From contig JYFJ02001944.1 of the NCBI GenBank assembly GCA_000934665.2, forward strand, positions 1 to 64,000: DNA of 64,000 nucleotides, given 5' to 3'. The notes beneath the pieces were generated by a model. It made no database searches. It saw nothing but the letters and a program-made list of their open reading frames with translations, and was not told the DNA's origin. The translations under genes were made by a program, and so were the position numbers. Shown one piece after another: positions 1 to 64,000 of this stretch (positions are counted from its first letter, which is position 1; each line of letters opens with the position of its first letter). Origin of the DNA: Catajapyx aquilonaris. Taxonomy: Eukaryota.

Positions 1-1061
1 GCCATTTCAAGGATGTCAATGGCATACTCAGTGTTCAGCATGCTGAGGGAACTATTGGTGACTCCTCTCACGATGTCGCCCACATTTCCTCTCCAAGTAC
101 CGTTGGGATACTTATTCTTGAAATCAACTCCTGTAACAGCTGTGGTAAAGACAACCATTTTGCAGTTAATTTTTTCTTCCGCTAAAATGAGTCCTCTCTC
201 CAGCGGATGTAATGATATTGAACCCAAACGTTTCACTCTGTCCTTGGCCTCGTCCAAATCTGCTGAAAAATAACTCCCCATCACCACCTCCCTTCCGTTG
301 AGGTTCCGGGTCATGTCCGGGAAGAGGTCTCTTCCCCTGACCTCCTGACCTCGGTAGAGCCCGAAGTCCACGATGGCAGGCTGGCCCCGATCGCAGAAGA
401 AGCAGACGGAGGTGAGCCTGAGTCCCCTGCCCCCCTGCCCTTGAGCCGGAGTGGCCATGAGCTTGAACCTGACCCCTGAGGCCATGGTGTCTGAGAGAAG
501 GGCCTGGTCCATCGCAACACGAGTGGTGTTTGAGGATGTGGAGAAGAAGAAGAAGGGGTCGTGTAGGTTCCTGACCCGGAGGGAGGAGGAGGCGTGGACC
601 AGGAGAGGGGAGAAGAGGGGAGGGAGGGATGGGAGTGGTGGAGATGACGACGGACCAAGGAGGAGGATGTTGAAGGCGCAGGGTGGTCCTGGACTGGTGG
701 ACCTGGACCTCATCTCTAAGGGCATGCTGGTGAAGGAGAAGGGCTCCTCCTGCGTGACCCCTGCTGACCCTGGTGAAGATGATGGTGATGGGTGGGAGGA
801 GGAGGAAGAGGAAGAGTCCTCCATCACGGTGGTCACCACCACTCTCTCCGCACTCCCTCGGGTCAGGAGGCCACGGATCCAGTCCACTGGGACCCTCTTG
901 TCCTCCCTCACTATCACTATCCCACACTTGACGAAGGACTCGTCCCACACAAGGTCCTGAAGTAAGGAGACCAATAGTGGATGTTCTTTTCCCCACAATT
1001 CAATAGTTGTGGTTACATGGACAGTGATAGAAAGCCACACAACAACCGCACTTAACTGCAT
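1..1061 (-). CDS. Divergent ionotropic receptor (IR, iGluR superfamily), N-terminal part; truncated by the window edge
   Basis: The frame is open from ATG 1061 to position 1 with no stop, so the ORF track omits it. It has a hydrophobic N-terminus MQLSAVVVWLSITV and the motifs SVCFFCDRGQP, DLFPDMTRNLNGREVV and YPNGTWRGNVGDIVRG, which are typical of the IR/iGluR S1 lobe region. Confidence 0.85.
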   Translation of the reverse strand, partial: MQLSAVVVWLSITVHVTTTIELWGKEHPLLVSLLQDLVWDESFVKCGIVIVREDKRVPVDWIRGLLTRGSAERVVVTTVMEDSSSSSSSHPSPSSSPGSAGVTQEEPFSFTSMPLEMRSRSTSPGPPCAFNILLLGPSSSPPLPSLPPLFSPLLVHASSSLRVRNLHDPFFFFSTSSNTTRVAMDQALLSDTMASGVRFKLMATPAQGQGGRGLRLTSVCFFCDRGQPAIVDFGLYRGQEVRGRDLFPDMTRNLNGREVVMGSYFSADLDEAKDRVKRLGSISLHPLERGLILAEEKINCKMVVFTTAVTGVDFKNKYPNGTWRGNVGDIVRGVTNSSLSMLNTEYAIDILEM

Positions 1062-1109
1062 TGTTACAAGTAATGCCGTGGTGTCTGATGAGAGCTGATA
1101 TTTAGAATG

Positions 1110-1141
1110 AACTGAAAGTCGCACACGTTTGTCGGTTTATA
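1110..1141 (-). promoter_or_regulatory. Candidate core promoter (TATA + Inr) of the IR gene
   Basis: Minus-strand TATAAA at 1141-1136 and arthropod Inr TCAGTT at 1115-1110, about 28 bp apart and about 50 bp upstream of the ATG. Confidence 0.4.
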
Positions 1142-3373
1142 GACAACAAGGCACCGCATTCTCTCCCCACCCTAGTGAGTTTAACGGGTCTTTAAATTAG
1201 TATGTGCAAGTACATGCGGATGGCAATAAAAATAATTGCAACATCTGTTTGGTAGTTGGCATAGTAACAATCTCAACTACACGAATCTACATGACGTTAC
1301 CTTCCCCTAATATGCAATTTCCATTCATTATGTATTATTCCAGTGGTGTCGGATCTGCATTACCTGTGTATAGCTTAACAATAAATTGACTACACAGACC
1401 CCTCCCAAATCATACACTAGTTCGCACTGACAAGGAAATTGCGCTTTAAAAATGACATGGAGCACACTTCATACTGTCATTATTATCAACCGTGTTTCTG
1501 ACTTTTCCTAGTTACGGAGGTGCAGTGCCGGCCCCGACTGTGGGACTTGTTCATTTTGCATACATGTCCACTCGTGGTTATTAATAACTGTCATTAATAA
1601 CAGTTATTAGCTCTTGCTCGCACTAATGAAAAAATACCCGTTGCGAGGAGACCAATTAGCATGAGTCAAGAAGTGTCCGTTCTCGTGCGAGAAGTCGACT
1701 GTTTGCGGATATGAGAATGGACCTTAATTATTCTCCGAATATAACAGGGAGAATCATAATAGTTGTATTCTGTGGCTGTACAATCTACATACACTACGGT
1801 AATACAACAGTGTTAAGTCAGTTTTAAATAATAAAACTCCTGGTAGTTTCTTGACTTGTTTTATTGTCCAGATAACACTACCGTAAGCAAATCAATAACT
1901 TAAAATATCCAAAATTCTACTACTCAATGGTGTCAATCACATACATATCAGCGCTACAGTGCCTTTTTACAATTTTTTTATAGAAAATCTACCCCCAGGC
2001 TGGAAGAGGAAATAAATGCATATCATTCCTCCTGCACGCACTCCAAAATTTCCTGAACAAAAAATAAACCGTGGCTTATTTTAAACAATTCCTTAAACTG
2101 CTTAAAGCAAAGAAGAAGGCACATGTGCAGTTGAATATATCCTGTAAATCTCTTATAACATCTATGTCACGCGAGAAATTATTATATTTGAGTGCATTCC
2201 TTCAAAGAAGCTGCATGACAAACACTGTGACCTTTTTTGTTTTTAAAGATTAATCGAGTCCACCCAAAAAAAATTCAGACATTTCAATCATTTCGGGATG
2301 ATTCAACGGCCATTTCCAACAACTTATCAATATCACATATTTTCATTTACAGTCACTGTCAGGAAGCAAAAAAACAATACCCACGTGGGAATAGTCGTTC
2401 ATAATTCTAAAACATTATTATTAAATATGAAATAAATAAGTTGATAGCTTATGGCCATTGATTTATCCTGAAAATTATAGGAAGTAATCATTGTGTATAC
2501 GATGATCACTCGTATGATCACACAGAGAGTTTAGTGTCAGGTCACAATGACTGTTAATGATCAATGTATGGTACAGTGGCATGAACATTAAAATAATGTC
2601 ATCGTGCAGACACTTTAAATTATGTTGAGTAGTTTTCAGCTCATTTATTAAAATTTATTTCCAAATTTGAAACCGCCCATATTCGAATAGTTATATTGCT
2701 TCAGTCAATCACTTTTCTTCTTGTAAGATTGAATCAAGTTTCAGTAGGTCAGTCAATTTTGGAAGTAATTTTTTCATCGTTACTGGGAACAATATTAAAA
2801 CTCAAATTGGCTGTCTAATTAATATAAGAAACGAATTGACTCATTTAATTGTAGGTGAAAGAGAAAACTTGCAGCGTAGGGTTTAAACATTGTAGTGTTA
2901 TTTATTCAAATTTATTAAAATAATCACCCAACTCTTTTGTCTTCAGTTGGCAATTCCGTTAAGAAATATTTCTGTGAATCTGTTTAAAAATTATAGTCAG
3001 CGAGAGAGAATAATAATTATTTACTTAATAACTCCTCGGGTCAATCTAATGTAAATGATTTTAACTCAAATTCACAAGGAAAAGGCCAGACAAAATTTGA
3101 GCTGAAACCATCGGAAATAATAATAGGCCTATACTAAAAATATTTTGCATGAAATTGTCAGGATTTCATGGGTGGTCATCGAACAATATCAAGGCTCAAT
3201 ATCATTTTTTCAGTTAAAAACACTGCAGCCTGTTTTTTTTTATATAAAAAAAGTTTCCAAGCAGTTTAAAATGAGCATTTAGGACACCTCACCTCATCCT
3301 GATCATATGACGCGGAAATGACGCGTCTTATTTTCTTCTTCCTTCCAATTAAATGCGCCGAATTTCACAAGAG

Positions 3374-6300
3374 TCAATCTTCATCATCCTGACCAGACGA
3401 CGAACCCGTCTGAAACCCGCTTCTGATTCCAAAGCTAGGGTTCGGGTACAGGCGATCATACACGTTACGAAACATGACTTCTGAGGTGCTTCCGTACATG
3501 GGCCGACCTGGAGGTGTCGCCTGTGTCGCAGCCGCCAGTGCAGACGGAATGGACGGCGTCGTGGCCATGACCGCCCCTTGTTTCCTCCACTTCCTTCGAC
3601 GACTCCGGTAGAACAGAAGAAACCCTGCGGCCACGCCTAAGTTGGCCATCATCACCATGGCGATGCAGGCGGCTAACGTAGACTTGGGTGTGCACACGTA
3701 GTCTGGTTCGACTGCATCGGGTATGTCCGGCATAGGCTGACCGTCCGGTGCAAGTCGGACAGTCGGACGGGACGGAAACTCGTTTGGTAGCATGTCTTCG
3801 CCGACCACTAGTTTGAGCTGGAGTGGTAAGGACTCCGGTACGTCGTTATCAGGTCGTTGCGTTGTGGTCGAAGGTACGGTGCTGCGTAGCTCGGTCGTGG
3901 TTTCCAGGTCGTTACGTGGTGGGTCGTACCTGACATCGTGTGGAAACCATGTGTCGTTGGGCTGCTGCCAATCAGGTCCGGAAGCTCCCAGTTCAACCAC
4001 ATCCGCTTGTACTTCCGGTTCGGATTCACCGCTACCTTCAATGTACGGCGGCACTGTCGTCGTGGTTGTCGTAGTCGTCGTTGACATTGTTGTGGTCGTC
4101 GAAGTGGTCGTTGATGTGGAAATGGTGGTGTCTTCCACCATATCTTCCTCAGTACCATTCACGGACCTTCGTCTTCGTCCGAATGAATCACGTCCACCAG
4201 CGCACCGTACCGGCTCGCATATGTCCTGACAGAACTGTACGGTCGCAACAAAGTGCACCACAGAAGTGGATGGGAAACGGAATGCCTTGAAGTACGTAAT
4301 CAGTGAGCGTGTACCCCTCTCCAGTTCCAACGCAGGGAATATTCCTGGATCTCTCGGACATCTGAAACACAACGCAATCAGTCAATTGCTCAGTACCGTA
4401 CTGACATGTATACATACCCGATATTGTCCAACAACGTTAGAAGCTCCCCGTTTTCAGTCCTGGCTTCCAGATTCCGGACAAAAATTCCAAAAGCTGAGAG
4501 AGGATCGATGTCTATTCGAAGTATGAGTTCTTCTCCTAGTCCAACGGTGACCGCGTCTTCACCTGACCTTAGAAGTATCCGCATCCGTACGTTCGGAGCA
4601 GGTGCAGTGTTGGTCACCAGGTTTGTGTCGGACGGACGGAACGGTACGCTGGAAATAGGTACATAAGTTAAGGTGTTCAACTTACGGTATGGGCGACCAT
4701 ACTTGACGCTGATTCCTCCACCGTCTTGATGCCTGGAACCTCCAGGGGAGTACGACACGGTTTGGTCCGCTGCATCGAATGAGCATTCGACTCTGACTGT
4801 CTTGTCCGTTTCCTGCATGATGACCGGATTCTGCTGGACCACAACGTGGTTAACATACTTGCCTCGTCCTTGCTGCACCGTGCCGCATCGTGTACCCAAC
4901 GGTACTCGCAGCACAACCTGGTTCTGTCCATCGCCCATTTCAAAACATGCCTGTGGGTTACCCGTTGCAAACACACGACCTTGGAATCCGGTACCGAAGA
5001 AGATGGTCACCAGCATCTCCGATTGGGTACACTCAACTCGTACTGAAAATGAGACATTGTCATCAATTTCGTCAGACAATACGCACATTGGTACTTACCA
5101 TTGTTGCAGCTTCCTCTTTCGCCATAGAAGAAATCGCGGTCTATGGGCAATGAGTTTCGGTCCTTTTCGGTACTGTAACTGTCGTCACCGGTCAACAGAC
5201 ATTCTCGTCTGTACTCGTTGAAGTTGAAGGCCCTGCACTTGAAGTCCCGTTCCTCCAGACATGCCCGTTTGCAATCGTCGGCGGAGAATACTCTGGATAC
5301 CATCTTGTCCGCATGGGGCAAGAACCGACCTGGAAGATCCATGAACTCACACTGCGGTGGGTCCTCAGCACAATCGTTCTCCATGTACTCCACATCCGGA
5401 CCTGAACGACGGTAGCTCTCGGGTCTGGTACGACGTGTGTCTGGACTCATCCTGCACAGTCTTTCTCTCGGGTAGTACGTAGCTGACCTGCATGGCATAC
5501 GTGCTTCTCGGATACATTCGGTCAGACACTGCAGACGGTGTAGGACGTTGGGTACTTCGAAGTCCGAGTTTCCGATGTTCTGCAGCTCGTACCCTGGTAC
5601 TCTCGTGCTGACCCAACCTTTTCCGCATCCACGTTCTGCAATACAATTTGATTAGGAAGGAGCCAAAGCGAAGATACCACCGGCATATCTCTTCGGGGTC
5701 ACGGGAGAAACACAGGAGGTCACACCAGTGAACGTACGTACCTCTAAGGCAGACCTTCTCGAAGTGCACTAGTTCGGCCGCCGGTTGCAGGTCAGACCGG
5801 TCCATCAACGACGTTCGGTCCACTCCGTAGCATCTCTGCCGGTACCCTCTGACCGTCTCGACGCTGACGCCCATGCATCGCTCACCGAGACGCTCGCACT
5901 CTCTGAGGCACTCCATGGTCAATCCGATGTCCGCCGATGTCCGTAACGCTTCACGTCGTCCACCGTTGTACGTGTATCCGACCACCTTTTCGTACACGAC
6001 CGTGTTGCGGCATCGGTCTGGCGAGTAGTCGCCTTCGAGATAACCAGGGAACTGGTCTGGGTATCTGTCAGGGAACCTGTCCGGATATCGATCTGGCTGC
6101 CGATCTGGGTAGCGATCCGGGTACCTCGGACGGTCATTTGGAGGGTACAGATGGTCTGGTCGTAGAGGTCGGGTCGGGTACTTGTCAGGTCGAGGATAAT
6201 CCTGATTCGGGTACTGGTCCGGGTACAAAGGACGTGGGTTCGGTGGGGGCCGGTACGGATCAGGACGAGGGTAGTCAGGACGAGGGTACTTTTCAGATGG

Positions 6301-9300
6301 ACGTGGGTACGGATCTGGTCGTGGGTATGGGTCGGGGCGTGGGTATGGGTCGGGGCGTGGGTACGGATCGCGGTCTGGAGGATACCCAGAATCGGGTGGC
6401 AACCCGGAGCAGTCTCGTTCGACAGACACAGCTCCGGTTAGAAACTGGTGCGAATTACCACCGCTGGAGAGGGTATCGCCGCTCAGTAGACACGGACGTC
6501 CTTCCAGTACATTCTGAAAAAATACGCCATAAGATCTGTGAGATACCAAGTGTACGGTACTACTTACCGTTCCCAGGAAAGAGTACGACCTGCATCGGAA
6601 CGTTCGTTCTTCGTCGCAGGCTCGCTGACAGTTGGTTTCACTGTATGCACCCACAGCTTTGGTGACGTACACCAAACGACGGTTTTGCTGCTGGTGACGG
6701 TACACGCATCGACGTGGTTCTGCAATTGTCGAAAATTACACGTGAAAAATTGTTCAAACTCCGTTAATACCGCAAGCAACTTACGAGGAGAACACTGGTT
6801 TTCAAGGTAGATCATGTCCGCTGTTGCAACGTACGCTTTTGGTAGAGTGTACTTATCCTCAGTGCACAGACGACATTCCCTCCGTACAATGTCGTAGTTA
6901 GCTGCCCTGCACATAAACCTCCTTTCCTGCAAACACCTGTCCGCACATTCGTCTTTGGTCACACCACGGTAAATTTCACGTTCTGAATCCTTCATCTGGA
7001 AGTTCGGTATGGCCTCGAACGACCACAGCAGTCCACATCCTCCTCCTGTCAATTACAATGTTAATAATAACACATCGTCATCATTGAGTCACACGTACCT
7101 TTAAGACAGACTCCTTCGTAGTACCCGACACCGGTGCTTGGTCTGAGCCCCGTTTCGTCCTCTCTCGCTGCCTGCTCCAGTGCGACACACTCGTTCCTGT
7201 TGTAATCCAAGTTGAATGCAGCGCACAGAGGCTCACTCTGGCATCGTCTTATGCACTGCTCCACAATACCGTTCTCAGTTCCTCGTCCGAACAGCGGAAA
7301 AGTACGTCCGGTATGAAACAGTTCGTATCCAGTCACCTTTATAAACTCCAGTCGACCCAGCTCGCATCGGCCGACTGAAATTTTTGGGCATTAAACCAAA
7401 TGTCTTAGTTGAAGAGTACAGTACGTTACCTTGAGGATCTGTCCCTCCGTTGAACGGCCTGTCTGGATAGTGCGGTCCTTTTCCGTTTCCGCTTCCGTGT
7501 CCGTTCCCGTTTCCGTTTCCGTTTCCGTTGAACGCCTGGCACACCTTCATGAAGAGGTCGGTGCCTGGACGGTTTTGCTGTGAACTTTCGCCGGCTGACA
7601 CTGCAATAAATGTAGGTTTTACAGCAAGATTTTTTTGGCATGTCGGGGATTTTTTACGTAAGTCGGGATCTACGTAAGTCGAGACTACGTAAAGCAGGAT
7701 CTATGTAAGTCGAGACTACGTAAGACAGGATCTACGTAAGTCAAGACAGGATCAACGTAAGTGGAGGCTACGTAAGTCACGATCTATGAGACTACGTAAG
7801 TCAGGACCTACATAAGTCGAGTGTACGTAAGTCCGAAGTTGACTGTTTTAGTGTTTTTTTTTTGCCGCTTCCTTGAAATCATGGTTGTTGTTGTTGCGCC
7901 CGATGTCTTTCATCCTGGAAGCTGATCGTCCCTGCGTACAAGTGTGTCTTACGGGTTGCTCTGAATAGTCAGGATAACAACTTGGTTGCAATTGCATTGA
8001 ATGAGAGTGCGTCCGAGTGGGTGCATGGGCAAAGCCACATTAACGTTCGTTAGCCTGGGGGGCCACAAAACGTAATACAATACTGAGCGGTTATATATCC
8101 TACAATAAGTGTACCCACCTATGTCGTCGCTTGACAAGAAGCATTGTCCTCCGGTACCGTGAAACGCAGCAGACCTGCAGTGAAACTCCCTGTAGTCGCT
8201 GCACCTCCTCTGACACATGACCTCGTCCGTGACCGGAGTGACCACTGCCTCCAGGTACCTCGGATACGCGTTCTTGACCGTCATGAACCTGCATCGTGGG
8301 TCAGCTTCGACACACTGATTCTCTAGGTACTCCGATGACATGGGTGCGTCGGTGTATGCATCTGGACGTGACCTCCGATCCTCCCGGTACAACCTGCACT
8401 CCGTGGTGTCAGTCTGGTAGTCAGCGGACCTGCACCATCGCTCTCTCAAACAGGACTCCATACAATCGCGTCTGCTGGACACCAACGGAAGGGTACGGTC
8501 AGCAGGCATCTGCATCCTTTTCCCAGGACGTCGCTCGAAGGCCCAACCGCGACCTCTGCACTGCGGGAAGTGACCTCTCAGACATATCTTCTCAAAGTAG
8601 CTTTGACCTTCTCGGGGCACCAGTTCTTCTCCACGACCCTGCGAGTTCCGGTCCAGTTTGAGGCACCGCATCTGTCCGTAGTCCATCATGAAGGCCGGAC
8701 AGTCTGCTCCACCGTCCAGGCACTTCTCGATGCATTGTCTTATTATGCCCAGAGTGGACGGACCTCCAGCAAGTGTACTCTGTCGTGCTGACCTAAGAAA
8801 GTGGCTGGACACCTTCTCGAAAGTGAAGGTCCCTCCGTCGCAATTCGCTGAAAAATCAAACACGGTATACGTAAGTCGAGTATACGTGACTCGGACATTG
8901 CCTGATTTTGAGTACATAAATGAAAGAAAAAAGTGTTTCAATAATTCATCAGCGTTGTCAACTTGTCACTGTGAAGCATCCTGCACTGTTCGTATGAGGT
9001 CAGTTGCTGACCTACTTGACCGTTGGGCCGTCACGTTTTTCATTCTGACTTACTGTTAGCGCACATGAGTTCGCCGATGACCGGGTCCTTCTTGTGGGGT
9101 ATCTGGTTCGCCAGGTACGGTCCAGGTCGGTTCAGCAACTTGTCTGAACTCAGGTAGCACCGGTTCTCTTCTTCGACATACTTGTACGCCAGACATGGGA
9201 AGGCCCTCGTCTGAAACAATGAGTTCAGTACCTGGCAAGTTTGTGAGATGTTGAAACACATACCTCTTTGCAGAGTGTCTCACAGTCCTTCATGGTAGCT

Positions 9301-12300
9301 GAAAACTGGAGGTCATCTTTTGACCTCAGCATTGCTCCGTTTCGAGCCACGAACCGGCAGTCAGGCAATGCTTCAAATTAATTAATTAATTAATTTTAAA
9401 ACAATCCAACAAATGGAATGTGAGTGTAACAAACTGACTTACGTCTAGCACACTCGTTCTGGTAGTAATCAGTGGTGTTTCCAGGCAAGAACCGGAAGGC
9501 CTGAGGTTGTGTCCGGCTGTCCTCTGTGCTGAGACGACACTCCTTCCTTTGCTCGTCGTACTCGCAGGACCTGCAACTGAACGACTGCTCCTGCAAACAC
9601 ATCTTCTGGCACTCGATCTTTGACTGAACGTTCTGCTCTATCTTGTCGTCGTATCCGTCCAGACTGGCCGCCGGGACGCGCAGAAACGCCCAGAGTTTGT
9701 CGCGACACATGGCGTGAAAATCTGTGACTGTTGATGTGCATAAGACGTTGAGTTATACTGTACAGACACATTCGCATATGTGGACCATACCTCCTTTGAA
9801 GCAGACCTTCTCGAAATAGTTCATCTGATCAGCTGGCCTCAACATGTCACGTCGTGTCACAGTACTTTCCTCGAAACCTTCGCAAAACTCTCTCTCGTAA
9901 TCTGTAATGGTCATTCACATTACATGAAAAGTGGGTGCGCACTGATGGTAACTAATAGATGAATTGGCAGTACCGATGACAATAGCCTGGCAGTTGTTCT
10001 TCTGTCTGCATATCGAGATGCAGTCTCTCAACAGTGCAGATCCGGGTTGCTGCAGGAACCGCTTTCCAACCAGGTTGACCACCCCTGTGCTGGCCACCTT
10101 CTCGTACACCTCCACCCCTCCAAAACACTCGGCTAAACAATAGGAAGAGGAAGAAAAAAAAGAGAGTATGACTCACCCTGTCCAGTACAGGTAAAGTTCA
10201 AAGCACCATTCACGCAATGACTACTGTACAACAAGGTTTTTATGCATCCGGATAGAAAAAAATTTCACTCCGATTCCTGCTTACATTATTTCAAATGCGT
10301 CACTGAAATAATTCACGTGCTATGGATTGTTCGCCTCTAGCAACAATGAGGACAATTGTTACTTCTAATTATCGTGGAGTGAAATGCAGTAATAATTATT
10401 GCTTTTAATTACTTTTGTACTATGGGCCGTACCTTGTATAAAATTTGTTGAACAATAATTTGCAATAATTTTCTGATTTCACCAATAATATGAAAATGAC
10501 AATTATCTCTCCAGACACATAATTTGTACAGTATGGGTTTTAAAAACTCTCGAATATAAAGTGAACAAAAATATATTACCTGCTGCGAATGGCACGACAT
10601 TGGCAATCAGTATGAGACATGGCCACCACACAGACGGACATTTCCAGTTTAACCGGCGGCTCTGAAAATGTACAGCGACAATTGAACACAAAAAAATGCA
10701 CTTTCACAAAAAAAAGCCACTCTTTGTGCAGGTTAATGACACTTGGCTGATGTGGCCTCCGCCCTGGAAGATGAGATAACAATCAAGGTGTGGGGAGGGT
10801 GATGGGGGGAATAGGGTGCGAAATGGACGATGGAGGGGGTTCCCAGAAATACATGCATGAAATATTTGCGAGGGTTAATTTGCATTTAGTTTGCACGACA
10901 TCATGTAGTAAAAACTTTACATCGGAATCAAATTAATTCAGAGCTGGATCGACACCGCCCTGCTCTGTCAGAGGTACCTCAAACGTGACGAAATTCAATG
11001 GGGTGAATGACGCAAGATTTTGACATTTTCAGTTGAAAAAATTGCGTGATAGAAGTTCCTAAATATTGACGCGAATTAATTTGAGATGTAATGATTGTGT
11101 CCACACAAATCTTAACACGATAGTAAGGTGAAACAATGTAGCAAAAATAACAATACGTCAGTTAATCTGTGACTTTGCACGTTATATAATTATGGAATTA
11201 GAATGCACCTTTTATGTTTATGGGTTTCGGATTCATATTTCTCACGTTTTCTCAAAAATGAAGGCATGAACAGGTAGTGCACAGCACAGAAATTCAATGC
11301 AAATCATAAATCAATTTTAGTAACATTGGGAGGTATGTGGCTCTGAATAAAATTGTGACAATCTTTTATCCTATGAATAATGAAGGAGCTACAAAGGAAT
11401 AATAATAATTAACACAAATGTTCTAAAATTGAAGAAGTGATGTAAGTTCAATTGTGTGATACTATATAGGTGTACTTGTAAAATACCTTGGTTCTTTGGG
11501 CGATCGATTTTGTTCAGCTGACTTTGGTTACCCAACTTGAGTGCTGACGGTACATTTTTTTTTTCATAATAGAAAATTTGGGAATTTCGATTTTGTAACG
11601 CTGACAAAGCAGCTGGACAAACAAAAAAAATATTTAAATTATAATTATTTCTGGCATTGGTGAAAGTAATTGCCGATATCTCTACTGCGGCGACTATTCC
11701 GAATAATCCCTTCGGAATAATCGGTATATAATCGGTATATACATTTTAACCCCAGGTATGATTGTTGTCCCCTTCAGAGGATAGGCTACTTGTATGACTC
11801 CTGTACAAATGTTGGCTTTCATTTGTTCATTTATAAGGCTTAAAAAGTTATCAAAAAATCCGGCATACTTGGATTAGTATTTCATACACGAGTGAGGAAA
11901 TTTTCTGATAGGCCCAGTAGCTGTTTTTAAACTTTTGTCCTTACATTATCACCCTAAATTGAATTCGGATGGACGGGTATATCACTAATCCATTTCAAAA
12001 CTTAATAATTGAACCCATTAGGCCATTTTAAAAGACTCCCAAGGGCGTTGCAACTGTATGTCCTTTGTCAGGCACACGTGAAGAACCAAACTGCTGGAGG
12101 TTCTGCAACAGTTTTTAACATTATAATATGCAAAAATTTAATGTGCCTTTAGAATTTCAAAGTTACCGGAACTTAGAATTAAGATCTCTCCCAACAAGTC
12201 TGGTGTGCAAGTCTATAGTTATTGCCTGACAAGAGTGATATTTTTAGTGCCATTTTAAAATATTTTTGAGTGCCATTGTTTCTATTGTGGTGTCACTACT

Positions 12301-12696
12301 TACGACCTTGAATAACACACAGTACAGCATAGCAGAATAGGCTATAATTATGTTATAATCTGCCTTTTCACTGTCCTCTTCAGATAAATATAATTTACTA
12401 AAATCGGTTGCCCCATGAAAGTTAATAAAATGTTCGTCGAGAGTTTACCTCATTGGCATTACACTTTAAAAATACATTTGCACATATTGGAAGTACAGCA
12501 TCCATTTTTCCACACAATGTTTCACACCTTAAAAAGAGCACTACAACCTTTCACAAATAATTCTGGGTTTTAGCTATAGCCTAATAATTTTGTTCGGAGT
12601 TGTAACAAAATTCATGCTAAATCACTATGTTCAATGATGCATTGCTCCCTAGGTACTGTACGTTAAAGAAAGTACATGATTACTGCAATTCATTAA

Positions 12697-12749
<53 letters not shown>

Positions 12750-13497
12750 GCTAGTGGCTTGTGGCTATAATTTTAACTCCACCGCCCTTCTATTCGAGGT
12801 TCCTTCTGATGCAAATGCCCATTGAAGGTCGCTGCACCAGGCACATAATGACTTGCAAATAAAAATAGCTGCCATAACAAATTGTGAAAAGAAAAAAACC
12901 CTCCGCAAATTATCCCTTATTCCGTGTCCTTTGAATAAAGCCAAGGCTTAAAAATCGGAGGTCCTCCAAACAGTCGGAATTCGTGAATATCCGACACGTC
13001 CCATTTACAGTGCAACCGGTAGAGAGGCAGTCATCACACGCCCAAAAAGTCCTCCCATCGGAATGCACGACATGTCCACATTAGCGTCGCAACGTTTTTT
13101 TTTTATACGTCCCCATTTTTGTTATTATTATTTTTGGATGGCTTTTTTTAAAAAAAGTGAGATCAGAGCATTCTGGCGACCTGGCCGTGCAACTAAAAAG
13201 TGTTCCATACGCAAAAAAAATATATATAACGGGTTTATCTAGTTTGTTGATCTCCGGAAGTTTGGAGGATTATCTGTCACCAAAATCATCCTTGACGTAA
13301 CTGAAGCGCGTCCCTAGCTTTCCTTTTGTCATATTTGTACAAATGGCCTTCAACATTTTTAAAACTAATTTGGGGTGTCATAAAGTGAATGGTCCGTCCG
13401 TTTCATTTGTTTATGGAAATTCCCTCACAAGGTTGCATATATTTTGTTTGTTAATATAATGAGGTGTTGAAATATTTACCTTTCTCTTGTGTCTCAT
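3374..13497 (-). CDS. NompA-like PAN/Apple + ZP domain transmembrane apical-matrix protein (multi-exon)
   Basis: Candidate exon 13497-13480 (MRHKRK) splices in phase to 10662-10580 (signal peptide WWPCLILIANVVPFAA). About 12 PAN modules follow in exons from 10132 to ~5100 (YFEKVC, WAFERRPG, YLENQC). Then come a ZP domain (VRVECTQSEML...TVQFCQDICEPVRC), a furin-like RRRRS site, a Thr-rich stalk, a TM helix (AACIAMVMMANLGVAAGFLLFY) and a cytoplasmic tail. Stop at 3374. The first exon is tentative; another in-frame ATG lies at 13518. Confidence 0.9.
6030..6400 (-). repeat. Coding Pro/Asp/Arg/Tyr repeat (RPDPYP and PDRY units) inside the PAN-ZP protein
   Basis: 18-bp tandem units encode RPDPYP, followed by YPDR/FPDR units, in ORF 5365..6705. 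Confidence 0.9.
7657..7846. repeat. Intronic minisatellite of ~15-16 bp TACGTAAGTC-core units, copy 1
   Basis: Repeated TACGTAAGTCGAGAC / TACGTAAGTCGGGATC units ending in GACTGT. Confidence 0.85.
12698..12748. repeat. (TTA)n microsatellite
   Basis: About 17 uninterrupted TTA units. Confidence 0.95.
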
Positions 13498-13605
13498 TTC
13501 GATGGTTCGTAGGGGCATGTGATGTCAAAAGTGCAAACCAGGTCAAACGGGGTCACTCCCACATGACACTACCATGTTCCACACTCTCACTTATCCCACA
13601 AAAAA

Positions 13606-13727
13606 CACTTCTTCGGCGGACTTAACCACTTCTTCAGCAATGTTCAATCACTTCTTCAGCAATGTTCCTCAACTTCAGTCACTTCTTCGGCAATGTTCCT
13701 CGACTTTGATCACTTCTTCGTCAATGT
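13606..13727. repeat. Short tandem repeat with CACTTCTTC(A/G)GCAATGTTC core
   Basis: Five CACTTCTTC cores at about 13606, 13627, 13649, 13680 and 13711, spaced 21-31 bp. Confidence 0.8.
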
Positions 13728-14773
13728 CCCTGTGGTGATGACCGTCCGCCAGCAGCCTCCGACCAGGATTGATGATCTCTGCCAACTCGCCTATTTGGGT
13801 TAGAAGCCAAAAAGCAAGTGTCCTCCCATGTGTGTTTCCCGTGGGGGCAGATCATCATTGAAGAGGGGGGCCCTCCGAAAGAGGAAGCAGGCGTGTCATG
13901 TTCCAAAAGCTGACTACCATTCAGCCAACAGGTGTGGTCCACCCATTTAACATCCTGCTGGCCAGCAGCATCTATTCCCCCCTCCAACTCCGGATGGACC
14001 CAGGGACCCCCATCCACCCTCCAGCTCCAAACCATACCTTTTCTGGCTTCTCTTTTTGTTGTCGGTCTGCTGCCTGTTTGGCGATCGGTGGCCTTACCTT
14101 CAGGGATAATTGCGCCACTGGTATTCATAGGTGGATAATGAGTTATCTCTCTACTGATCTGACACCTTGACCTTGTCAACCTTGATTTTTTAAAAAATCA
14201 CCACACCTCCACGAATATCACGGTCTTGCCGATTACAATCAATGGGCATTGTTGTTGAAGTCATAAGTTGGACCAATACGCATTGATATAATATATATAA
14301 AAGGCAATTTTTGTCTGTTTGTATCATGCCCATGTGCAGGAAAGCAACAATTATTTTTGTCTGTTGGGTTGCATCATACGAGGATGAAAAGTGGCCCAAG
14401 TGGAAGGGTATGGTGACCATCAATATGGTATAGGACATGAATGGTATAGCCTCGGTCGGTTGTAACATAATACCGTGGTTTGTTATGCCCTCGGACGGGG
14501 TGTGTTTTTCACATCCTGCAGAACCATGTTTCCCAGGCCATAAAAATCAAGAGAGCAAGAGAAACAGAATTGAGACAGGTTCGTCACACTGCACTTGTGA
14601 TCTACTAACATAACACAAAGAGACCACTTTTTACGACACCCCTTTTTGCAGAGGGTATTATAAACCGACCCTTTTTTATTATTTTCAATCACGTGAAACC
14701 TAAAACCGACGAAGGTCAGCTTTGTGCCCATTATTTTGGGAGTGTGCAATATAAAGGTTCATCCACCCATTAT

Positions 14774-15110
14774 TATTGCTCCACCTCTTTTGACACTTTG
14801 TGAAAGAGACAACATACCCTTCCACTTCTCAGGGTCAGCTTTGTGTCCGATTGAAAACAATGCGCACTGGTACACATCACATCAAGGTTGAGCTATTATT
14901 ATTAGTCGCACACCATCTTTATAAGCAATTTAACGCCTCTTATTGCTCCACCTCTTTCGACACTTTGTGAAAGACACATATCCTTCCACTTCTCATGATC
15001 AGCTTTGTGTGGATGCAAGACAATGAGCATTGGTACACATCATTATCAAGGTTGAGCTATTAACCTATTATTAGTCGCACACCATCTTTATAAGCAATTT
15101 CACGCCTCTT
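14774..15110. repeat. Direct tandem duplication of ~168 bp
   Basis: Both 14774-14940 and 14941-15110 begin TATTGCTCCACCTCTTT and end ATAAGCAATTT(A/C)ACGCCTCT. Confidence 0.9.
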
Positions 15111-15824
15111 TGGGAGAATAATATTAAAGCTAAGGCTTCCGGATTATAAGGATGACCTTACACTTCACCCTGTGAGTGGCAATGACTGGCAGCAAAGGGG
15201 TGTGTGCATCCTATGGTGCAACCCAAATTCCCAGCCGGAGGGAAATACAGGGTGCTTCGTCATTATTCTTGAAAAGTGAAAATTCATTGATTACATATCC
15301 AAAATTGAGTACGTAGGGTCATACAGCAATTGATGTACTCAAAGCAGGAAGAACATAAACGAGTTGTGCCTGTGGCTGTCAGTGGCACACACACAGACAT
15401 GCAGGAACACCCAAAACGACACAGAATATGCATGTATGAGGTGGCAGCCCCTCAACCCAAGTTCAGTGTCCAGATCAGGGGTCAGTCCTCCCACGCCGAG
15501 CATGCCAGGATATGGAAGTCAGAGCAAGGGTAACACTGCACAAATCATGCACTTCGAATTGCTCGCATCCTATTTGCGCAGACAGAATTTATAAAATATG
15601 CACCAGCACACACATGACCTATACCTATACTCATACTGTTCATATACTTTTGTATACGATTTCTTATCCATTAATTATTTTATCACGAATTTATTGCTTC
15701 TTTGTTTTTATACCACAGTAAGCTAATATGTGTGAATCCTCTTCCGTATTTATTATTATGAAATATGTATGTAATAAAAATGTGGGCAAGGTGCTTGCCA
15801 ATTGTTACAGGAATGATCTCATCA

Positions 15825-15870
15825 ATGTCTGATTTTATGGCTGAGTATACTCAGCCATAAAATCAGACAT
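15825..15870. repeat. Perfect 46-bp palindrome
   Basis: ATGTCTGATTTTATGGCTGAGTA|TACTCAGCCATAAAATCAGACAT. Confidence 0.95.
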
Positions 15871-18800
15871 AAAACAATTCTACTTTTCTAGCATAAAGTC
15901 GTATAGACTAAACCAAAGCTCAATTTATTTTACAATAGCGTCTATTGGACTGTTCCAAGTACAAAAATTATCGTATATATCTGAAATTCATAACCATTTT
16001 TGTCTTCTCATTTCAGGTCTTCATATCCTTTCCTCCTTAGTCACTCTTTTGGTCAGAGTACCACCCTCTATACACATGTACCGCATACAGCAATAGAAAC
16101 AATTATTTAGGAATGACCTAATCACGAGGACGACCTTGTTTACTGGCAGAGACTGCGATTGCATGACAATCGTGTGACAAAGTGGATCAGCTTTCACTGC
16201 TCCACATAAAAGCAGAAGGGTATTACCGGAAACGGACCAAAATGAGCCAACCAGCAGGCGACTCGCAGGTTGCGCACATCTGACTGAAAAAAAAACCCTC
16301 CAATTTGGACGCTTTTGTCTCTTTTTTAAAAATATATATAAAAAATAGGCATTTCCTACTCGAATTTTTTCGCAATTCGATAACGCGGGTCTTTCCAATA
16401 CCGTTATCGGTTCAAAAACACCTTCCTTACACTACGCCCAACAGAATGCGTTACCGGTACCGGCAACACGCCGCATTTCCTGCAATTAGATACGTTGACC
16501 GCCGCAGGGTCATACCCTCAACGGGTGTATTACACGGAGAGCAAAGAGATCCGGAATAGTCTCTGGAAAGATCAGGGGTTCATTGGAATTCCGGTAGTGA
16601 AGGAAGGACACCCTGCTCATGGAAATACACTTACATTTCCACCAAAATATGCAACAGAAATAATTTTAAAAAACCAGACAATTAATTTTCATGACACTTT
16701 CATGTAAACCGTGAGCTCATTACACGTAGCAGGAAGTCAGCAAGGTGACGGAAGTGTCACAGGCCGCGACATTATGAGATGATACATGGTGCTCATGATT
16801 AATGGTAATTACCTGACACCAATAAACGATATTTCCGCACAAAGCCACCCTTTAGTTTCCATACTCTAAAATATATAATTATATAAAATTTGTTAAGCAT
16901 AACTGTTAATTATTATCAAAAGTATTTAGTAACTAATACATAGGCCTATTATAATTATTGCTACTACAGTATTACCTATTAAAATTGTTGTCACTACTAC
17001 CTATATTAATGTTATTATGTTACAATCAGGCTAAATATTGATTATGCTACTAGAATATATTGGGTTAATATTATTGAAATTATTATGCTACTATTTTAAA
17101 TTAATTATGATTATTTATTCCAAAGGTTACCTTTTGCATATTGAAGTTATTAAGTAAATGTACCTATTATACCGGTATATGATAATTATGTAACTAGTTT
17201 AAAAATAAGCTACAGTATTACATTCATTAATATGTATTGAAATTATTAGTAATTAATTATAATTACGACATATTTATTTATTACACTTTACACTTTATTT
17301 ATCCTTTAAAACTTACTAATAATTAGTAAGTATTAAATGATAAAGTGTTCGGTTCAGTCTAGGCCATTTTCAATTTCTGTGATTTTTATTTGAATGATTA
17401 CAATATTTTCACTCAATGTTTTAAAGAGTGCTGGAATATATTTGAATCGCTTATGAAACGCCATGTACTATAGGAATATTTGCAAGTTGCAACATTTATA
17501 ATCTGCAGAATCCATCCCTCCCTCTTCTAAAAAAAAATGAAAAAAAGATGAGTCGATGTCCCCAATATCGTGCAGTCGAAATTTTTTCATTTCCACCTGT
17601 TTCTATCTCTGTCCTGTGTTTGTTGTGTCGTTTGGTGGGGGGGTGTGTGGAGACGGGGGTCGGCAACCGTCATGAAAGAACAGGAAGGGACCAAAAAAGC
17701 CCCCAACCCAACCATTTCCAACTGACTAGGTCGGCATTTTGTTTATTCAGACCAAACCAACTCCTCCTCACTCGTATAACTCCAGAGCTTCATATACGTA
17801 CACAGTGTATGCCAAAGTTTTTTGATCAAAAATGGCAGGTGTGGTGTGTCATTGCACCTGAGTCATATGCCAGATCCAACCATCGATTTATTAACCTCTT
17901 ACAACGTTGCGTGTGTGTATATAGTGTGACGTGAAAATGAAGGTGGGCGATCCATCAGTCACGGTTCCAGAACCGGGTTTTATTGGGTCGTATAACAAAA
18001 AAATGGGTTATCGAGTGGGTGGACTATACGTGTCAGGTCATGATGTCCACTATAGAAAGAAAAGTTCACTTCCAGGAAAATTCCTGAGAAATGTTTCCTT
18101 CGACACCATATACAAATTCTTCCGATAGACCTGGACAAACAAACAAACAAACAAACAAACAAATAAATAAAAACACACACACAGCTCCTTTGGCTCTGTA
18201 AGGCCTAAACAAATAGACATTGCCTTTTATATACATGGATGAAAAAAACCGAATCTCCGTTGTAATAAGGCCTGGTCAAAGAAATAAACAGACAAGTTAC
18301 AAACTTTGCCTTTTATAATATACACTATGTTTCCAAAGCTGGGTCAATCCAATATGTCCCCGGCTGCTGTCAGTCATCATAATATTCCCTCCAGCTCTAA
18401 ATGTTTGACATAATCCGTTTACTCTTTTTTTTTTTCAAATTAAATACTTGTCCACATGATAAATTTCCCCCCCCATAGGCTATGACAGGGACCTATCATT
18501 ACATGCCTTGGAGCTATAGACCCACCCTATACCGCCCCTACCACCCACTCCCACCCTACAAATCAATATATCCCCCTCCCCCACCCCCTGAAGCAGTATT
18601 ATGTGTTTGCATTTTCAGGTAAAACTGCAGCAAAGTCAGTTCGGCAGAGATTTTCGCAAAACCTGCACGGTAAGTATTACCCGCTTTAAAAATCACACAC
18701 AAAGAAAAAGCCGGTTGCTGGAGTCGACAATTCGGCATGTGCGCATTGCAGACAAAGATTAGGAACTGACACCATTTGGCATGTTTGCTATTTAAAAAAA

Positions 18801-19639
18801 TCATTTGGAGGTGGCAGGATATGGTGACACACTTTTTTGCACGGTCGGTCAAATTTTTAGCGAATAGTTCGCAAATTGTAATGTCAACATCGATTGAATT
18901 TTTTCCTATTGCAATGTGTGTCGAGATCGATTTTTTTGCGAATTAATTATTGCAATATCCAAGCCGGGATCGATTAGATTTTTTTTGCAGATTTTTTTTT
19001 TGCGATATGTGGCTACACATTCTTTGTGGGGGATAAAAGATTTGGCCTTGAGTCGAGGTTGAGTGAGGAAAAAGATGGAGGCAGAGGAATTCAAGCCGCT
19101 TTTGAGACGGAGGAAAAATGGTATTATTTTTGGAGGACCGTCTTAATTAGAGTAATTAATAGGCGGGTATATAAGAAGCAGGGTATGAGTACGTATGAGT
19201 ATGTGCTGTAAGGTGTGCATGAGCATGAAATTAACATTAAATAATGAGTGAAGTATACTATCTGTTTGCAAAAATATTGCCAAAACAATTGCAAACTACT
19301 GTCAAAATAATTGCACACAGTATAGCCAAAATAATCGCACACAGTATTGCCAAAATAATTGCACCTGGTGTACTACATGATCATTGCAAACATTATTGCA
19401 AAATGCATTGTAAACATTATTTCAAAAACTGCAGGATTGCAAAATTTATATTGCACTAGTATATGCACAAGTCAGATCCAACATGACAAATTTGCAGCAT
19501 GTTTTTTTTTGGCAAATTGCAAGCACACGAGTACATCCGCATCATGGCTTATTGTTATGTGGCTATATGCACATTTTTGCACTGATACGTACAGCTTGTA
19601 ACGAGTGTTTTGTTGGCAGATTGCAGTGAGGATGTTAAG

Positions 19640-20682
19640 ATGACGAGCGATGAGCAGCCCTTTGAAACCGAGGGTTTCGTTACAGTCAAGGGCATACCGA
19701 CACATGTCGTGACATATGGGAAGTGGATTGAGGATGACTTGGCCGGAGTCGACTCGCTCGTGTTCGTACTACCAGGTAAGTTCACGAAGCATGGTAAGTA
19801 CCAGGCACTAATATGTGCTGTTGCAGGCAATCCGGGGCTGGCCAACTACTACAAGATGTTCATGCACACGCTTCATAACAAGACGGGCGGTATGCCAGTG
19901 TGGGCAGTGTCGCATGCTGGACATAAGAGGCCGCCATCGGGACTTCCATTTGGCGGTAAGTACGTGGCAGTATATTCAGCGAGATCATGTAATAATTTCA
20001 TTGTCCACTAGAACGTCGGAGGATGTATGGATTGGAAGACCAGGTACGCCATAAGCTGGACTTCATCTCGGAGTATGTACCCAACCACACCCGTATCCAT
20101 CTTGTGGGGCACTCCATCGGTTGCCACCTGGCCATCGAGATTGTGAAGCGCTGCTCCTCTACACGCCTCATATCACGCAGCTACCTCCTGTGTCCCACCA
20201 TCGAGTGGATCCGGGACACTCCAAATGGACGCAAGGCAGCCATCCCCCTAAAGTACCTTCGATGGCTTATCTATGTCCTGGCCACTGTCGTTTCTGCACT
20301 TCCTGACAGCCTCAAAATGTCTGCTATTCGGTGGCACTTTGGCTCCAAGTCTGTGTCCGACGACTGCCTTTCCGCTTCAGTCGAGCTCATCCATTGGTCT
20401 GTATTGAGTAACGTGGCGTACATGGCATACACCGAGTTTGAGTCGGTTACCAATCTGGACGTGGATGCCCTTCGAGCGTACGGCGACCGGTTCTGCTTCT
20501 TCTACGTCAAAGGAGATGGTTGGTGTCCACTAGCCATGCATCAACGGCTGATCACCACGCTTCCGGATGTTCATGCGGTTGTGAGCGACGAGGGACATGA
20601 CCATGCGTTCGTACTGCAGCCGTTGTCAAGCCAGGATATAGGTGCGCTTGTGGCCGAGTGGATACAAGAGTCGCACCCATAG
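19640..20682 (+). CDS. LDAH: Lipid droplet-associated hydrolase (alpha/beta hydrolase)
   Basis: Exons 19640-19775, 19827-19955 and 20012-20682. Spliced motifs LPGNPG, HAGH, LEDQVRHK, nucleophile elbow GHSIG, PTIEWIRDTPNG, DGWCP and HAFV match the LDAH family. Confidence 0.92.
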
Positions 20683-21960
20683 CTGCTTGATGGTATAAAC
20701 AAGAATATTGTTATGTGAACCAACACTTGTTATTAACCTGCCAATAATACTGTGGGGACATGTCATTCGCAGCTAATTACTGTCAAGACCAAGAATGTAT
20801 TTTAATGTTGTACGCCCTTCTAAAGGCAATAATTATCCGCAGATAATCAAACCTTCCGTCACTCTTCGTACTTATAGTTGAAACCGATGCATTCCAGGCT
20901 GTCCAAAGTAATTGTACGATAAAAGCACAAGTTCCTTCAAACTTTTTGCCACCTTTTTGCTCAAACTTAACACACATTTCGCTTTAAAAGTGCCTCTTGT
21001 TCAAGTACACTTTTCTCAAAACTATGTACATTTCAACTTGTCCACTTCGCACCTCTACATTCCTATTTCTGTAGACGAACGATTTAAAAAAAAAATTAGT
21101 CAACATATTACCAAAGGTACGACTTGTTTTTACTCGTAAAAAAGCAAGCCTCACTCAACCTCGGTTGTGACAAACTTGTGCAATACCGCATAAGATCCAT
21201 TTGTGAAACCGCCAATTTCGCATCATTTATGCAAAAAAAATTATTGTGCGCAATAGGCTATACAGGGACAAATGCCAAAAATAGGATGTAGAACTAATTC
21301 GATATTTACCGTTGCTCTGTTGACATAATTTTTAACAAATGTTACCGTTTGTACTTCACTCCACCCTTTTAACAATGTACCAGGTATTTTATGAAAATAA
21401 AAAAGTACCGCATGATACAAGTTGGGGAAAAAAAAACTTTGTATTTATTTGTAAATTTGGGACAAAATACATTTCCACAAAAACAAAGAGGGGAAACTAC
21501 AGGTATCGATAATACATGTCATGATATGCATCACTGGACATTCTGTCGTTACTGTAAATAGGCTCAACAACCCCCGGGTATACTGAGCAAGTGCGGAGAC
21601 GACAAATTGGCTGAACCCCGATTGGAATTGAGATTAGAAAAAAAAACACTAGGTGTTAAGCCAAGATGCGAGGTATGTTCCACGTAATTGCAGCCCTTGC
21701 AATCGACCAGACGCTACCTCTCAGTACGCTTTTCCATCGCAAGCCAGATACGATTCCATCCTCTCTTAAAACCAAACCTGTCACTGGTGACTGAAGGCTG
21801 CCTTCACCCTCAGAAAAAACGAAATTTGTACAATAAATCCTTCCCTTTCGAGGGAACAAGGAGAAAAAGAAAAAAAAATACTAAATTGTACGCATTTAAG
21901 ATCAAAGAGAGCAGCCCCCGAAATACTATGTAATACTGGAGAAGAGAAAGCTGCATCTTT

Positions 21961-24900
21961 TCATGCCCTCACCACCTGCGTGCTACTGCGGTGGGCGTTA
22001 CCCCTCTTCAGCCCGTTCCCAACTGGCGATACGAGCTGCCCATGAGACCTGGTTCGGACGCCAAGAGACCCCCAATCCCGTTCATCGGTGCCCCGTCTGG
22101 GCGCCCTCTTGGATAGCAGATCCGGCATTGATCCGGAGGGAGCTACCCTGCTGCGTTTCTTAGGAGTCGGAGTTGCTGTGTCACCGTCCTGCAACAGCAC
22201 ATCAAGGCTGCGTTTGCGGCTGCGGCGTGGCTGGGAGCAGCGGCGGTTCTCCTTCTCCGGTTCGGGCTCGGGCTCCTCGGCAATGGCTTCCGGCTCAGGC
22301 TCCACTGTGCAATCCTCCTCTTCCTTCTGGTTTGGTGGCGCAACCTTCCTGAGAGCAGCCAGCCACTGCTTCTTGCTGTGCTCGCTCAAGGCAACAAGTG
22401 TGTGCGCTTGGCCAGAGATTCCGTCCCGGAAGGACACACGGAAGACGTTTTTGGCTGAAAGTGATGTTGCGTAAGCTAATTGAATGTCTGCCACATTTAA
22501 GCACACTTACTGCTCTGTCCTCGTGTAATGGCAGTCCGGAACGAACCTGCCTTCACCTGCCCGTCAGGAAGGTCTTCCACTACCAGCTGAACTTTAGGTA
22601 TAGGCTGCCGATACACTTGGTAGCACTTGCCAGGGACACGAGTCGATGCACGAGTCAGCACCAAGCCCGAGTCAAACAGGAAGAGGTGCAGCTTCTGGAA
22701 GTGGAAGACAAACTTAAGCATTGGACGACGCTCGTATGCCATTCTCAATCCAATTCGAAGTGGACAGGATACTCACGGTTCCTCTGCAGTTCTTTAGCGC
22801 TCCGGAGCACTCCAGCTGGCTGCTGTTCTTTGTCCACCATTCCTCCTCAGCCGTTGCTCCAGCTCCTCGGGAGTCATCCTCCCCACCCCCAACGAAATCC
22901 ACCTGCCGCAAAGCTGCCCTGCACTCCGCCTCTCCCGTCTTCCTGTCCACCGCCGAAATGATCTCCTCCATTTCCTCTATTGCTTTCGAAAGTATCTCCT
23001 CGTCTGGATGGCCAGCAGGCGTGTACTTTAACATCTGGCGGACAAGAATCGGATACTTGACCAGCCGCGATCTCGGTGCATCCAGAAAGGTCCACAGGTC
23101 CAGCTTTCGACTGAAGGGGGACTCGAGGCATCGGAGCAAGAAGTCCTCCAGGCGATGATCCTCGACCTTCTTGCGATCGAGCAATTCCTTGGCCCGGATT
23201 TGGTTCGAGCAGTAGGAGGTGTAAATGGCAAGGTGAGGCACCCATGAACGAATGGCAAGTCCAACTTCGGAGGTCACACTTGTGACGGGGTCACGGAGAG
23301 ATATCAGCGCATCGCGGAGGTGCTCATGCACTTGCTGAAGGGTCGCCAGGTCGCCAAATATGTCTTGAACCTGACCAGAGATGACATTAAGACGAGACAG
23401 TGACGGCTGGATTTATTAAGTGAAGCCGTTACCATTTTCCAAACCACTGAGTCGCACAAAAGAAAAAGAGAGATGTGCATTATGTGTTCACTACTACAAG
23501 TTCATGCTAATCATCATGCACTTATAAAAGGAAACGACGAAAGTAACAGTACAATTTCGCTTCAATTCGTCTTTTCATCCCAAAACTTCAACCTCTTGAC
23601 ATGTTTGTTTGTAATGTACTATCAGCGCGGAAATGGAACAGACACTTGTCAGCTTACCCCCAAGTGTCCGCACCATTCCCGCACCGATAGTACACTTGCT
23701 AAGCACCAGGCAATCATGCAATCGAGACATTACCTCTTGCTCCGTGAGTATCCCAAACTTGAGCAGAGTGCTGGCGTACGTCTCCTGCACCATGCGCAGG
23801 TCTTCAATGGTGTCAGATTCCCCCGAAGCTAGCTCGAAGATGGCTTCCTGGCGCTTCTCTTCCCTAGGGGTCAGAGATGGCGGCGGGGGAAGGGAGTTGT
23901 CCGACCCAATCCCTTTTTCTTTGACCAGAGTGGCCCAGTTCCTCTGTGGCCGCTGCCTTGCTGGAGTAGGCGGGGGTGGACGGTAGGGTGTGACGGCCGT
24001 GGTGGACCGACGCCATGTGGCGCTGGTGCATCTGCGCATCTCGGATGGGGACCCAGCAGGTGAGTTGGTGGTGCTGGCTGGCGCTGGAGGAGCAGCCAAC
24101 TCGGAAGGGTCAGGCCGGTTGCTGTGGCGGGAAGGAGCGGAGAGCCTGGAGCTGCTCATGGTACGCTGGTGGGGCGAAACAAACCAGTCAGTGTGACCGT
24201 TGCAACTGCAAGCTTACAAGTACTCACCATGATGCGCTTGGGAGTGTTTTTAATGATGTTTGCAAATGAGTTGACCCTCGAGAGGGCCTTCTTCTGATTC
24301 GGAAACATGTCAGGCCCAATGCTCAGGTCCAGCGACTTCACACTCCCAGCGTCGCTATCCCTCCGACGACGCTTCCTCTGTAACATTGAAAAAAAGAAAA
24401 ATGAGCTCACATATAGTCTAATTACACAGTTGCAGTCAGTGGCCATCACACTATTGTACATGTAAAACATTTTCAAAGACTGATATCCTGTTTTCCGTCC
24501 AGTGTCGTCTAACAGCACCCATTCTTACTGCCATTACTACGTGACACTGCTTAACGCACGGTAGTTGAACACTGATGCCTGCTTGGAGACAACGAGATGG
24601 CCGAGTCCTTTCCGGGACTAAAGTTCAAAATCCAAACCGTCGCTTGTAACTTAAAACCCGCTTCGTGGTGAGTCATGTTTTCAGCAATGATTCTGCTTTT
24701 ATCTACCCACTGCGAGTGTAATTTAAACCTCTCATTTTTGAAAAGTGATGACCAATCTGGGAACCTCGTGCTGGAAACACATGAATAAGGGAAGACAGCA
24801 GCTGCCAAGACTCTGATGGTGCACCTGACGAATTGATTAGCAAACATGAACGCCCTCAGGTCCTCCTCCAGTTAATCCAAAATTAGTCTTTTTCTGCATC

Positions 24901-26127
24901 ACCAGCCCTCAATCTGCCAGAACCTACCATTCCACTTAAAAGCACAGGCCCTGTGATCTTCCAAATCAGATCTTGTGGCACCAGCTGCTCCTGCATCACC
25001 TGTCCGAGATTACTTTTAATGATTCAGCCTCACCTGCTTCATTCATACTTTCGTCGCTGTCAGTCCAATACCTCGCATCTACGAAGAACCCAACTTTACA
25101 GGAGAAGGAAATAACTATTTCTTAAAGTACTGGCCCACAACAGAAAATCCATATTTTTAAATTTTTTAACATTTTTTTGGGTTGTCTAGGGAATATGAGG
25201 TTTTGCCAACAGATGGGGCTTGTATTGACTACTGCAAAACCATGGATAACTGGAAATCGGCCAAAGTGTGAGATACGAGGTATTGGATTGACAGCGACGT
25301 TATGCTCCTTCCCACTGCTCAATTTCTGTCACGAATGCTTAAAAATCACTGTTAAATCGATCATGCCAGTACGCAAGTTATTACAATTACATCGCTCGCA
25401 GCGGTTAAAGCGGCCACTTAAAGTGCGGTAAACCTAATGACGATCTGACGTCATCGTTTCTTCCATTGTTGCTTTTTGTTGACACTACTGTTTACTCATA
25501 TTGTTCTGTGAGGGTATTTCCATGGAAACCTTGATGACTTCAGATCCCCTTTTCGTTTTCCACACGGTGTGTACGTTTACATCATCATCATCAACATCAC
25601 GTCATTCCAAGTTTAACCCTATAGTTAACCCTATAGTTTACACGGAGAAATAATTAATATCATGTAATACACAGTCCTGAACATGCTTCACACTAATCTA
25701 CCACATCTCACGCTTGCATGTGAAGCCTGCACACCATGAACATCGTGTGAAAGTAGTACGGTCGTTAACATGTTTACAAACATGCGTACTGCACAATGTG
25801 CGAAAGTACAAACATGTTTTGAAATGCATGTATACTGCACACTGTGTTTGCACGTAACAAGTCTAAAAATGTGCGTACTGGGGCTGGACGTGCAATAAGC
25901 TGCGAGTGAGCAAGCGGCCTATATTAAAAAATTTTTTCCAGTGCGTGTCCCGCATTACGGCCCCGGCTTTTGTGATTGGGATACTTTACCAAGGAGAACT
26001 TCCTGGAGGGCTCGACTGGGTCCCACATCTCCTCCTCCGGCATCCTGCTGCTCCCTCCGCACCGCTGCAGCTGCACGACCTGCAAGCACCACAACAACCG
26101 CTCTCTTAATGTCCCAAATTTGGGCAT
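21961..26127 (-). CDS. DH-PH RhoGEF of the NET1/ARHGEF3 family
   Basis: Phase-consistent exons 26127-25990, 24377-24228, 24165-23734, 23370-22777, 22694-22511 and 22454-21961. Motifs KRQEAIFEL, YCSNQ, FLLRCLESPFSRKLDLWTFLDAPRSRLVKYP, KTGEAEC, YQVYRQPIP and LSRVNSFAN closely match vertebrate NET1/ARHGEF3 as I recall them. The start could instead be ATG 26043. Confidence 0.92.
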
Positions 26128-27917
26128 GTCCTTCACACTCTCTCCAACCTTCCTTCCCCAAACCAGGGGGCCAAATAGGTGGGGCCACAACAAGGCCCCC
26201 CCTGTTCTCATTAATTAAATAAATAGAACACACGTATACAGACCAGGTGTACTAATCAACGCCAAATGTTGGTTGCGTGGAGCAGCCCCTCCAAAGAGAC
26301 CACTTTAGGCACGGCTTTAGGGGAACCAAAACCGGTTTTGTTTTCGATTCGAACCAGCGAGCGGAAGGAAGCCGGCGGATCAAAGGAAAAAAAATGGAAG
26401 GAGAAGAGGAAAAAAAAAAAAAATGGGAGGGAGGAGAGAAACAATTGAAGGTCGACAACAAACGGTCGTCTCTCGGCCAGGGTTGGAAATAAGGTGGGAT
26501 GCGAGAGAGGACGAGTCAGTGCTGGAAATAAAGGAGTTAACTTTATATGGAACGTGATTCGAATGATATCCTGCTGTCTCATAAACTGTATAGTGTGTCA
26601 AAGAGAGATTAATTTAATGATTGGTAAATATTGGTGATGTCAACAAAAAAAACGAGGAAAAGTTTGACAATTTGTCGTCACAACTCTGTTTTTTTTCCGA
26701 TCTTTTTATTCCCCCTCTCTCTGCTGGCTGGGAATAACTCTCGGAAAATTGAGCTTTTCCGTTTTACAAAAAAAAAAAAAAAAAAAAAGTTGGTGATGTC
26801 TGAAATTTGACGTGAAACTCTCGGTTGACGCTTGAATAGTTTCCTGATCTTAATGATGACTTTATTTTATTTTATGGAGAAAGTATAGAGCCTAATAACA
26901 AAATTTGGTAGGCTATAATAAACTTGCAATCGTACATTCCACCCTCATGAATGCATGATATCTTCGATCATATCGCACATTTATTAGCACTAAGGAATGT
27001 GCATTATTGTGATAAAAAAGGCGTTTCTCACGATTGTGAACCGTATAGTGTTTTCGCTTATAATTCCAAAAATTCCTGACACGCTTCAATATAAATGTGT
27101 AAGCCTCAGATAAAAATATCCGCGGGTTTTGTAATGCCGGCTGCTGCATTAAATAATAAGTTTTGTAAAAGAAATCATCGAGTTTTAAAATCCCACAGAT
27201 TTTTATTACACTCACTACATACAGTATTGTACTGATTTTTAATTGCTGGTTTAGTTGATGTTTTGATGATTTGCAATTTTGACTTACCGTACATGTGCTT
27301 TTTTAATTATTGTAATTATTTTTATAGGGTTCAGGATTATATACCCTCTGGGGCTTCTTATTGTGCAATAGCAATACACGTAAGTCACTTTCTCATATCT
27401 CATATCTCAGTACATTCTCAGAAGTACGGAAATGCATCACCCAGGTGTCAACACTAATATCCTTCACTTTATCTCTTCACTTGGCACTCTATACTATTTT
27501 AACTATCGGTTTAACGCAACCAGAAGAGATAAATAGAGCACAAGTACGTGACAGTAATGAAGTGTCCCAGAACATGCAGAGTAAACATATTTTCGCAATA
27601 ATTGAGCAACCCAGCATTACACTGGGATGGCAACAATTCTTCACGAACGTCGTCGAACATGCAATTTTGCATGCAAAAACTTTTGCCGAAAAAAATTGCA
27701 CTTACATCTTGTTGGCCCTTTGCTTTGGAGCTAAACTTGCACAGCTAAGACCTCACATTCTCTCAAGCCTTTTGTCTTCTAACTTTTATATCGTCCTACT
27801 TGCGCGCTCATGTGTTATTCGGTTTGCAGAGCTATAAAGAGCTTGACGTCACGCTCATTATTCACGTCCCCCAGATAAAAGACACAGCCAGGAATTTTCT
27901 AGACTTGCAAATCTTAC

Positions 27918-28037
27918 CGTCGGCGCGCCAACCAGGCAGACACTTGACCCTTTCACATGACCTGGTGGTGGGTGATGCAACCTGTAGGTCTTCCTGGCCC
28001 CAGGTCGGAGTGACCTCAGAAGACTCTTGGGGGTCAT
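27918..28037 (-). CDS. Candidate alternative first coding exon of the RhoGEF
   Basis: ATG 28037 opens 40 stop-free codons (MTPKSLLRSLRPGARKTY...) ending at a phase-0 GTAAGA donor that is compatible with the acceptor at 24377. Confidence 0.5.
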
Positions 28038-28878
28038 CCTACTGTAGCTGTCGACGCGCCTCCAATAATAACTGGACGGTGTCTTTTTGAGTCATACCCG
28101 CCGTTTGCACATATGGGGGGGGATATAAGTACAGTTATCGATATATGACGCCTTTGAAGAGATAACCCTTCAGGTTGAATAATCGTGGGCTGAATTTATC
28201 TCTGACGACATTTTCTTGCCCTTGAACGTGTACACATATAGGCAGCATATAGGCTACACTGAGCTGGGATGTAATTATTTTTGTAATTAGCTCTTGGTAG
28301 CCTACATTACAAAACATTTGATATGAAATCACGGGTAGCCTACCACTAATAAACGGGTACAGTACAGTACCACTAATTTAACATTTTAATGCATTTAATT
28401 TAATTTAAACAAGTAGATATAATAACATTGAGCTGGAAAGTAAAATGCGAAATTTTAATATCAGCAGTGCAGGGCAAAACATTCACATTTCAAACATTCA
28501 TAGGCACCACTAATGAAATATTTTAAATGATCCTCAATTCCTCATGACTTTTTAGAGTAACACGTGTGCTACTGTATCGTGCGATACGATCTGATTCTCT
28601 ACAAGCAGGTGCTGCCACCTGTGAGAATAAAACCAGATCATGTGACAGTGCAACAAAAAAAAAAAAATTGAGAGTAAAATAATACCAAGAGCAAAGAGGC
28701 GTAGTGTGCAAAACACTTGTCAGGTGTTTCGGAGTTTCAAAGGATTAGGAAAAATCAGAAGGAAAAAAAGAGGTGAGGTTGACTTGTGTAAGTGTGGCCG
28801 TTGAGATGACATGTTGTCTATACGTTTCAGGTTGGAGGAGAGGACTCTCCGAGAGAGGTCAAAGGTGGAGGAGACAGG

Positions 28879-29968
28879 ATGACAAGCAACTACCAGACAG
28901 TGGACGTCCACACCATCTCACCGGACAGGCCACTCTTTGGAGACGGAGAGAACAGGCCGAGGGTACATCGCACATGTCGAGATACTTAAAAACCCGGACG
29001 ACATGTCGCATCTGACCTTTACATTGTAACCTAAACTTACTCGCAACATTTGTACATAATTCAGATCCTAGTACCATATAAGTGTGCATAGTTAAAGTTG
29101 TGATATTGTTATAACAGATAACAGTCGCTGACCTCTTGTCACATGCTTCGTATTTTTGAGTAATTCTTATCGCGAAACAAGGCTTGATATGCAGGTGTCT
29201 TGAGATTTGTTTTATTGTAGTGCGACTTGAGGCCTGTTGGAGCTCCAGGTTGAGAGGGGATTTCCCTCGCGTCTCTTACTGTAATTCTGTGCTCTCTGCG
29301 CTATGCAGGTGAGGCTGAATGAATTCAGTATGTCAGACTGTTATAATAGTTGTTGAAAAATTAGATGCTAATAATAATAGGTCAAAATGAGCATAATTTA
29401 AAAAACATCTGCAGGGGGAAAAAAAGCAATCAAACATTGACCTTTGATGCCCGTCCTACTTGCAATGTTGTAATTGAAATTTAGATCCAAATGTTACTTC
29501 TCAGCCTGACATTGTAAGCTATTAACTGCCATTTGAGAAAAGGTCAGATGCAACAGTTGGAATCCTGCGAATTATTTGTCAGGTGGAATTCAGTGAATGC
29601 GAAGGTTTATTTTGTTAATCGTTTCAGGACCGGATTGTGAACCTGATTGTGGGATCAGTGACGGCGTTTGTTGTTTTAGCGACGTTCATTAGTGCCTTCA
29701 TCCAAGCTGGTGCGATCAGTGTGGGACTTAACATTTTCTTTGCCATCTGCATAGCATTCCTTTGTCTTTCACATTTACTAATGGTAAGGTGCTACTCGTT
29801 TATTAGTTTTGGTGCCATTTCTTAATTTGGCGAATTATGTCTTTTCAGATTTATTGGTATCGACAAGGTGACTTGGATCCAAAGTTCAAAAACCTCATCT
29901 ATTATAATGCGGGATGCTTAATTTTACTCTGCATTTGTGCCAATGTGTTTTTCCATAGTGGCAAATAA
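28879..29968 (+). CDS. TMEM243: Transmembrane protein 243
   Basis: Exons 28879-28962, 29628-29783 and 29849-29968 give DRPLFG...DRIVNLIVGSVT...LNIFFAICI...IYWYRQGDLDPKFKNLIYY...LCICANVFFH, the TMEM243 signature. Confidence 0.95.
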
Positions 29969-30927
29969 TTGAAGGAAATTATTGTAAGAAAAGGAGGAGG
30001 TTGACTCGGGAGAGCTTTTTTGTAGATATGCAAAATGCTGCTGTTGTAAGCAGCAGATGATGATAACTTCTTCATTTCTAAACAACGAGCACAGCTAGAG
30101 GCAACTCTGACCATGACAATTTTTTGACCTTCGTCACTGTCATTCCTGTTTGTATTGCATAGAATGAAGTTCATTTTTTACAACTGCCATTTGTTTTAAT
30201 TCAGAACAGTAAAGATTTACATATCCAGATATTGTGTTATGTACAATATTGTAATATGAAACTTTTGAAGAAGCAAAGCTGACCTAATTTTGCACCTGTA
30301 CATGTGCCACAATTATGTATGAATCAAAAAGATAAGTAAATAGTTGGAGTGATATATTTAACTTTTTAAAATTCATGCCCATCAGTTACAAGAAAACTAG
30401 TTGCAGCTGAAACTTGCCCACTTCTGAAAAACTTTGTGATCCCAACAACTGCATGATCAATATGAAAATTTTATAATAAAATGTACAATTTTGTCAGATT
30501 CTACATGCCACAAATATTTTTTGTTAAAATTTTTATTTTATTGCCACTATACATAGCAAAGCTTCCTCCTCATTGCACATTTATAATTCACATGGTAGAT
30601 TTTTTTTAAATTCAGAAAAAATATGCTTGAAGATCCATGCTAACACGACGAAGCCTTAGGTGGGATGGAATGAGATCATCACGGAATTTTCCAAATGTTG
30701 GAAGTTGGTACCCAAGTGCTGGACAATGGAATGATGTCTCTCTGCATTAGTATTCAGACTGACATCTGCCATCACACTGCTTTGGTTGTGGTTTGTCGAT
30801 TGTCCATCTCTTGAAGTCTTGCCTTGCACAAAATAGGAATTGGCTAATCTGCAAACTGTTGGTTTAGGAGACTTCTGACAGACCATCATTTGACAGCCGT
30901 TCCTTCCAGTGGTCATCAAGATGTTGA

Positions 30928-31110
30928 GAGCAGTACGATGGTGTAGTGGTTAGTGCCACACCCTTCCACCACCAAGGTCCTAAGATCGATCCAGGATCAG
31001 ACAGAGGTATGAGGAAAGAGTTTTGATTAGTACTCTCTGTGCTCAGTGCTAGGTTTGCTCAGGGAATCCGGGTTCTCCCATTTACATCCATCGTCCAAAT
31101 CCTTCCAAAG
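30928..31110 (+). mobile_element. Decayed tRNA-derived SINE
   Basis: A-box TGGTGTAGTGG, degenerate B-box AGATCGATCC, and a central GGTTTGCTCAGGGAATCCGGGTTCTCCCA resembling the conserved V/Meta-SINE core. Confidence 0.65.
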
Positions 31111-32085
31111 CAGTCAATTGCCATTGATCATATGACACCATTTCCCACGGACTGCGTATTTTGCCAAATTTTATGATGATCAAAATAATAACTACGTTTC
31201 TAATGGATATGGAATGATACATTTTAATAAGGTATAACCTGTGTTCATATTAATGCACAAATTTGGAAAGTATAGGCAAATTCTGAAATAATAACTTATG
31301 TAGTTTGTTTTAATTAGATTTTTAACTTAGAAAACATAATTATATGCTTTATTAATTTGGAAGATGAGCCATGCACATGTGCGTGCCCATGTCCGTTAGA
31401 CTTAAATATATAATGTCACTCTCATTACATTACTTCAGGTGTAGAAATTGATTACCATTGCAGTGTTGCACTATTCTTCATTATCTCAAAAATACCAGGG
31501 GTGGAGTGGGGAGATAACACCCTGTGTGTTCACCCTTCTGTTATCAGTTGCAATCCTTTACCTATCCACCATGGCCAGTTGAAAATAAGTGCACTATTAT
31601 AGACCTGTTTTTAACTGGCCACGCTATTCACATAGTGGCAAAGAGTGAACTTGGGTCATGTGCACCTTGCAACTGCTGGCTACCTCATACAAAGACAAAA
31701 CTGTGAAGGGAATGAAAAATGATTCATTAATAATAACAGTACCACTTCTTAATGAAATAATGTCAGCAGCCCACATGTCACCAGAAAGATTATACAAAAT
31801 CATAATGTGTTTGACATGCATGTCAAATAGACAGTAGTATAAAACTTTTCTTTTTTGAGTTCAGCTTCATGCCTTACATTATTAGTTTCACCTCGATGCA
31901 TACAAATAGCCCACACAAAACACCGCTGATGGACCAATCTCAGCAACTTCAACAAACCACTTGCAGCAAATAGTACATTAATTACTACGTACTGTTCCTT
32001 CTGACTCATTTGAATATAAATATGATTGAAACAAAACAATTTCCGGACAGTGCAATATTTCATTTGGGTGAAAAAGCAATAAAGG

Positions 32086-32779
32086 TCAACTGATGAGGAA
32101 AGGTTGAACAACACCAACGACAAAAGGGATGAAGATTGTCCACACAGCAGTGAGGAAGATTGCCACTGTAATCGTCACAAGCACATCTGAAGAACGGATT
32201 AAGGAAACGTCAACTGGATTATCTTACATCGTTATCTCTGGATGTGTTGAAATTATAACACGTCGGTATCCTGTGACTATACTGGGAATTTAATCTAGTA
32301 GAGTGTGTGTAACTTATAGTAAGGGCTTATACTTATATGAACGGTAGCAAAAGTCATTACATAACCTAATTATTATAATAATTAATAATAATATTAACAA
32401 CAACAACAATAAAATTTGTGCACAAAGAGTTGTAACTTGCAAAATTTATCACCCTTGTTATTAGTTTTGATTATTTGTACACCATGAATATACTATATGA
32501 CCTCACAATTATTTTGTGTAAGGATACTGACAAGCTGCTGCTCCCATGGTTCCAAAAGATCGAAGGCGAAGATGAGCCCGTACATCAGATAGATTCGCGA
32601 AATCTTATTCGACACATAAGTCCAAACTTTGCCAAATTCTTCCCAACCGGAAACGCTGGCGATCGCTCCAAACTGGACCACTTTCTGCAAAAAAAAAATC
32701 TGCACATGAACATCAGTCGAAAAATTTCACTTTTCCACAATAATATTCAAATTTGCAAACTATTTTGGCAAACCTCCAT
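32086..32779 (-). CDS. Serine palmitoyltransferase small subunit-like protein, copy 1 (~87 aa)
   Basis: Exons 32779-32774 (ME, tentative), 32684-32528 and 32186-32086 give ...SRIYLMYGLIFAFDLLEPWEQQLVNVLVTITVAIFLTAVWTIFIPFVVG...; the LEPWE motif followed by a TM helix is the ssSPT signature. Confidence 0.8.
32187..32527 (-). other. U12-type (minor spliceosome) GT-AG intron
   Basis: Donor GTATCCTTAC, branch site TTTCCTTAAT at 32207-32198 about 10 nt before the AG; splicing restores the frame. Confidence 0.88.
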
Positions 32780-34217
32780 GATCCAGCTACTTTCCCAGAG
32801 AGATCCAACCAGAGACTGAAATGCAATCGAGACAATCCTGTTCATATATATCGGAGGGGGGAGGGGAAAGTGGGTTGATGTTACTATCGCAAGATTACAA
32901 TCCGGAACACATGCGTCATCATGACTTCAGGTCGCGATTATTCCAACAGGAAACCGAAACTAATCGTGTACTTCTCCTTACGTACGTTATTTTGCGACAT
33001 TGCATTCCACTCTCGGTGTCAACGTGCGAATTCTTAGCGAGAAATATTCGCCAGATGTAGCTGGAACCTGGCAGGCGATGGAAGTGTCGTAGGCTGTATC
33101 CACCACTAAATGCTAACACTTTGGCATTTAAAAATGTTACGTACTCGTGCAATGTACCATTGCAATGACCTGTCTTTCATCGTGGAGGACATCGCTCGAT
33201 CTCTTGAACCTTTTTTTTCTGACAACAATGAGTTGCCTTCGTTACCATTATTTGTTTGGAATCGGACGTCTTGCAAATCTGGCACTTTCTTATTGGCATC
33301 AAATTAATATTCAAAAGCACCAGTGTATCGCAGTACTCGGAACGACTTTATAACCTTCTTTCAAATCAGGTGGGTATTGTCAGCCTTATTGTTGGCTTTA
33401 AAAAAAATTTTAAGCAAAACAATGCGTTGGTTTGCAGCAATGTCCGAAGACGACCGAAGAGTGACCTCGAGTTTGAGCGAAGGTCATTTGGTTTCTCCTC
33501 TTCCTCTTAGCAGGATGTCCACTATGTCTACAGGGTCAGTATTATTAGACTAATAGGCAGGGTCACAGCGTACGGTAATGGAGATAATATTATGTTAACA
33601 TAGCACCGGTTAATCAAATGGAATTGATAGAGATTAGATTAGTTTGGAGTAGTTTGTTAAGAGCGAAACTATGTTTTGCTTCAACTAGAGAAGTGTACTG
33701 TACAACCCTTTAATATTATATTAGTTGAATTATTGTAGTTCCCCAATCTGTTGTTAGTTCTGTTTTTTTTTGGAAGCACTCTCCTCCTTCAGTGAGGTCA
33801 ATATTATTATCGAAGATTTTGGCACCAGAAACAGCAAAAAAAAAAAGTTCTCCAAAAGGTACAGTAGCCTAACTACACCTACATAAATACCTGATACCAG
33901 TAGTCTGAAGGAGGCATGATACACTAAATGTCACAAGAGAATCCTCCGACATATCCGACGTATCATCCTGACACTTTTGCCAGCGAGTTCTGAGTCGATA
34001 TGCAATCCAAAGACACAATATTCTGTATATTATTACACACACATTCATTCTGAAGACTATAAACATGGTAGAGCCAGCTGCACAATTTTTTTTGTTCCGA
34101 TTGCTAAACTGGTTTATTGTACTCAGCAGGTGCAAGTCTTACGATTTGCGACACAAATGAGCGCAACTCGTATGATTTTTTTTTCCTTGCAGGAATGACT
34201 ACGTATATGAAAATATA

Positions 34218-34263
34218 GGGGCCATAACATCATGTACTACTCAGTACATGATGTTATGGCCCC
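34218..34263. repeat. Hairpin with perfect 21-bp arms and a 4-nt loop
   Basis: GGGGCCATAACATCATGTACT-ACTC-AGTACATGATGTTATGGCCCC. Confidence 0.92.
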
Positions 34264-35004
34264 CATAATGCATCGTCATATTTGACATAATTATAATTGC
34301 ATGTTTTGCTACGTCCATGTCAAATACATGACTACATACAGTATAACACATGACGACACATTACTACACATAACTAAGCGTCAACTATCGCTGGTTAATA
34401 ATATTGTTAAATCACAAATATTTATATGTCACTGGTTCGACATAAATGCGCTTCTTACATATACAGTATTTTTGTAAAATTAATTCAGATATACAGATTT
34501 CACAAAAATCTTTAATCTTAATTATTTTGGGTTTTTAATTAATTGTAATAGATTATAATAATACAAAATATGATACAATATACAGGATGTCAAATACACA
34601 ACACTGTGTACGGGTTTCTTTTCACAGTGACATTATTGTGTGTGATTATAAATATTTAATCCGTAGTAATGTAACAAAATTTATTTTAGAGCGACATTAT
34701 GGCAGGTTTAATCAATCGATTTTAAAAAGAAACCAGACACTCTGAAGAAGTGATAACGCAATCTGCAATTATTTCAGATAATATGATTATTTGATATTTA
34801 GGCGTTGCTACAAAGTTGAAAGAAAATAATGGAAAATTTTGGTGCAGGATTTTTCCTAGTGAAGATTACATGACACATTTTAAAATACTTCAATTAAGAT
34901 GGTTTTCTGTGAAGTTTTCTGTAGTGCACACGAAACAGGAAATAATCCCGTTGGAAAGACGCACAGTAGAGAGATAATCACAACATCAGAAAATCTCGAA
35001 ATCG

Positions 35005-35413
35005 CTACTGATGACATGCAGGCCAAAATGAGCCGAACCAACAGATCGAAGTATAAGTTTTCCAAACAGCTGCGGCGAAGATCACTAATAACGTAAACGC
35101 AATCGAGTCTGTAACACAAGTTAAGGAAATGATCATTAACTATAGCATGGTCATCAATTTCATTTTTTTTTGGGGGGGGGGGGGGGNGATGACGATAAAA
35201 TATGATAATGATGATAACAGACGAAGAAGAAGAAAAATCCGTAAGGGTACCAATAAGATTTTGCTCCCAGGGCTCCATGAAATCGTGACCTACGATGTGC
35301 CCGTACACTATCCAGATCCGCAGAATCTTCTGCGACACCTTCCCCCACAACTTTCCATCAGCTTCCTCATCACAGCATCCGGAAGTGCTGGCGATGGCTG
35401 CGTTCTGGACCAT
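35005..35413 (-). CDS. Serine palmitoyltransferase small subunit-like protein, copy 2 (~88 aa)
   Basis: Exons 35413-35251 and 35108-35005 give MVQNAAIASTSG...KILRIWIVYGHIVGHDFMEPWEQNLIDSIAFTLLVIFAAAVWKTY...; it is paralogous to copy 1 with the same intron position and phase. Confidence 0.78.
35109..35250 (-). other. U12-type intron with a variant donor
   Basis: Donor GTACCCTTAC (T to C at +4), perfect branch site TTTCCTTAAC at 35129-35120, AG at 35110-35109. Confidence 0.8.
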
Positions 35414-36599
35414 TATTTCCTACAAAGATCCGATGAATGGAGCTCAATAATATTCTCACTCGCGTTTCACTTATTCCCCATTATGCCTTACAAATTTGTA
35501 ATATATTATTTAAAAATCATTCTGGAGAAACTCCGTGCCCGAAAGAGCGTCGCCTGAAACTAACATTCTTCTGACCACAACATGAGTGCCGGCTGGTTGA
35601 ATTACCGATTCTCATTTTATTGCCTCAATCAGGTGATGCAAGCCATGAATTATTACGATTTGCGACATCCCAAAGCAATCACCTGAATTGCTCTATGCCG
35701 CTCGTACAGTCTGCAGGAATTGCGTCACTAGGCTGTGGCATGCCTGCAACCTGGATGTAACACGACAATGACGGTCGCAAGCACATGCACCATGGACATG
35801 AACAATTTTTTGTACTGTACTAGTACAGAAAATTGTTCATTGTCCCTGTCGCCAGACTACGACACTTCAACAATACAATGTTTACATCTGTGTCAATCCC
35901 ATCTTTTTCTTTTTTGTTTCGAACTGGACGTGTGTGTGTTACAATCCAAGCACTGCAGACCACATCTAGTGCTTCACACGTCCACACGTCCACTTGACTT
36001 CTTACAATCCAACGTCGAGTCAGGTTTGAAAGTGAGGTTTTCTCAGGATATCCCTTTGATGGAAAACATTTTTCTTTCCGTTCAGTGTCAACAATCTGTC
36101 ACATTTTGCCGTTACCTTGCAGGTCCTTGCAACCCGAAAGCGACCCGATTCAACCAGAACGTGGCCGCGAAGGTGACACACTAAATCTCTCACAGCAAAG
36201 CGACTCATCGGACGACGACGCAATATACGCGTGAGATACCGTATACTATACAGTATATATTGTAAAGTCATTTTTTTCGCATCGTATAAGTTGTGATGTC
36301 GCGGGTTTTTTTCTGGTTCACCGAATATACTTTAATGAAATAAGTTGTTGACCTTACCCACATGAACTTTGTGACCTTATAATCACATTTTTTGGTTGCA
36401 GGCTCTCTCCTGCATGCGGAGACGGCGGCCCGTCCACGACTCCAGATCCACTGTCCAACTCCGACCTCTCAAACGAACTCAAAGGCAGCACGTCAGGGTC
36501 AGTGTCGTTGCGTATATCATTTAAATTTTTGTCAAATTAAAATATTGCGTATCATTTCTGCGACCGATACCCATTGAAAAAAAGCTCGTCCGCAGGTAC

Positions 36600-39500
36600 A
36601 TGGCGTCGTCCTCTGCCTCCGGATCCAGCATCCACGAGTCTTCTTCGGCGGACAGGAGCGAAGAGGACTCCTCGCCAACCACCATGTCCCGAGACGACGC
36701 CCATCCCGAGCGTCGAGATTCCTCAGGCCAACTGCAAGTCGACTCCAGGCCTGTCGAGAACTCCGAGAGGATTAGCCGGAGCTCCACGTTCTACGAGTCC
36801 CAGGCGGCTTACGACAGCGGGTACTCCGCATCTCTGGAGTCCATGTCCAGCAGCGTAGGAGCCATCGACCAGCCCACAAGAGGAACCCAGGTACCTATAT
36901 TACGAAAGTAGACAGTTCCGTAACCTTACTTTTCGAAACCACGACACTTTTCCAAGTGTCAAGTGTCTCAAATTGTGTAAGTCCGGATTTACGTAAGTCG
37001 GGGACTAAGTAAGTCGGGGACTACGTAAGTCGGGGACTACGTAAGTCGGGGACTACGTAAGTCGGGGACTACGTAAGTCGGAGACTACGTAAGTCTGGGA
37101 CTATACGTAAGTCGGGGATGACTGTGATGGTGGTGGTGGTGGCATTAATAATATCATTGTTTTCTCACCTTTGAAGAGGACGAAAGCGGCGGGGGCGTCG
37201 TCAGCGTCTCGAGGAATACTGACCAAGGGTGGGTCCAAACGAGACGCGTCTCGGCGGCTGTCGGTCCGGTTCAGCAACAGCGTCGAGGTGCTGGACGCGG
37301 ACGGGGAGAAGTCCACCACCAGGCTGAAGGACGAGGACGACGACCACTCGCCGTCGCCTAAGAACCGACACCGGTTGAAGAGGACCGTCTACCTGTGCGG
37401 GGGACGACGTCGTTCCTCGCCCGACGCCTTCGAGATGTCCGGAGCCTTCGATATGTCCGGGGCCATGGCCGCGGCCGACTTGGCGGACGAGAAGCCCAGG
37501 ACTGATCTGACCCGAAGCGCGATGCTGATCAACCACGACATGGACGAGCCAGAACCGGAGGGAAAGAGGGCGCCCGAAGCAGTAACCGACGCCAACAAAA
37601 ACGACGTCCTGAAGACGCTGTACCGACTGCCCGAATCCGTGGACAAATACAAGATCGAGTTCATGCCGAGAGACAAGAGACAAGACCGCGACGAAGACCA
37701 CGACGAGAAGGTGTTGTCGTCGTCCAGCGGGTCCACCAGCGACGGGTCACTCGACGCCTGCCGATTCACGGACGACGATGACAACAACGACGTGTCCGAC
37801 AAGGAACAGGAGGACGGCATGGTCGTGCTTCAGGGTCCGAGGATGAACTGGGACGACGACGACGACGACGACGTCAACGGAGAAGAGGTAGGCGTCCCTG
37901 CTGCATTGGAATAGAGCAGAAATAGAACAAAAAATCTGTGGTATTTGCATCACGTTCCGGTCCTTCTATCCAAATTCATACGTTGTAATAAACCGACAAG
38001 TCGAATAAAATTTACTGTGCAACCGAGTTTTTTTTTTTTGTTATTCTGTCGGAACTTGCACCTGGAATTTGGGAGTAACCTGATGCAAATAGCATCTGCG
38101 TGTTCCAGTTGAGAGTTCTGTTGCCCTGACTGCAGCTTGGGTTTCCATAGGATTCGGTTTCAGAGCTTCCCGAGCTGCTTCAGAAGGACAGGCCGGTACC
38201 CATGCACGTCGTGGTGTCCAGCTGGACTCGGCTCCAGGCCGAGCTGGACGGAGCCAAGTCGCTGCTGGAGAAGAACAGAGAGATCATCACCAGGCAGAAC
38301 GAGAAGCTGAAGGAGTTCGAGGAGTTCAGGCAGTACTACGCCTCCCAAGAGGAAGAGGATGATGAGGTGGAAGAAGAGGCGAAGGGGAGCAGCAACCCCT
38401 CCGGAGTTGAGATGGTGAGGATGCTGGAGGAGGCCCAGGAGGTGATCCTGCGACTGGAGTGCGACGTCAAGGTTCGAGACGCACACCTTGAGAAGCTGAT
38501 TCAGGAAAGGGAGAAGCTGCACGGCATGGTCAAGAACCAGAGGTCCGCATTGGCCAAGGAGCATCTGGACCTGCTCAAGGCGATGGGGGAGCTGGCCACT
38601 CTCAAGAAGAACTCGGGAGGACACGAGAGAGACCATGCGACTAAGGTGGAGACGCAGCAGAAGCTTCTGGACAAGGCCGTCAAGGAGGCAGAAGTTTGCA
38701 GATGCGGTGAAGACTGATATTATTTTAAACAAAGAAAAATTCACCTCCAGGAAACGTTTCCGGCTGGAAAAAGAGCTGGAATGTTTCTTGATTTATTGAT
38801 GAAAACATTGTTGACGGTGGGCTCTTTCCAGCCAGAAATGTTTCCCACTGACTTACAGTACGCAATAATTCATACAAAAATTTTGTCGATTGGAGCAGAC
38901 ACCTCCTTTGGAACGCGTTGTACGCGATTTCCAATCTTGAAATGTGTTCGTCGCGTTTCAGAGAACAACTTCCTGAGAAACATGCTGTACGACAGTCAGC
39001 AGAAATGCCAGAACCTCGACGGCGAGTGGAAGACGCGAGTGGAAGAAATCGAGAAGGCGATGGTAGAGAAGGAAGACGGCTTCAGAAGGGAAAAGTTGGA
39101 GCTCGAGAAGGTCTGTTCAAGCAGTGTTGTTGCAAAAAATGTTTGCCCATGTTGTTTGAACAATATTGTAGTGTGACATACGTTCTTGTTAGTGTATACA
39201 TTTGATCAATTCCACGACAATGCAGGTGATCAAAATGAAGGAGTGCCAGGTGTCCAATCTCGAGTTCATCAACAAAGATAAAGAGGAGGAGTTGACCGAA
39301 CTGAAGGAGAGCAAGCCAGAACTTAATCGTTTGACAATGTACGTATAAGAAACATTTTAAGTCGAGCAGTGCACCCGGAGTAACAACAAGACTAATAATG
39401 TTATTTCAGACACAACAAACAATTGGAAACCCTGTTGCACGAGAGCAAAATTGCGTTGGAGAACATGAAGTCTAACGAGGCTCATCACCAGTCTGAAAAC

Positions 39501-40853
39501 CAGTGTCTGAAGGAAACCGTGTCCAACTTGAAGTCTGAGATGCTCGTGACTAAGGAGAAGTTTCACAGCCAGAGCACCAGCTTCCAGAGCGAGATTGCGT
39601 TCACAAAGCAACTTTACGAACAGAGGCTCAGGTATACTGCATGTGAGCATAATAATTAATCGCAAAACATGTCTCAAAATTAATAATTTCAGTGCAATAG
39701 ACGAAGAGCAATCCAAGGTGGCAGTGATGACCCAGGAAATGAAGCAGAGCGTGCATTCCCTGGAAGAGAGGCTGCGGGAAGAAAGTTCGGACCGAAAGGC
39801 GCTCCTGAGGGACAACCAGGACTTGCAGAGGAATCTGAACGACAGAATCTCTGAGATGGAAGCCAGGCAGAAGAGAGAGGCTGAGCTGGAAGTGAAGCTG
39901 GGGGAGTACAAGAAGAGGATGCAAAGTGTCCACGAAAACGAGGTAAGAAATTGGGTGTAAAACAAGCTGAAAATATAGTTGGAGCAGATTATTATCTGAC
40001 ACATTAATTGAATACTGCATGCTTCGTACTCGCAGAAAGCAATTTCGGAGAAGATAAGACAGTGCGAGGACAACGCCTGCAAATACGTCTCCAGAATCCA
40101 GGAGATGGAAGGCACCAACCGAGACCTTCAGAGGCAGCTGCGCGAAATTACACACAGTCACTCTGATCTGTGGCTGAAGCACCTCGACGTTCAACAAGAG
40201 GTGAGTTATTTGTAACAGATGCTAATTATTACTTGGCGACATCGAATATCTCACCCAACGTTATGTGTCGCAATGACAAGCTGGGTACAATGCATACCCG
40301 AGAGGAGGAGCTTCAGCAGGAGCTGAGCGAAATGACGGGCAAGCTGAACCTGAAGGTTCGGAGGCTGTCGAGCAGGTGCAGCCAGGAAAGCGAGAAGGAG
40401 AGGTGGTACCAGTCCCAGCTGGAGAAGATGAGGCAGCAGATAGACGCGGCGCACGAGAAGTTCAGGAAGCAGGAAAGCGCCAGGGCCAAGCTGGACCAGA
40501 GGATCATCTCACTGGAGGAGGATAAGTAAGTGCTGTTTCTTTGTGGGGTTACGTGCCACTCCGAACTATGCGTTTTGTGAATAACAGATGCCGCTTTGCA
40601 CATAATAAAAATATGTTGCATTGTGGCCTCTTGTCAATGCAAGGAGAAATTTTTATTACCGTTACCGTATATATTTTTCAGAAGGCTGAGCCAGCGGCAA
40701 CTGCAGGAGGCGAGGGAGACGCTGGAAGGAGACAGAATCATGAAAAGGACACTCATGGACAAGCATGAGAAGCTTCAAAAGGACATGCTTCGTATATGTC
40801 CGACATACCATTCAATCACCAACAATAAGGCTCCTGCTCACATCAGGAAATAA
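36600..40853 (+). CDS. Uncharacterised protein with a disordered Ser/Asp-rich N-terminus and a long C-terminal coiled coil (~10 exons)
   Basis: Phase-consistent exons include 36600-36890, 37177-37887 and one starting at 38151, with further E/K/Q/L-rich GC-rich exons up to the stop at 40853. Upstream exons near 36120-36500 may extend it. Confidence 0.75.
36990..37126. repeat. Intronic 16-bp minisatellite (TACGTAAGTCGGGGAC)x~8, copy 2 of the family
   Basis: Near-identical units ending in GACTGT, sharing the core of 7657-7846. Confidence 0.92.
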
Positions 40854-42318
40854 ATTCAGTCATCATTGTGTAATAATTATACATTTCGCTTGAAATTTAA
40901 TGTTGGCAACCCTGATGATCAATTGGATAAATTATTGGGTGGTATTGGAAGGGGCAACAATGTTGAATTTCAAGTAAGCAGGACTCTTTAACAGCTAAGT
41001 CGACAGTATGACGGGAGGTGATGATTTATCGTTTGATTTACACCAGTTTACACCCTGTTGGCAAACGAATAAATATGCAGTTGTGGTTAACAATAGTTTG
41101 TTCACGAGAAATTAAAATAATATTCATCGGAATGACAACCAGCATCTGTGACAAAAACGCAGCTCTGCTAAAACGGTTCAAATCCTGAATCTCGTATAAT
41201 AATGCAGTCTAAATGAATCATCGAATCACACAGATTCATAGATGAAACCCGAAATACCTGAACGCCGTATTCGTAATCTAAACGAATCACTCATTCGATT
41301 TAACAGCCTTTGAATCAATCAATAAATCTCTAAATCGCCATCGCAATGTGTGAAACCGATATTAATATGGTGATTCTGGGTTGCAGTATGGGATATTAAA
41401 TATAAAGGTAACGAACCATTAAAAAACCTCCGAGACTTGTTATTGCAAACGTGTCGGATCGCTTATTGCTCTTCTTTGAGAAGAATAAGTGATTCATTAT
41501 TTTATTCTTCCTCTGACTGTATATCACTAGGATGATTATATGCCGATTGCCCAAAACGTTTTTTTTCCCCCCACATGAATATACATCAAGTCCAGGTGGT
41601 AGTGCACTGACTGTTGGCCAAGATTCCAAGGTCCGCTTTAATTTCAAGTAACATATTTGAAGGTCAGTTTTTAAAATCATTCACATATCACATCGCATAA
41701 AACTTATTTTTTTAAAGTGAGTAATGGTTCCAATAATTATTTTCTCTACACTTATCTAAGTGGTTATAACCAGTGCTAACAAATCACAATAATAATCATA
41801 CGCTGCTAGCACCTTTAAAAACTAACTGAAATATCTGCAATGTTTTTTCTCTAAATTTAGGTTAAACTTTACTAAGCCTTCATTGGAAGTGGATAACATG
41901 TCATCTCTGCCAAGAGTTTCTTAAAATAAAGGTCACAGATATGCTGGCAGGCATTTTCCAAAATCTAAAAATTAGACATTACCTCAGATATCATGTTTGT
42001 GATGGTGGAGAAATAATCCGCCATTATATTCACGAATAATGCTGCAATTGTTTGGGCCGAAAATAATTAAAAGGAAGCTCATGATAATAAGACGTAATAT
42101 TGAAATTTTGTGATCGGTTTTATTTGGCCTTTCATCCATTAACACATTTTTGTATAAAAGTTTCAGATACTGTACCTTAAGAGAAAAAAAATCGTCCCGT
42201 ATGATAACCGTTGAAATTAGCTTCTTAAAATAACTAGTCCTCTTTTTTTTAACAAGATCAATACCGTTGATTTCCCAAAATTCAAATTGGAACATGTTTA
42301 CAAATACTTTGGAACTTA

Positions 42319-44698
<2,380 letters not shown>

Positions 44699-44725
44699 GT
44701 TTGGTAGCTGCTTCCTCCAATGTCA

Positions 44726-44768
44726 GCTCCTGGTAGCTCAGTGGTTAGATCACCTGATTCGCAATAGG
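44726..44768 (+). pseudogene. 5' half of a tRNA-like sequence (possible CGC anticodon) or SINE-head remnant
   Basis: TAGCTCAGTGGTTAGA forms an A-box/D-arm and CCTGATTCGCAATAGG an imperfect anticodon arm; no T-arm or B-box follows. Confidence 0.4.
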
Positions 44769-45812
44769 TCTGCTTCCTCCAGTAGACGTATCCTTTAATT
44801 ATTGTCATTATTTATTTATTATTTAATTATTATTATTCCAAAAAATCTTTCATACTCAGTTGATAATGCCACACTGGCACTTACTGTTAGTAGCAATAGC
44901 AACTATAATATGCAATGATTAGTATGCCAAGTGAAGCTTTTTAGATAATATATTGCTATAATTATGTAAATAAATGCCTCCTGCAGAATTGACAGACAGA
45001 ATCAACAGCAGTTAAAACCAAAATATTTTGCATAATAATTGTTAAGGGATACTTACTTGCGCGATATAATTATGTTGCCAGCAGCAATCACGATGAACGT
45101 CTGAGAACACGCGTACAGAACAACTACATGTAATTATGAATAGCCAGGTATAGCCTATATAGCCCCTATACGATTCAAAAGTTCTCGATGTCCGACAGCA
45201 TTAAGCAAGTACCAGGACCGTCAGACAAGCGTACTCAGAGTACGGAGGTACTGTACTGGGCACCCTGTACTGTGCAGAGACGTGACGCTAATGTCCTCAT
45301 TAAAATATGCAAAGGTCCACAGCAGCATGCAGCGGTCCACAGAGAAAATCATTCTCAGGCCGTGGGGATTCCCCTCGCCATTTCCTGATCCACGACTTTC
45401 GAAAAATGCCCGACGACATACCATTCAATCCGCCAGCAATAAGGCTCACAGCAGAAAATAAATTCAATCAACGTGTAAAACCGTGTGTAAAATTAATTAG
45501 GCCCCCTAAACACCTGAAAATGGCAACGAGATAAATATACGGTAGTTTATGGTAGCATACGGTAATATCTCCTCTGCCTGGTGCTGCCGACTGGCGATCC
45601 AAGATGGAACCTTCTAAATCCAACATGGCCGACTTTTCACCAAAGTTTTATTCAGTTCGGTGTGAACTCATTTTTCAGGAATTTTAGGCCCTTCTTCTTC
45701 CTGCTTCTGGCATGAACAGCACTGGCTGAACACAAAGACCGAGTTAGTACTGATCGGGTTTGTTTGGTTTTGGTTGCATTTCTGACATTTTGGTTTGCCT
45801 TGCACGCAGGTT

Positions 45813-46736
45813 ATGCCCCACGACGACAAGTCATCAGAAGTCACTGCGCAGCATCACGTTATAGAGAGCATGTTGGACACTGCCGAGGTACACACTGGGG
45901 AGGTGCATAATAGTTGCTGCACTTGGGAAGTTGTATATGAGGCGTAATTGTAGGGACTCGCACTTGAACCGTTGAACGGTAATGGAAAATGAAGAAAATC
46001 AGGTTGTTACTCAAGACTACTCTGGCACAAAGTTCAAAACTTAATAGTATAATTCAGCTGGGTTAGCCTGAAACAAAATGTGAGAAATGTCGAGACACCA
46101 TATCTGTATGATCGTAGCAATAAAATTCATTTTTGCTATTCGCAGAAACTTAATCTGGACCCAGGCAAGTTCCTGGAGCTGGAGCTGGAGGCTTGGCTTC
46201 TGCAACAGCTGCTCATCCTTGGTTCGAAGCGGGACCAGAAGGTGATTGCGACTCCGAAGCAAGGCTACCTGGTTGTCCCGAAGTCCCAGGCGGAGGTCGA
46301 CTCTGGCTCATTCCTTGTCGACCCGTCGCTCGTCCCGCTTGAGCAGGGATCAAAATTGGAGCCGGACCCACCTGACCTGGAGGAGAGTCAGCATGATTTG
46401 TCTGCACTCTTCCATGCGTGGCATCAGAGCCTGCAGGCTGAAGTGTCATCATTTGCGGCTGGAGAGACTCAAGTTAGAAATCTGTATCAGGAGATATCGA
46501 GGATGAGCCCGGAGGAGTGGGAGGCCAGCAGGGTCAGAGGTACAGAGGATGTGGCTTCGTCAATTCAGAAGGAGCTCTCGATGTTGAAATGCGAGGAAGA
46601 CGAGCAGGTGCCAAATCCGCCCCTGGTGGCCAAGCTGGAGGAAGAGGCGCAGGCGCTTGAAATGATGATCGTCGAGGATAACTGGACAGAAGATTCCATG
46701 CAGCATTTCTACCCATCTAATGAAGTGCAAGAATAG
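45813..46736 (+). CDS. Uncharacterised acidic protein (~221 aa)
   Basis: Exons 45813-45887 and 46146-46736 join in phase 0 with good splice sites; GC-rich codon usage; no family recognised. Confidence 0.7.
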
Positions 46737-48081
46737 ATCGATTGAGAATCGTGCATGGTTTCAGGTCATCTTTGTTGTTGTATGTGATATTATTATTCAC
46801 GAAGGACATTGAGAAAATTCCGCATTGTTAGCCTGCAATACAAAATTTTAACTAAGTCCTTAATTTTAATGAAGATATTTGCTGCTACAATCATTTGTAA
46901 ATTGGCAATTTTTATGCATGTGTTGTAATTTTTGTAATGATGTAAATGTATCAATGAGTCTACTCTTGCTACAATCGTACTCGAAGAAATATTGTGAACT
47001 GATGTCCAAGCTCTTACCGAGATCTCATTGTAACCTCTGAAAGTTTAATGAGGAATATTTTGTTAGATGTTGAGAGAGGTAATTTTAATCCATTCACATT
47101 TTAGAAAGAATGTTATAGCCTACCTGTGCTGCTTCTTATTCATTTTATAGAAAGCTATATTATTTATTACATATTTATTTGTACAGTTCACACAGGATGC
47201 CGTTGTTGACATTGTAGTGAAAGAAAATTTTTCCCTTATTTTGATATGCAGGGACATATTTGAAAATGTTTGTCCTTTGCCCTTCAAATCTGTATTACTA
47301 TTGTAAATAAATATTGTCCAACGCAGTGATCGGTGCAGTAATTTGTTTACTTCTGCAGCGACCCATCATGTGCCTTCGGTGAAAATCTTTTTAGCAATTC
47401 AGTTCGGATCACACTATACTTTAATAGCTAAAATTGGTGCGAAAGCCCTGAGGCACAATTATTATATTATTCCCCTCAGATACGCCCACAAATAAGACTA
47501 CCTGTACGTCAAAACAGTAAAAACATTTTGTAACCTTGCATGTGAATATGGTAGGCCCCTTATCTTGTTTGATTATGAGCACTTGAAGCGAGGATAAGAT
47601 GATCAGTCAGACTTTTTTGATGCCACAACTTCAGATTTATAGAGCATGATGAGGTAATTAATTTCAAATTGCGAATATGGAGCATGTGAGTTACGCTGCA
47701 GCAAAGTAGAGCAGACGTGGATTTTTATGCTCTAAATTAAGTAATTAATGACGTTGGTGTAATATTTTAGCATTTTTTTTTTGAAAAATCATTACAGGTT
47801 ACAGGGCTGTGGAAGTGAATCTTTGGTTGACTCGTCGTACTTGATGTAAGTAATATTTTTTTTTGGAACATTGTTGCTGTGTATCAGTATGCGTCACATA
47901 CTGTGAACGCTGGCTGATTCCCCCACACACTTCAAGTAAAAGTGACGCCTCTGGATTATTATCAGCATGTATGTGTCTTGCCAAATGCAACTCTTGATAA
48001 CAAGAGTACCTTGAACCATATTTGCTCATTGTAACAGCCTAGTTGCTGGTTGTCACTCACACCGTTAACATTCAACCAAAG

Positions 48082-49792
48082 ATGGGCAGCTGTTATCTTC
48101 TGGGCTTCGTGGCACTGGCCTTAATCGCCACAGGTAATTTCTAGGTTAATCCAGGATTTTACTAACACAAGGTGGTGCAAAACCACAAGTATAATGCGTA
48201 TTGTGCTGTAGGACAAGTTATAAAATAACAATTTAATTACTCCATACAATTCAATGGTGTATATTCGGATTGTTATCCACATAAATCATTCCTAAATATT
48301 TTCTTCACTATGTAAATCATTCACAACCAATCCTTGAACTATAATTATACAGTGAGCTCCCTTCCAACTGGTGGTGGTACCATCCTGGTGTACCAGTCCA
48401 AAAATGGCGAAGACGTGTTCATAAAGGCGTACCCGGCTGGGTACAGCAAGTGCATGAAGACGTGCGTTGACAATGGCCAAGATGTAAGTAATCACTAAGC
48501 AACAACCTCTGGACGTAATCTCGAGGTCATCATTGTCATCATCATCATCAACAGCCGTAATCACTTGTTTTGTTTGACGTCAATCAATTTGTATATCTGA
48601 AAGGCGTGCGACCACAGATGCAAGAATCCGCAGGAGGTGCTGAAGGGCATCTTGTCCAACTGCACTCAGGAGGAATACGATGCTTGTGTCGATTACTGCC
48701 ACTCCGTTGGTATCAACTCGACCACGTGTTTCGGCGATGGGAACTGCCTGTGCGTCGAGATGTACGGAAACGACCTGCTGAAGACGAAGATGGCCAAGCA
48801 GGAGACGGAGGAAGAGTGTGAAGACTGCGACGCATATTGCGACCAGCTTCCTTCGCAGGTATACACTATACACACCTGCGTAGTCTTAAAGGAAATTAAA
48901 TAAATTCAAGGGCATGACGCACACCCATCAGTGTGACCGCACATTTTAATAATTACAGGAAGTGACATGCAGCCCTCCCGTCGGATGCGAATGCGACTCG
49001 GACGAAGCCGGTACCATGTACCTGCTAGGTGACGACAAATGCACGCCAGAAGAAATACAAGAGTGTCACGACCGATGCGTCGACAACGGATTCAAGGTCC
49101 GAAACTAATTTACGTATATAATAACACATAATTATTATAGAAGCTCTATTATTTGTTCATTTCATACCCATCGAGAAGAAAATACTGACCTTATTCGATT
49201 ATTGTGGGTATGAAATGGACAAGCAAACAAACTGTGTCGAATTTTCGTCCCACTGCTATACGCGTAGTTAGCCTACTGGCTAACTTAGCAGTACCAGTGC
49301 CAACATTATTATTGACACTGCTAAGTTAATAGCAGTAACTATAGCAGTGCGACGAAAATTCCACCCATCGTCTTTTATAAAAGCTTTTTTTTTCTTTCCA
49401 TTTTACACCTTATTATTCATACCCATAATAATAGAATAGTGTTTTCTGGGTATGAAATAGTAATGAATGGTGGACAAACAAACAAACTTATATAAAAGAC
49501 AATGTTCGTTTGCTTGTCCATTTCACATCCATAAGTTATTATACCCATAATAACCGAATAAGTATATTATTTTCTTCCTGATGGACCGGACAAACAAACT
49601 TTTATCCTTTATAAAAGCTTGTTTGTTTGTTTGTTTGTTTGTTTGTTTGTGTGTTTGTTGTCCATTTCATACCCATTTCATGCCCATAATATAATTATGA
49701 ACCATTTTCTTCTTCATGAGAGTTGATACAACCAGTTTTTCTTGTTACAGGACGGCACGTGTCTGATCCCAGGCTTGTGCTCATGCGCTTAA
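48082..49792 (+). CDS. Secreted cysteine-rich acidic protein with three tandem CS-alpha-beta (defensin/toxin-like) motifs (~205 aa)
   Basis: Exons 48082-48133, 48353-48483, 48604-48858, 48959-49096 and 49751-49792 are all in phase. Signal peptide MGSCYLLGFVALALIATVSS; three C..CxxxC-x9-C-x5-CxC motifs; AATAAA at ~49838. Confidence 0.85.
49150..49690. mobile_element. Nested inverted-repeat (MITE-like) remnants in an intron
   Basis: CATTTCATACCCAT and its complement GGGTATGAAATG recur in both orientations with GACAAACAAAC tails; similar tails occur near 18130 and 62617. Confidence 0.5.
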
Positions 49793-50073
49793 ATCGACCT
49801 GATAACATCTGAAAGTTGAAGTGTTGAACCAATGGTTAATAAAAATCGGTGCATTACAATATTGTGTATGTTGCCTTTTTTAAAACAAAAAAAAATGTCC
49901 GTTAGTGGCCCCTCGTGTGCTGCCTACATTAAAATCAAGCCTCTCTTTCTGTGTGTGTGTTTCATTGGAGCGAGGAAAAGTGGAAGTGTGGCGCATGCGC
50001 TGTTTGAGGGAAGGTTTAGAGCGGGTGGTCGCAAACCATGGAAGGAAAACTAGGGTCGCCCTCAGATCTCTTT

Positions 50074-50188
50074 TCAGTTGACGGTTGAGGGTCGAGGAAG
50101 TGAGTTGTTGAGCTTTTTTCCCCCCCTTTTCCTTTTCCCCCCCATATGGCCTAGAGCTGGACACGCGCTCATTTGCCTACAGGTGAGT
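50074..50188 (+). promoter_or_regulatory. Candidate Inr+DPE promoter and non-coding first exon of a gene extending beyond the window
   Basis: Inr TCAGTT at 50074, DPE-like AGTTG at exactly +28 (50103), and a strong donor CAG|GTGAGT at 50183, followed by 14 kb without convincing coding exons. Confidence 0.45.
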
Positions 50189-51809
50189 CGTGGTGTTATA
50201 AGCACATGTACATTATAATAAGAAATTATATGCTAATATTTGGTGGCGCCTCAGGGTCGCTCCTTGCTTACACACGTAAATGATAAGAAAAAAAAAGTTT
50301 GTTTGTAAACGAGGTCTAACGGAAGGATGTTCAAAAAATTAAGCCAAAATAGTTCAATTTAATTTTCTTTGTTACTTTGGTTTGTTAACAGTCTGAGCTC
50401 TCCAATTGGGAAAAGTAACAGTTTGATATAATATTGCTGTAATATATCGTATGTGCAGGATGGTACAGTACCCAAGTACAAGATCATAAAAAGGCTAAGT
50501 GAACAGGCTGTTGACCCCAGTAATTAGTTTGAAGAAAAGAAAATCTGTTGGAAGAAACTGCCACATAAGGCCTACTCATCTAATAATAATAATAATGGTT
50601 CGCTTAAAAACAATTCGTCTTGTCACAAACATTTAACTTTAATTGCACAATTGTAGTCATCAGCGTCTTGTACTGTCTTATCGTGTATGCTACATATTTA
50701 GTATTAAAAGTTGTAGGTTTTGGTATGTAGCCTTCGAGTGTATTTACCCCTCCGGCTATTTACGACGCTATTGCTCTCCCACATTTTTTTGAAGTGAAGG
50801 GCGCCTTTTTTTGATGATATCTCAGCACCTTTTATTTACAAAAATTGATCAGTTTTTGCATTCGAATTTTCCTCAATAATGTTAGCACAGAGACTAGCCT
50901 GTAATAGCCTGTATAGGAATACACTTTTATCCAGCTTTTTTATTGTAATACTTTATACAAATATTTTTGATGCCATTCCCTTCAACCTGAACTTTTTTTC
51001 GTCCATGTTCTGTTTAAGTGTTGACATGTTATTTTTTATAACTCATAAAATGATGTACTGAATCCAATTTTAGGCGTTGGTTCCATCTTTTGTATATTTA
51101 AAAAAAACACGCTTTAAATTGCTCGGTACGTTTAACAGTATTGTCTCGAATAGCTGTGACGCAACAGAGGGTTATACCGAACAATCCGACAAAAAATTTA
51201 GACAAAGTCTCCACCTCTCCAAAAAATTGTGAAAGCGTCTCAGTAATACACGAAATATCCTTGTACTTGCCAAGGATTCTTCACATATGAGACAATGATA
51301 ATAAAAAAAATGTCAGTGCGGTTTTCTCGTGAATCACATCAGAAAACTGACGGAATTTTCTCGAAAAAAAAGAGACCACACACTCGCTGATGACATACAC
51401 GCAGAGATTATTTTTTTCCCTCCACACATCCTGCTTTTGAGTGTCTAACAGTGAGTTTACTTTTCTCCGAGGTATATATCGAGGGTGTGTCTCCCGAGTG
51501 TGAAGAAATGAGATACCACGTGAAGGGAAACGATAAAAATAACGCAAGTTTTTCAACTCGACGAAAAACTTTAGGGGGGTAGAATTTTTTTCTATCTGAC
51601 TCAGCTTAATGTGTGTGTGCTGTTTTGAGGGTTGTCAGAAATTTTTGGCAAGCTTTGGGAATCTGGTATCGTAAAAACGTCGCGTGTGAGACGCGCTGAT
51701 TACTAGGTATCTTTATAGGACAAAAAAAAATAATGAGAAGAAAAAAATCCGACCTTGTTAACCACCTTCAATCGCAAGTTCAGATAGCAATTACTGCACT
51801 TGTGTAATA

Positions 51810-52560
51810 AGAAAAGTGTAGGAAAAATCTCTGAAGACTTAGAGAAAATAAAGGAAAAAAATCACAATTAACTAACATTCGGAGCGACGTGTAGAATCAC
51901 AAATTATTAAAATCTCCGATTATTATAGTCATTCCAAAAATAAAAAATTATTTTAAAATGACTTGACTAACTTGTAAGAGAAAATCCCCGTCAACATATG
52001 AAACAACGTATATAAATAAAGGAAAAATCGCAGTAATTAAATAATATATTTGGACCGATTTGTATAATATCGAAAATTAAATCGAAGCCATTAGGACAAT
52101 CTCCGAATATGTTTACGCATTCCCAATATTTTTATTATTTATTATATTTATTTTAAAAATGTGATAGCTATAAGAGAAAATCTCCGTCAATATGTAAAAC
52201 AACATAACTAAATATCAGGATATTAAAATAAATTATTTTTTCGGACTAAATGTGTAATACCGGTAAGTTACTGCAAATTAAATCGAAGCAAGATCAGGAA
52301 AATTTCTGATTACGGACAGATATTCCCAAAATATGCAAAAAGTTATTAGAAAATAAATTGGCTAAGAAAAACTAGACTCAACATATAAAACAGCAACGAC
52401 AGTGATTAAATAATACATTTGGACTGATATGTATAATATTGCAAATTAAATCGGAGCATTAATCTCGGAATATGTTCAGGCATTCTCCCAATACGACAAT
52501 TTATATTAAAATAAGTTGGCTAAGAGAAAATCTCCGCCAACACATAATAACATATTTTCC
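51810..52560. repeat. Degenerate tandem repeat with a ~160-195 bp unit
   Basis: TAAGAGAAAATC(T/C)CCGTCAA-like heads recur at ~51975, 52171, 52363 and 52521, with AAATTAAATCG and TTTGGAC motifs in register. Confidence 0.7.
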
Positions 52561-55500
52561 CTTAATTTTGCGATGATACAAGCGGTACTTAAAATGTTGA
52601 AAGCGCATCAATTAAAACCAGAAGTGTCGGATAATCTTCCCACCAACTTTTGTGTGTGTGTGTGTGTGTCTGGTGTATTATATGAGCGTTACTCTTTCCC
52701 ACCGCAGCGTAATAGTAACTGTACTCATCTTAGGTAATCTCACCTCCATTTTTTCCCCCCTTCACTTTCACCAAAGTTTTTCAAACTATGGCCATTGATC
52801 TCTAACCATTCGAGCCGAAAAAAAAGACGGACCATTTTACTCCTCTCCTTGCAAACCACAACCGGAAGTCGTCCCCAAATTATACATCGTCATACACCAA
52901 CCATGACCTACTAAAAAAAACTAGGCGTATATTTCCGGTAAAGCTCATCAAATTTAATATTTTTTTTTCTCTCTCTCTCTACCAAAATGTGTCCACTTCC
53001 TTCTTCCGCGACTGTGACCATCATGTGGAAATGGTCGCTACGGGATCTTTGTTAGAAAACTACCGGGTAATTAATGTACAGAAGGGATGGTATTAAAAAG
53101 TGTCCGTCACTCGAGTGACGATTTTTTTCTAAGTCGTGGTTACAGGAGCAGTCAAAACCTCTCTCTCGTTTTAAAAATTCGGTCGACCTGAACTGGAGTA
53201 ATTAGGAAGAGCGGGCGTCATGCTTCGGAAGCCCATCCGTACTCTGGTATAGCACAAGGTTCAGTGTCTCGTCGTGTGTACAAAGAACTGCTCAAAGTAC
53301 ACAGTTAGAGCCAGAAAGTTACAGTGAATAAAATAAAAATAAACAAATACACAAAATGTAATACGAAATAGTATCAAAACCAGTATAAGTGCATCTGTCC
53401 GCGGTGAGTCATCAGCAGTGCGCCATCTATGTCAGGCACATGGTACTTTGTCATAAACATATTAAACTTCACAATTACCGGTACGAAAAATCATGAGTTG
53501 AAGAAAAGTGACGTCACTTTGGTGATGACGTGTTCTCGCACAAATTGGCGAAAATTATTTGCGATTCATGATGCGATTACTAGCGTTAGAAGCCCGGTAA
53601 TTCAGGCGGAATGTTTGATATTGTGTTAGGGGATGCTGAGAGTTGAAGTCAAAATTGAAACTTTAAATTGGTTAGTCAGTGATTGTTCATGTTGCTGTTT
53701 TTTTTTGCCATTATGTCGAGGGGGGGAAACCCCGCTGGGAGTACAATTTGCAAATTTCGTTTTGCACCGATTTTATAGCCGAGGCGAATGTCCGAGAGAT
53801 TTCTGTCGATACGCATCTGACTTATCACGGTCTTCCGCTATACGCATCGGTACAATGTTTTAATTAAAAGGCGTTCTCATGTACCCTGCGTAATTAAACG
53901 GATGTGGTACGCCATATGCAAGGGGGGGCCCTCCATAGGTTTGGTCATAAATTAGGTACTAAAAGCTGTTACAGGCTTGAGTCATACAAGCTGTCAGACG
54001 ACTCATCTTTATAAGTATACACTGAACTGTGGAAAATCACTCCGCTTTTGGAGGTAAATAAATATTGCATAGAATAAAATTAATAATGTGTAGTTGCGTA
54101 GTTTATTAGTTTCATTAGCTACCCAGTTTATTAGTTACAACTTATATAGATTATAATCTATATAACCAATAAGCTTTGTAACTAATAACACTAAAAACTA
54201 ACTAATAAAATAATTATAAACTAATGTAACTAATAAACAATATCATATTAATACATAAATGCGTGTCTATACCATCATGTTACTTTTCGAGCGTTATCGT
54301 TGTAACTTATTGCAACTCCAATAATTTTTAATGGTTGTAACGGTCTGTTACAATGGTAGCTTCCAAAACATCCGTTGTAATCTCTCTAGGTTAGTATTAT
54401 TACTTAACAGGTGTTTTTTTTTTTTATTGCCTGCCATATGAAGACCATTAGGTCGTTTCCACATTGCAGGTCACTTGCGACGCAGATGTCAGAAGATGAC
54501 CCGACCTGACCTGACCTAAAAGAGACGATGGCAGCCAATCCTTCGAGCCAACCTGTCCGTCCCTAAGGTTTTTTTCCCCCTATGCCAAAAACATCTCATC
54601 CGAACATGAGACGACTGGTAATCGCCTGCTTATTCACTGCAGCCATCGTCAATGGTAAGTTACAGCCGAAAGGAAGTGATTGTCCACCCCAGCAACCGCA
54701 GAGGCAACAAGTCCGGGTTGCTGGGGCGAACAATCTTGTATTACTTGGAGCAAAAATGTAGGTGAATGATAACATTTTATGATCAAAACATTGCACCAGT
54801 AACGTTATCGCAATTTTTTTTGAAGCCATTTACCGCACTCCACTTGCAATATTGTTGCGTAACTGAACTTGCGATTACAGCTAGAAAGCAATGGAGGTTA
54901 CGTGTGTGAGCGAAAGGCGGGTTAACAGTTTATTTTGAGTGTAAGTGAGTGTGACTATAGGACGTGTATGAAAGCCATAGCATGACACATGTCAGTGCAC
55001 TTTGACGCATGCAGGAAGTACAATAGTAATGGGTATACTATTTGAGTGTACACAACAGTTTCATAATATAAAACAGCACATGTTTAAGGAGAAAGGGAAC
55101 ATTAGCTGAAACAGTGTTTAAAACATTATCATTCACATGCTGGGTTTACTTAAACTATTTGAATTCCGTCCAATATTTCGCAATATTTCCATAAATCTCC
55201 GGTCGCGTGAAAGAATGCAATCTGCTGATAGCTCCAACAATGACTCCTTTATTCAACACGTCTTATGACAATGGACATATTGTCTTGATAACAAGAAGAC
55301 GGCACATTTCAAAACCGCCCACTTTGTTTCGCAGCCGTGTGAAAATAATTCTCCCTCCCCAATAATTACAAGCAAATATTGCGTGTCCTTATCCATTATT
55401 TCAGACAGGTTTTGACACGCTCAGTGATATAGTGACATAAGACCAGTGAATGAAGCCTGTCATGCAAGACTATCGTGACAATATTATATGTCGAGCTCTG

Positions 55501-57614
55501 TACTACCCAAATAATTCTGCTGACCCACTCATTAAAATGTGACGGATTTTCAAACGTTTTTCCCGCCCAAATTCTTATCGTCATATTTAGTCATCCGACT
55601 ATTAATAGTGAAAAAAGGAAGTTGAGTTGAAGGCAATCTCTGACTTCCTACCAAAACTTCGTCTTGGCAGGAAATTTGGGGAGGGGGGGAGGGGGAGGAC
55701 TATGACCTTACACGAGAGGTTTCGTAATGACCCGAAAAATTCCTTTCTCTTGGAGGTCTAGACAAAAGGGCAAATATTGGCACGTAGTCAGATCGTGAGG
55801 TCATCTCCTTCCCTTTTTTCATGAAAACTAGAAAAAAAAATAGTTACGCATTTTTTTGGGGGGATACATCAGACAAGCTCAACCTCACATGACTTCGAGA
55901 TATAAGGGACACATCATTTTCAAACAACATCTGGTTCTCTCAAGTGACAAGGGAAGCATTCACTACTGCATGGAAGGAGATAACGTAACTTTATATCTAC
56001 CCTAACTATCTTCTGGGTCTAAGTAGTCCTCAGAAAAAGAAAATGTGTGGCCCAAGGAACTTATGACACGCACATGGTTAGTCCCAGCAGCAGGCGAAAT
56101 AATATCACAGCATATTTCTGTACATGTCGGATGTACAGGGTGAGTCAGCAACCGTTGAATTCTTCTTCAGTGTAATATCCTGACATGTGACACTTGCGAA
56201 TTCCGAGACAAAAATGGCTCGTCAGTGTCTACATGATGACGTGTACATTGCTTCTGTAGGGGAATGGTTGCTAGGGAAGGAGGTTTCACGCTCTGTTGCT
56301 CTTCTCCTGTTTCGAAAACTACATCAAAGGAAGGTTCGCATGAAGGGGAGAATCCACAACATTACGGTCATTTATCGCACCCTTCCCTTTTCCCCAACCC
56401 CATCACATTACGAAATTGAATATGCACACATGAGGGGAAAAGGGGGGGTGAAAGTTATTGTACATGTTATTCGTTTATTAAAATCAAATTCTGACCAGTT
56501 GACAGGATGCGGGTATACACACGGGAGAATTCAACCAATTTCAACCCCTGCCAGTCAGGTGTCGAAAAGAGTAACGTAGCAGAAGCTCAAATTAGCCTCC
56601 TAGTGCGCACCCATATTCACGCAGCACAATGGAGCTGCGCGAATGTGGGTGCGCACTACGTCCTCTCTTGGAGGCTAAATTGGGCTACCTTCTTCATTTC
56701 TGCGACTGTGCAGATTGACCAAATAAGCAGTGCTTTCTAGGGTACGGATTTTTGTTTACGCTCATATAGAAAGCTCTGAGCGAAAGTGACCATATGCGCG
56801 TGAAAGTGAGTAGGCCTACCAATTATCACTTAATTTCGCCCTCACGTTTTTTTTTGTCTGCGTTTTATAATTTCACTCCCGATAATAATAATTGTAGAGT
56901 TCAATCCTCTGCAGCACCTTAAACCCTACTTTCGAACACACATCCCTGTGAATTCAAAAACCACCCCACGCAACTCAGTTTCCGCCAAGATCCTTCCGGC
57001 ATCTTCTTTTTTCTTTCAATCCCTTCTTCATTCTTTATACATTGTTGTGTGTGGGGGTCTCTAACTCCCTTCAAAAGAAGAGACTCGTGTTTGGCTCTCC
57101 TACTTTCAGTCACGGTCTGCTGTAACTCCGTGCTTACCTTGAACGGCCCCCTTTTCAGCATTGTCTCTTTCTATGTCTTTTGTGGACACTGCTATAGTAG
57201 CAGCAGCTCTTTGCTAAATTACAGCCTCTTCTTCTTCTTCTTCTTTTTTTTGAATTTTTTTGGCGGGGGGAAGATACCGGAAGTTTCAGCGGAAGTTGAG
57301 CTGACAAGCTGTGATGACGTCAGTTGGAAGTTAGGCTGAGCGTGGCCTTGAGATTTCGGGCAATTTCAATGAGATTCAAGCATAGCATATAATCATAAAA
57401 TAACTTAATAAAATATTACAAAAGATAATTAACTTAATAGCTAGCTAATAAAATAACGAAATAAATAACTAAAATAACTATAAGTAAAAAATTAAAATTA
57501 AAAATACAAAACTGATAAAATAACTAAACAGCTAATAAAATAACTGAAATATCTAATAAAATAACTAAATAACAATTAAAATGAATAACTAAATGAAATA
57601 AAGTATAAATAATA

Positions 57615-57812
57615 CAGGGTGACTCTAATAAGTCAGGATACATCTAGGTAATTTGACTGTATTGTTGGTTTTCAGCTGTACCAACTCCCAAATGCGAACA
57701 GTATGAAGTTCTACTTTACTGACTGACAACAATCTGCCAGTTGGCACAATTATTGGAAACCAACAATATACCATCCAATTACAGATAGCATCCTGACTTT
57801 AGAGTCATCCTG
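57615..57812. mobile_element. Tc1/mariner-type MITE
   Basis: TA|CAGGGTGACTCTAATAAGTCAGGAT...ATCCTGACTTTAGAGTCATCCTG|TA, with long imperfect TIRs, TA on both sides and no ORF. Confidence 0.8.
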
Positions 57813-60800
57813 TATAATAAGTATAAATAATAATATAATAAATACCGGATTAAACTGACAGTAGCCTACAACAATGTCAACAGCACGTGCACTAGTTTAC
57901 TCAACAATTTTTGCGACATTTTCTCGCGTGCTCAGATATTATACAAGGTGCAAGATCTCGACCTACTTGTTTCTTTTTGCACAACACGCGGAAGGTGTCT
58001 AGTTCGAAGGGAAGTGTAGCTCTACATTTTTTTTTCTGAACCGTATGAATCATCCTGTACCTGCACTTCCCTCAAGGTCACGGAATTGCGAATAAATGTC
58101 GTGATTCAATGTCCTGCCCTTTTACAGGCCCCGCAATCTACCAGACCGTGTCCGACCCCGCATACATTTTGACGATTTGTTCATGTTTCATTCATGAAGG
58201 ATGAGACTTGTTAAGTCGGGATCACCCTGTACTTAGTAAGAGCCAGCTGCTTGAATTTCTCTCTTAGTCAAAATAAAAGGAGGCCATTTTTGTAACCGGA
58301 GGCAATTTTCTTAATCTTTAATGGGAAAGCTGCGCCCTTGATTCAATTTGTCTGAAGCCCACGCACCCTTCCCACACTGAACTCACTGTTTGTCCCACAA
58401 AATAATGCAGGGTACAGGGTATGCAACAATGAGACACCAAGGACAGTTCCCCGGACAAAAATGCTCTCAATATAAATAATAAAAGGGGCCGACCTCGTTG
58501 ATGTCACACACACAACAAACGATGTTGCATAACCATGTCCAATCAAGACCAATCACGATTCAATCGCGACAAGATGCAACGCGTTTCCTGCGTAAAGTGC
58601 TCGAGCATTTATCGGCAATCTGCAATTGAAAGTGATACATATGCAGTGATCGCAAATAATTGTAAAGGTCAGTTCGGTTTGAGTTTATAAACGAATCTAT
58701 TGTTATGCGGATAAGCCTTGGAGAGAGGGTGACATTATAACTGTTAGTAGAGTGACACCCAAAAATAGAAGTTGTTCCTCCCACGAAGGAGCATGGAAGG
58801 GAGCCAAGACAACAATACGCGAGTGTAATTTTAGGATTGTGTAGTGCTTTTAATTATATAAGAGAAGGGTCAATCCCCTCCAGGTTTTGACCTGCATTTT
58901 AGCAGTCAAGTTGAAGGAACCGCTGGGCAACCGAATTTTTATGGGCACAGTTACTTTCCTAAAGCATACAGCGTAACAAAAGTCGGCAAACATTATTCGT
59001 GGATTGTTGACCAACAAAAAAAGAGAGGCGGATGATGTTTACCAGTGGCTTTAAAACCTCTTAAGAAGTGAAGGGCATCTGGCTTTTACAAACGTCTATT
59101 TTTACTCCGGTACAAAATGACGGTATACAACAATGGCTTACAACAATATGATTAAAGGCAAGGTTGACTATCAGTCTGGTGGTGGAAATTTATTTTTAAA
59201 AAAGGGCATAGTAACAGTTACAATTAATTACAAGTCAAGTTGCCAATTCTTGAAATAAAGATTATTTTAAACACATGCCCAAATAAATAATTATTAACTA
59301 CTGCTCAACGCTGGTTGTATTTAAATTTGGTTTTGCCCAGTTTATATACTGATAAAATGTATTACATAACATGTGCGTGATGTATACAAAAAGTTTCGAA
59401 TTAGCAGACAATCGACCTTACATTACTAATTGAAGGTCGAACTACTTTGAACCGAGTTGAACAGTGCTTGTGCAATTGAACGAGGTGCAAATTATTGTCA
59501 CACAAATCACGGACTTGAAGACAACAAGTGCCATCCAAAATGTTCAACAATATTATGTTAACGATCATCTCATATTAATCCAATCACCTGTCAGGTAACG
59601 CATCGATAAATGTGCTGCAATTATGATACGATCTTGCGCGTAAACGTATTATTAAAACGGCTAACGTTTCTGCAATTACACTGTACTGATTACGCGACAG
59701 TACCGGTCAGGTTATCGGAGCACCCTAAAACCACTTAACGGTAACTTAATCATTATGCCTCAATTGGCACAATTCGCAAAAAAGCAAAACCGTTGCAATG
59801 AAAAAAAAAATGTGCGTTGAGCCACGCAATATTTCAAGACATTAATGAGTCCTCTTTCCCTCCAACTGATTAAATCGGGGCCCCATTCTCGCTCATCAGA
59901 ATTGCTTCGCATAAAGCTTCGGTAACAATATCAGACCCTGCACACACTCTTATAATTTAAATCAAAAAACGGCGGCACGTAAGCCGATTTAAGCGTAACA
60001 TATAGGGAGAGGGGCGCGCAACCCCTTTTCCTCTCTGCGAATCCAGCTTAGCAACGTGCGTATTTTTCTACCCTTCCACATTATTAAACTCTCTCCCTCT
60101 CCCTCTCCCCCTCCCCCTCCGTATGACTCACCCCTTTGGTTGATTAATCAATTACGCTTGCCAAGCACATCTCTTATTCCCCAGCATGCAGCTTCACAAA
60201 TGTGACACCGTACAGAGGGAGGGGGAGACATACCTGCACTGCATTGCTAAACACGTTCTTCACTGACTCAGCTGTGTCCAGCTGTGTGAAAAAAATTATC
60301 AGTCATTTTATTTTATTCGGCTATTTCATTTAGTAGTTTTTATTTATTTATTATTTAGTTATTCATTCATAGATGTTTATTAGTTAATACTGTATTAGCT
60401 ATTTATGGGCAATTTTCAATTTATTAGTTATATTATTGGCTATTTATGGGCAATCTATTAGTATACTATAAGGTATTGGCAATTTAATAGTACTTTATTG
60501 GCTATTTATTAGATATAGTTATTGGCTATAATAAATAAATAGCCACTAAATTACTAATAAATTGCCAATAGCTAATAACTGCTAAAACGAATAAATAACC
60601 GAATATAAAATAATCGAATAAAATGTACTAAATAACTGAATCAAATACCGGTACGTATACTAAATAACTGAATAAAATAGAAAAAGATAATAAATAACTA
60701 AATAATCAATAACTAGCCAACTAATAGTTATTGGCTATTTATTAAGTTATTTATTGACTAGTTATTAGCCACTTATTCGACATTTATTAGCTAGTTATTC

Positions 60801-60864
60801 GAGATTTAGTTAGTTATTTATTATTTTTATATTTGATTGTTTTATAATTATTATATTCTATTTA

Positions 60865-61079
60865 CGCAGTAAACTGTAAAGCGCCATAAAGTATTAAAAG
60901 AGAATTACTTTAATGCTCTTGTGATGCTCTTGTAATGTTTTTTTGTTTGCTAAAAAGCAACTAAAACATTAAAGGAGAATTACAAAGGCATTAAGAGAGC
61001 ATTACAAGGGCATTAAAATTGATGCTCCATGGGAGAGGCAGTATAGTGATGCTCTTTTAATGTTCTGCGGTTTACAGTG
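60865..61079. mobile_element. Degraded MITE-like inverted-repeat element
   Basis: The left end CGCAGTAAACTG...TTAAAAGAG matches the reverse complement of the right end CTCTTTTAA...GGTTTACAGTG; flanked by TA. Confidence 0.5.
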
Positions 61080-61174
61080 TATAGTTATTTATATTTAATG
61101 AGACAGTTAGAAGGCCATAGTAGAACATGATTAATTTTTAAATAAAATAAATGAACTGAGGGGAGCAAAAGGAT

Positions 61175-61268
61175 TGCCCCAGGTGAGGCTCGAACTCACA
61201 ACCCCGGCATAGCTCAGCAGCATACTGACTTATAAGTACCGTGCGCTAACCGATTGCGCCACTGGGGC
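61175..61268 (-). tRNA. tRNA-Ile(TAT) with a 20-nt intron (61230-61211)
   Basis: GCCCCAGTGGCGCAATCGGTTAGCGCACGGTACTTATA[intron]ATGCCGGGGTTGTGAGTTCGAGCCTCACCTGGGGCA; stems and A/B boxes are intact and a TTTT terminator lies just downstream. Confidence 0.96.
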
Positions 61269-61913
61269 ACCTGATGTAATGAGTACCTCGCAGTGACAAT
61301 GCCTCTGCAGCGCATGACTTCATGAGGAATATATACAGGTCACTTTACGGCCAGATTTTTGGCGATCAGTAGCGAAAACTGGGGAATAACGAGGAAAAAA
61401 ATTGCACTTTAAAAAACTGCATCATTTCATACGTGCTTGCATTATCAGTTATAATAATTGCACCTGAAATCTATATATTTTTTTGCGTAATATTTTGTTG
61501 ATTTTGATTTTAAAGATCTGGTAGCCTACTTCTTGGCGGTCGGACCGTTGAAGGGTCGGACACACATAGAAGCACATGGTTGCGCACTTGGACGTTACGT
61601 ATCTTATACTTAGCGGTATTAAATTGTACCAACATTAAATGAATGTTAACAAACGGACTAACACACCCTCTTATTTTCATAGCAGACTACATGCTACACG
61701 TGGTAGTACTGTATTATCCAGTTAGCATATGACGAAAGGCATCGGAGAAGCGAGACGGTAGTCGAATCGTAGATATTGACGTCAGGAAAAAAAAAGCACT
61801 GACTTTCACAAATTAAATTTATGAATTAAATTCCATAAAGGAGCCTCTAATAGGAAAAATGACCAATAACATAAAAATAACAAAATAAAATAAAAAACAA
61901 CATGGGAAAAAAA

Positions 61914-61987
61914 TGCCCAAGTGAGGCTCGAACTGACAACCCCGGCATAGCTCAGCATACTATAAGTACCGTGTGCTAACCGATTGC
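61914..61987 (-). pseudogene. Decayed tRNA-Ile(TAT) copy
   Basis: Same sequence with the 5' acceptor strand missing, the intron shortened to 12 nt and substitutions in the stems. Confidence 0.85.
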
Positions 61988-62257
61988 ATATGCTTTCTCT
62001 CATGCCCCTCACAATAATGATACGGTCATGTCAAAATATGATTAAGCGGAGTACACGCTCTCATTGCCTAGCCGGAGCTTCAAAACAAAACCACGATGCA
62101 ATAAAACAAGTGCGATGTCATTATTATTTGGATCCCCCCAAAAATGCGGGCAAAGTTACATAATTACAACTGCCAACTTTATTAGTGTTGTCATTAATAT
62201 CGTGCATTGTCAGCCACGTGTGAAGAGAATTAACGCTCCACATCTCCCAATATAACC

Positions 62258-62269
62258 CTCTCTCTCTAG

Positions 62270-62304
<35 letters not shown>
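62258..62304. repeat. (CT)n microsatellite
   Basis: Interrupted CT run. Confidence 0.9.
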
Positions 62305-62305
<1 letters not shown>

Positions 62306-64000
62306 AAACTATACATTATGTGAGTCAATGGATCAATTTCTGTTGGTGCCACCACGTCGTATATGGGCTTGGTTGTTGTCCCACCATGTGAGTCACAAAA
62401 ATCATTATTGAGCACCAAAACCTCACCAGGATCACAGGCGCCACGTGGTTACTCACAATGCACAGAAAAGGGGTTAGTCAACTTCCATAATAAATCTTGT
62501 ACACTCACAATAGGATCTCCATAAAAATATTTTCATATTGAACCACAGTCTACATAAATATTACCTCATTTTTTTGATGTTCAAGTGGGTATGTAATGGC
62601 CACGAAGCCAAAATATGGACAAACAAACAAGAAAACTAGCCTTTCATAATATTGTAGATAAATAAATAAATATTACAAATATTATAAAGGCCTATAGTTT
62701 CTTTTGCAGATTTGGCTTCAAACCCATTTGAACATAAACAACGAGCAAATATTTATGCATATGAATTTTTAACGAGCGCAATGGAGTGCGCATCCACATT
62801 GGTTACTCCCCAGGTGACAAAATTAGTAGTTAATTAATTATTAAAAATTAATTCGGACTCATAGCCATATTCATCTCCCAAGCATAGCGCTGGAAATAAG
62901 TACAGCGCTTATTTACCAGTCCCTCCACTATACAGAGAGCTATCATTCATAATTCCAACCGTGCAAGCTGCGCGAACTGTGGTGCGCACTCGGTTGCACT
63001 CGTCAAAAAAAAAACAAATCGACTAATTTTTCATCATTTTAGAGTCCAGGTTAAATCTGAGTCAGGGTCAACTCCCCAAGTGTGCTAACGACAGACTGAA
63101 GGTCTTCCAACTCTTCCCAGCCCACTAGTTCGTAACAAGCAGATTACAATGTCGCCTTGTGGTCACCATATAGCGCCCCCCCACACTATAAAAGGTGCGC
63201 GTCCTTCACGGTCGCAGGTTTCTTACCCGATGATCTTGAAGATTAAACCCAAGAAAAAACCATCAAAGTCAATCGAATTGTCAACAACCAGATGTGCTGG
63301 ACCGGACACAGCAAAAAAAAAAAAAAAGTGACCATGACCAAAATTTTGTGTCGTGAAGTTGTACTTGAATCATTCTCACAATTGCTCAAGACCGTAGTTT
63401 CAAACAATGGCGCTAATTAAATAGTAGGAACCTGCAAAAAAGAAAAATATGGGGACTGTGGCGTGTTTCACGTGGGAAGTGACCGTTTCGCAATATTCCC
63501 ATCCTATGGGTCAAGATCCAGATAATACATTCTAGGAAACAAAAAAAAAAGACATAGGGTTTAGCCTGCGCTACTGTGCACACAAGAAAAAAAAGAAGGG
63601 GGTCTGGATTGAAGATAATAGTTTCATAAGCAGCTTCCTGCCGCTTTTAATGTCATAATTAGCACACTGAAGTTCGCACTTCCGCAGTTTTTGCGCTCTT
63701 CTTGGGAAATAATTTGCCATTAATTCAAATTAACACATAATAATTTTTGACTGATCGGTTTGTAATCAAAACATGACTGGGGATACGTTACAACCTTCGG
63801 TTAACTTCCATGGTTTAAATCTCACTTGGCAATCACCTGCTTCCGATCCCAAGTTAGGAGAGGGTGTGTTTCATAATAAGGAAGTAATCATCTCGCAGTT
63901 TACTTCCATCCTTTGACTCTTTGGCATTACGCAATAGGCTCTACCACCCAAACTCCATCTACCAAGCAAGAACAGTCTGTTCCACTCCGTTTAACATAAA

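Follow-up and report, generated by a model that had tools for sequence, protein, structure and literature searches.

The window analysed here is the whole stretch of 64,000 nt, in which two tandem paralogous genes lie on the minus strand. A preliminary description of this DNA proposed that each gene is interrupted at the same codon by an intron of the U12 type, and that the donor of the second copy has drifted. Removal of U12-type introns depends on U11/U12 and U4atac/U6atac. The locus raises the questions of what the two genes encode, whether both introns belong to the minor class, and which spliceosome would be expected to act on the intron whose donor has changed.

Two tandem members of the ssSPT family

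Serine palmitoyltransferase is the enzyme of the first step of sphingolipid synthesis. Both window genes are assigned to the family of its small subunits (ssSPT; SPTSSA/SPTSSB family, Pfam PF11779). The coding exons of copy 1 and copy 2 are as follows.

32774..32779, minus strand: candidate start exon of copy 1 (ATGGAG), putatively followed by an 89-nt intron to 32685
32528..32684, minus strand: copy 1 coding exon before the U12-type intron, KVVQF...LLEPWEQQLV plus A, the first base of an Asn codon
32086..32186, minus strand: copy 1 last coding exon, hydrophobic helix, stop TGA at 32088-32086
35251..35413, minus strand: copy 2 first coding exon, ATG at 35413-35411, ending ...FMEPWEQNLI plus G
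35005..35108, minus strand: copy 2 last coding exon, hydrophobic helix, stop TAG at 35007-35005

The copy 1 exon at 32528..32684 is preceded by an acceptor AG at 32686-32685, and because there is no in-frame ATG ahead of the conserved core, an upstream start exon is needed. The candidate given above is one of 21 possible ATG/donor combinations, which involve 10 different ATGs. The two proteins would be approximately 85-90 residues long (at least 85 and at least 88), each with an EPWE core and, at the C terminus, one membrane helix. Hydropathy maxima of the last exons are 2.52 for copy 1 and 1.93 for copy 2.

When the 28-aa core of copy 1 was compared with Pfam, PF11779 was the sole match (E=7.4e-4), and the exon preceding the U12-type intron matched the same family (E=0.004). 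The half-domain fragments of copy 1, which are unspliced pieces only, scored 17.2 and 19.5 bits relative to a PF11779 gathering score of 29.8; the unspliced pieces of copy 2 had no match in Pfam. For each copy, the top three clusters in the ESM Atlas carry PF11779 (scores 0.88/0.87/0.84 and 0.89/0.85/0.84). The copy 1 core matched just two sequences in the PDB, at E 0.5 and 0.94, and both bear the name ‘Serine palmitoyltransferase small subunit A’. SPTSSA was absent from the PDB matches of the whole exon-1 peptides, the copy 2 core, a two-sequence profile and a core profile.

A family profile was also made from six spliced metagenome gene models and ranked against 535 targets. The spliced window proteins occupied the first and second places, with E values of 1.3e-6 and, for copy 2, 1.5e-5. 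Furthermore, residues Y35, E45, P46, W47 and E48 are invariant in 13/13 aligned sequences. No match was returned by a word-based homologue search with the copy 1 exon peptide or by an NCBIfam search. The single HMMER match among 1.84 billion representatives, the repeat protein BTRD1, is similar in an SGWEEF stretch only and was rejected as spurious.

In the review PMC6148460, ssSPT is described as an activator of the SPTLC1/SPTLC2 heterodimer that increases SPT activity more than 100-fold, and the small subunit also sets acyl-CoA preference. Copy 1 and copy 2 are predicted from their family membership to activate this heterodimer as well. The acyl-CoA specificity residue given in that review (Met25/Val25) has a numbering that did not map onto our alignment.

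A phase 1 intron with U12-type signals in each copy

The intron had been placed in phase 1, four codons after EPWE, in both copies, and our reading of the minus strand and the translations agree with this placement. The features of the two introns are listed below.

32187..32527, minus strand: copy 1 U12-type GT-AG intron, 341 nt, phase 1
32518..32527, minus strand: 5′ splice site of copy 1, GTATCCTTAC; position -1 is A (32528)
32501..32506, minus strand: cryptic U2-like donor GTGAGG, 21 nt into intron 1, keeping the frame with the same acceptor
32198..32207, minus strand: copy 1 branch site TTTCCTTAAT, with As at 32200 and 32199
35109..35250, minus strand: GT-AG intron of copy 2, U12-type or ‘minor-like’, phase 1, with an assembled length of 142 nt (N at 35187)
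35241..35250, minus strand: 5′ splice site of copy 2, GTACCCTTAC; position +4 is C (35247) and position -1 is G (35251)
35120..35129, minus strand: copy 2 branch site TTTCCTTAAC, with As at 35122 and 35121

As criteria for the U12 type we used a 5′ splice site of the form /RTATCCTT, a branch site TCCTTRAY and a short distance between the branch site and the 3′ splice site. The copy 1 donor GTATCCTT matches RTATCCTT exactly, whereas the copy 2 donor GTACCCTT agrees at seven of eight positions and departs at +4, which is the difference between a canonical and a drifted site that had been proposed. The U12 branch site reported near the AG was likewise recovered in both copies. In each, 13 and 12 nt separate the two branch As from the final base of the intron (in copy 1 the G of AG, 32187), and the copy 2 site is a perfect U12 consensus. 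This spacing of 12-13 nt falls inside the optimum of 11-13 nt given by Turunen (2013), and phase 1 of both introns agrees with the bias of U12 introns against phase 0 that is noted by Moyer (2020; PMC7367187). The codon split by the intron is AAT (Asn) in copy 1 and GAC (Asp) in copy 2; 22/22 relatives have Asn or His there.

U12-type introns have no distinct polypyrimidine tract. Taken for the two introns by themselves, pyrimidine fractions at -40..-21 are 0.45 (copy 1) and 0.55 (copy 2), and those of the last 20 nt, with the branch site included, are 0.80 and 0.70. The motif TTCCTTRAY occurs twice in the window on both strands taken together, relative to a shuffle mean of 3.32, and the two occurrences are the two branch sites. 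The count is unremarkable, and it is the placement of both sites that is unusual. The motif GTAYCCTTAC also occurs twice in the window where 0.15 would be expected, and two or more occurrences were seen in 2/100 shuffles.

Comparison of intron 1 with intron 2 revealed identity at 9/10 positions of the donor, 9/10 of the branch site and 3/3 of the terminal CAG. The ungapped flanks are identical at 17/67 positions, which is the random level. Splice signals that remain alike while the intron flanks are randomised are indicative of selection, and this pattern points to selective retention of the signals in both introns. The two copies differ by a dS of 0.74 in exon 1 and 1.24 overall, with dN/dS of 0.42-0.49. 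Because the splice signals have been conserved over a synonymous divergence of at least 0.74, it is fair to infer that the host organism retains a minor spliceosome. An Rfam scan of the window identified tRNA only, with no snRNA in the window. No convincing further U12 introns were found in the window; a donor at +44788 was considered and rejected because its intron would have to span an ORF.

Read support for the assembly was drawn from contigs of three DNA runs of one sample, among the contigs listed; the X5 contig, of unknown kind, covers 31700-32119 only. None of the contigs listed for X1, X2, X3 and X5 joins the exons at either predicted junction. In the three DNA runs, the copy 1 donor and branch site are unchanged, and the cryptic donor has A instead of G at +1 (32506; C>T on the plus strand) in the contigs of all three. 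Judged by its signals, the copy 1 intron is a textbook minor intron. For copy 2, the branch site, acceptor, -1G and +1G are confirmed by DNA contigs, with contigs 34993-35186 spanning the branch site and a run X1 contig at 35250-35654 showing zero differences. The +4 C (35247) is given by the assembly alone, the contigs listed ending at 35186 and 35250 on either side of one interval.

35187..35249, no strand assigned: part of intron 2 that begins with the N at 35187 and reaches donor position +2, outside all contigs listed

The same intron in SPTSSA and in metagenome relatives

The preliminary description had suggested examining orthologues for an intron at this position, and a catalogued minor intron was found there in human and mouse SPTSSA, and a U12 donor in 22 PF11779 loci. 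For both human and mouse, the Minor Intron Database table of Olthof 2019 (PMC6717393, supplementary file 1, row 162) includes SPTSSA among the genes with a minor intron, whose 5′ splice site is TCAGTATCCTGT and whose branch site is GTTTCCTTAACC/T. The counterparts in copy 1 are TCA/GTATCCTTA and GTTTCCTTAAT. Thus the copy 1 exon, like that of human and mouse SPTSSA, ends in TCA before GTATCCT; the GT-AG subtype and the protein family are the same, and a GTTTCCTTAAC/T-like branch site is held in common. The codon position is also that of SPTSSA, as judged via a vertebrate-like metagenome locus (L038) whose exon peptide, a match to the SPTSSA chain in the PDB, has the ending ...EPWERTVF plus A/GTATCCTT. 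Unlike SPTSSA, the window gene is tandem-duplicated with the intron kept in both copies, and copy 2 has -1G and +4C. The introns also differ in length, being 341 and 142 nt in the window and 26.8 kb (human) and 9.8 kb (mouse) in SPTSSA (PMC6717393). SPTSSB has zero occurrences in the Olthof 2019 supplementary table (PMC6717393).

The metagenome relatives were collected by a scan for EPWE followed by 13 nt and RTATCCTT, a pattern that fixes phase 1 by construction and, in demanding a U12 donor, reveals the presence of such introns and not the frequency of U2 introns at the position. The scan yielded 55 loci, 43 of them with exon peptides long enough for a Pfam scan, and 22 of these match PF11779 with E values of 1.7e-13 to 5.6e-4. 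All 22 have GTATCCTT at the same codon position as the window introns. Their Pfam matches invariably stop at the exon end, which falls on profile position 27-28 of 54; the copy 1 match stops at position 26-27, and the alignment of the relatives ends flush. The PF11779 cut-off (29.8 bits) is reached by 14/22 of these half-domains, and in 6/22 loci a U12 branch site lies 11-15 nt from an AG that is followed by a hydrophobic exon.

The window introns, compared at the level of sequence, match the catalogued SPTSSA minor intron in position and phase. Donor, branch site, 12-nt spacing, phase and this comparison all fit the class that had been claimed for both introns, and the U12 type is well supported by them. 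The intron itself is mostly already known from human and mouse SPTSSA. Among the main texts searched, none was found that links SPTSSA, SPTSSB or the serine palmitoyltransferase small subunit with minor (U12) introns, and the supplements of Moyer 2020, Olthof 2024 and Larue & Roy 2023, in possibly partial form, are without SPTSSA or SPTSSB rows.

The altered donor of copy 2

It is probable that an ancestral U12-type GT-AG intron of ssSPT has been retained in each tandem paralogue, in phase 1 at the codon that follows EPWE and four further codons, and that the copy 2 intron is still removed by the minor spliceosome even though its 5′ splice site has been weakened by G at -1 and C at +4. Minor-spliceosome removal is the most likely outcome because the copy 2 branch site is perfect and lies 12 nt from the AG. 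Both introns would be spliced by U11/U12 and U4atac/U6atac, and that of copy 2 perhaps less efficiently than that of copy 1.

It is unlikely that the copy 2 intron is instead handled mainly by the major (U2-type) spliceosome, as a ‘minor-like’ U12-to-U2 intermediate, with copy 1 remaining minor. Such a conversion would be in keeping with the G at -1 and C at +4, with the base at -1 in the 22 PF11779 relatives that have a U12 donor (A in 16, C in 6, G in 0), and with the long branch of copy 2, which is the faster-evolving copy (branch length 2.26 vs 0). In Moyer 2020 (PMC7367187), where Burge 1998 and Dietrich 1997 are cited for the class-conversion model, a G at -1, which increases affinity for U1, is described as the initial step, and Table 1 includes the orthologous pair GTATCC (U12) and GTACGC (U2). 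Minor-like introns with -1G are unresponsive to inhibition of the minor spliceosome, according to Olthof 2024 (PMC11347168). In its sequence, copy 2 resembles the minor-like introns of these two papers in combining a near-consensus minor 5′ splice site, a strong minor branch site and -1G, the last being the feature to which both papers link takeover by the major spliceosome. However, the branch site TTTCCTTAAC shows no departure from the U12 consensus and contains the CC with which, according to Olthof 2024 (PMC11347168), a strong branch site brings in the minor spliceosome. As a U2 donor, TTG/GTACCC would fit at -1 to +3 only, without G at +5; upstream of the branch site, no pyrimidine tract is evident (0.55 at -40..-21), and the next exon opens with A instead of G. 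The class-conversion model places its stress on phase 0, whereas the copy 2 intron is in phase 1 and its -1 change costs a replacement of Asn by Asp.

A C at +4 also occurs in introns that nevertheless stand in the catalogue of minor introns, though rarely. Only two rows of the human/mouse table have GTACCCT as the 5′ splice site, human MYO1F (score 57.7, row 283) and VPS41 (score 59.5, row 774), vs 853 GTATCCT and 342 ATATCCT strings (PMC6717393). The mouse orthologue of MYO1F has GTATCC, and this intron, like that of copy 2, has therefore undergone T-to-C drift. Unlike copy 2, MYO1F and VPS41 have low 5′ splice site scores and weaker branch sites, and the genes are unrelated (PMC6717393).

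Alternatively, the +4 C might have arisen through misassembly or faulty gap filling, or might belong to one haplotype only, in which case the true donor would be canonical. The 63 bases at 35187-35249, beside the N and a C13/A9 run, lie outside the contigs listed for the three DNA runs, and the depth of contigs at 34913-35186 is roughly half that of neighbouring contigs (8-13 vs 30 in X1), which suggests that two haplotypes differ there. No alternative letter is reported at 35187-35249, though this is no proof; the assembly preserves all other bases of the 10-nt donor, and -1G is an independent departure confirmed by a contig with zero differences. We regard an error or a single-haplotype variant at +4 as quite improbable. 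Still more improbable, and given very little credence here, is the proposal that copy 2 is a duplicate which is decaying or has fallen silent and that its splice signals are relics. The long branch, the lack of a Pfam or PDB match for copy 2 alone, and Asp where 22/22 relatives have Asn or His would be expected of such a duplicate. Its ORF is nevertheless intact, with ATG, stop and hydrophobic helix, and the dN/dS of 0.42-0.49, the splice signals retained amid randomised intron flanks and the family profile E value of 1.5e-5 all argue against decay or silence, as does a polymorphism of the copy 2 exon, a 3-nt indel at 35367, that remains in frame.

The preferred reading, continued removal of both introns by the minor spliceosome, can be set beside a tentative and rather doubtful one, that copy 2 has been caught midway in U12-to-U2 conversion after a lineage-specific tandem duplication, having acquired -1G (Asn to Asp) and +4C with its branch site still perfect. 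If this were true, the two genes would form a natural matched pair for the effects of -1G and +4C on spliceosome choice, and would also gauge the effect on the output of a rate-limiting cofactor of lipid synthesis. The canonical donor and the -1G/+4C donor offer a natural pair for testing the class-conversion model. What is new here is an invertebrate-like example with two copies, and its practical value is small. The ssSPT gene has this minor intron in vertebrates, in the animal studied here and in roughly a dozen further lineages, which suggests that the intron has been kept for a reason. One speculation is that a slow minor intron may couple ssSPT output to the activity of the minor spliceosome.

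Splice signals and their support

When read on the minus strand, the window contains two similar small genes in tandem, termed copy 1 (near position 32 kb) and copy 2 (near position 35 kb), and no third copy was found within its 64 kb.

Features of the two genes and of the surrounding window
32684-32528, minus: copy 1 coding exon, ending ...LLEPWEQQLV plus one base
32527-32187, minus: copy 1 intron (intron 1), 341 nt, phase 1
32186-32086, minus: copy 1 last exon, hydrophobic helix, stop TGA
35413 (ATG) to 35251, minus: copy 2 first exon, ending ...FMEPWEQNLI plus one base
35250-35109, minus: copy 2 intron (intron 2), 142 nt as assembled, N at 35187, phase 1
35108 to TAG at 35007-35005, minus: copy 2 last exon
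3374-8965, minus: PAN-domain protein (Pfam), with a weak cuticlin-like N-terminal CUT_N match (21 bits, below the cut-off of 27)
19586-20682, plus: lipid-droplet associated hydrolase (Pfam E 7.9e-49)
22714-23412, minus: RhoGEF (Pfam E 1.7e-28)
42362-43585, minus: tyrosine kinase, two exons (Pfam)

The start codon of copy 1 must lie in an upstream exon because no in-frame ATG precedes the conserved core and an acceptor is present at 32686-32685; 21 ATG/donor combinations are candidates for this exon. In both genes the intron falls in phase 1, four codons past EPWE. Intron 1 begins with GTATCCTTAC and carries the branch site TTTCCTTAAT, and intron 2 begins with GTACCCTTAC and carries TTTCCTTAAC; in both, 12 nt separate the branch A from the AG. 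The preliminary description, which had reported two such introns with a U12 branch site near the AG, is thus borne out. The motif TTCCTTRAY occurs twice on the two strands of the 64 kb (3.32 expected from shuffling), and both occurrences are these branch sites; the motif is not overrepresented, and what stands out is how exactly it is placed. Against 0.15 expected, GTAYCCTTAC also occurs twice.

The assembly was compared with contigs from the DNA of one sample (three runs) and one contig of unknown kind that ends inside the copy 1 last exon. These confirm the copy 1 donor and branch site, the copy 2 branch site and acceptor, and the copy 2 G residues at -1 and +1. In each of the three runs the contigs listed break off at 35186 and at 35250, and bases 35187-35249 are carried by the assembly alone. 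In the contrast drawn earlier between a canonical copy 1 donor and a copy 2 donor with C at +4 (base 35247), the +4 C thus stands in the assembly only. Contigs over 34913-35186 are at roughly half the depth of their neighbours, and haplotypes probably differ here. Depth is also about half that of neighbours when 34913-35250 is taken as a whole, with a 9-nt insertion variant at 34910, and the sequenced animal seems to carry two haplotypes that diverge strongly across the copy 2 last exon and intron.

Several other features were observed. Read contigs differ at 32607 in the copy 1 exon (Asn/Lys, A>C on the plus strand) and carry an in-frame 3-nt deletion at 35367 in the copy 2 acidic stretch. 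Summed contig depth rises from about 30 nearby to ~1000-2500 at 32276-32419 and ~150-220 at 32996-33139; both stretches are repeats or of low complexity, and the former, with TTG and ATT runs, lies in intron 1. A U2-like donor, GTGAGG (32501-32506, minus), lies 21 nt into intron 1; joined to the same acceptor, it leaves the frame intact and would add 7 residues. In each of the three DNA runs the contigs have A for its first G, which makes the site polymorphic or unlike the assembly. If retained, intron 1 reaches a stop after 11 codons, and intron 2 leaves the frame open throughout and beyond, in a 179-residue stop-to-stop ORF (34880-35419, minus). Two near-perfect hairpins centred on GTACT..AGTAC are found between the genes (34214-34267; 25-nt arms, 96% complementary) and about 385 nt upstream of the copy 2 ATG (35798-35840; 19-nt arms, 95% complementary). 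An Rfam tRNA match (61175-61268, minus; 53.5 bits), for which ARAGORN reports no tRNA, perhaps has an intron because it spans 94 nt for a 71-position model.

Gene identity and age of the duplication

The evidence indicates that the gene, previously left unnamed, encodes the small subunit of serine palmitoyltransferase (ssSPT). The sole Pfam match of the 28-residue copy 1 core is PF11779 (SPT_ssu-like; E=7.4e-4), whose 19.5 bits, on profile positions 2-27 of 54 alone, fall below the cut-off of 29.8. Copy 2 alone gave no Pfam match. PF11779 clusters take the first three places in the ESM Atlas for both copies, with scores (0.84-0.89) that count as leads only. The copy 1 core has only two PDB matches, both ‘Serine palmitoyltransferase small subunit A’ at weak E values (0.5 and 0.94), with alignments spanning residues 13-35 of the 71-residue SPTSSA chain; SPTSSA was not found in PDB using whole-exon queries or a two-sequence profile. 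A family profile, constructed by script on six spliced models of relatives in metagenomes and run against 535 targets, places the spliced window proteins at ranks 1 and 2 (E 1.3e-6 and 1.5e-5). Ranks 3 and 4 are minus-strand ORFs (E 3.8e-5 and 0.024), presumably exon 1 of the two copies in unspliced form, and all remaining targets have E > 0.4. On these results together we consider family membership sound for copy 1, and likewise for copy 2 because it is a paralogue of copy 1 (exon peptides 55% identical, tblastn E about 1e-12).

The copies are old duplicates, with 35/84 aligned protein residues identical, dS of 0.74 in exon 1 and 1.24 overall, exon 2 saturated, and dN/dS of 0.42-0.49. Their introns are no longer alignable (ungapped flanks 17/67 identical), and the signals match at 9/10 donor, 9/10 branch-block and 3/3 terminal CAG positions with identical spacing. 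For 18/20 matches, P is about 2e-9 at the flank rate and 5e-4 to 4e-6 at dS-based rates, values that are rough because the windows were picked after looking. We infer that a working minor spliceosome has long been active on both genes; of the arguments for this, the conservation of the signals is the strongest at present. The copies are sisters (support 100/99) in a tree built on the 39-column core, with the whole branch length on copy 2 (2.26 vs 0); the alignment being short, this is a hint only. An N-terminal extension is common to both copies and absent from the other 11 aligned sequences. From these features, the duplication is taken to be lineage-specific and copy 2 to be the derived copy.

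Spread of the SPTSSA minor intron

The minor-intron genes that Olthof et al. (2019; PMC6717393, supplementary file 1, row 162) give for human and mouse include SPTSSA, with 5′SS TCAGTATCCTGT and branch site GTTTCCTTAACC/T; SPTSSB has no entry in that file. In copy 1 the corresponding sequences are TCA followed by GTATCCTTA, and GTTTCCTTAAT. The intron kept in both copies is orthologous to this catalogued one, and the genes nearby (lipid-droplet hydrolase, RhoGEF, tyrosine kinase and PAN-domain protein) fit an animal genome.

A scan of metagenome contigs with a pattern of EPWE codons, then 13 unspecified bases, then RTATCCTT, yielded 55 loci. An upstream open peptide of at least 20 residues was present at 43, the other 12 being too short for a Pfam scan. 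PF11779 was matched by 22/43 (E 1.7e-13 to 5.6e-4), and 14 of the 22 reach the gathering score on half a domain. All 22 matches end at profile position 27-28, exactly the exon end, and their ends stay flush when aligned with the window copies. The 22 loci reduce to about a dozen different peptides, of which L038 is nearly identical to the PDB human sequence. At six of the loci a hydrophobic exon follows an AG that has a U12 branch site 11-15 nt away. The remaining 21 scanned loci are not ssSPT; L010, L041, L028 and L037 are chance pattern matches in unrelated genes (Hint domain, 2Fe-2S ferredoxin). A U12 intron at this position, which the preliminary description proposed seeking in orthologues, was thus found in human and mouse SPTSSA and, by its donor, at 22 metagenome loci, and is widely conserved. 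The scan required a U12 donor and therefore shows wide presence, not frequency.

The copy 2 donor

The copy 2 donor departs from the canonical form at two positions, C at +4 and, absent from the preliminary description, G at -1. At +4, a U forms a pair with an A in U6atac and a wobble pair with a G in U11, and a C there is expected to favour U11 and harm U6atac. The -1 G changes the split codon from Asn (or His) to Asp; the 22 relatives have A (16) or C (6) and never G. Among 5′SS in the human/mouse table of Olthof et al. (2019; PMC6717393), GTACCCT occurs only in human MYO1F (score 57.7; mouse GTATCC) and VPS41 (score 59.5); the table holds 853 GTATCCT and 342 ATATCCT strings, a few within branch-site columns.

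Copy 2 probably retains a minor intron, albeit one whose donor has weakened. The main rival, takeover by the major spliceosome, draws on the -1 G, which raises U1 affinity and opens U12-to-U2 conversion (Moyer 2020; PMC7367187); moreover, minor-like introns with -1G are reported not to have responded to minor-spliceosome inhibition (Olthof et al. 2024; PMC11347168). However, the same paper states that a strong CC branch site recruits the minor spliceosome, and copy 2 keeps a site of this type, with a spacing (12 nt) inside the 11-13 nt given as optimal by Turunen (2013). Read as a U2 donor, TTG followed by GTACCC is also limited to pairing from -1 to +3. We consider takeover rather improbable. 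The observations of the preliminary description stand, and its interpretation is supported in part.

A minor intron in the ssSPT family was already known, and here a local duplication has left it in both resulting genes; by drift, one of them has come to carry a donor of the type now termed minor-like. The fresh angle is only the matched donor pair, together with how broadly this intron is conserved in so small a gene.

What the first reader, a model, noticed from the sequence alone, without database searches (positions are those of the whole stretch)
48082..49792. Secreted anionic multi-domain defensin/scorpion-toxin-like protein
Seen: a signal peptide, a 4-Cys segment (CMKTCVDNGQDACDHRC), then three motifs: CTQEEYDACVDYCHSVGINSTTCFGDGNCLC, CEDCDAYCDQLPSQEVTCSPPVGCEC and CTPEEIQECHDRCVDNGFKDGTCLIPGLCSC. 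All share CxxxC-x9-C-x5-CxC spacing and are rich in Asp/Glu. Phase-0 introns fall at the same point of domains 2 and 3 (six residues after CxxxC) and of the 4-Cys segment, which suggests exon-level duplication. Established: CxxxC/CxC is the CS-alpha-beta fold of arthropod defensins and scorpion toxins, usually single-domain and cationic. Inference: an unusual concatenated acidic member with an immune, venom/saliva or inhibitor role. No dibasic cleavage sites are evident between domains.
Basis: partly seen in the sequence, partly recalled or inferred. Interest (0 to 1): 0.75.

Follow-up and report, generated by a model that had tools for sequence, protein, structure and literature searches.

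The report
Acidic three-module defensin-fold secreted protein
A real, spliced animal gene encodes a secreted, strongly acidic protein made of three defensin-like, disulfide-stapled modules plus one decayed module; the layout is unusual but has precedents, and its function is still unknown.

Summary
A five-exon gene (48082-49792, + strand) encodes a 205-aa protein: a hydrophobic signal peptide, a 4-Cys segment, and three modules with identical C-x3-C-x9-C-x5-C-x-C spacing. It has pI 4.19 and no dibasic sites. None of 200,000 shuffles gave even two such motifs.

One contig of a public run joins exons 2-3-4 at the predicted GT..AG sites. Its length (546 = 22+131+255+138) also fits part of exon 1. 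Exon 5 is not covered, so it rests on sequence logic only.

Module 1, folded alone, gives a helix plus two strands (pLDDT 86.7). Its nearest solved structures are almost all scorpion toxins and insect, mollusc or plant defensins, but the scores are weak (best E 0.55, best Z 4.1).

No sequence relative turned up in Pfam, PDB sequences, 1.84 billion protein representatives or the ESM Atlas. The classical arthropod defensin signature and gene structure are not met.

Multi-module and anionic defensin-like proteins are already described: nasonin-2/-6, Bizyarsin, MtDef5 and AfusinC. I rate this a new variant of a known kind, probably a non-lytic binding or inhibitory protein, with moderate interest.

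The parts
48082..48133 (+). Exon 1: start codon and signal peptide (17 codons plus 1 base; phase-1 donor)
   Evidence: ATG in a CCAAAGATGG context, with an in-frame stop upstream at 48040. Kyte-Doolittle 9-residue means are 2.2-2.9 for windows starting at residues 4-11. 18 letters of the 319.9-depth contig lie in the bin 48003-48169 (34.5 = 319.9 x 18/167).
48134..48352 (+). Intron 1 (phase 1, GT..AG), at the end of the signal peptide
   Evidence: The junction fits the contig length arithmetic 22+131+255+138 = 546.
48353..48483 (+). Exon 2: 32-residue Cys-free N-terminal stretch, then the first half of the 4-Cys segment (CxxxC plus 6 residues)
   Evidence: Covered by contig record 2 with 0 other letters.
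48484..48603 (+). Intron 2 (phase 0), six residues after CxxxC
   Evidence: Joint 48483|48604, GT..AG, depth 319.9.
48604..48858 (+). Exon 3: second half of the 4-Cys segment, a linker, the whole of module 1 (48661-48753), an acidic linker, and the first half of module 2 (from 48817)
   Evidence: a regex found the module at 48685-48753. Covered by contig record 2. Module 1 folded.
48859..48958 (+). Intron 3 (phase 0), six residues after the CxxxC of module 2
   Evidence: Joint 48855|48956, listed as GT..AG with the cut +3, which gives 48858|48959.
48959..49096 (+). Exon 4: second half of module 2 (to 48994), an acidic linker, and the first half of module 3 (from 49040)
   Evidence: Contig record 2 covers it to 49094; by length the contig ends at the end of exon 4.
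49097..49750 (+). Intron 4 (phase 0), six residues after the CxxxC of module 3; it is filled with nested inverted repeats and a (TTTG)n run
   Evidence: This junction is NOT confirmed by the run that was laid. Read-through would stop after 3 codons.
49751..49792 (+). Exon 5: second half of module 3 (x3-C-x5-C-x-C), one more residue, then TAA
   Evidence: The acceptor is tttttcttgttacag. The exon completes the third module at the same spacing and makes the mature Cys count even (22). No transcript cover.
49838..49843 (+). AATAAA polyadenylation signal, 45 nt after the stop codon

Best explanation
This is a genuine, transcribed, lineage-restricted animal gene. Its product is a secreted, probably N-glycosylated, strongly acidic ~187-residue mature protein that is not cut into peptides.

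The protein carries three modules with the cysteine-stabilised alpha/beta (cis-defensin, scorpion-toxin-like) framework C1..C2xxxC3..C4..C5xC6. An N-terminal 4-Cys remnant (CxxxC-x7-CxxxC) looks like a decayed fourth module.

The array arose by old internal duplication of a unit that runs from mid-module to mid-module. This is why phase-0 introns sit six residues after the CxxxC in three places. Module 1 has either lost that intron or never had it.

Every module is anionic (net -4 to -6, and modules 1 and 2 have no Lys or Arg). I therefore infer that the protein does not act as a cationic membrane-disrupting defensin or as a K+-channel pore blocker. More likely it is a stable, multivalent extracellular binder or inhibitor, for example of a cationic protein, an enzyme, a metal-bridged microbial ligand or a matrix component.

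Shown: the gene structure for exons 1-4, the cysteine architecture and the charge. Predicted: the fold of module 1. Inferred: the folds of modules 2 and 3, the duplication history and the function.
For: - Gene and splicing. A spliced contig joins exons 2-3-4 at GT..AG, and its length fits exon 1 (part)+2+3+4.
- Non-random architecture: three identical-spacing motifs against 0 of 200,000 shuffles with two or more.
- Internal similarity: exon 2 to exon 4 is 44% over 18 aa and exon 3 to exon 4 is 54% over 13 aa. The half-modules share 10-18 of 33-36 nt, so the duplication is old.
- Fold of module 1 (AF2, single sequence): pLDDT 86.7 with H5-17, E23-25, E31-33. C11 and C15 lie in the helix, C25 in strand 1, and C31 and C33 in strand 2.
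- Foldseek: rows 1-11 are all scorpion toxins, drosomycin or insect defensins. Scyllatoxin has rmsd 1.2 over 29 columns.
- VIA search independent of Foldseek: the top rows are AtLURE1.2 (Z 4.1), mytilin (3.9), nasonin-1M (3.3) and drosomycin (3.2).
- VIA second look: 32 of 35 rows with Z>=2 are named toxins or defensins. Scyllatoxin gives Z 3.4, rmsd 1.8, 31 of 31 residues.
- Framework definition: the abstract of PMC5234102.
- Charge: pI 4.19; module net charges -5, -6 and -4; no dibasic sites.
- Precedents: unprocessed multi-repeat defensin-like proteins (PMC2853521, section 22) and anionic members thought to have lost antimicrobial action (PMC5234102, passages).
Against: - No sequence similarity to any defensin or toxin family. 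Pfam gives nothing at E<=10 except sub-threshold Tsg and WDR47_COR hits. PDB sequences give nothing. The only two hits among 1.84 billion representatives are repeat proteins that I judge spurious. The ESM Atlas gives nothing.
- The structural scores are weak. No Foldseek hit reaches E<=0.001, and unrelated chains score Z 3.0-3.2, just under the defensin-like rows.
- A single-sequence AF2 model of a Cys-rich mini-domain may simply echo the cysteine pattern.
- The model of the whole exon-3 peptide was poor (pLDDT 68.3). Its searches were uninformative.
- Modules 2 and 3 and the 4-Cys segment were not folded.
- Module 2 has only two residues between C1 and C2.
- Exon 5 has no transcript support.
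- Run X1 is of unrecorded kind, so a processed DNA copy cannot be formally excluded.
- Nothing here tests function.
Confidence: 0.6

Rival explanations
1. The modules are a convergent or unrelated disulfide-rich repeat that only shares the CxxxC/CxC spacing with defensins. They would fold differently, or pair their cysteines differently, so the protein belongs to an undescribed cysteine-repeat family.
For: - No sequence-level relative in any library.
- Introns split two of the three modules, unlike classical arthropod and mollusc defensin genes (PMC6435467, section 16 passage).
- The classical signature is absent.
- Fold-search scores are weak, with unrelated chains at similar Z.
- Only one module was modelled, and from a single sequence.
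Against: - The predicted secondary structure puts every cysteine where the CS-alpha/beta framework needs it.
- Defensins and toxins dominate the top of three structure searches.
- The C3-x9-C4-x5-C5-x-C6 spacing is repeated exactly three times.
Confidence: 0.17
2. The protein is a precursor (polyprotein) that is cut in the linkers to release three separate anionic defensin-like peptides.
For: The linkers of 13-21 residues between modules are Cys-free and charged. Multi-peptide precursors are common among arthropod immune and venom genes; this last point is from general knowledge and was not tested here.
Against: There is no dibasic or other recognisable convertase site anywhere in the protein. 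The published multi-repeat nasonins also lack processing signals (PMC2853521, section 22).
Confidence: 0.08
3. It is a venom, saliva or other injected or secreted toxin in which tandem CS-alpha/beta modules act multivalently on an ion channel or receptor. This would be analogous to double-knot toxins.
For: The nearest structures include many scorpion K+-channel toxins. Tandem-domain toxins with a multivalent action are known for the ICK fold (PMC9950431, introduction passages).
Against: Modules 1 and 2 have no Lys or Arg and every module is net negative. That fits poorly with pore-blocking toxins, which are basic (general knowledge). The gene stands alone among ordinary genes, with no paralogue in the 64-kb window. 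No tissue information is available.
Confidence: 0.07
4. The locus is not a functional gene. It would be a decaying or mis-predicted model whose last exon is wrong, giving a truncated product with an odd number of cysteines.
For: Exon 5 has no cover in the only run found, and the contig stops at the end of exon 4. Read-through into intron 4 stops after 3 codons.
Against: Exons 1-4 are spliced precisely and are intact. Exon 5 has a strong acceptor, keeps the phase, completes the module at the exact spacing, ends in a stop and is followed by AATAAA. The tool itself warns that a part without cover proves nothing.
Confidence: 0.05

Closest known systems
Nasonin-2 and nasonin-6 of the wasp Nasonia vitripennis (Tian et al. 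2010, PMC2853521; section 22 and passages read)
   Same: Secreted proteins built of several (4-5) tandem defensin-like CS-alpha/beta units with no protease processing signals. They are explained by exon or internal duplication, and a phase-1 intron follows the signal peptide. The solved single-unit relative nasonin-1M (2kp0) is among the best structural neighbours of module 1 (Z 3.3, rmsd 2.3, 32 residues, 25% identity).
   Different: In nasonin-6 each unit is one exon flanked by phase-1 introns. Here phase-0 introns cut through two of the three modules. That paper describes its peptides as net positive, whereas this protein has pI 4.19. No sequence similarity could be tested, because the nasonin sequences were not at hand, and none was found in the library searches.
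Classical invertebrate (arthropod and mollusc) CS-alpha/beta defensins and short scorpion toxins (e.g. defensin A 1ica, lucifensin 2lld, scyllatoxin 1scy, Centruroides defensin 6bi5)
   Same: The six-cysteine framework C..CxxxC..C..CxC and the predicted helix plus two-strand fold of module 1. The C3-x9-C4-x5-C5-x-C6 spacing lies within the published range. There is a phase-1 intron at the signal peptide.
   Different: Those are single-domain, cationic peptides of about 30-45 residues. Their signature CX4-15CX2HCX6-9GX1CX4-9CX1C and unsplit mature exon (PMC6435467, section 16 passages) are not met here: CX2HC is present in 0 of 3 modules, GxC4 in 1 of 3, and 2 of 3 modules are split. No Pfam or PDB sequence match.
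Anionic and two-domain fungal defensin-like peptides (Zymoseptoria fDLPs including 'Bizyarsin', PMC5234102, abstract and passages; AfusinC, PMC6181372, abstract only)
   Same: CS-alpha/beta framework with net negative charge. Two-domain forms exist. 'Atypical' members with altered cysteine frameworks sit next to typical ones, which parallels the 4-Cys remnant here. The authors suggest these peptides have lost antimicrobial activity.
   Different: They are fungal and mostly single-domain, with a different gene structure. AfusinC is reported to be active against Gram-positive bacteria despite its charge, so an acidic charge alone does not exclude antimicrobial action.
MtDef5, the bi-domain plant defensin of Medicago truncatula (PMC5700942, abstract only)
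   Same: Two defensin domains joined by a short linker in one unprocessed polypeptide, which acts as a multivalent lipid binder.
   Different: It is a plant protein with eight-cysteine domains of 50 aa, and it is highly cationic. Its linker is 7 residues, against 13-21 here.

Membership tests
CS-alpha/beta (cis-defensin / scorpion-toxin-like) superfamily | Cystine framework C1...C2-X3-C3...C4...C5-X1-C6 (definition from the abstract of PMC5234102) | tested here: met
   Three modules with spacings 7,3,9,5,1 / 2,3,9,5,1 / 7,3,9,5,1. 0 of 200,000 shuffles gave two or more motifs. The N-terminal 4-Cys segment (3,7,3) does not meet it.
CS-alpha/beta (cis-defensin / scorpion-toxin-like) superfamily | Fold: a helix carrying C2xxxC3 packed on an antiparallel sheet carrying C4 and C5xC6 | tested here: inconclusive
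   The module 1 model (pLDDT 86.7) has H5-17 with C11 and C15, E23-25 with C25, and E31-33 with C31 and C33. Its nearest solved structures are overwhelmingly defensins and scorpion toxins, but the best E is 0.55 and the best Z is 4.1, with unrelated rows at Z 3.0-3.2. This is a prediction only. Modules 2 and 3 were not folded because introns split them.
CS-alpha/beta (cis-defensin / scorpion-toxin-like) superfamily | Disulfide pairing C1-C4, C2-C5, C3-C6 | not testable with these tools
CS-alpha/beta (cis-defensin / scorpion-toxin-like) superfamily | Detectable sequence homology to a known member | tested here: not met
   No defensin or toxin family in Pfam at E<=10. No PDB sequence match. The 2 hits among 1.84 billion representatives are unrelated repeat proteins. 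The ESM Atlas gave no usable hit. Short Cys-rich domains often escape such searches, so this is weak evidence against.
Classical invertebrate defensins (arthropod/mollusc type) | Signature CX4-15-CX2HC-X6-9-GX1C-X4-9-CX1C (PMC6435467, section 16 passage) | tested here: not met
   The residue before C3 is Y, Y and R in the three modules, so H is present in 0 of 3. G two residues before C4 occurs in module 3 only, 1 of 3. Module 2 has C1-x2-C2, outside X4-15.
Classical invertebrate defensins (arthropod/mollusc type) | Mature domain encoded by one unsplit exon, flanked by a phase-1 intron (PMC6435467, section 16 passage) | tested here: not met
   Modules 2 and 3 are each split by a phase-0 intron six residues after CxxxC. 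Only the phase-1 intron at the signal peptide agrees.
Classical invertebrate defensins (arthropod/mollusc type) | Small cationic mature peptide | tested here: not met
   The mature protein is 187 residues with pI 4.19. The modules have net charges -5, -6 and -4.
Short-chain scorpion K+-channel toxins | Basic surface with a pore-plugging lysine (recalled from general knowledge; not from a call) | tested here: not met
   Modules 1 and 2 contain no Lys or Arg. Module 3 has 2 K+R against 6 D+E.
Multi-repeat defensin-like proteins (nasonin-2/-6 type) | Several tandem CS-alpha/beta units in one secreted chain, without processing signals (PMC2853521, section 22) | tested here: met
   Three units plus a remnant, and no [KR][KR] anywhere. 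This is shared architecture only. Homology to the nasonins was not tested, and the exon layout differs.

The most novel reading that the evidence does not exclude
The protein is a natural snapshot of fold change inside one chain. Beside three intact CS-alpha/beta modules, a fourth copy has decayed to a CxxxC-x7-CxxxC helical-hairpin-type (CS-alpha/alpha-like) unit while keeping the ancestral intron position. The whole acidic array would then work as a stoichiometric partner that binds and neutralises, or chaperones, cationic defensin-type peptides or toxins. Alternatively it binds its target through bridging Ca2+ or Zn2+. Either role would be undescribed for animal cis-defensin domains.
Probability: 0.1. 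Interest if true: 0.65.

Novelty: new variant of a known kind. Interest (0 to 1): 0.38.

Why it matters
Defensin-fold (CS-alpha/beta) domains are textbook small, cationic, single-domain effectors. A transcribed animal gene that strings three strongly anionic copies together, keeps them uncut and splits them with introns at a fixed internal point adds to the few known cases where this scaffold has been re-used for something other than membrane attack (nasonin-2/-6, anionic fungal peptides).

It also offers a tidy system for two questions. One is how mini-domains multiply by duplication of units that are offset from the domain borders. The other is what an acidic defensin fold binds.

If the function turned out to be neutralisation of cationic peptides, or metal-bridged target binding, it would widen the known repertoire of the fold. 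If it is just one more lineage-specific secreted orphan, it is of local interest for annotating this genome.

Tried and rejected
- Whole-genome search for paralogues: not possible, because no genome is held for this window.
- Paralogues within the window: none. tblastn with each exon peptide, and a six-frame regex, found only the gene itself and its internal repeats.
- The search for homologous proteins with the exon-3 peptide, 'longer' class: 7 candidates, none scored.
- The same tool on the neighbouring LDAH exon, meant to place the organism: none at my too-strict cut-off of 1e-10. It taught nothing, and the tool needs shared 5-mers.
- HMMER against 1.84 billion representatives: only P0005 and P0006. 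Both are long repeat proteins that score through many repeated stretches (11 and 5), so I rejected them as spurious.
- ESM Atlas, twice (whole exon-3 peptide, then module 1 against named clusters): no usable hit.
- Metagenome contig scan: one locus, L001. It is a 13-residue chance match at the C-terminus of a 642-aa bacterial ORF, so I rejected it.
- Fold searches with the 85-residue exon-3 model (pLDDT 68.3): only generic alpha+beta hits, which were uninformative.
- Sub-threshold Pfam hits to Tsg (E 0.03-0.08, 14-15.5 bits against a cut-off of 25) and WDR47_COR: treated as cysteine and composition noise.
- RNA runs: no RNA holder is listed. The single holder X1 is of unrecorded kind.
- Exon 5 and the 3' UTR have no cover in X1.
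- Immune-type promoter check: no GGGRNNYYCC or GGGGAWTYNY site lies between 47300 and 48081. GATA-like hexamers at 47959 and 47995 are too common to count.
- Centipede and remipede venom papers: they offered only analogies.
- Earlier notes of this scan: a sequence look-up and the first word look-up found nothing like this protein in other windows. A second word look-up gave 9 notes, all on prokaryotes.
Full report
WHAT IS THERE

The stretch 48082-49792 on the + strand reads as a compact five-exon eukaryotic gene. I translated every exon by reference and checked the junctions in a script.
- The exons are 48082-48133, 48353-48483, 48604-48858, 48959-49096 and 49751-49792.
- All introns are GT..AG. 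Their phases are 1, 0, 0, 0.
- The ATG lies in a CCAAAGATGG context. An in-frame stop sits upstream at 48040, with no in-frame ATG between them.
- AATAAA lies 45 nt after the TAA stop.

The product is 205 aa. It has a hydrophobic N-terminus (9-residue Kyte-Doolittle means of 2.2-2.9 for windows starting at residues 4-11). It has 22 cysteines after the signal peptide, 34 Asp+Glu against 13 Lys+Arg, pI 4.19, no dibasic pair and two N-glycosylation sequons.

The cysteine spacing is 3,7,3 | 13 | 7,3,9,5,1 | 21 | 2,3,9,5,1 | 15 | 7,3,9,5,1.

Introns 2, 3 and 4 each sit exactly six residues after a CxxxC: in the 4-Cys segment, in module 2 and in module 3. Module 1 is uninterrupted.

In 200,000 composition-preserving shuffles of the mature protein, 500 contained one such motif and none contained two. 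Three are observed.

IS IT A REAL GENE?

One public run holds 41% of the sampled words of the stretch. That is roughly the exonic share. When I laid the run on the window, it gave a 546-nt contig of depth 319.9.
- The contig matches exons 2, 3 and 4 with no differing letter.
- It skips 48484-48603 and 48859-48958 with GT..AG ends.
- Its length equals 22 + 131 + 255 + 138, which is the last 22 nt of exon 1 plus exons 2-4.
- The depth of 34.5 in the bin that holds exon 1 equals 319.9 x 18/167. This is what 18 letters of that contig laid there would give.

So introns 2 and 3 are confirmed, and intron 1 is consistent with the data.

The contig ends at the end of exon 4, and nothing in the run covers exon 5. 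The last junction therefore rests on sequence logic alone:
- a strong acceptor (tttttcttgttacag);
- the phase is kept;
- the third module is completed at the exact spacing;
- the cysteine count becomes even;
- a stop codon and AATAAA follow.

The run's kind is not on record, so a processed DNA copy is formally possible. A 32-Mb set of contigs that contains the spliced form looks like a transcriptome.

FOLD

Only module 1 lies within a single exon, so only that module could be submitted unaltered.

The 85-residue exon-3 peptide gave a mediocre model (pLDDT 68.3). Its searches were uninformative.

Module 1 alone (37 aa, window 48655-48765) gave pLDDT 86.7. It has a helix at 5-17 and strands at 23-25 and 31-33. 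The CxxxC cysteines (11, 15) lie in the helix, C4 (25) in the first strand and CxC (31, 33) in the second. This is the arrangement that defines the cysteine-stabilised alpha/beta fold (framework as stated in the abstract of PMC5234102).

Three structure searches with this model agree in direction:
- Foldseek against the PDB found nothing at E<=0.001, as expected for so short a query. Rows 1-11 are all scorpion toxins, drosomycin or insect defensins. Scyllatoxin has rmsd 1.2 over 29 columns and defensin A has rmsd 1.8 over 26 columns at 35% identity.
- VIA-align against 48,161 representative chains, independent of Foldseek, ranked AtLURE1.2 (Z 4.1), mytilin (3.9), nasonin-1M (3.3) and drosomycin (3.2) first. 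Unrelated chains follow at Z 3.0-3.2.
- In the second look at Foldseek's candidates, 35 rows had Z>=2. Of these, 32 are named toxins or defensins, two are 'cystine-dense peptide' entries and one is PrgK. The best is scyllatoxin (Z 3.4, rmsd 1.8, 31 of 31 residues).

I read this as good qualitative but weak statistical support for a CS-alpha/beta fold in module 1. By identical spacing, it is a reasonable inference for modules 2 and 3.

NO SEQUENCE RELATIVES

- Pfam reports no defensin or toxin family even at E<=10. The only hits are sub-threshold Tsg and WDR47_COR.
- PDB sequences give nothing meaningful.
- The word-indexed protein search gave nothing.
- HMMER over 1.84 billion representatives gave two repeat proteins that I reject.
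- The ESM Atlas gave nothing.
- A metagenome scan gave one chance match in a bacterial ORF.
- There is no paralogue in the 64-kb window, and no whole genome was available.

These libraries are weak for short cysteine-rich eukaryotic domains. 'Orphan' here means 'none found', not 'none exists'.

SURROUNDINGS

The neighbours are ordinary genes:
- a multi-PAN, cuticlin-like gene at 3.3-9 kb (- strand);
- a lipid-droplet hydrolase at 19.6-20.7 kb;
- a RhoGEF at 22-24 kb (- strand);
- tyrosine-kinase exons at 42.4-43.6 kb (- strand).

The window also holds a transcribed exon ending near 47311 and a tRNA at 61175-61268. This is not an immune or venom gene cluster. No kappaB-type site lies in the 780 bp upstream of the gene.

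Earlier notes of this scan describe the same genome as arthropod- or hexapod-like. I did not test that.

HOW IT PROBABLY AROSE AND WORKS

The three phase-0 introns at the same internal point imply that the duplicated unit ran from mid-module to mid-module. That unit is the back half of one module, a linker, and the front half of the next, as in exon 4 (46 codons). Exon 3 (85 codons) then looks like two such units (38 + 47 codons) fused by intron loss.

The copies are old. The half-modules share 2-6 of 11-12 residues and 10-18 of 33-36 nt.

The 4-Cys segment keeps the front half (CxxxC plus 6 residues, with 6 of 11 residues identical to module 3) and the intron. Its back half, however, is reduced to a second CxxxC. 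It looks like a decayed module.

Every module is net negative (-5, -6, -4), and modules 1 and 2 have no basic residue. That fits poorly with cationic membrane attack or K+-channel pore block. Those two requirements are general knowledge and were not tested here.

I therefore favour a stable, uncut, multivalent extracellular binder or inhibitor. This step is inference. One published anionic CS-alpha/beta peptide is nonetheless antibacterial (AfusinC, PMC6181372, abstract), so acidity alone does not exclude an immune role.

COMPARISON WITH WHAT IS KNOWN

- Classical arthropod and mollusc defensins have the signature CX4-15CX2HCX6-9GX1CX4-9CX1C. Their mature exon is not split and is flanked by a phase-1 intron (PMC6435467, section 16 passages). 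Here CX2HC is met in 0 of 3 modules, GxC4 in 1 of 3, and two modules are split. Only the phase-1 intron at the signal peptide agrees. The protein should therefore not be filed as a classical defensin. At most it belongs to the wider CS-alpha/beta superfamily.
- Nasonia nasonin-2 and nasonin-6 carry 4-5 defensin-like repeats without processing signals, with one exon per repeat (PMC2853521, section 22). So concatenation is not new.
- Zymoseptoria has two-domain 'Bizyarsin' forms, and over 70% of its peptides are anionic or neutral. It also has members with altered cysteine frameworks (PMC5234102, passages).
- Medicago MtDef5 is a bi-domain defensin (PMC5700942, abstract).

What appears new is the combination in an animal: three anionic modules plus a remnant, long acidic linkers, and intra-module phase-0 introns. 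My three literature searches found no description of this combination. They cover open-access text only, and I did not look at the supplements of the papers cited.

VERDICT

This is a new variant of a known kind with moderate interest (0.38). The decisive missing items are a cDNA read across the last junction, a full-length structure or disulfide map, homologues from other animal genomes, and any functional assay.

Noticed in passing
window 49097-49750 (intron 4): The intron is a nest of seven inverted-repeat pairs (arms 23-44 nt, 80-91% complementary) plus a (TTTG)n run near 49620-49660. It looks like one or more MITE-like insertions. Low-depth contigs of run X1 match pieces of it at 90-99%, with loose ends, so the element is repeated elsewhere.
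   Followed up: partly
window 45364-45374 and 29256-29266: GGGRNNYYCC (kappaB-like) sites occur 17 times in the window against 8.0 expected, and 0 of 100 shuffles reach 17. Palindromes count on both strands. A perfect palindromic GGGGATTCCCC lies 2.7 kb upstream of the gene, but another transcribed exon lies in between.
   Followed up: no
window 46053-47311 (+): A long open exon (227 aa, no Pfam match) is continuous with a 1360-nt contig of run X1 that ends at 47311. It is probably the 3' exon of an uncharacterised upstream gene.
   Followed up: no
window 3374-8965 (-): Exons of a gene with several PAN/Apple domains (E down to 7e-26), a weak Cuticlin N-terminal domain match and a Pro/Asp/Tyr-rich repeat stretch (PDPYPR...). 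It resembles a cuticlin- or ZP-type extracellular matrix protein.
   Followed up: partly
window 61175-61268 (-): A tRNA gene (Rfam RF00005, 53.5 bits). It was the only Rfam match in the window.
   Followed up: no
window 48655-48765 (module 1): A sub-threshold Pfam match to the Twisted gastrulation (Tsg) cysteine-rich region (E 0.03-0.08, 14-15.5 bits against a cut-off of 25). It is probably cysteine-driven noise.
   Followed up: no
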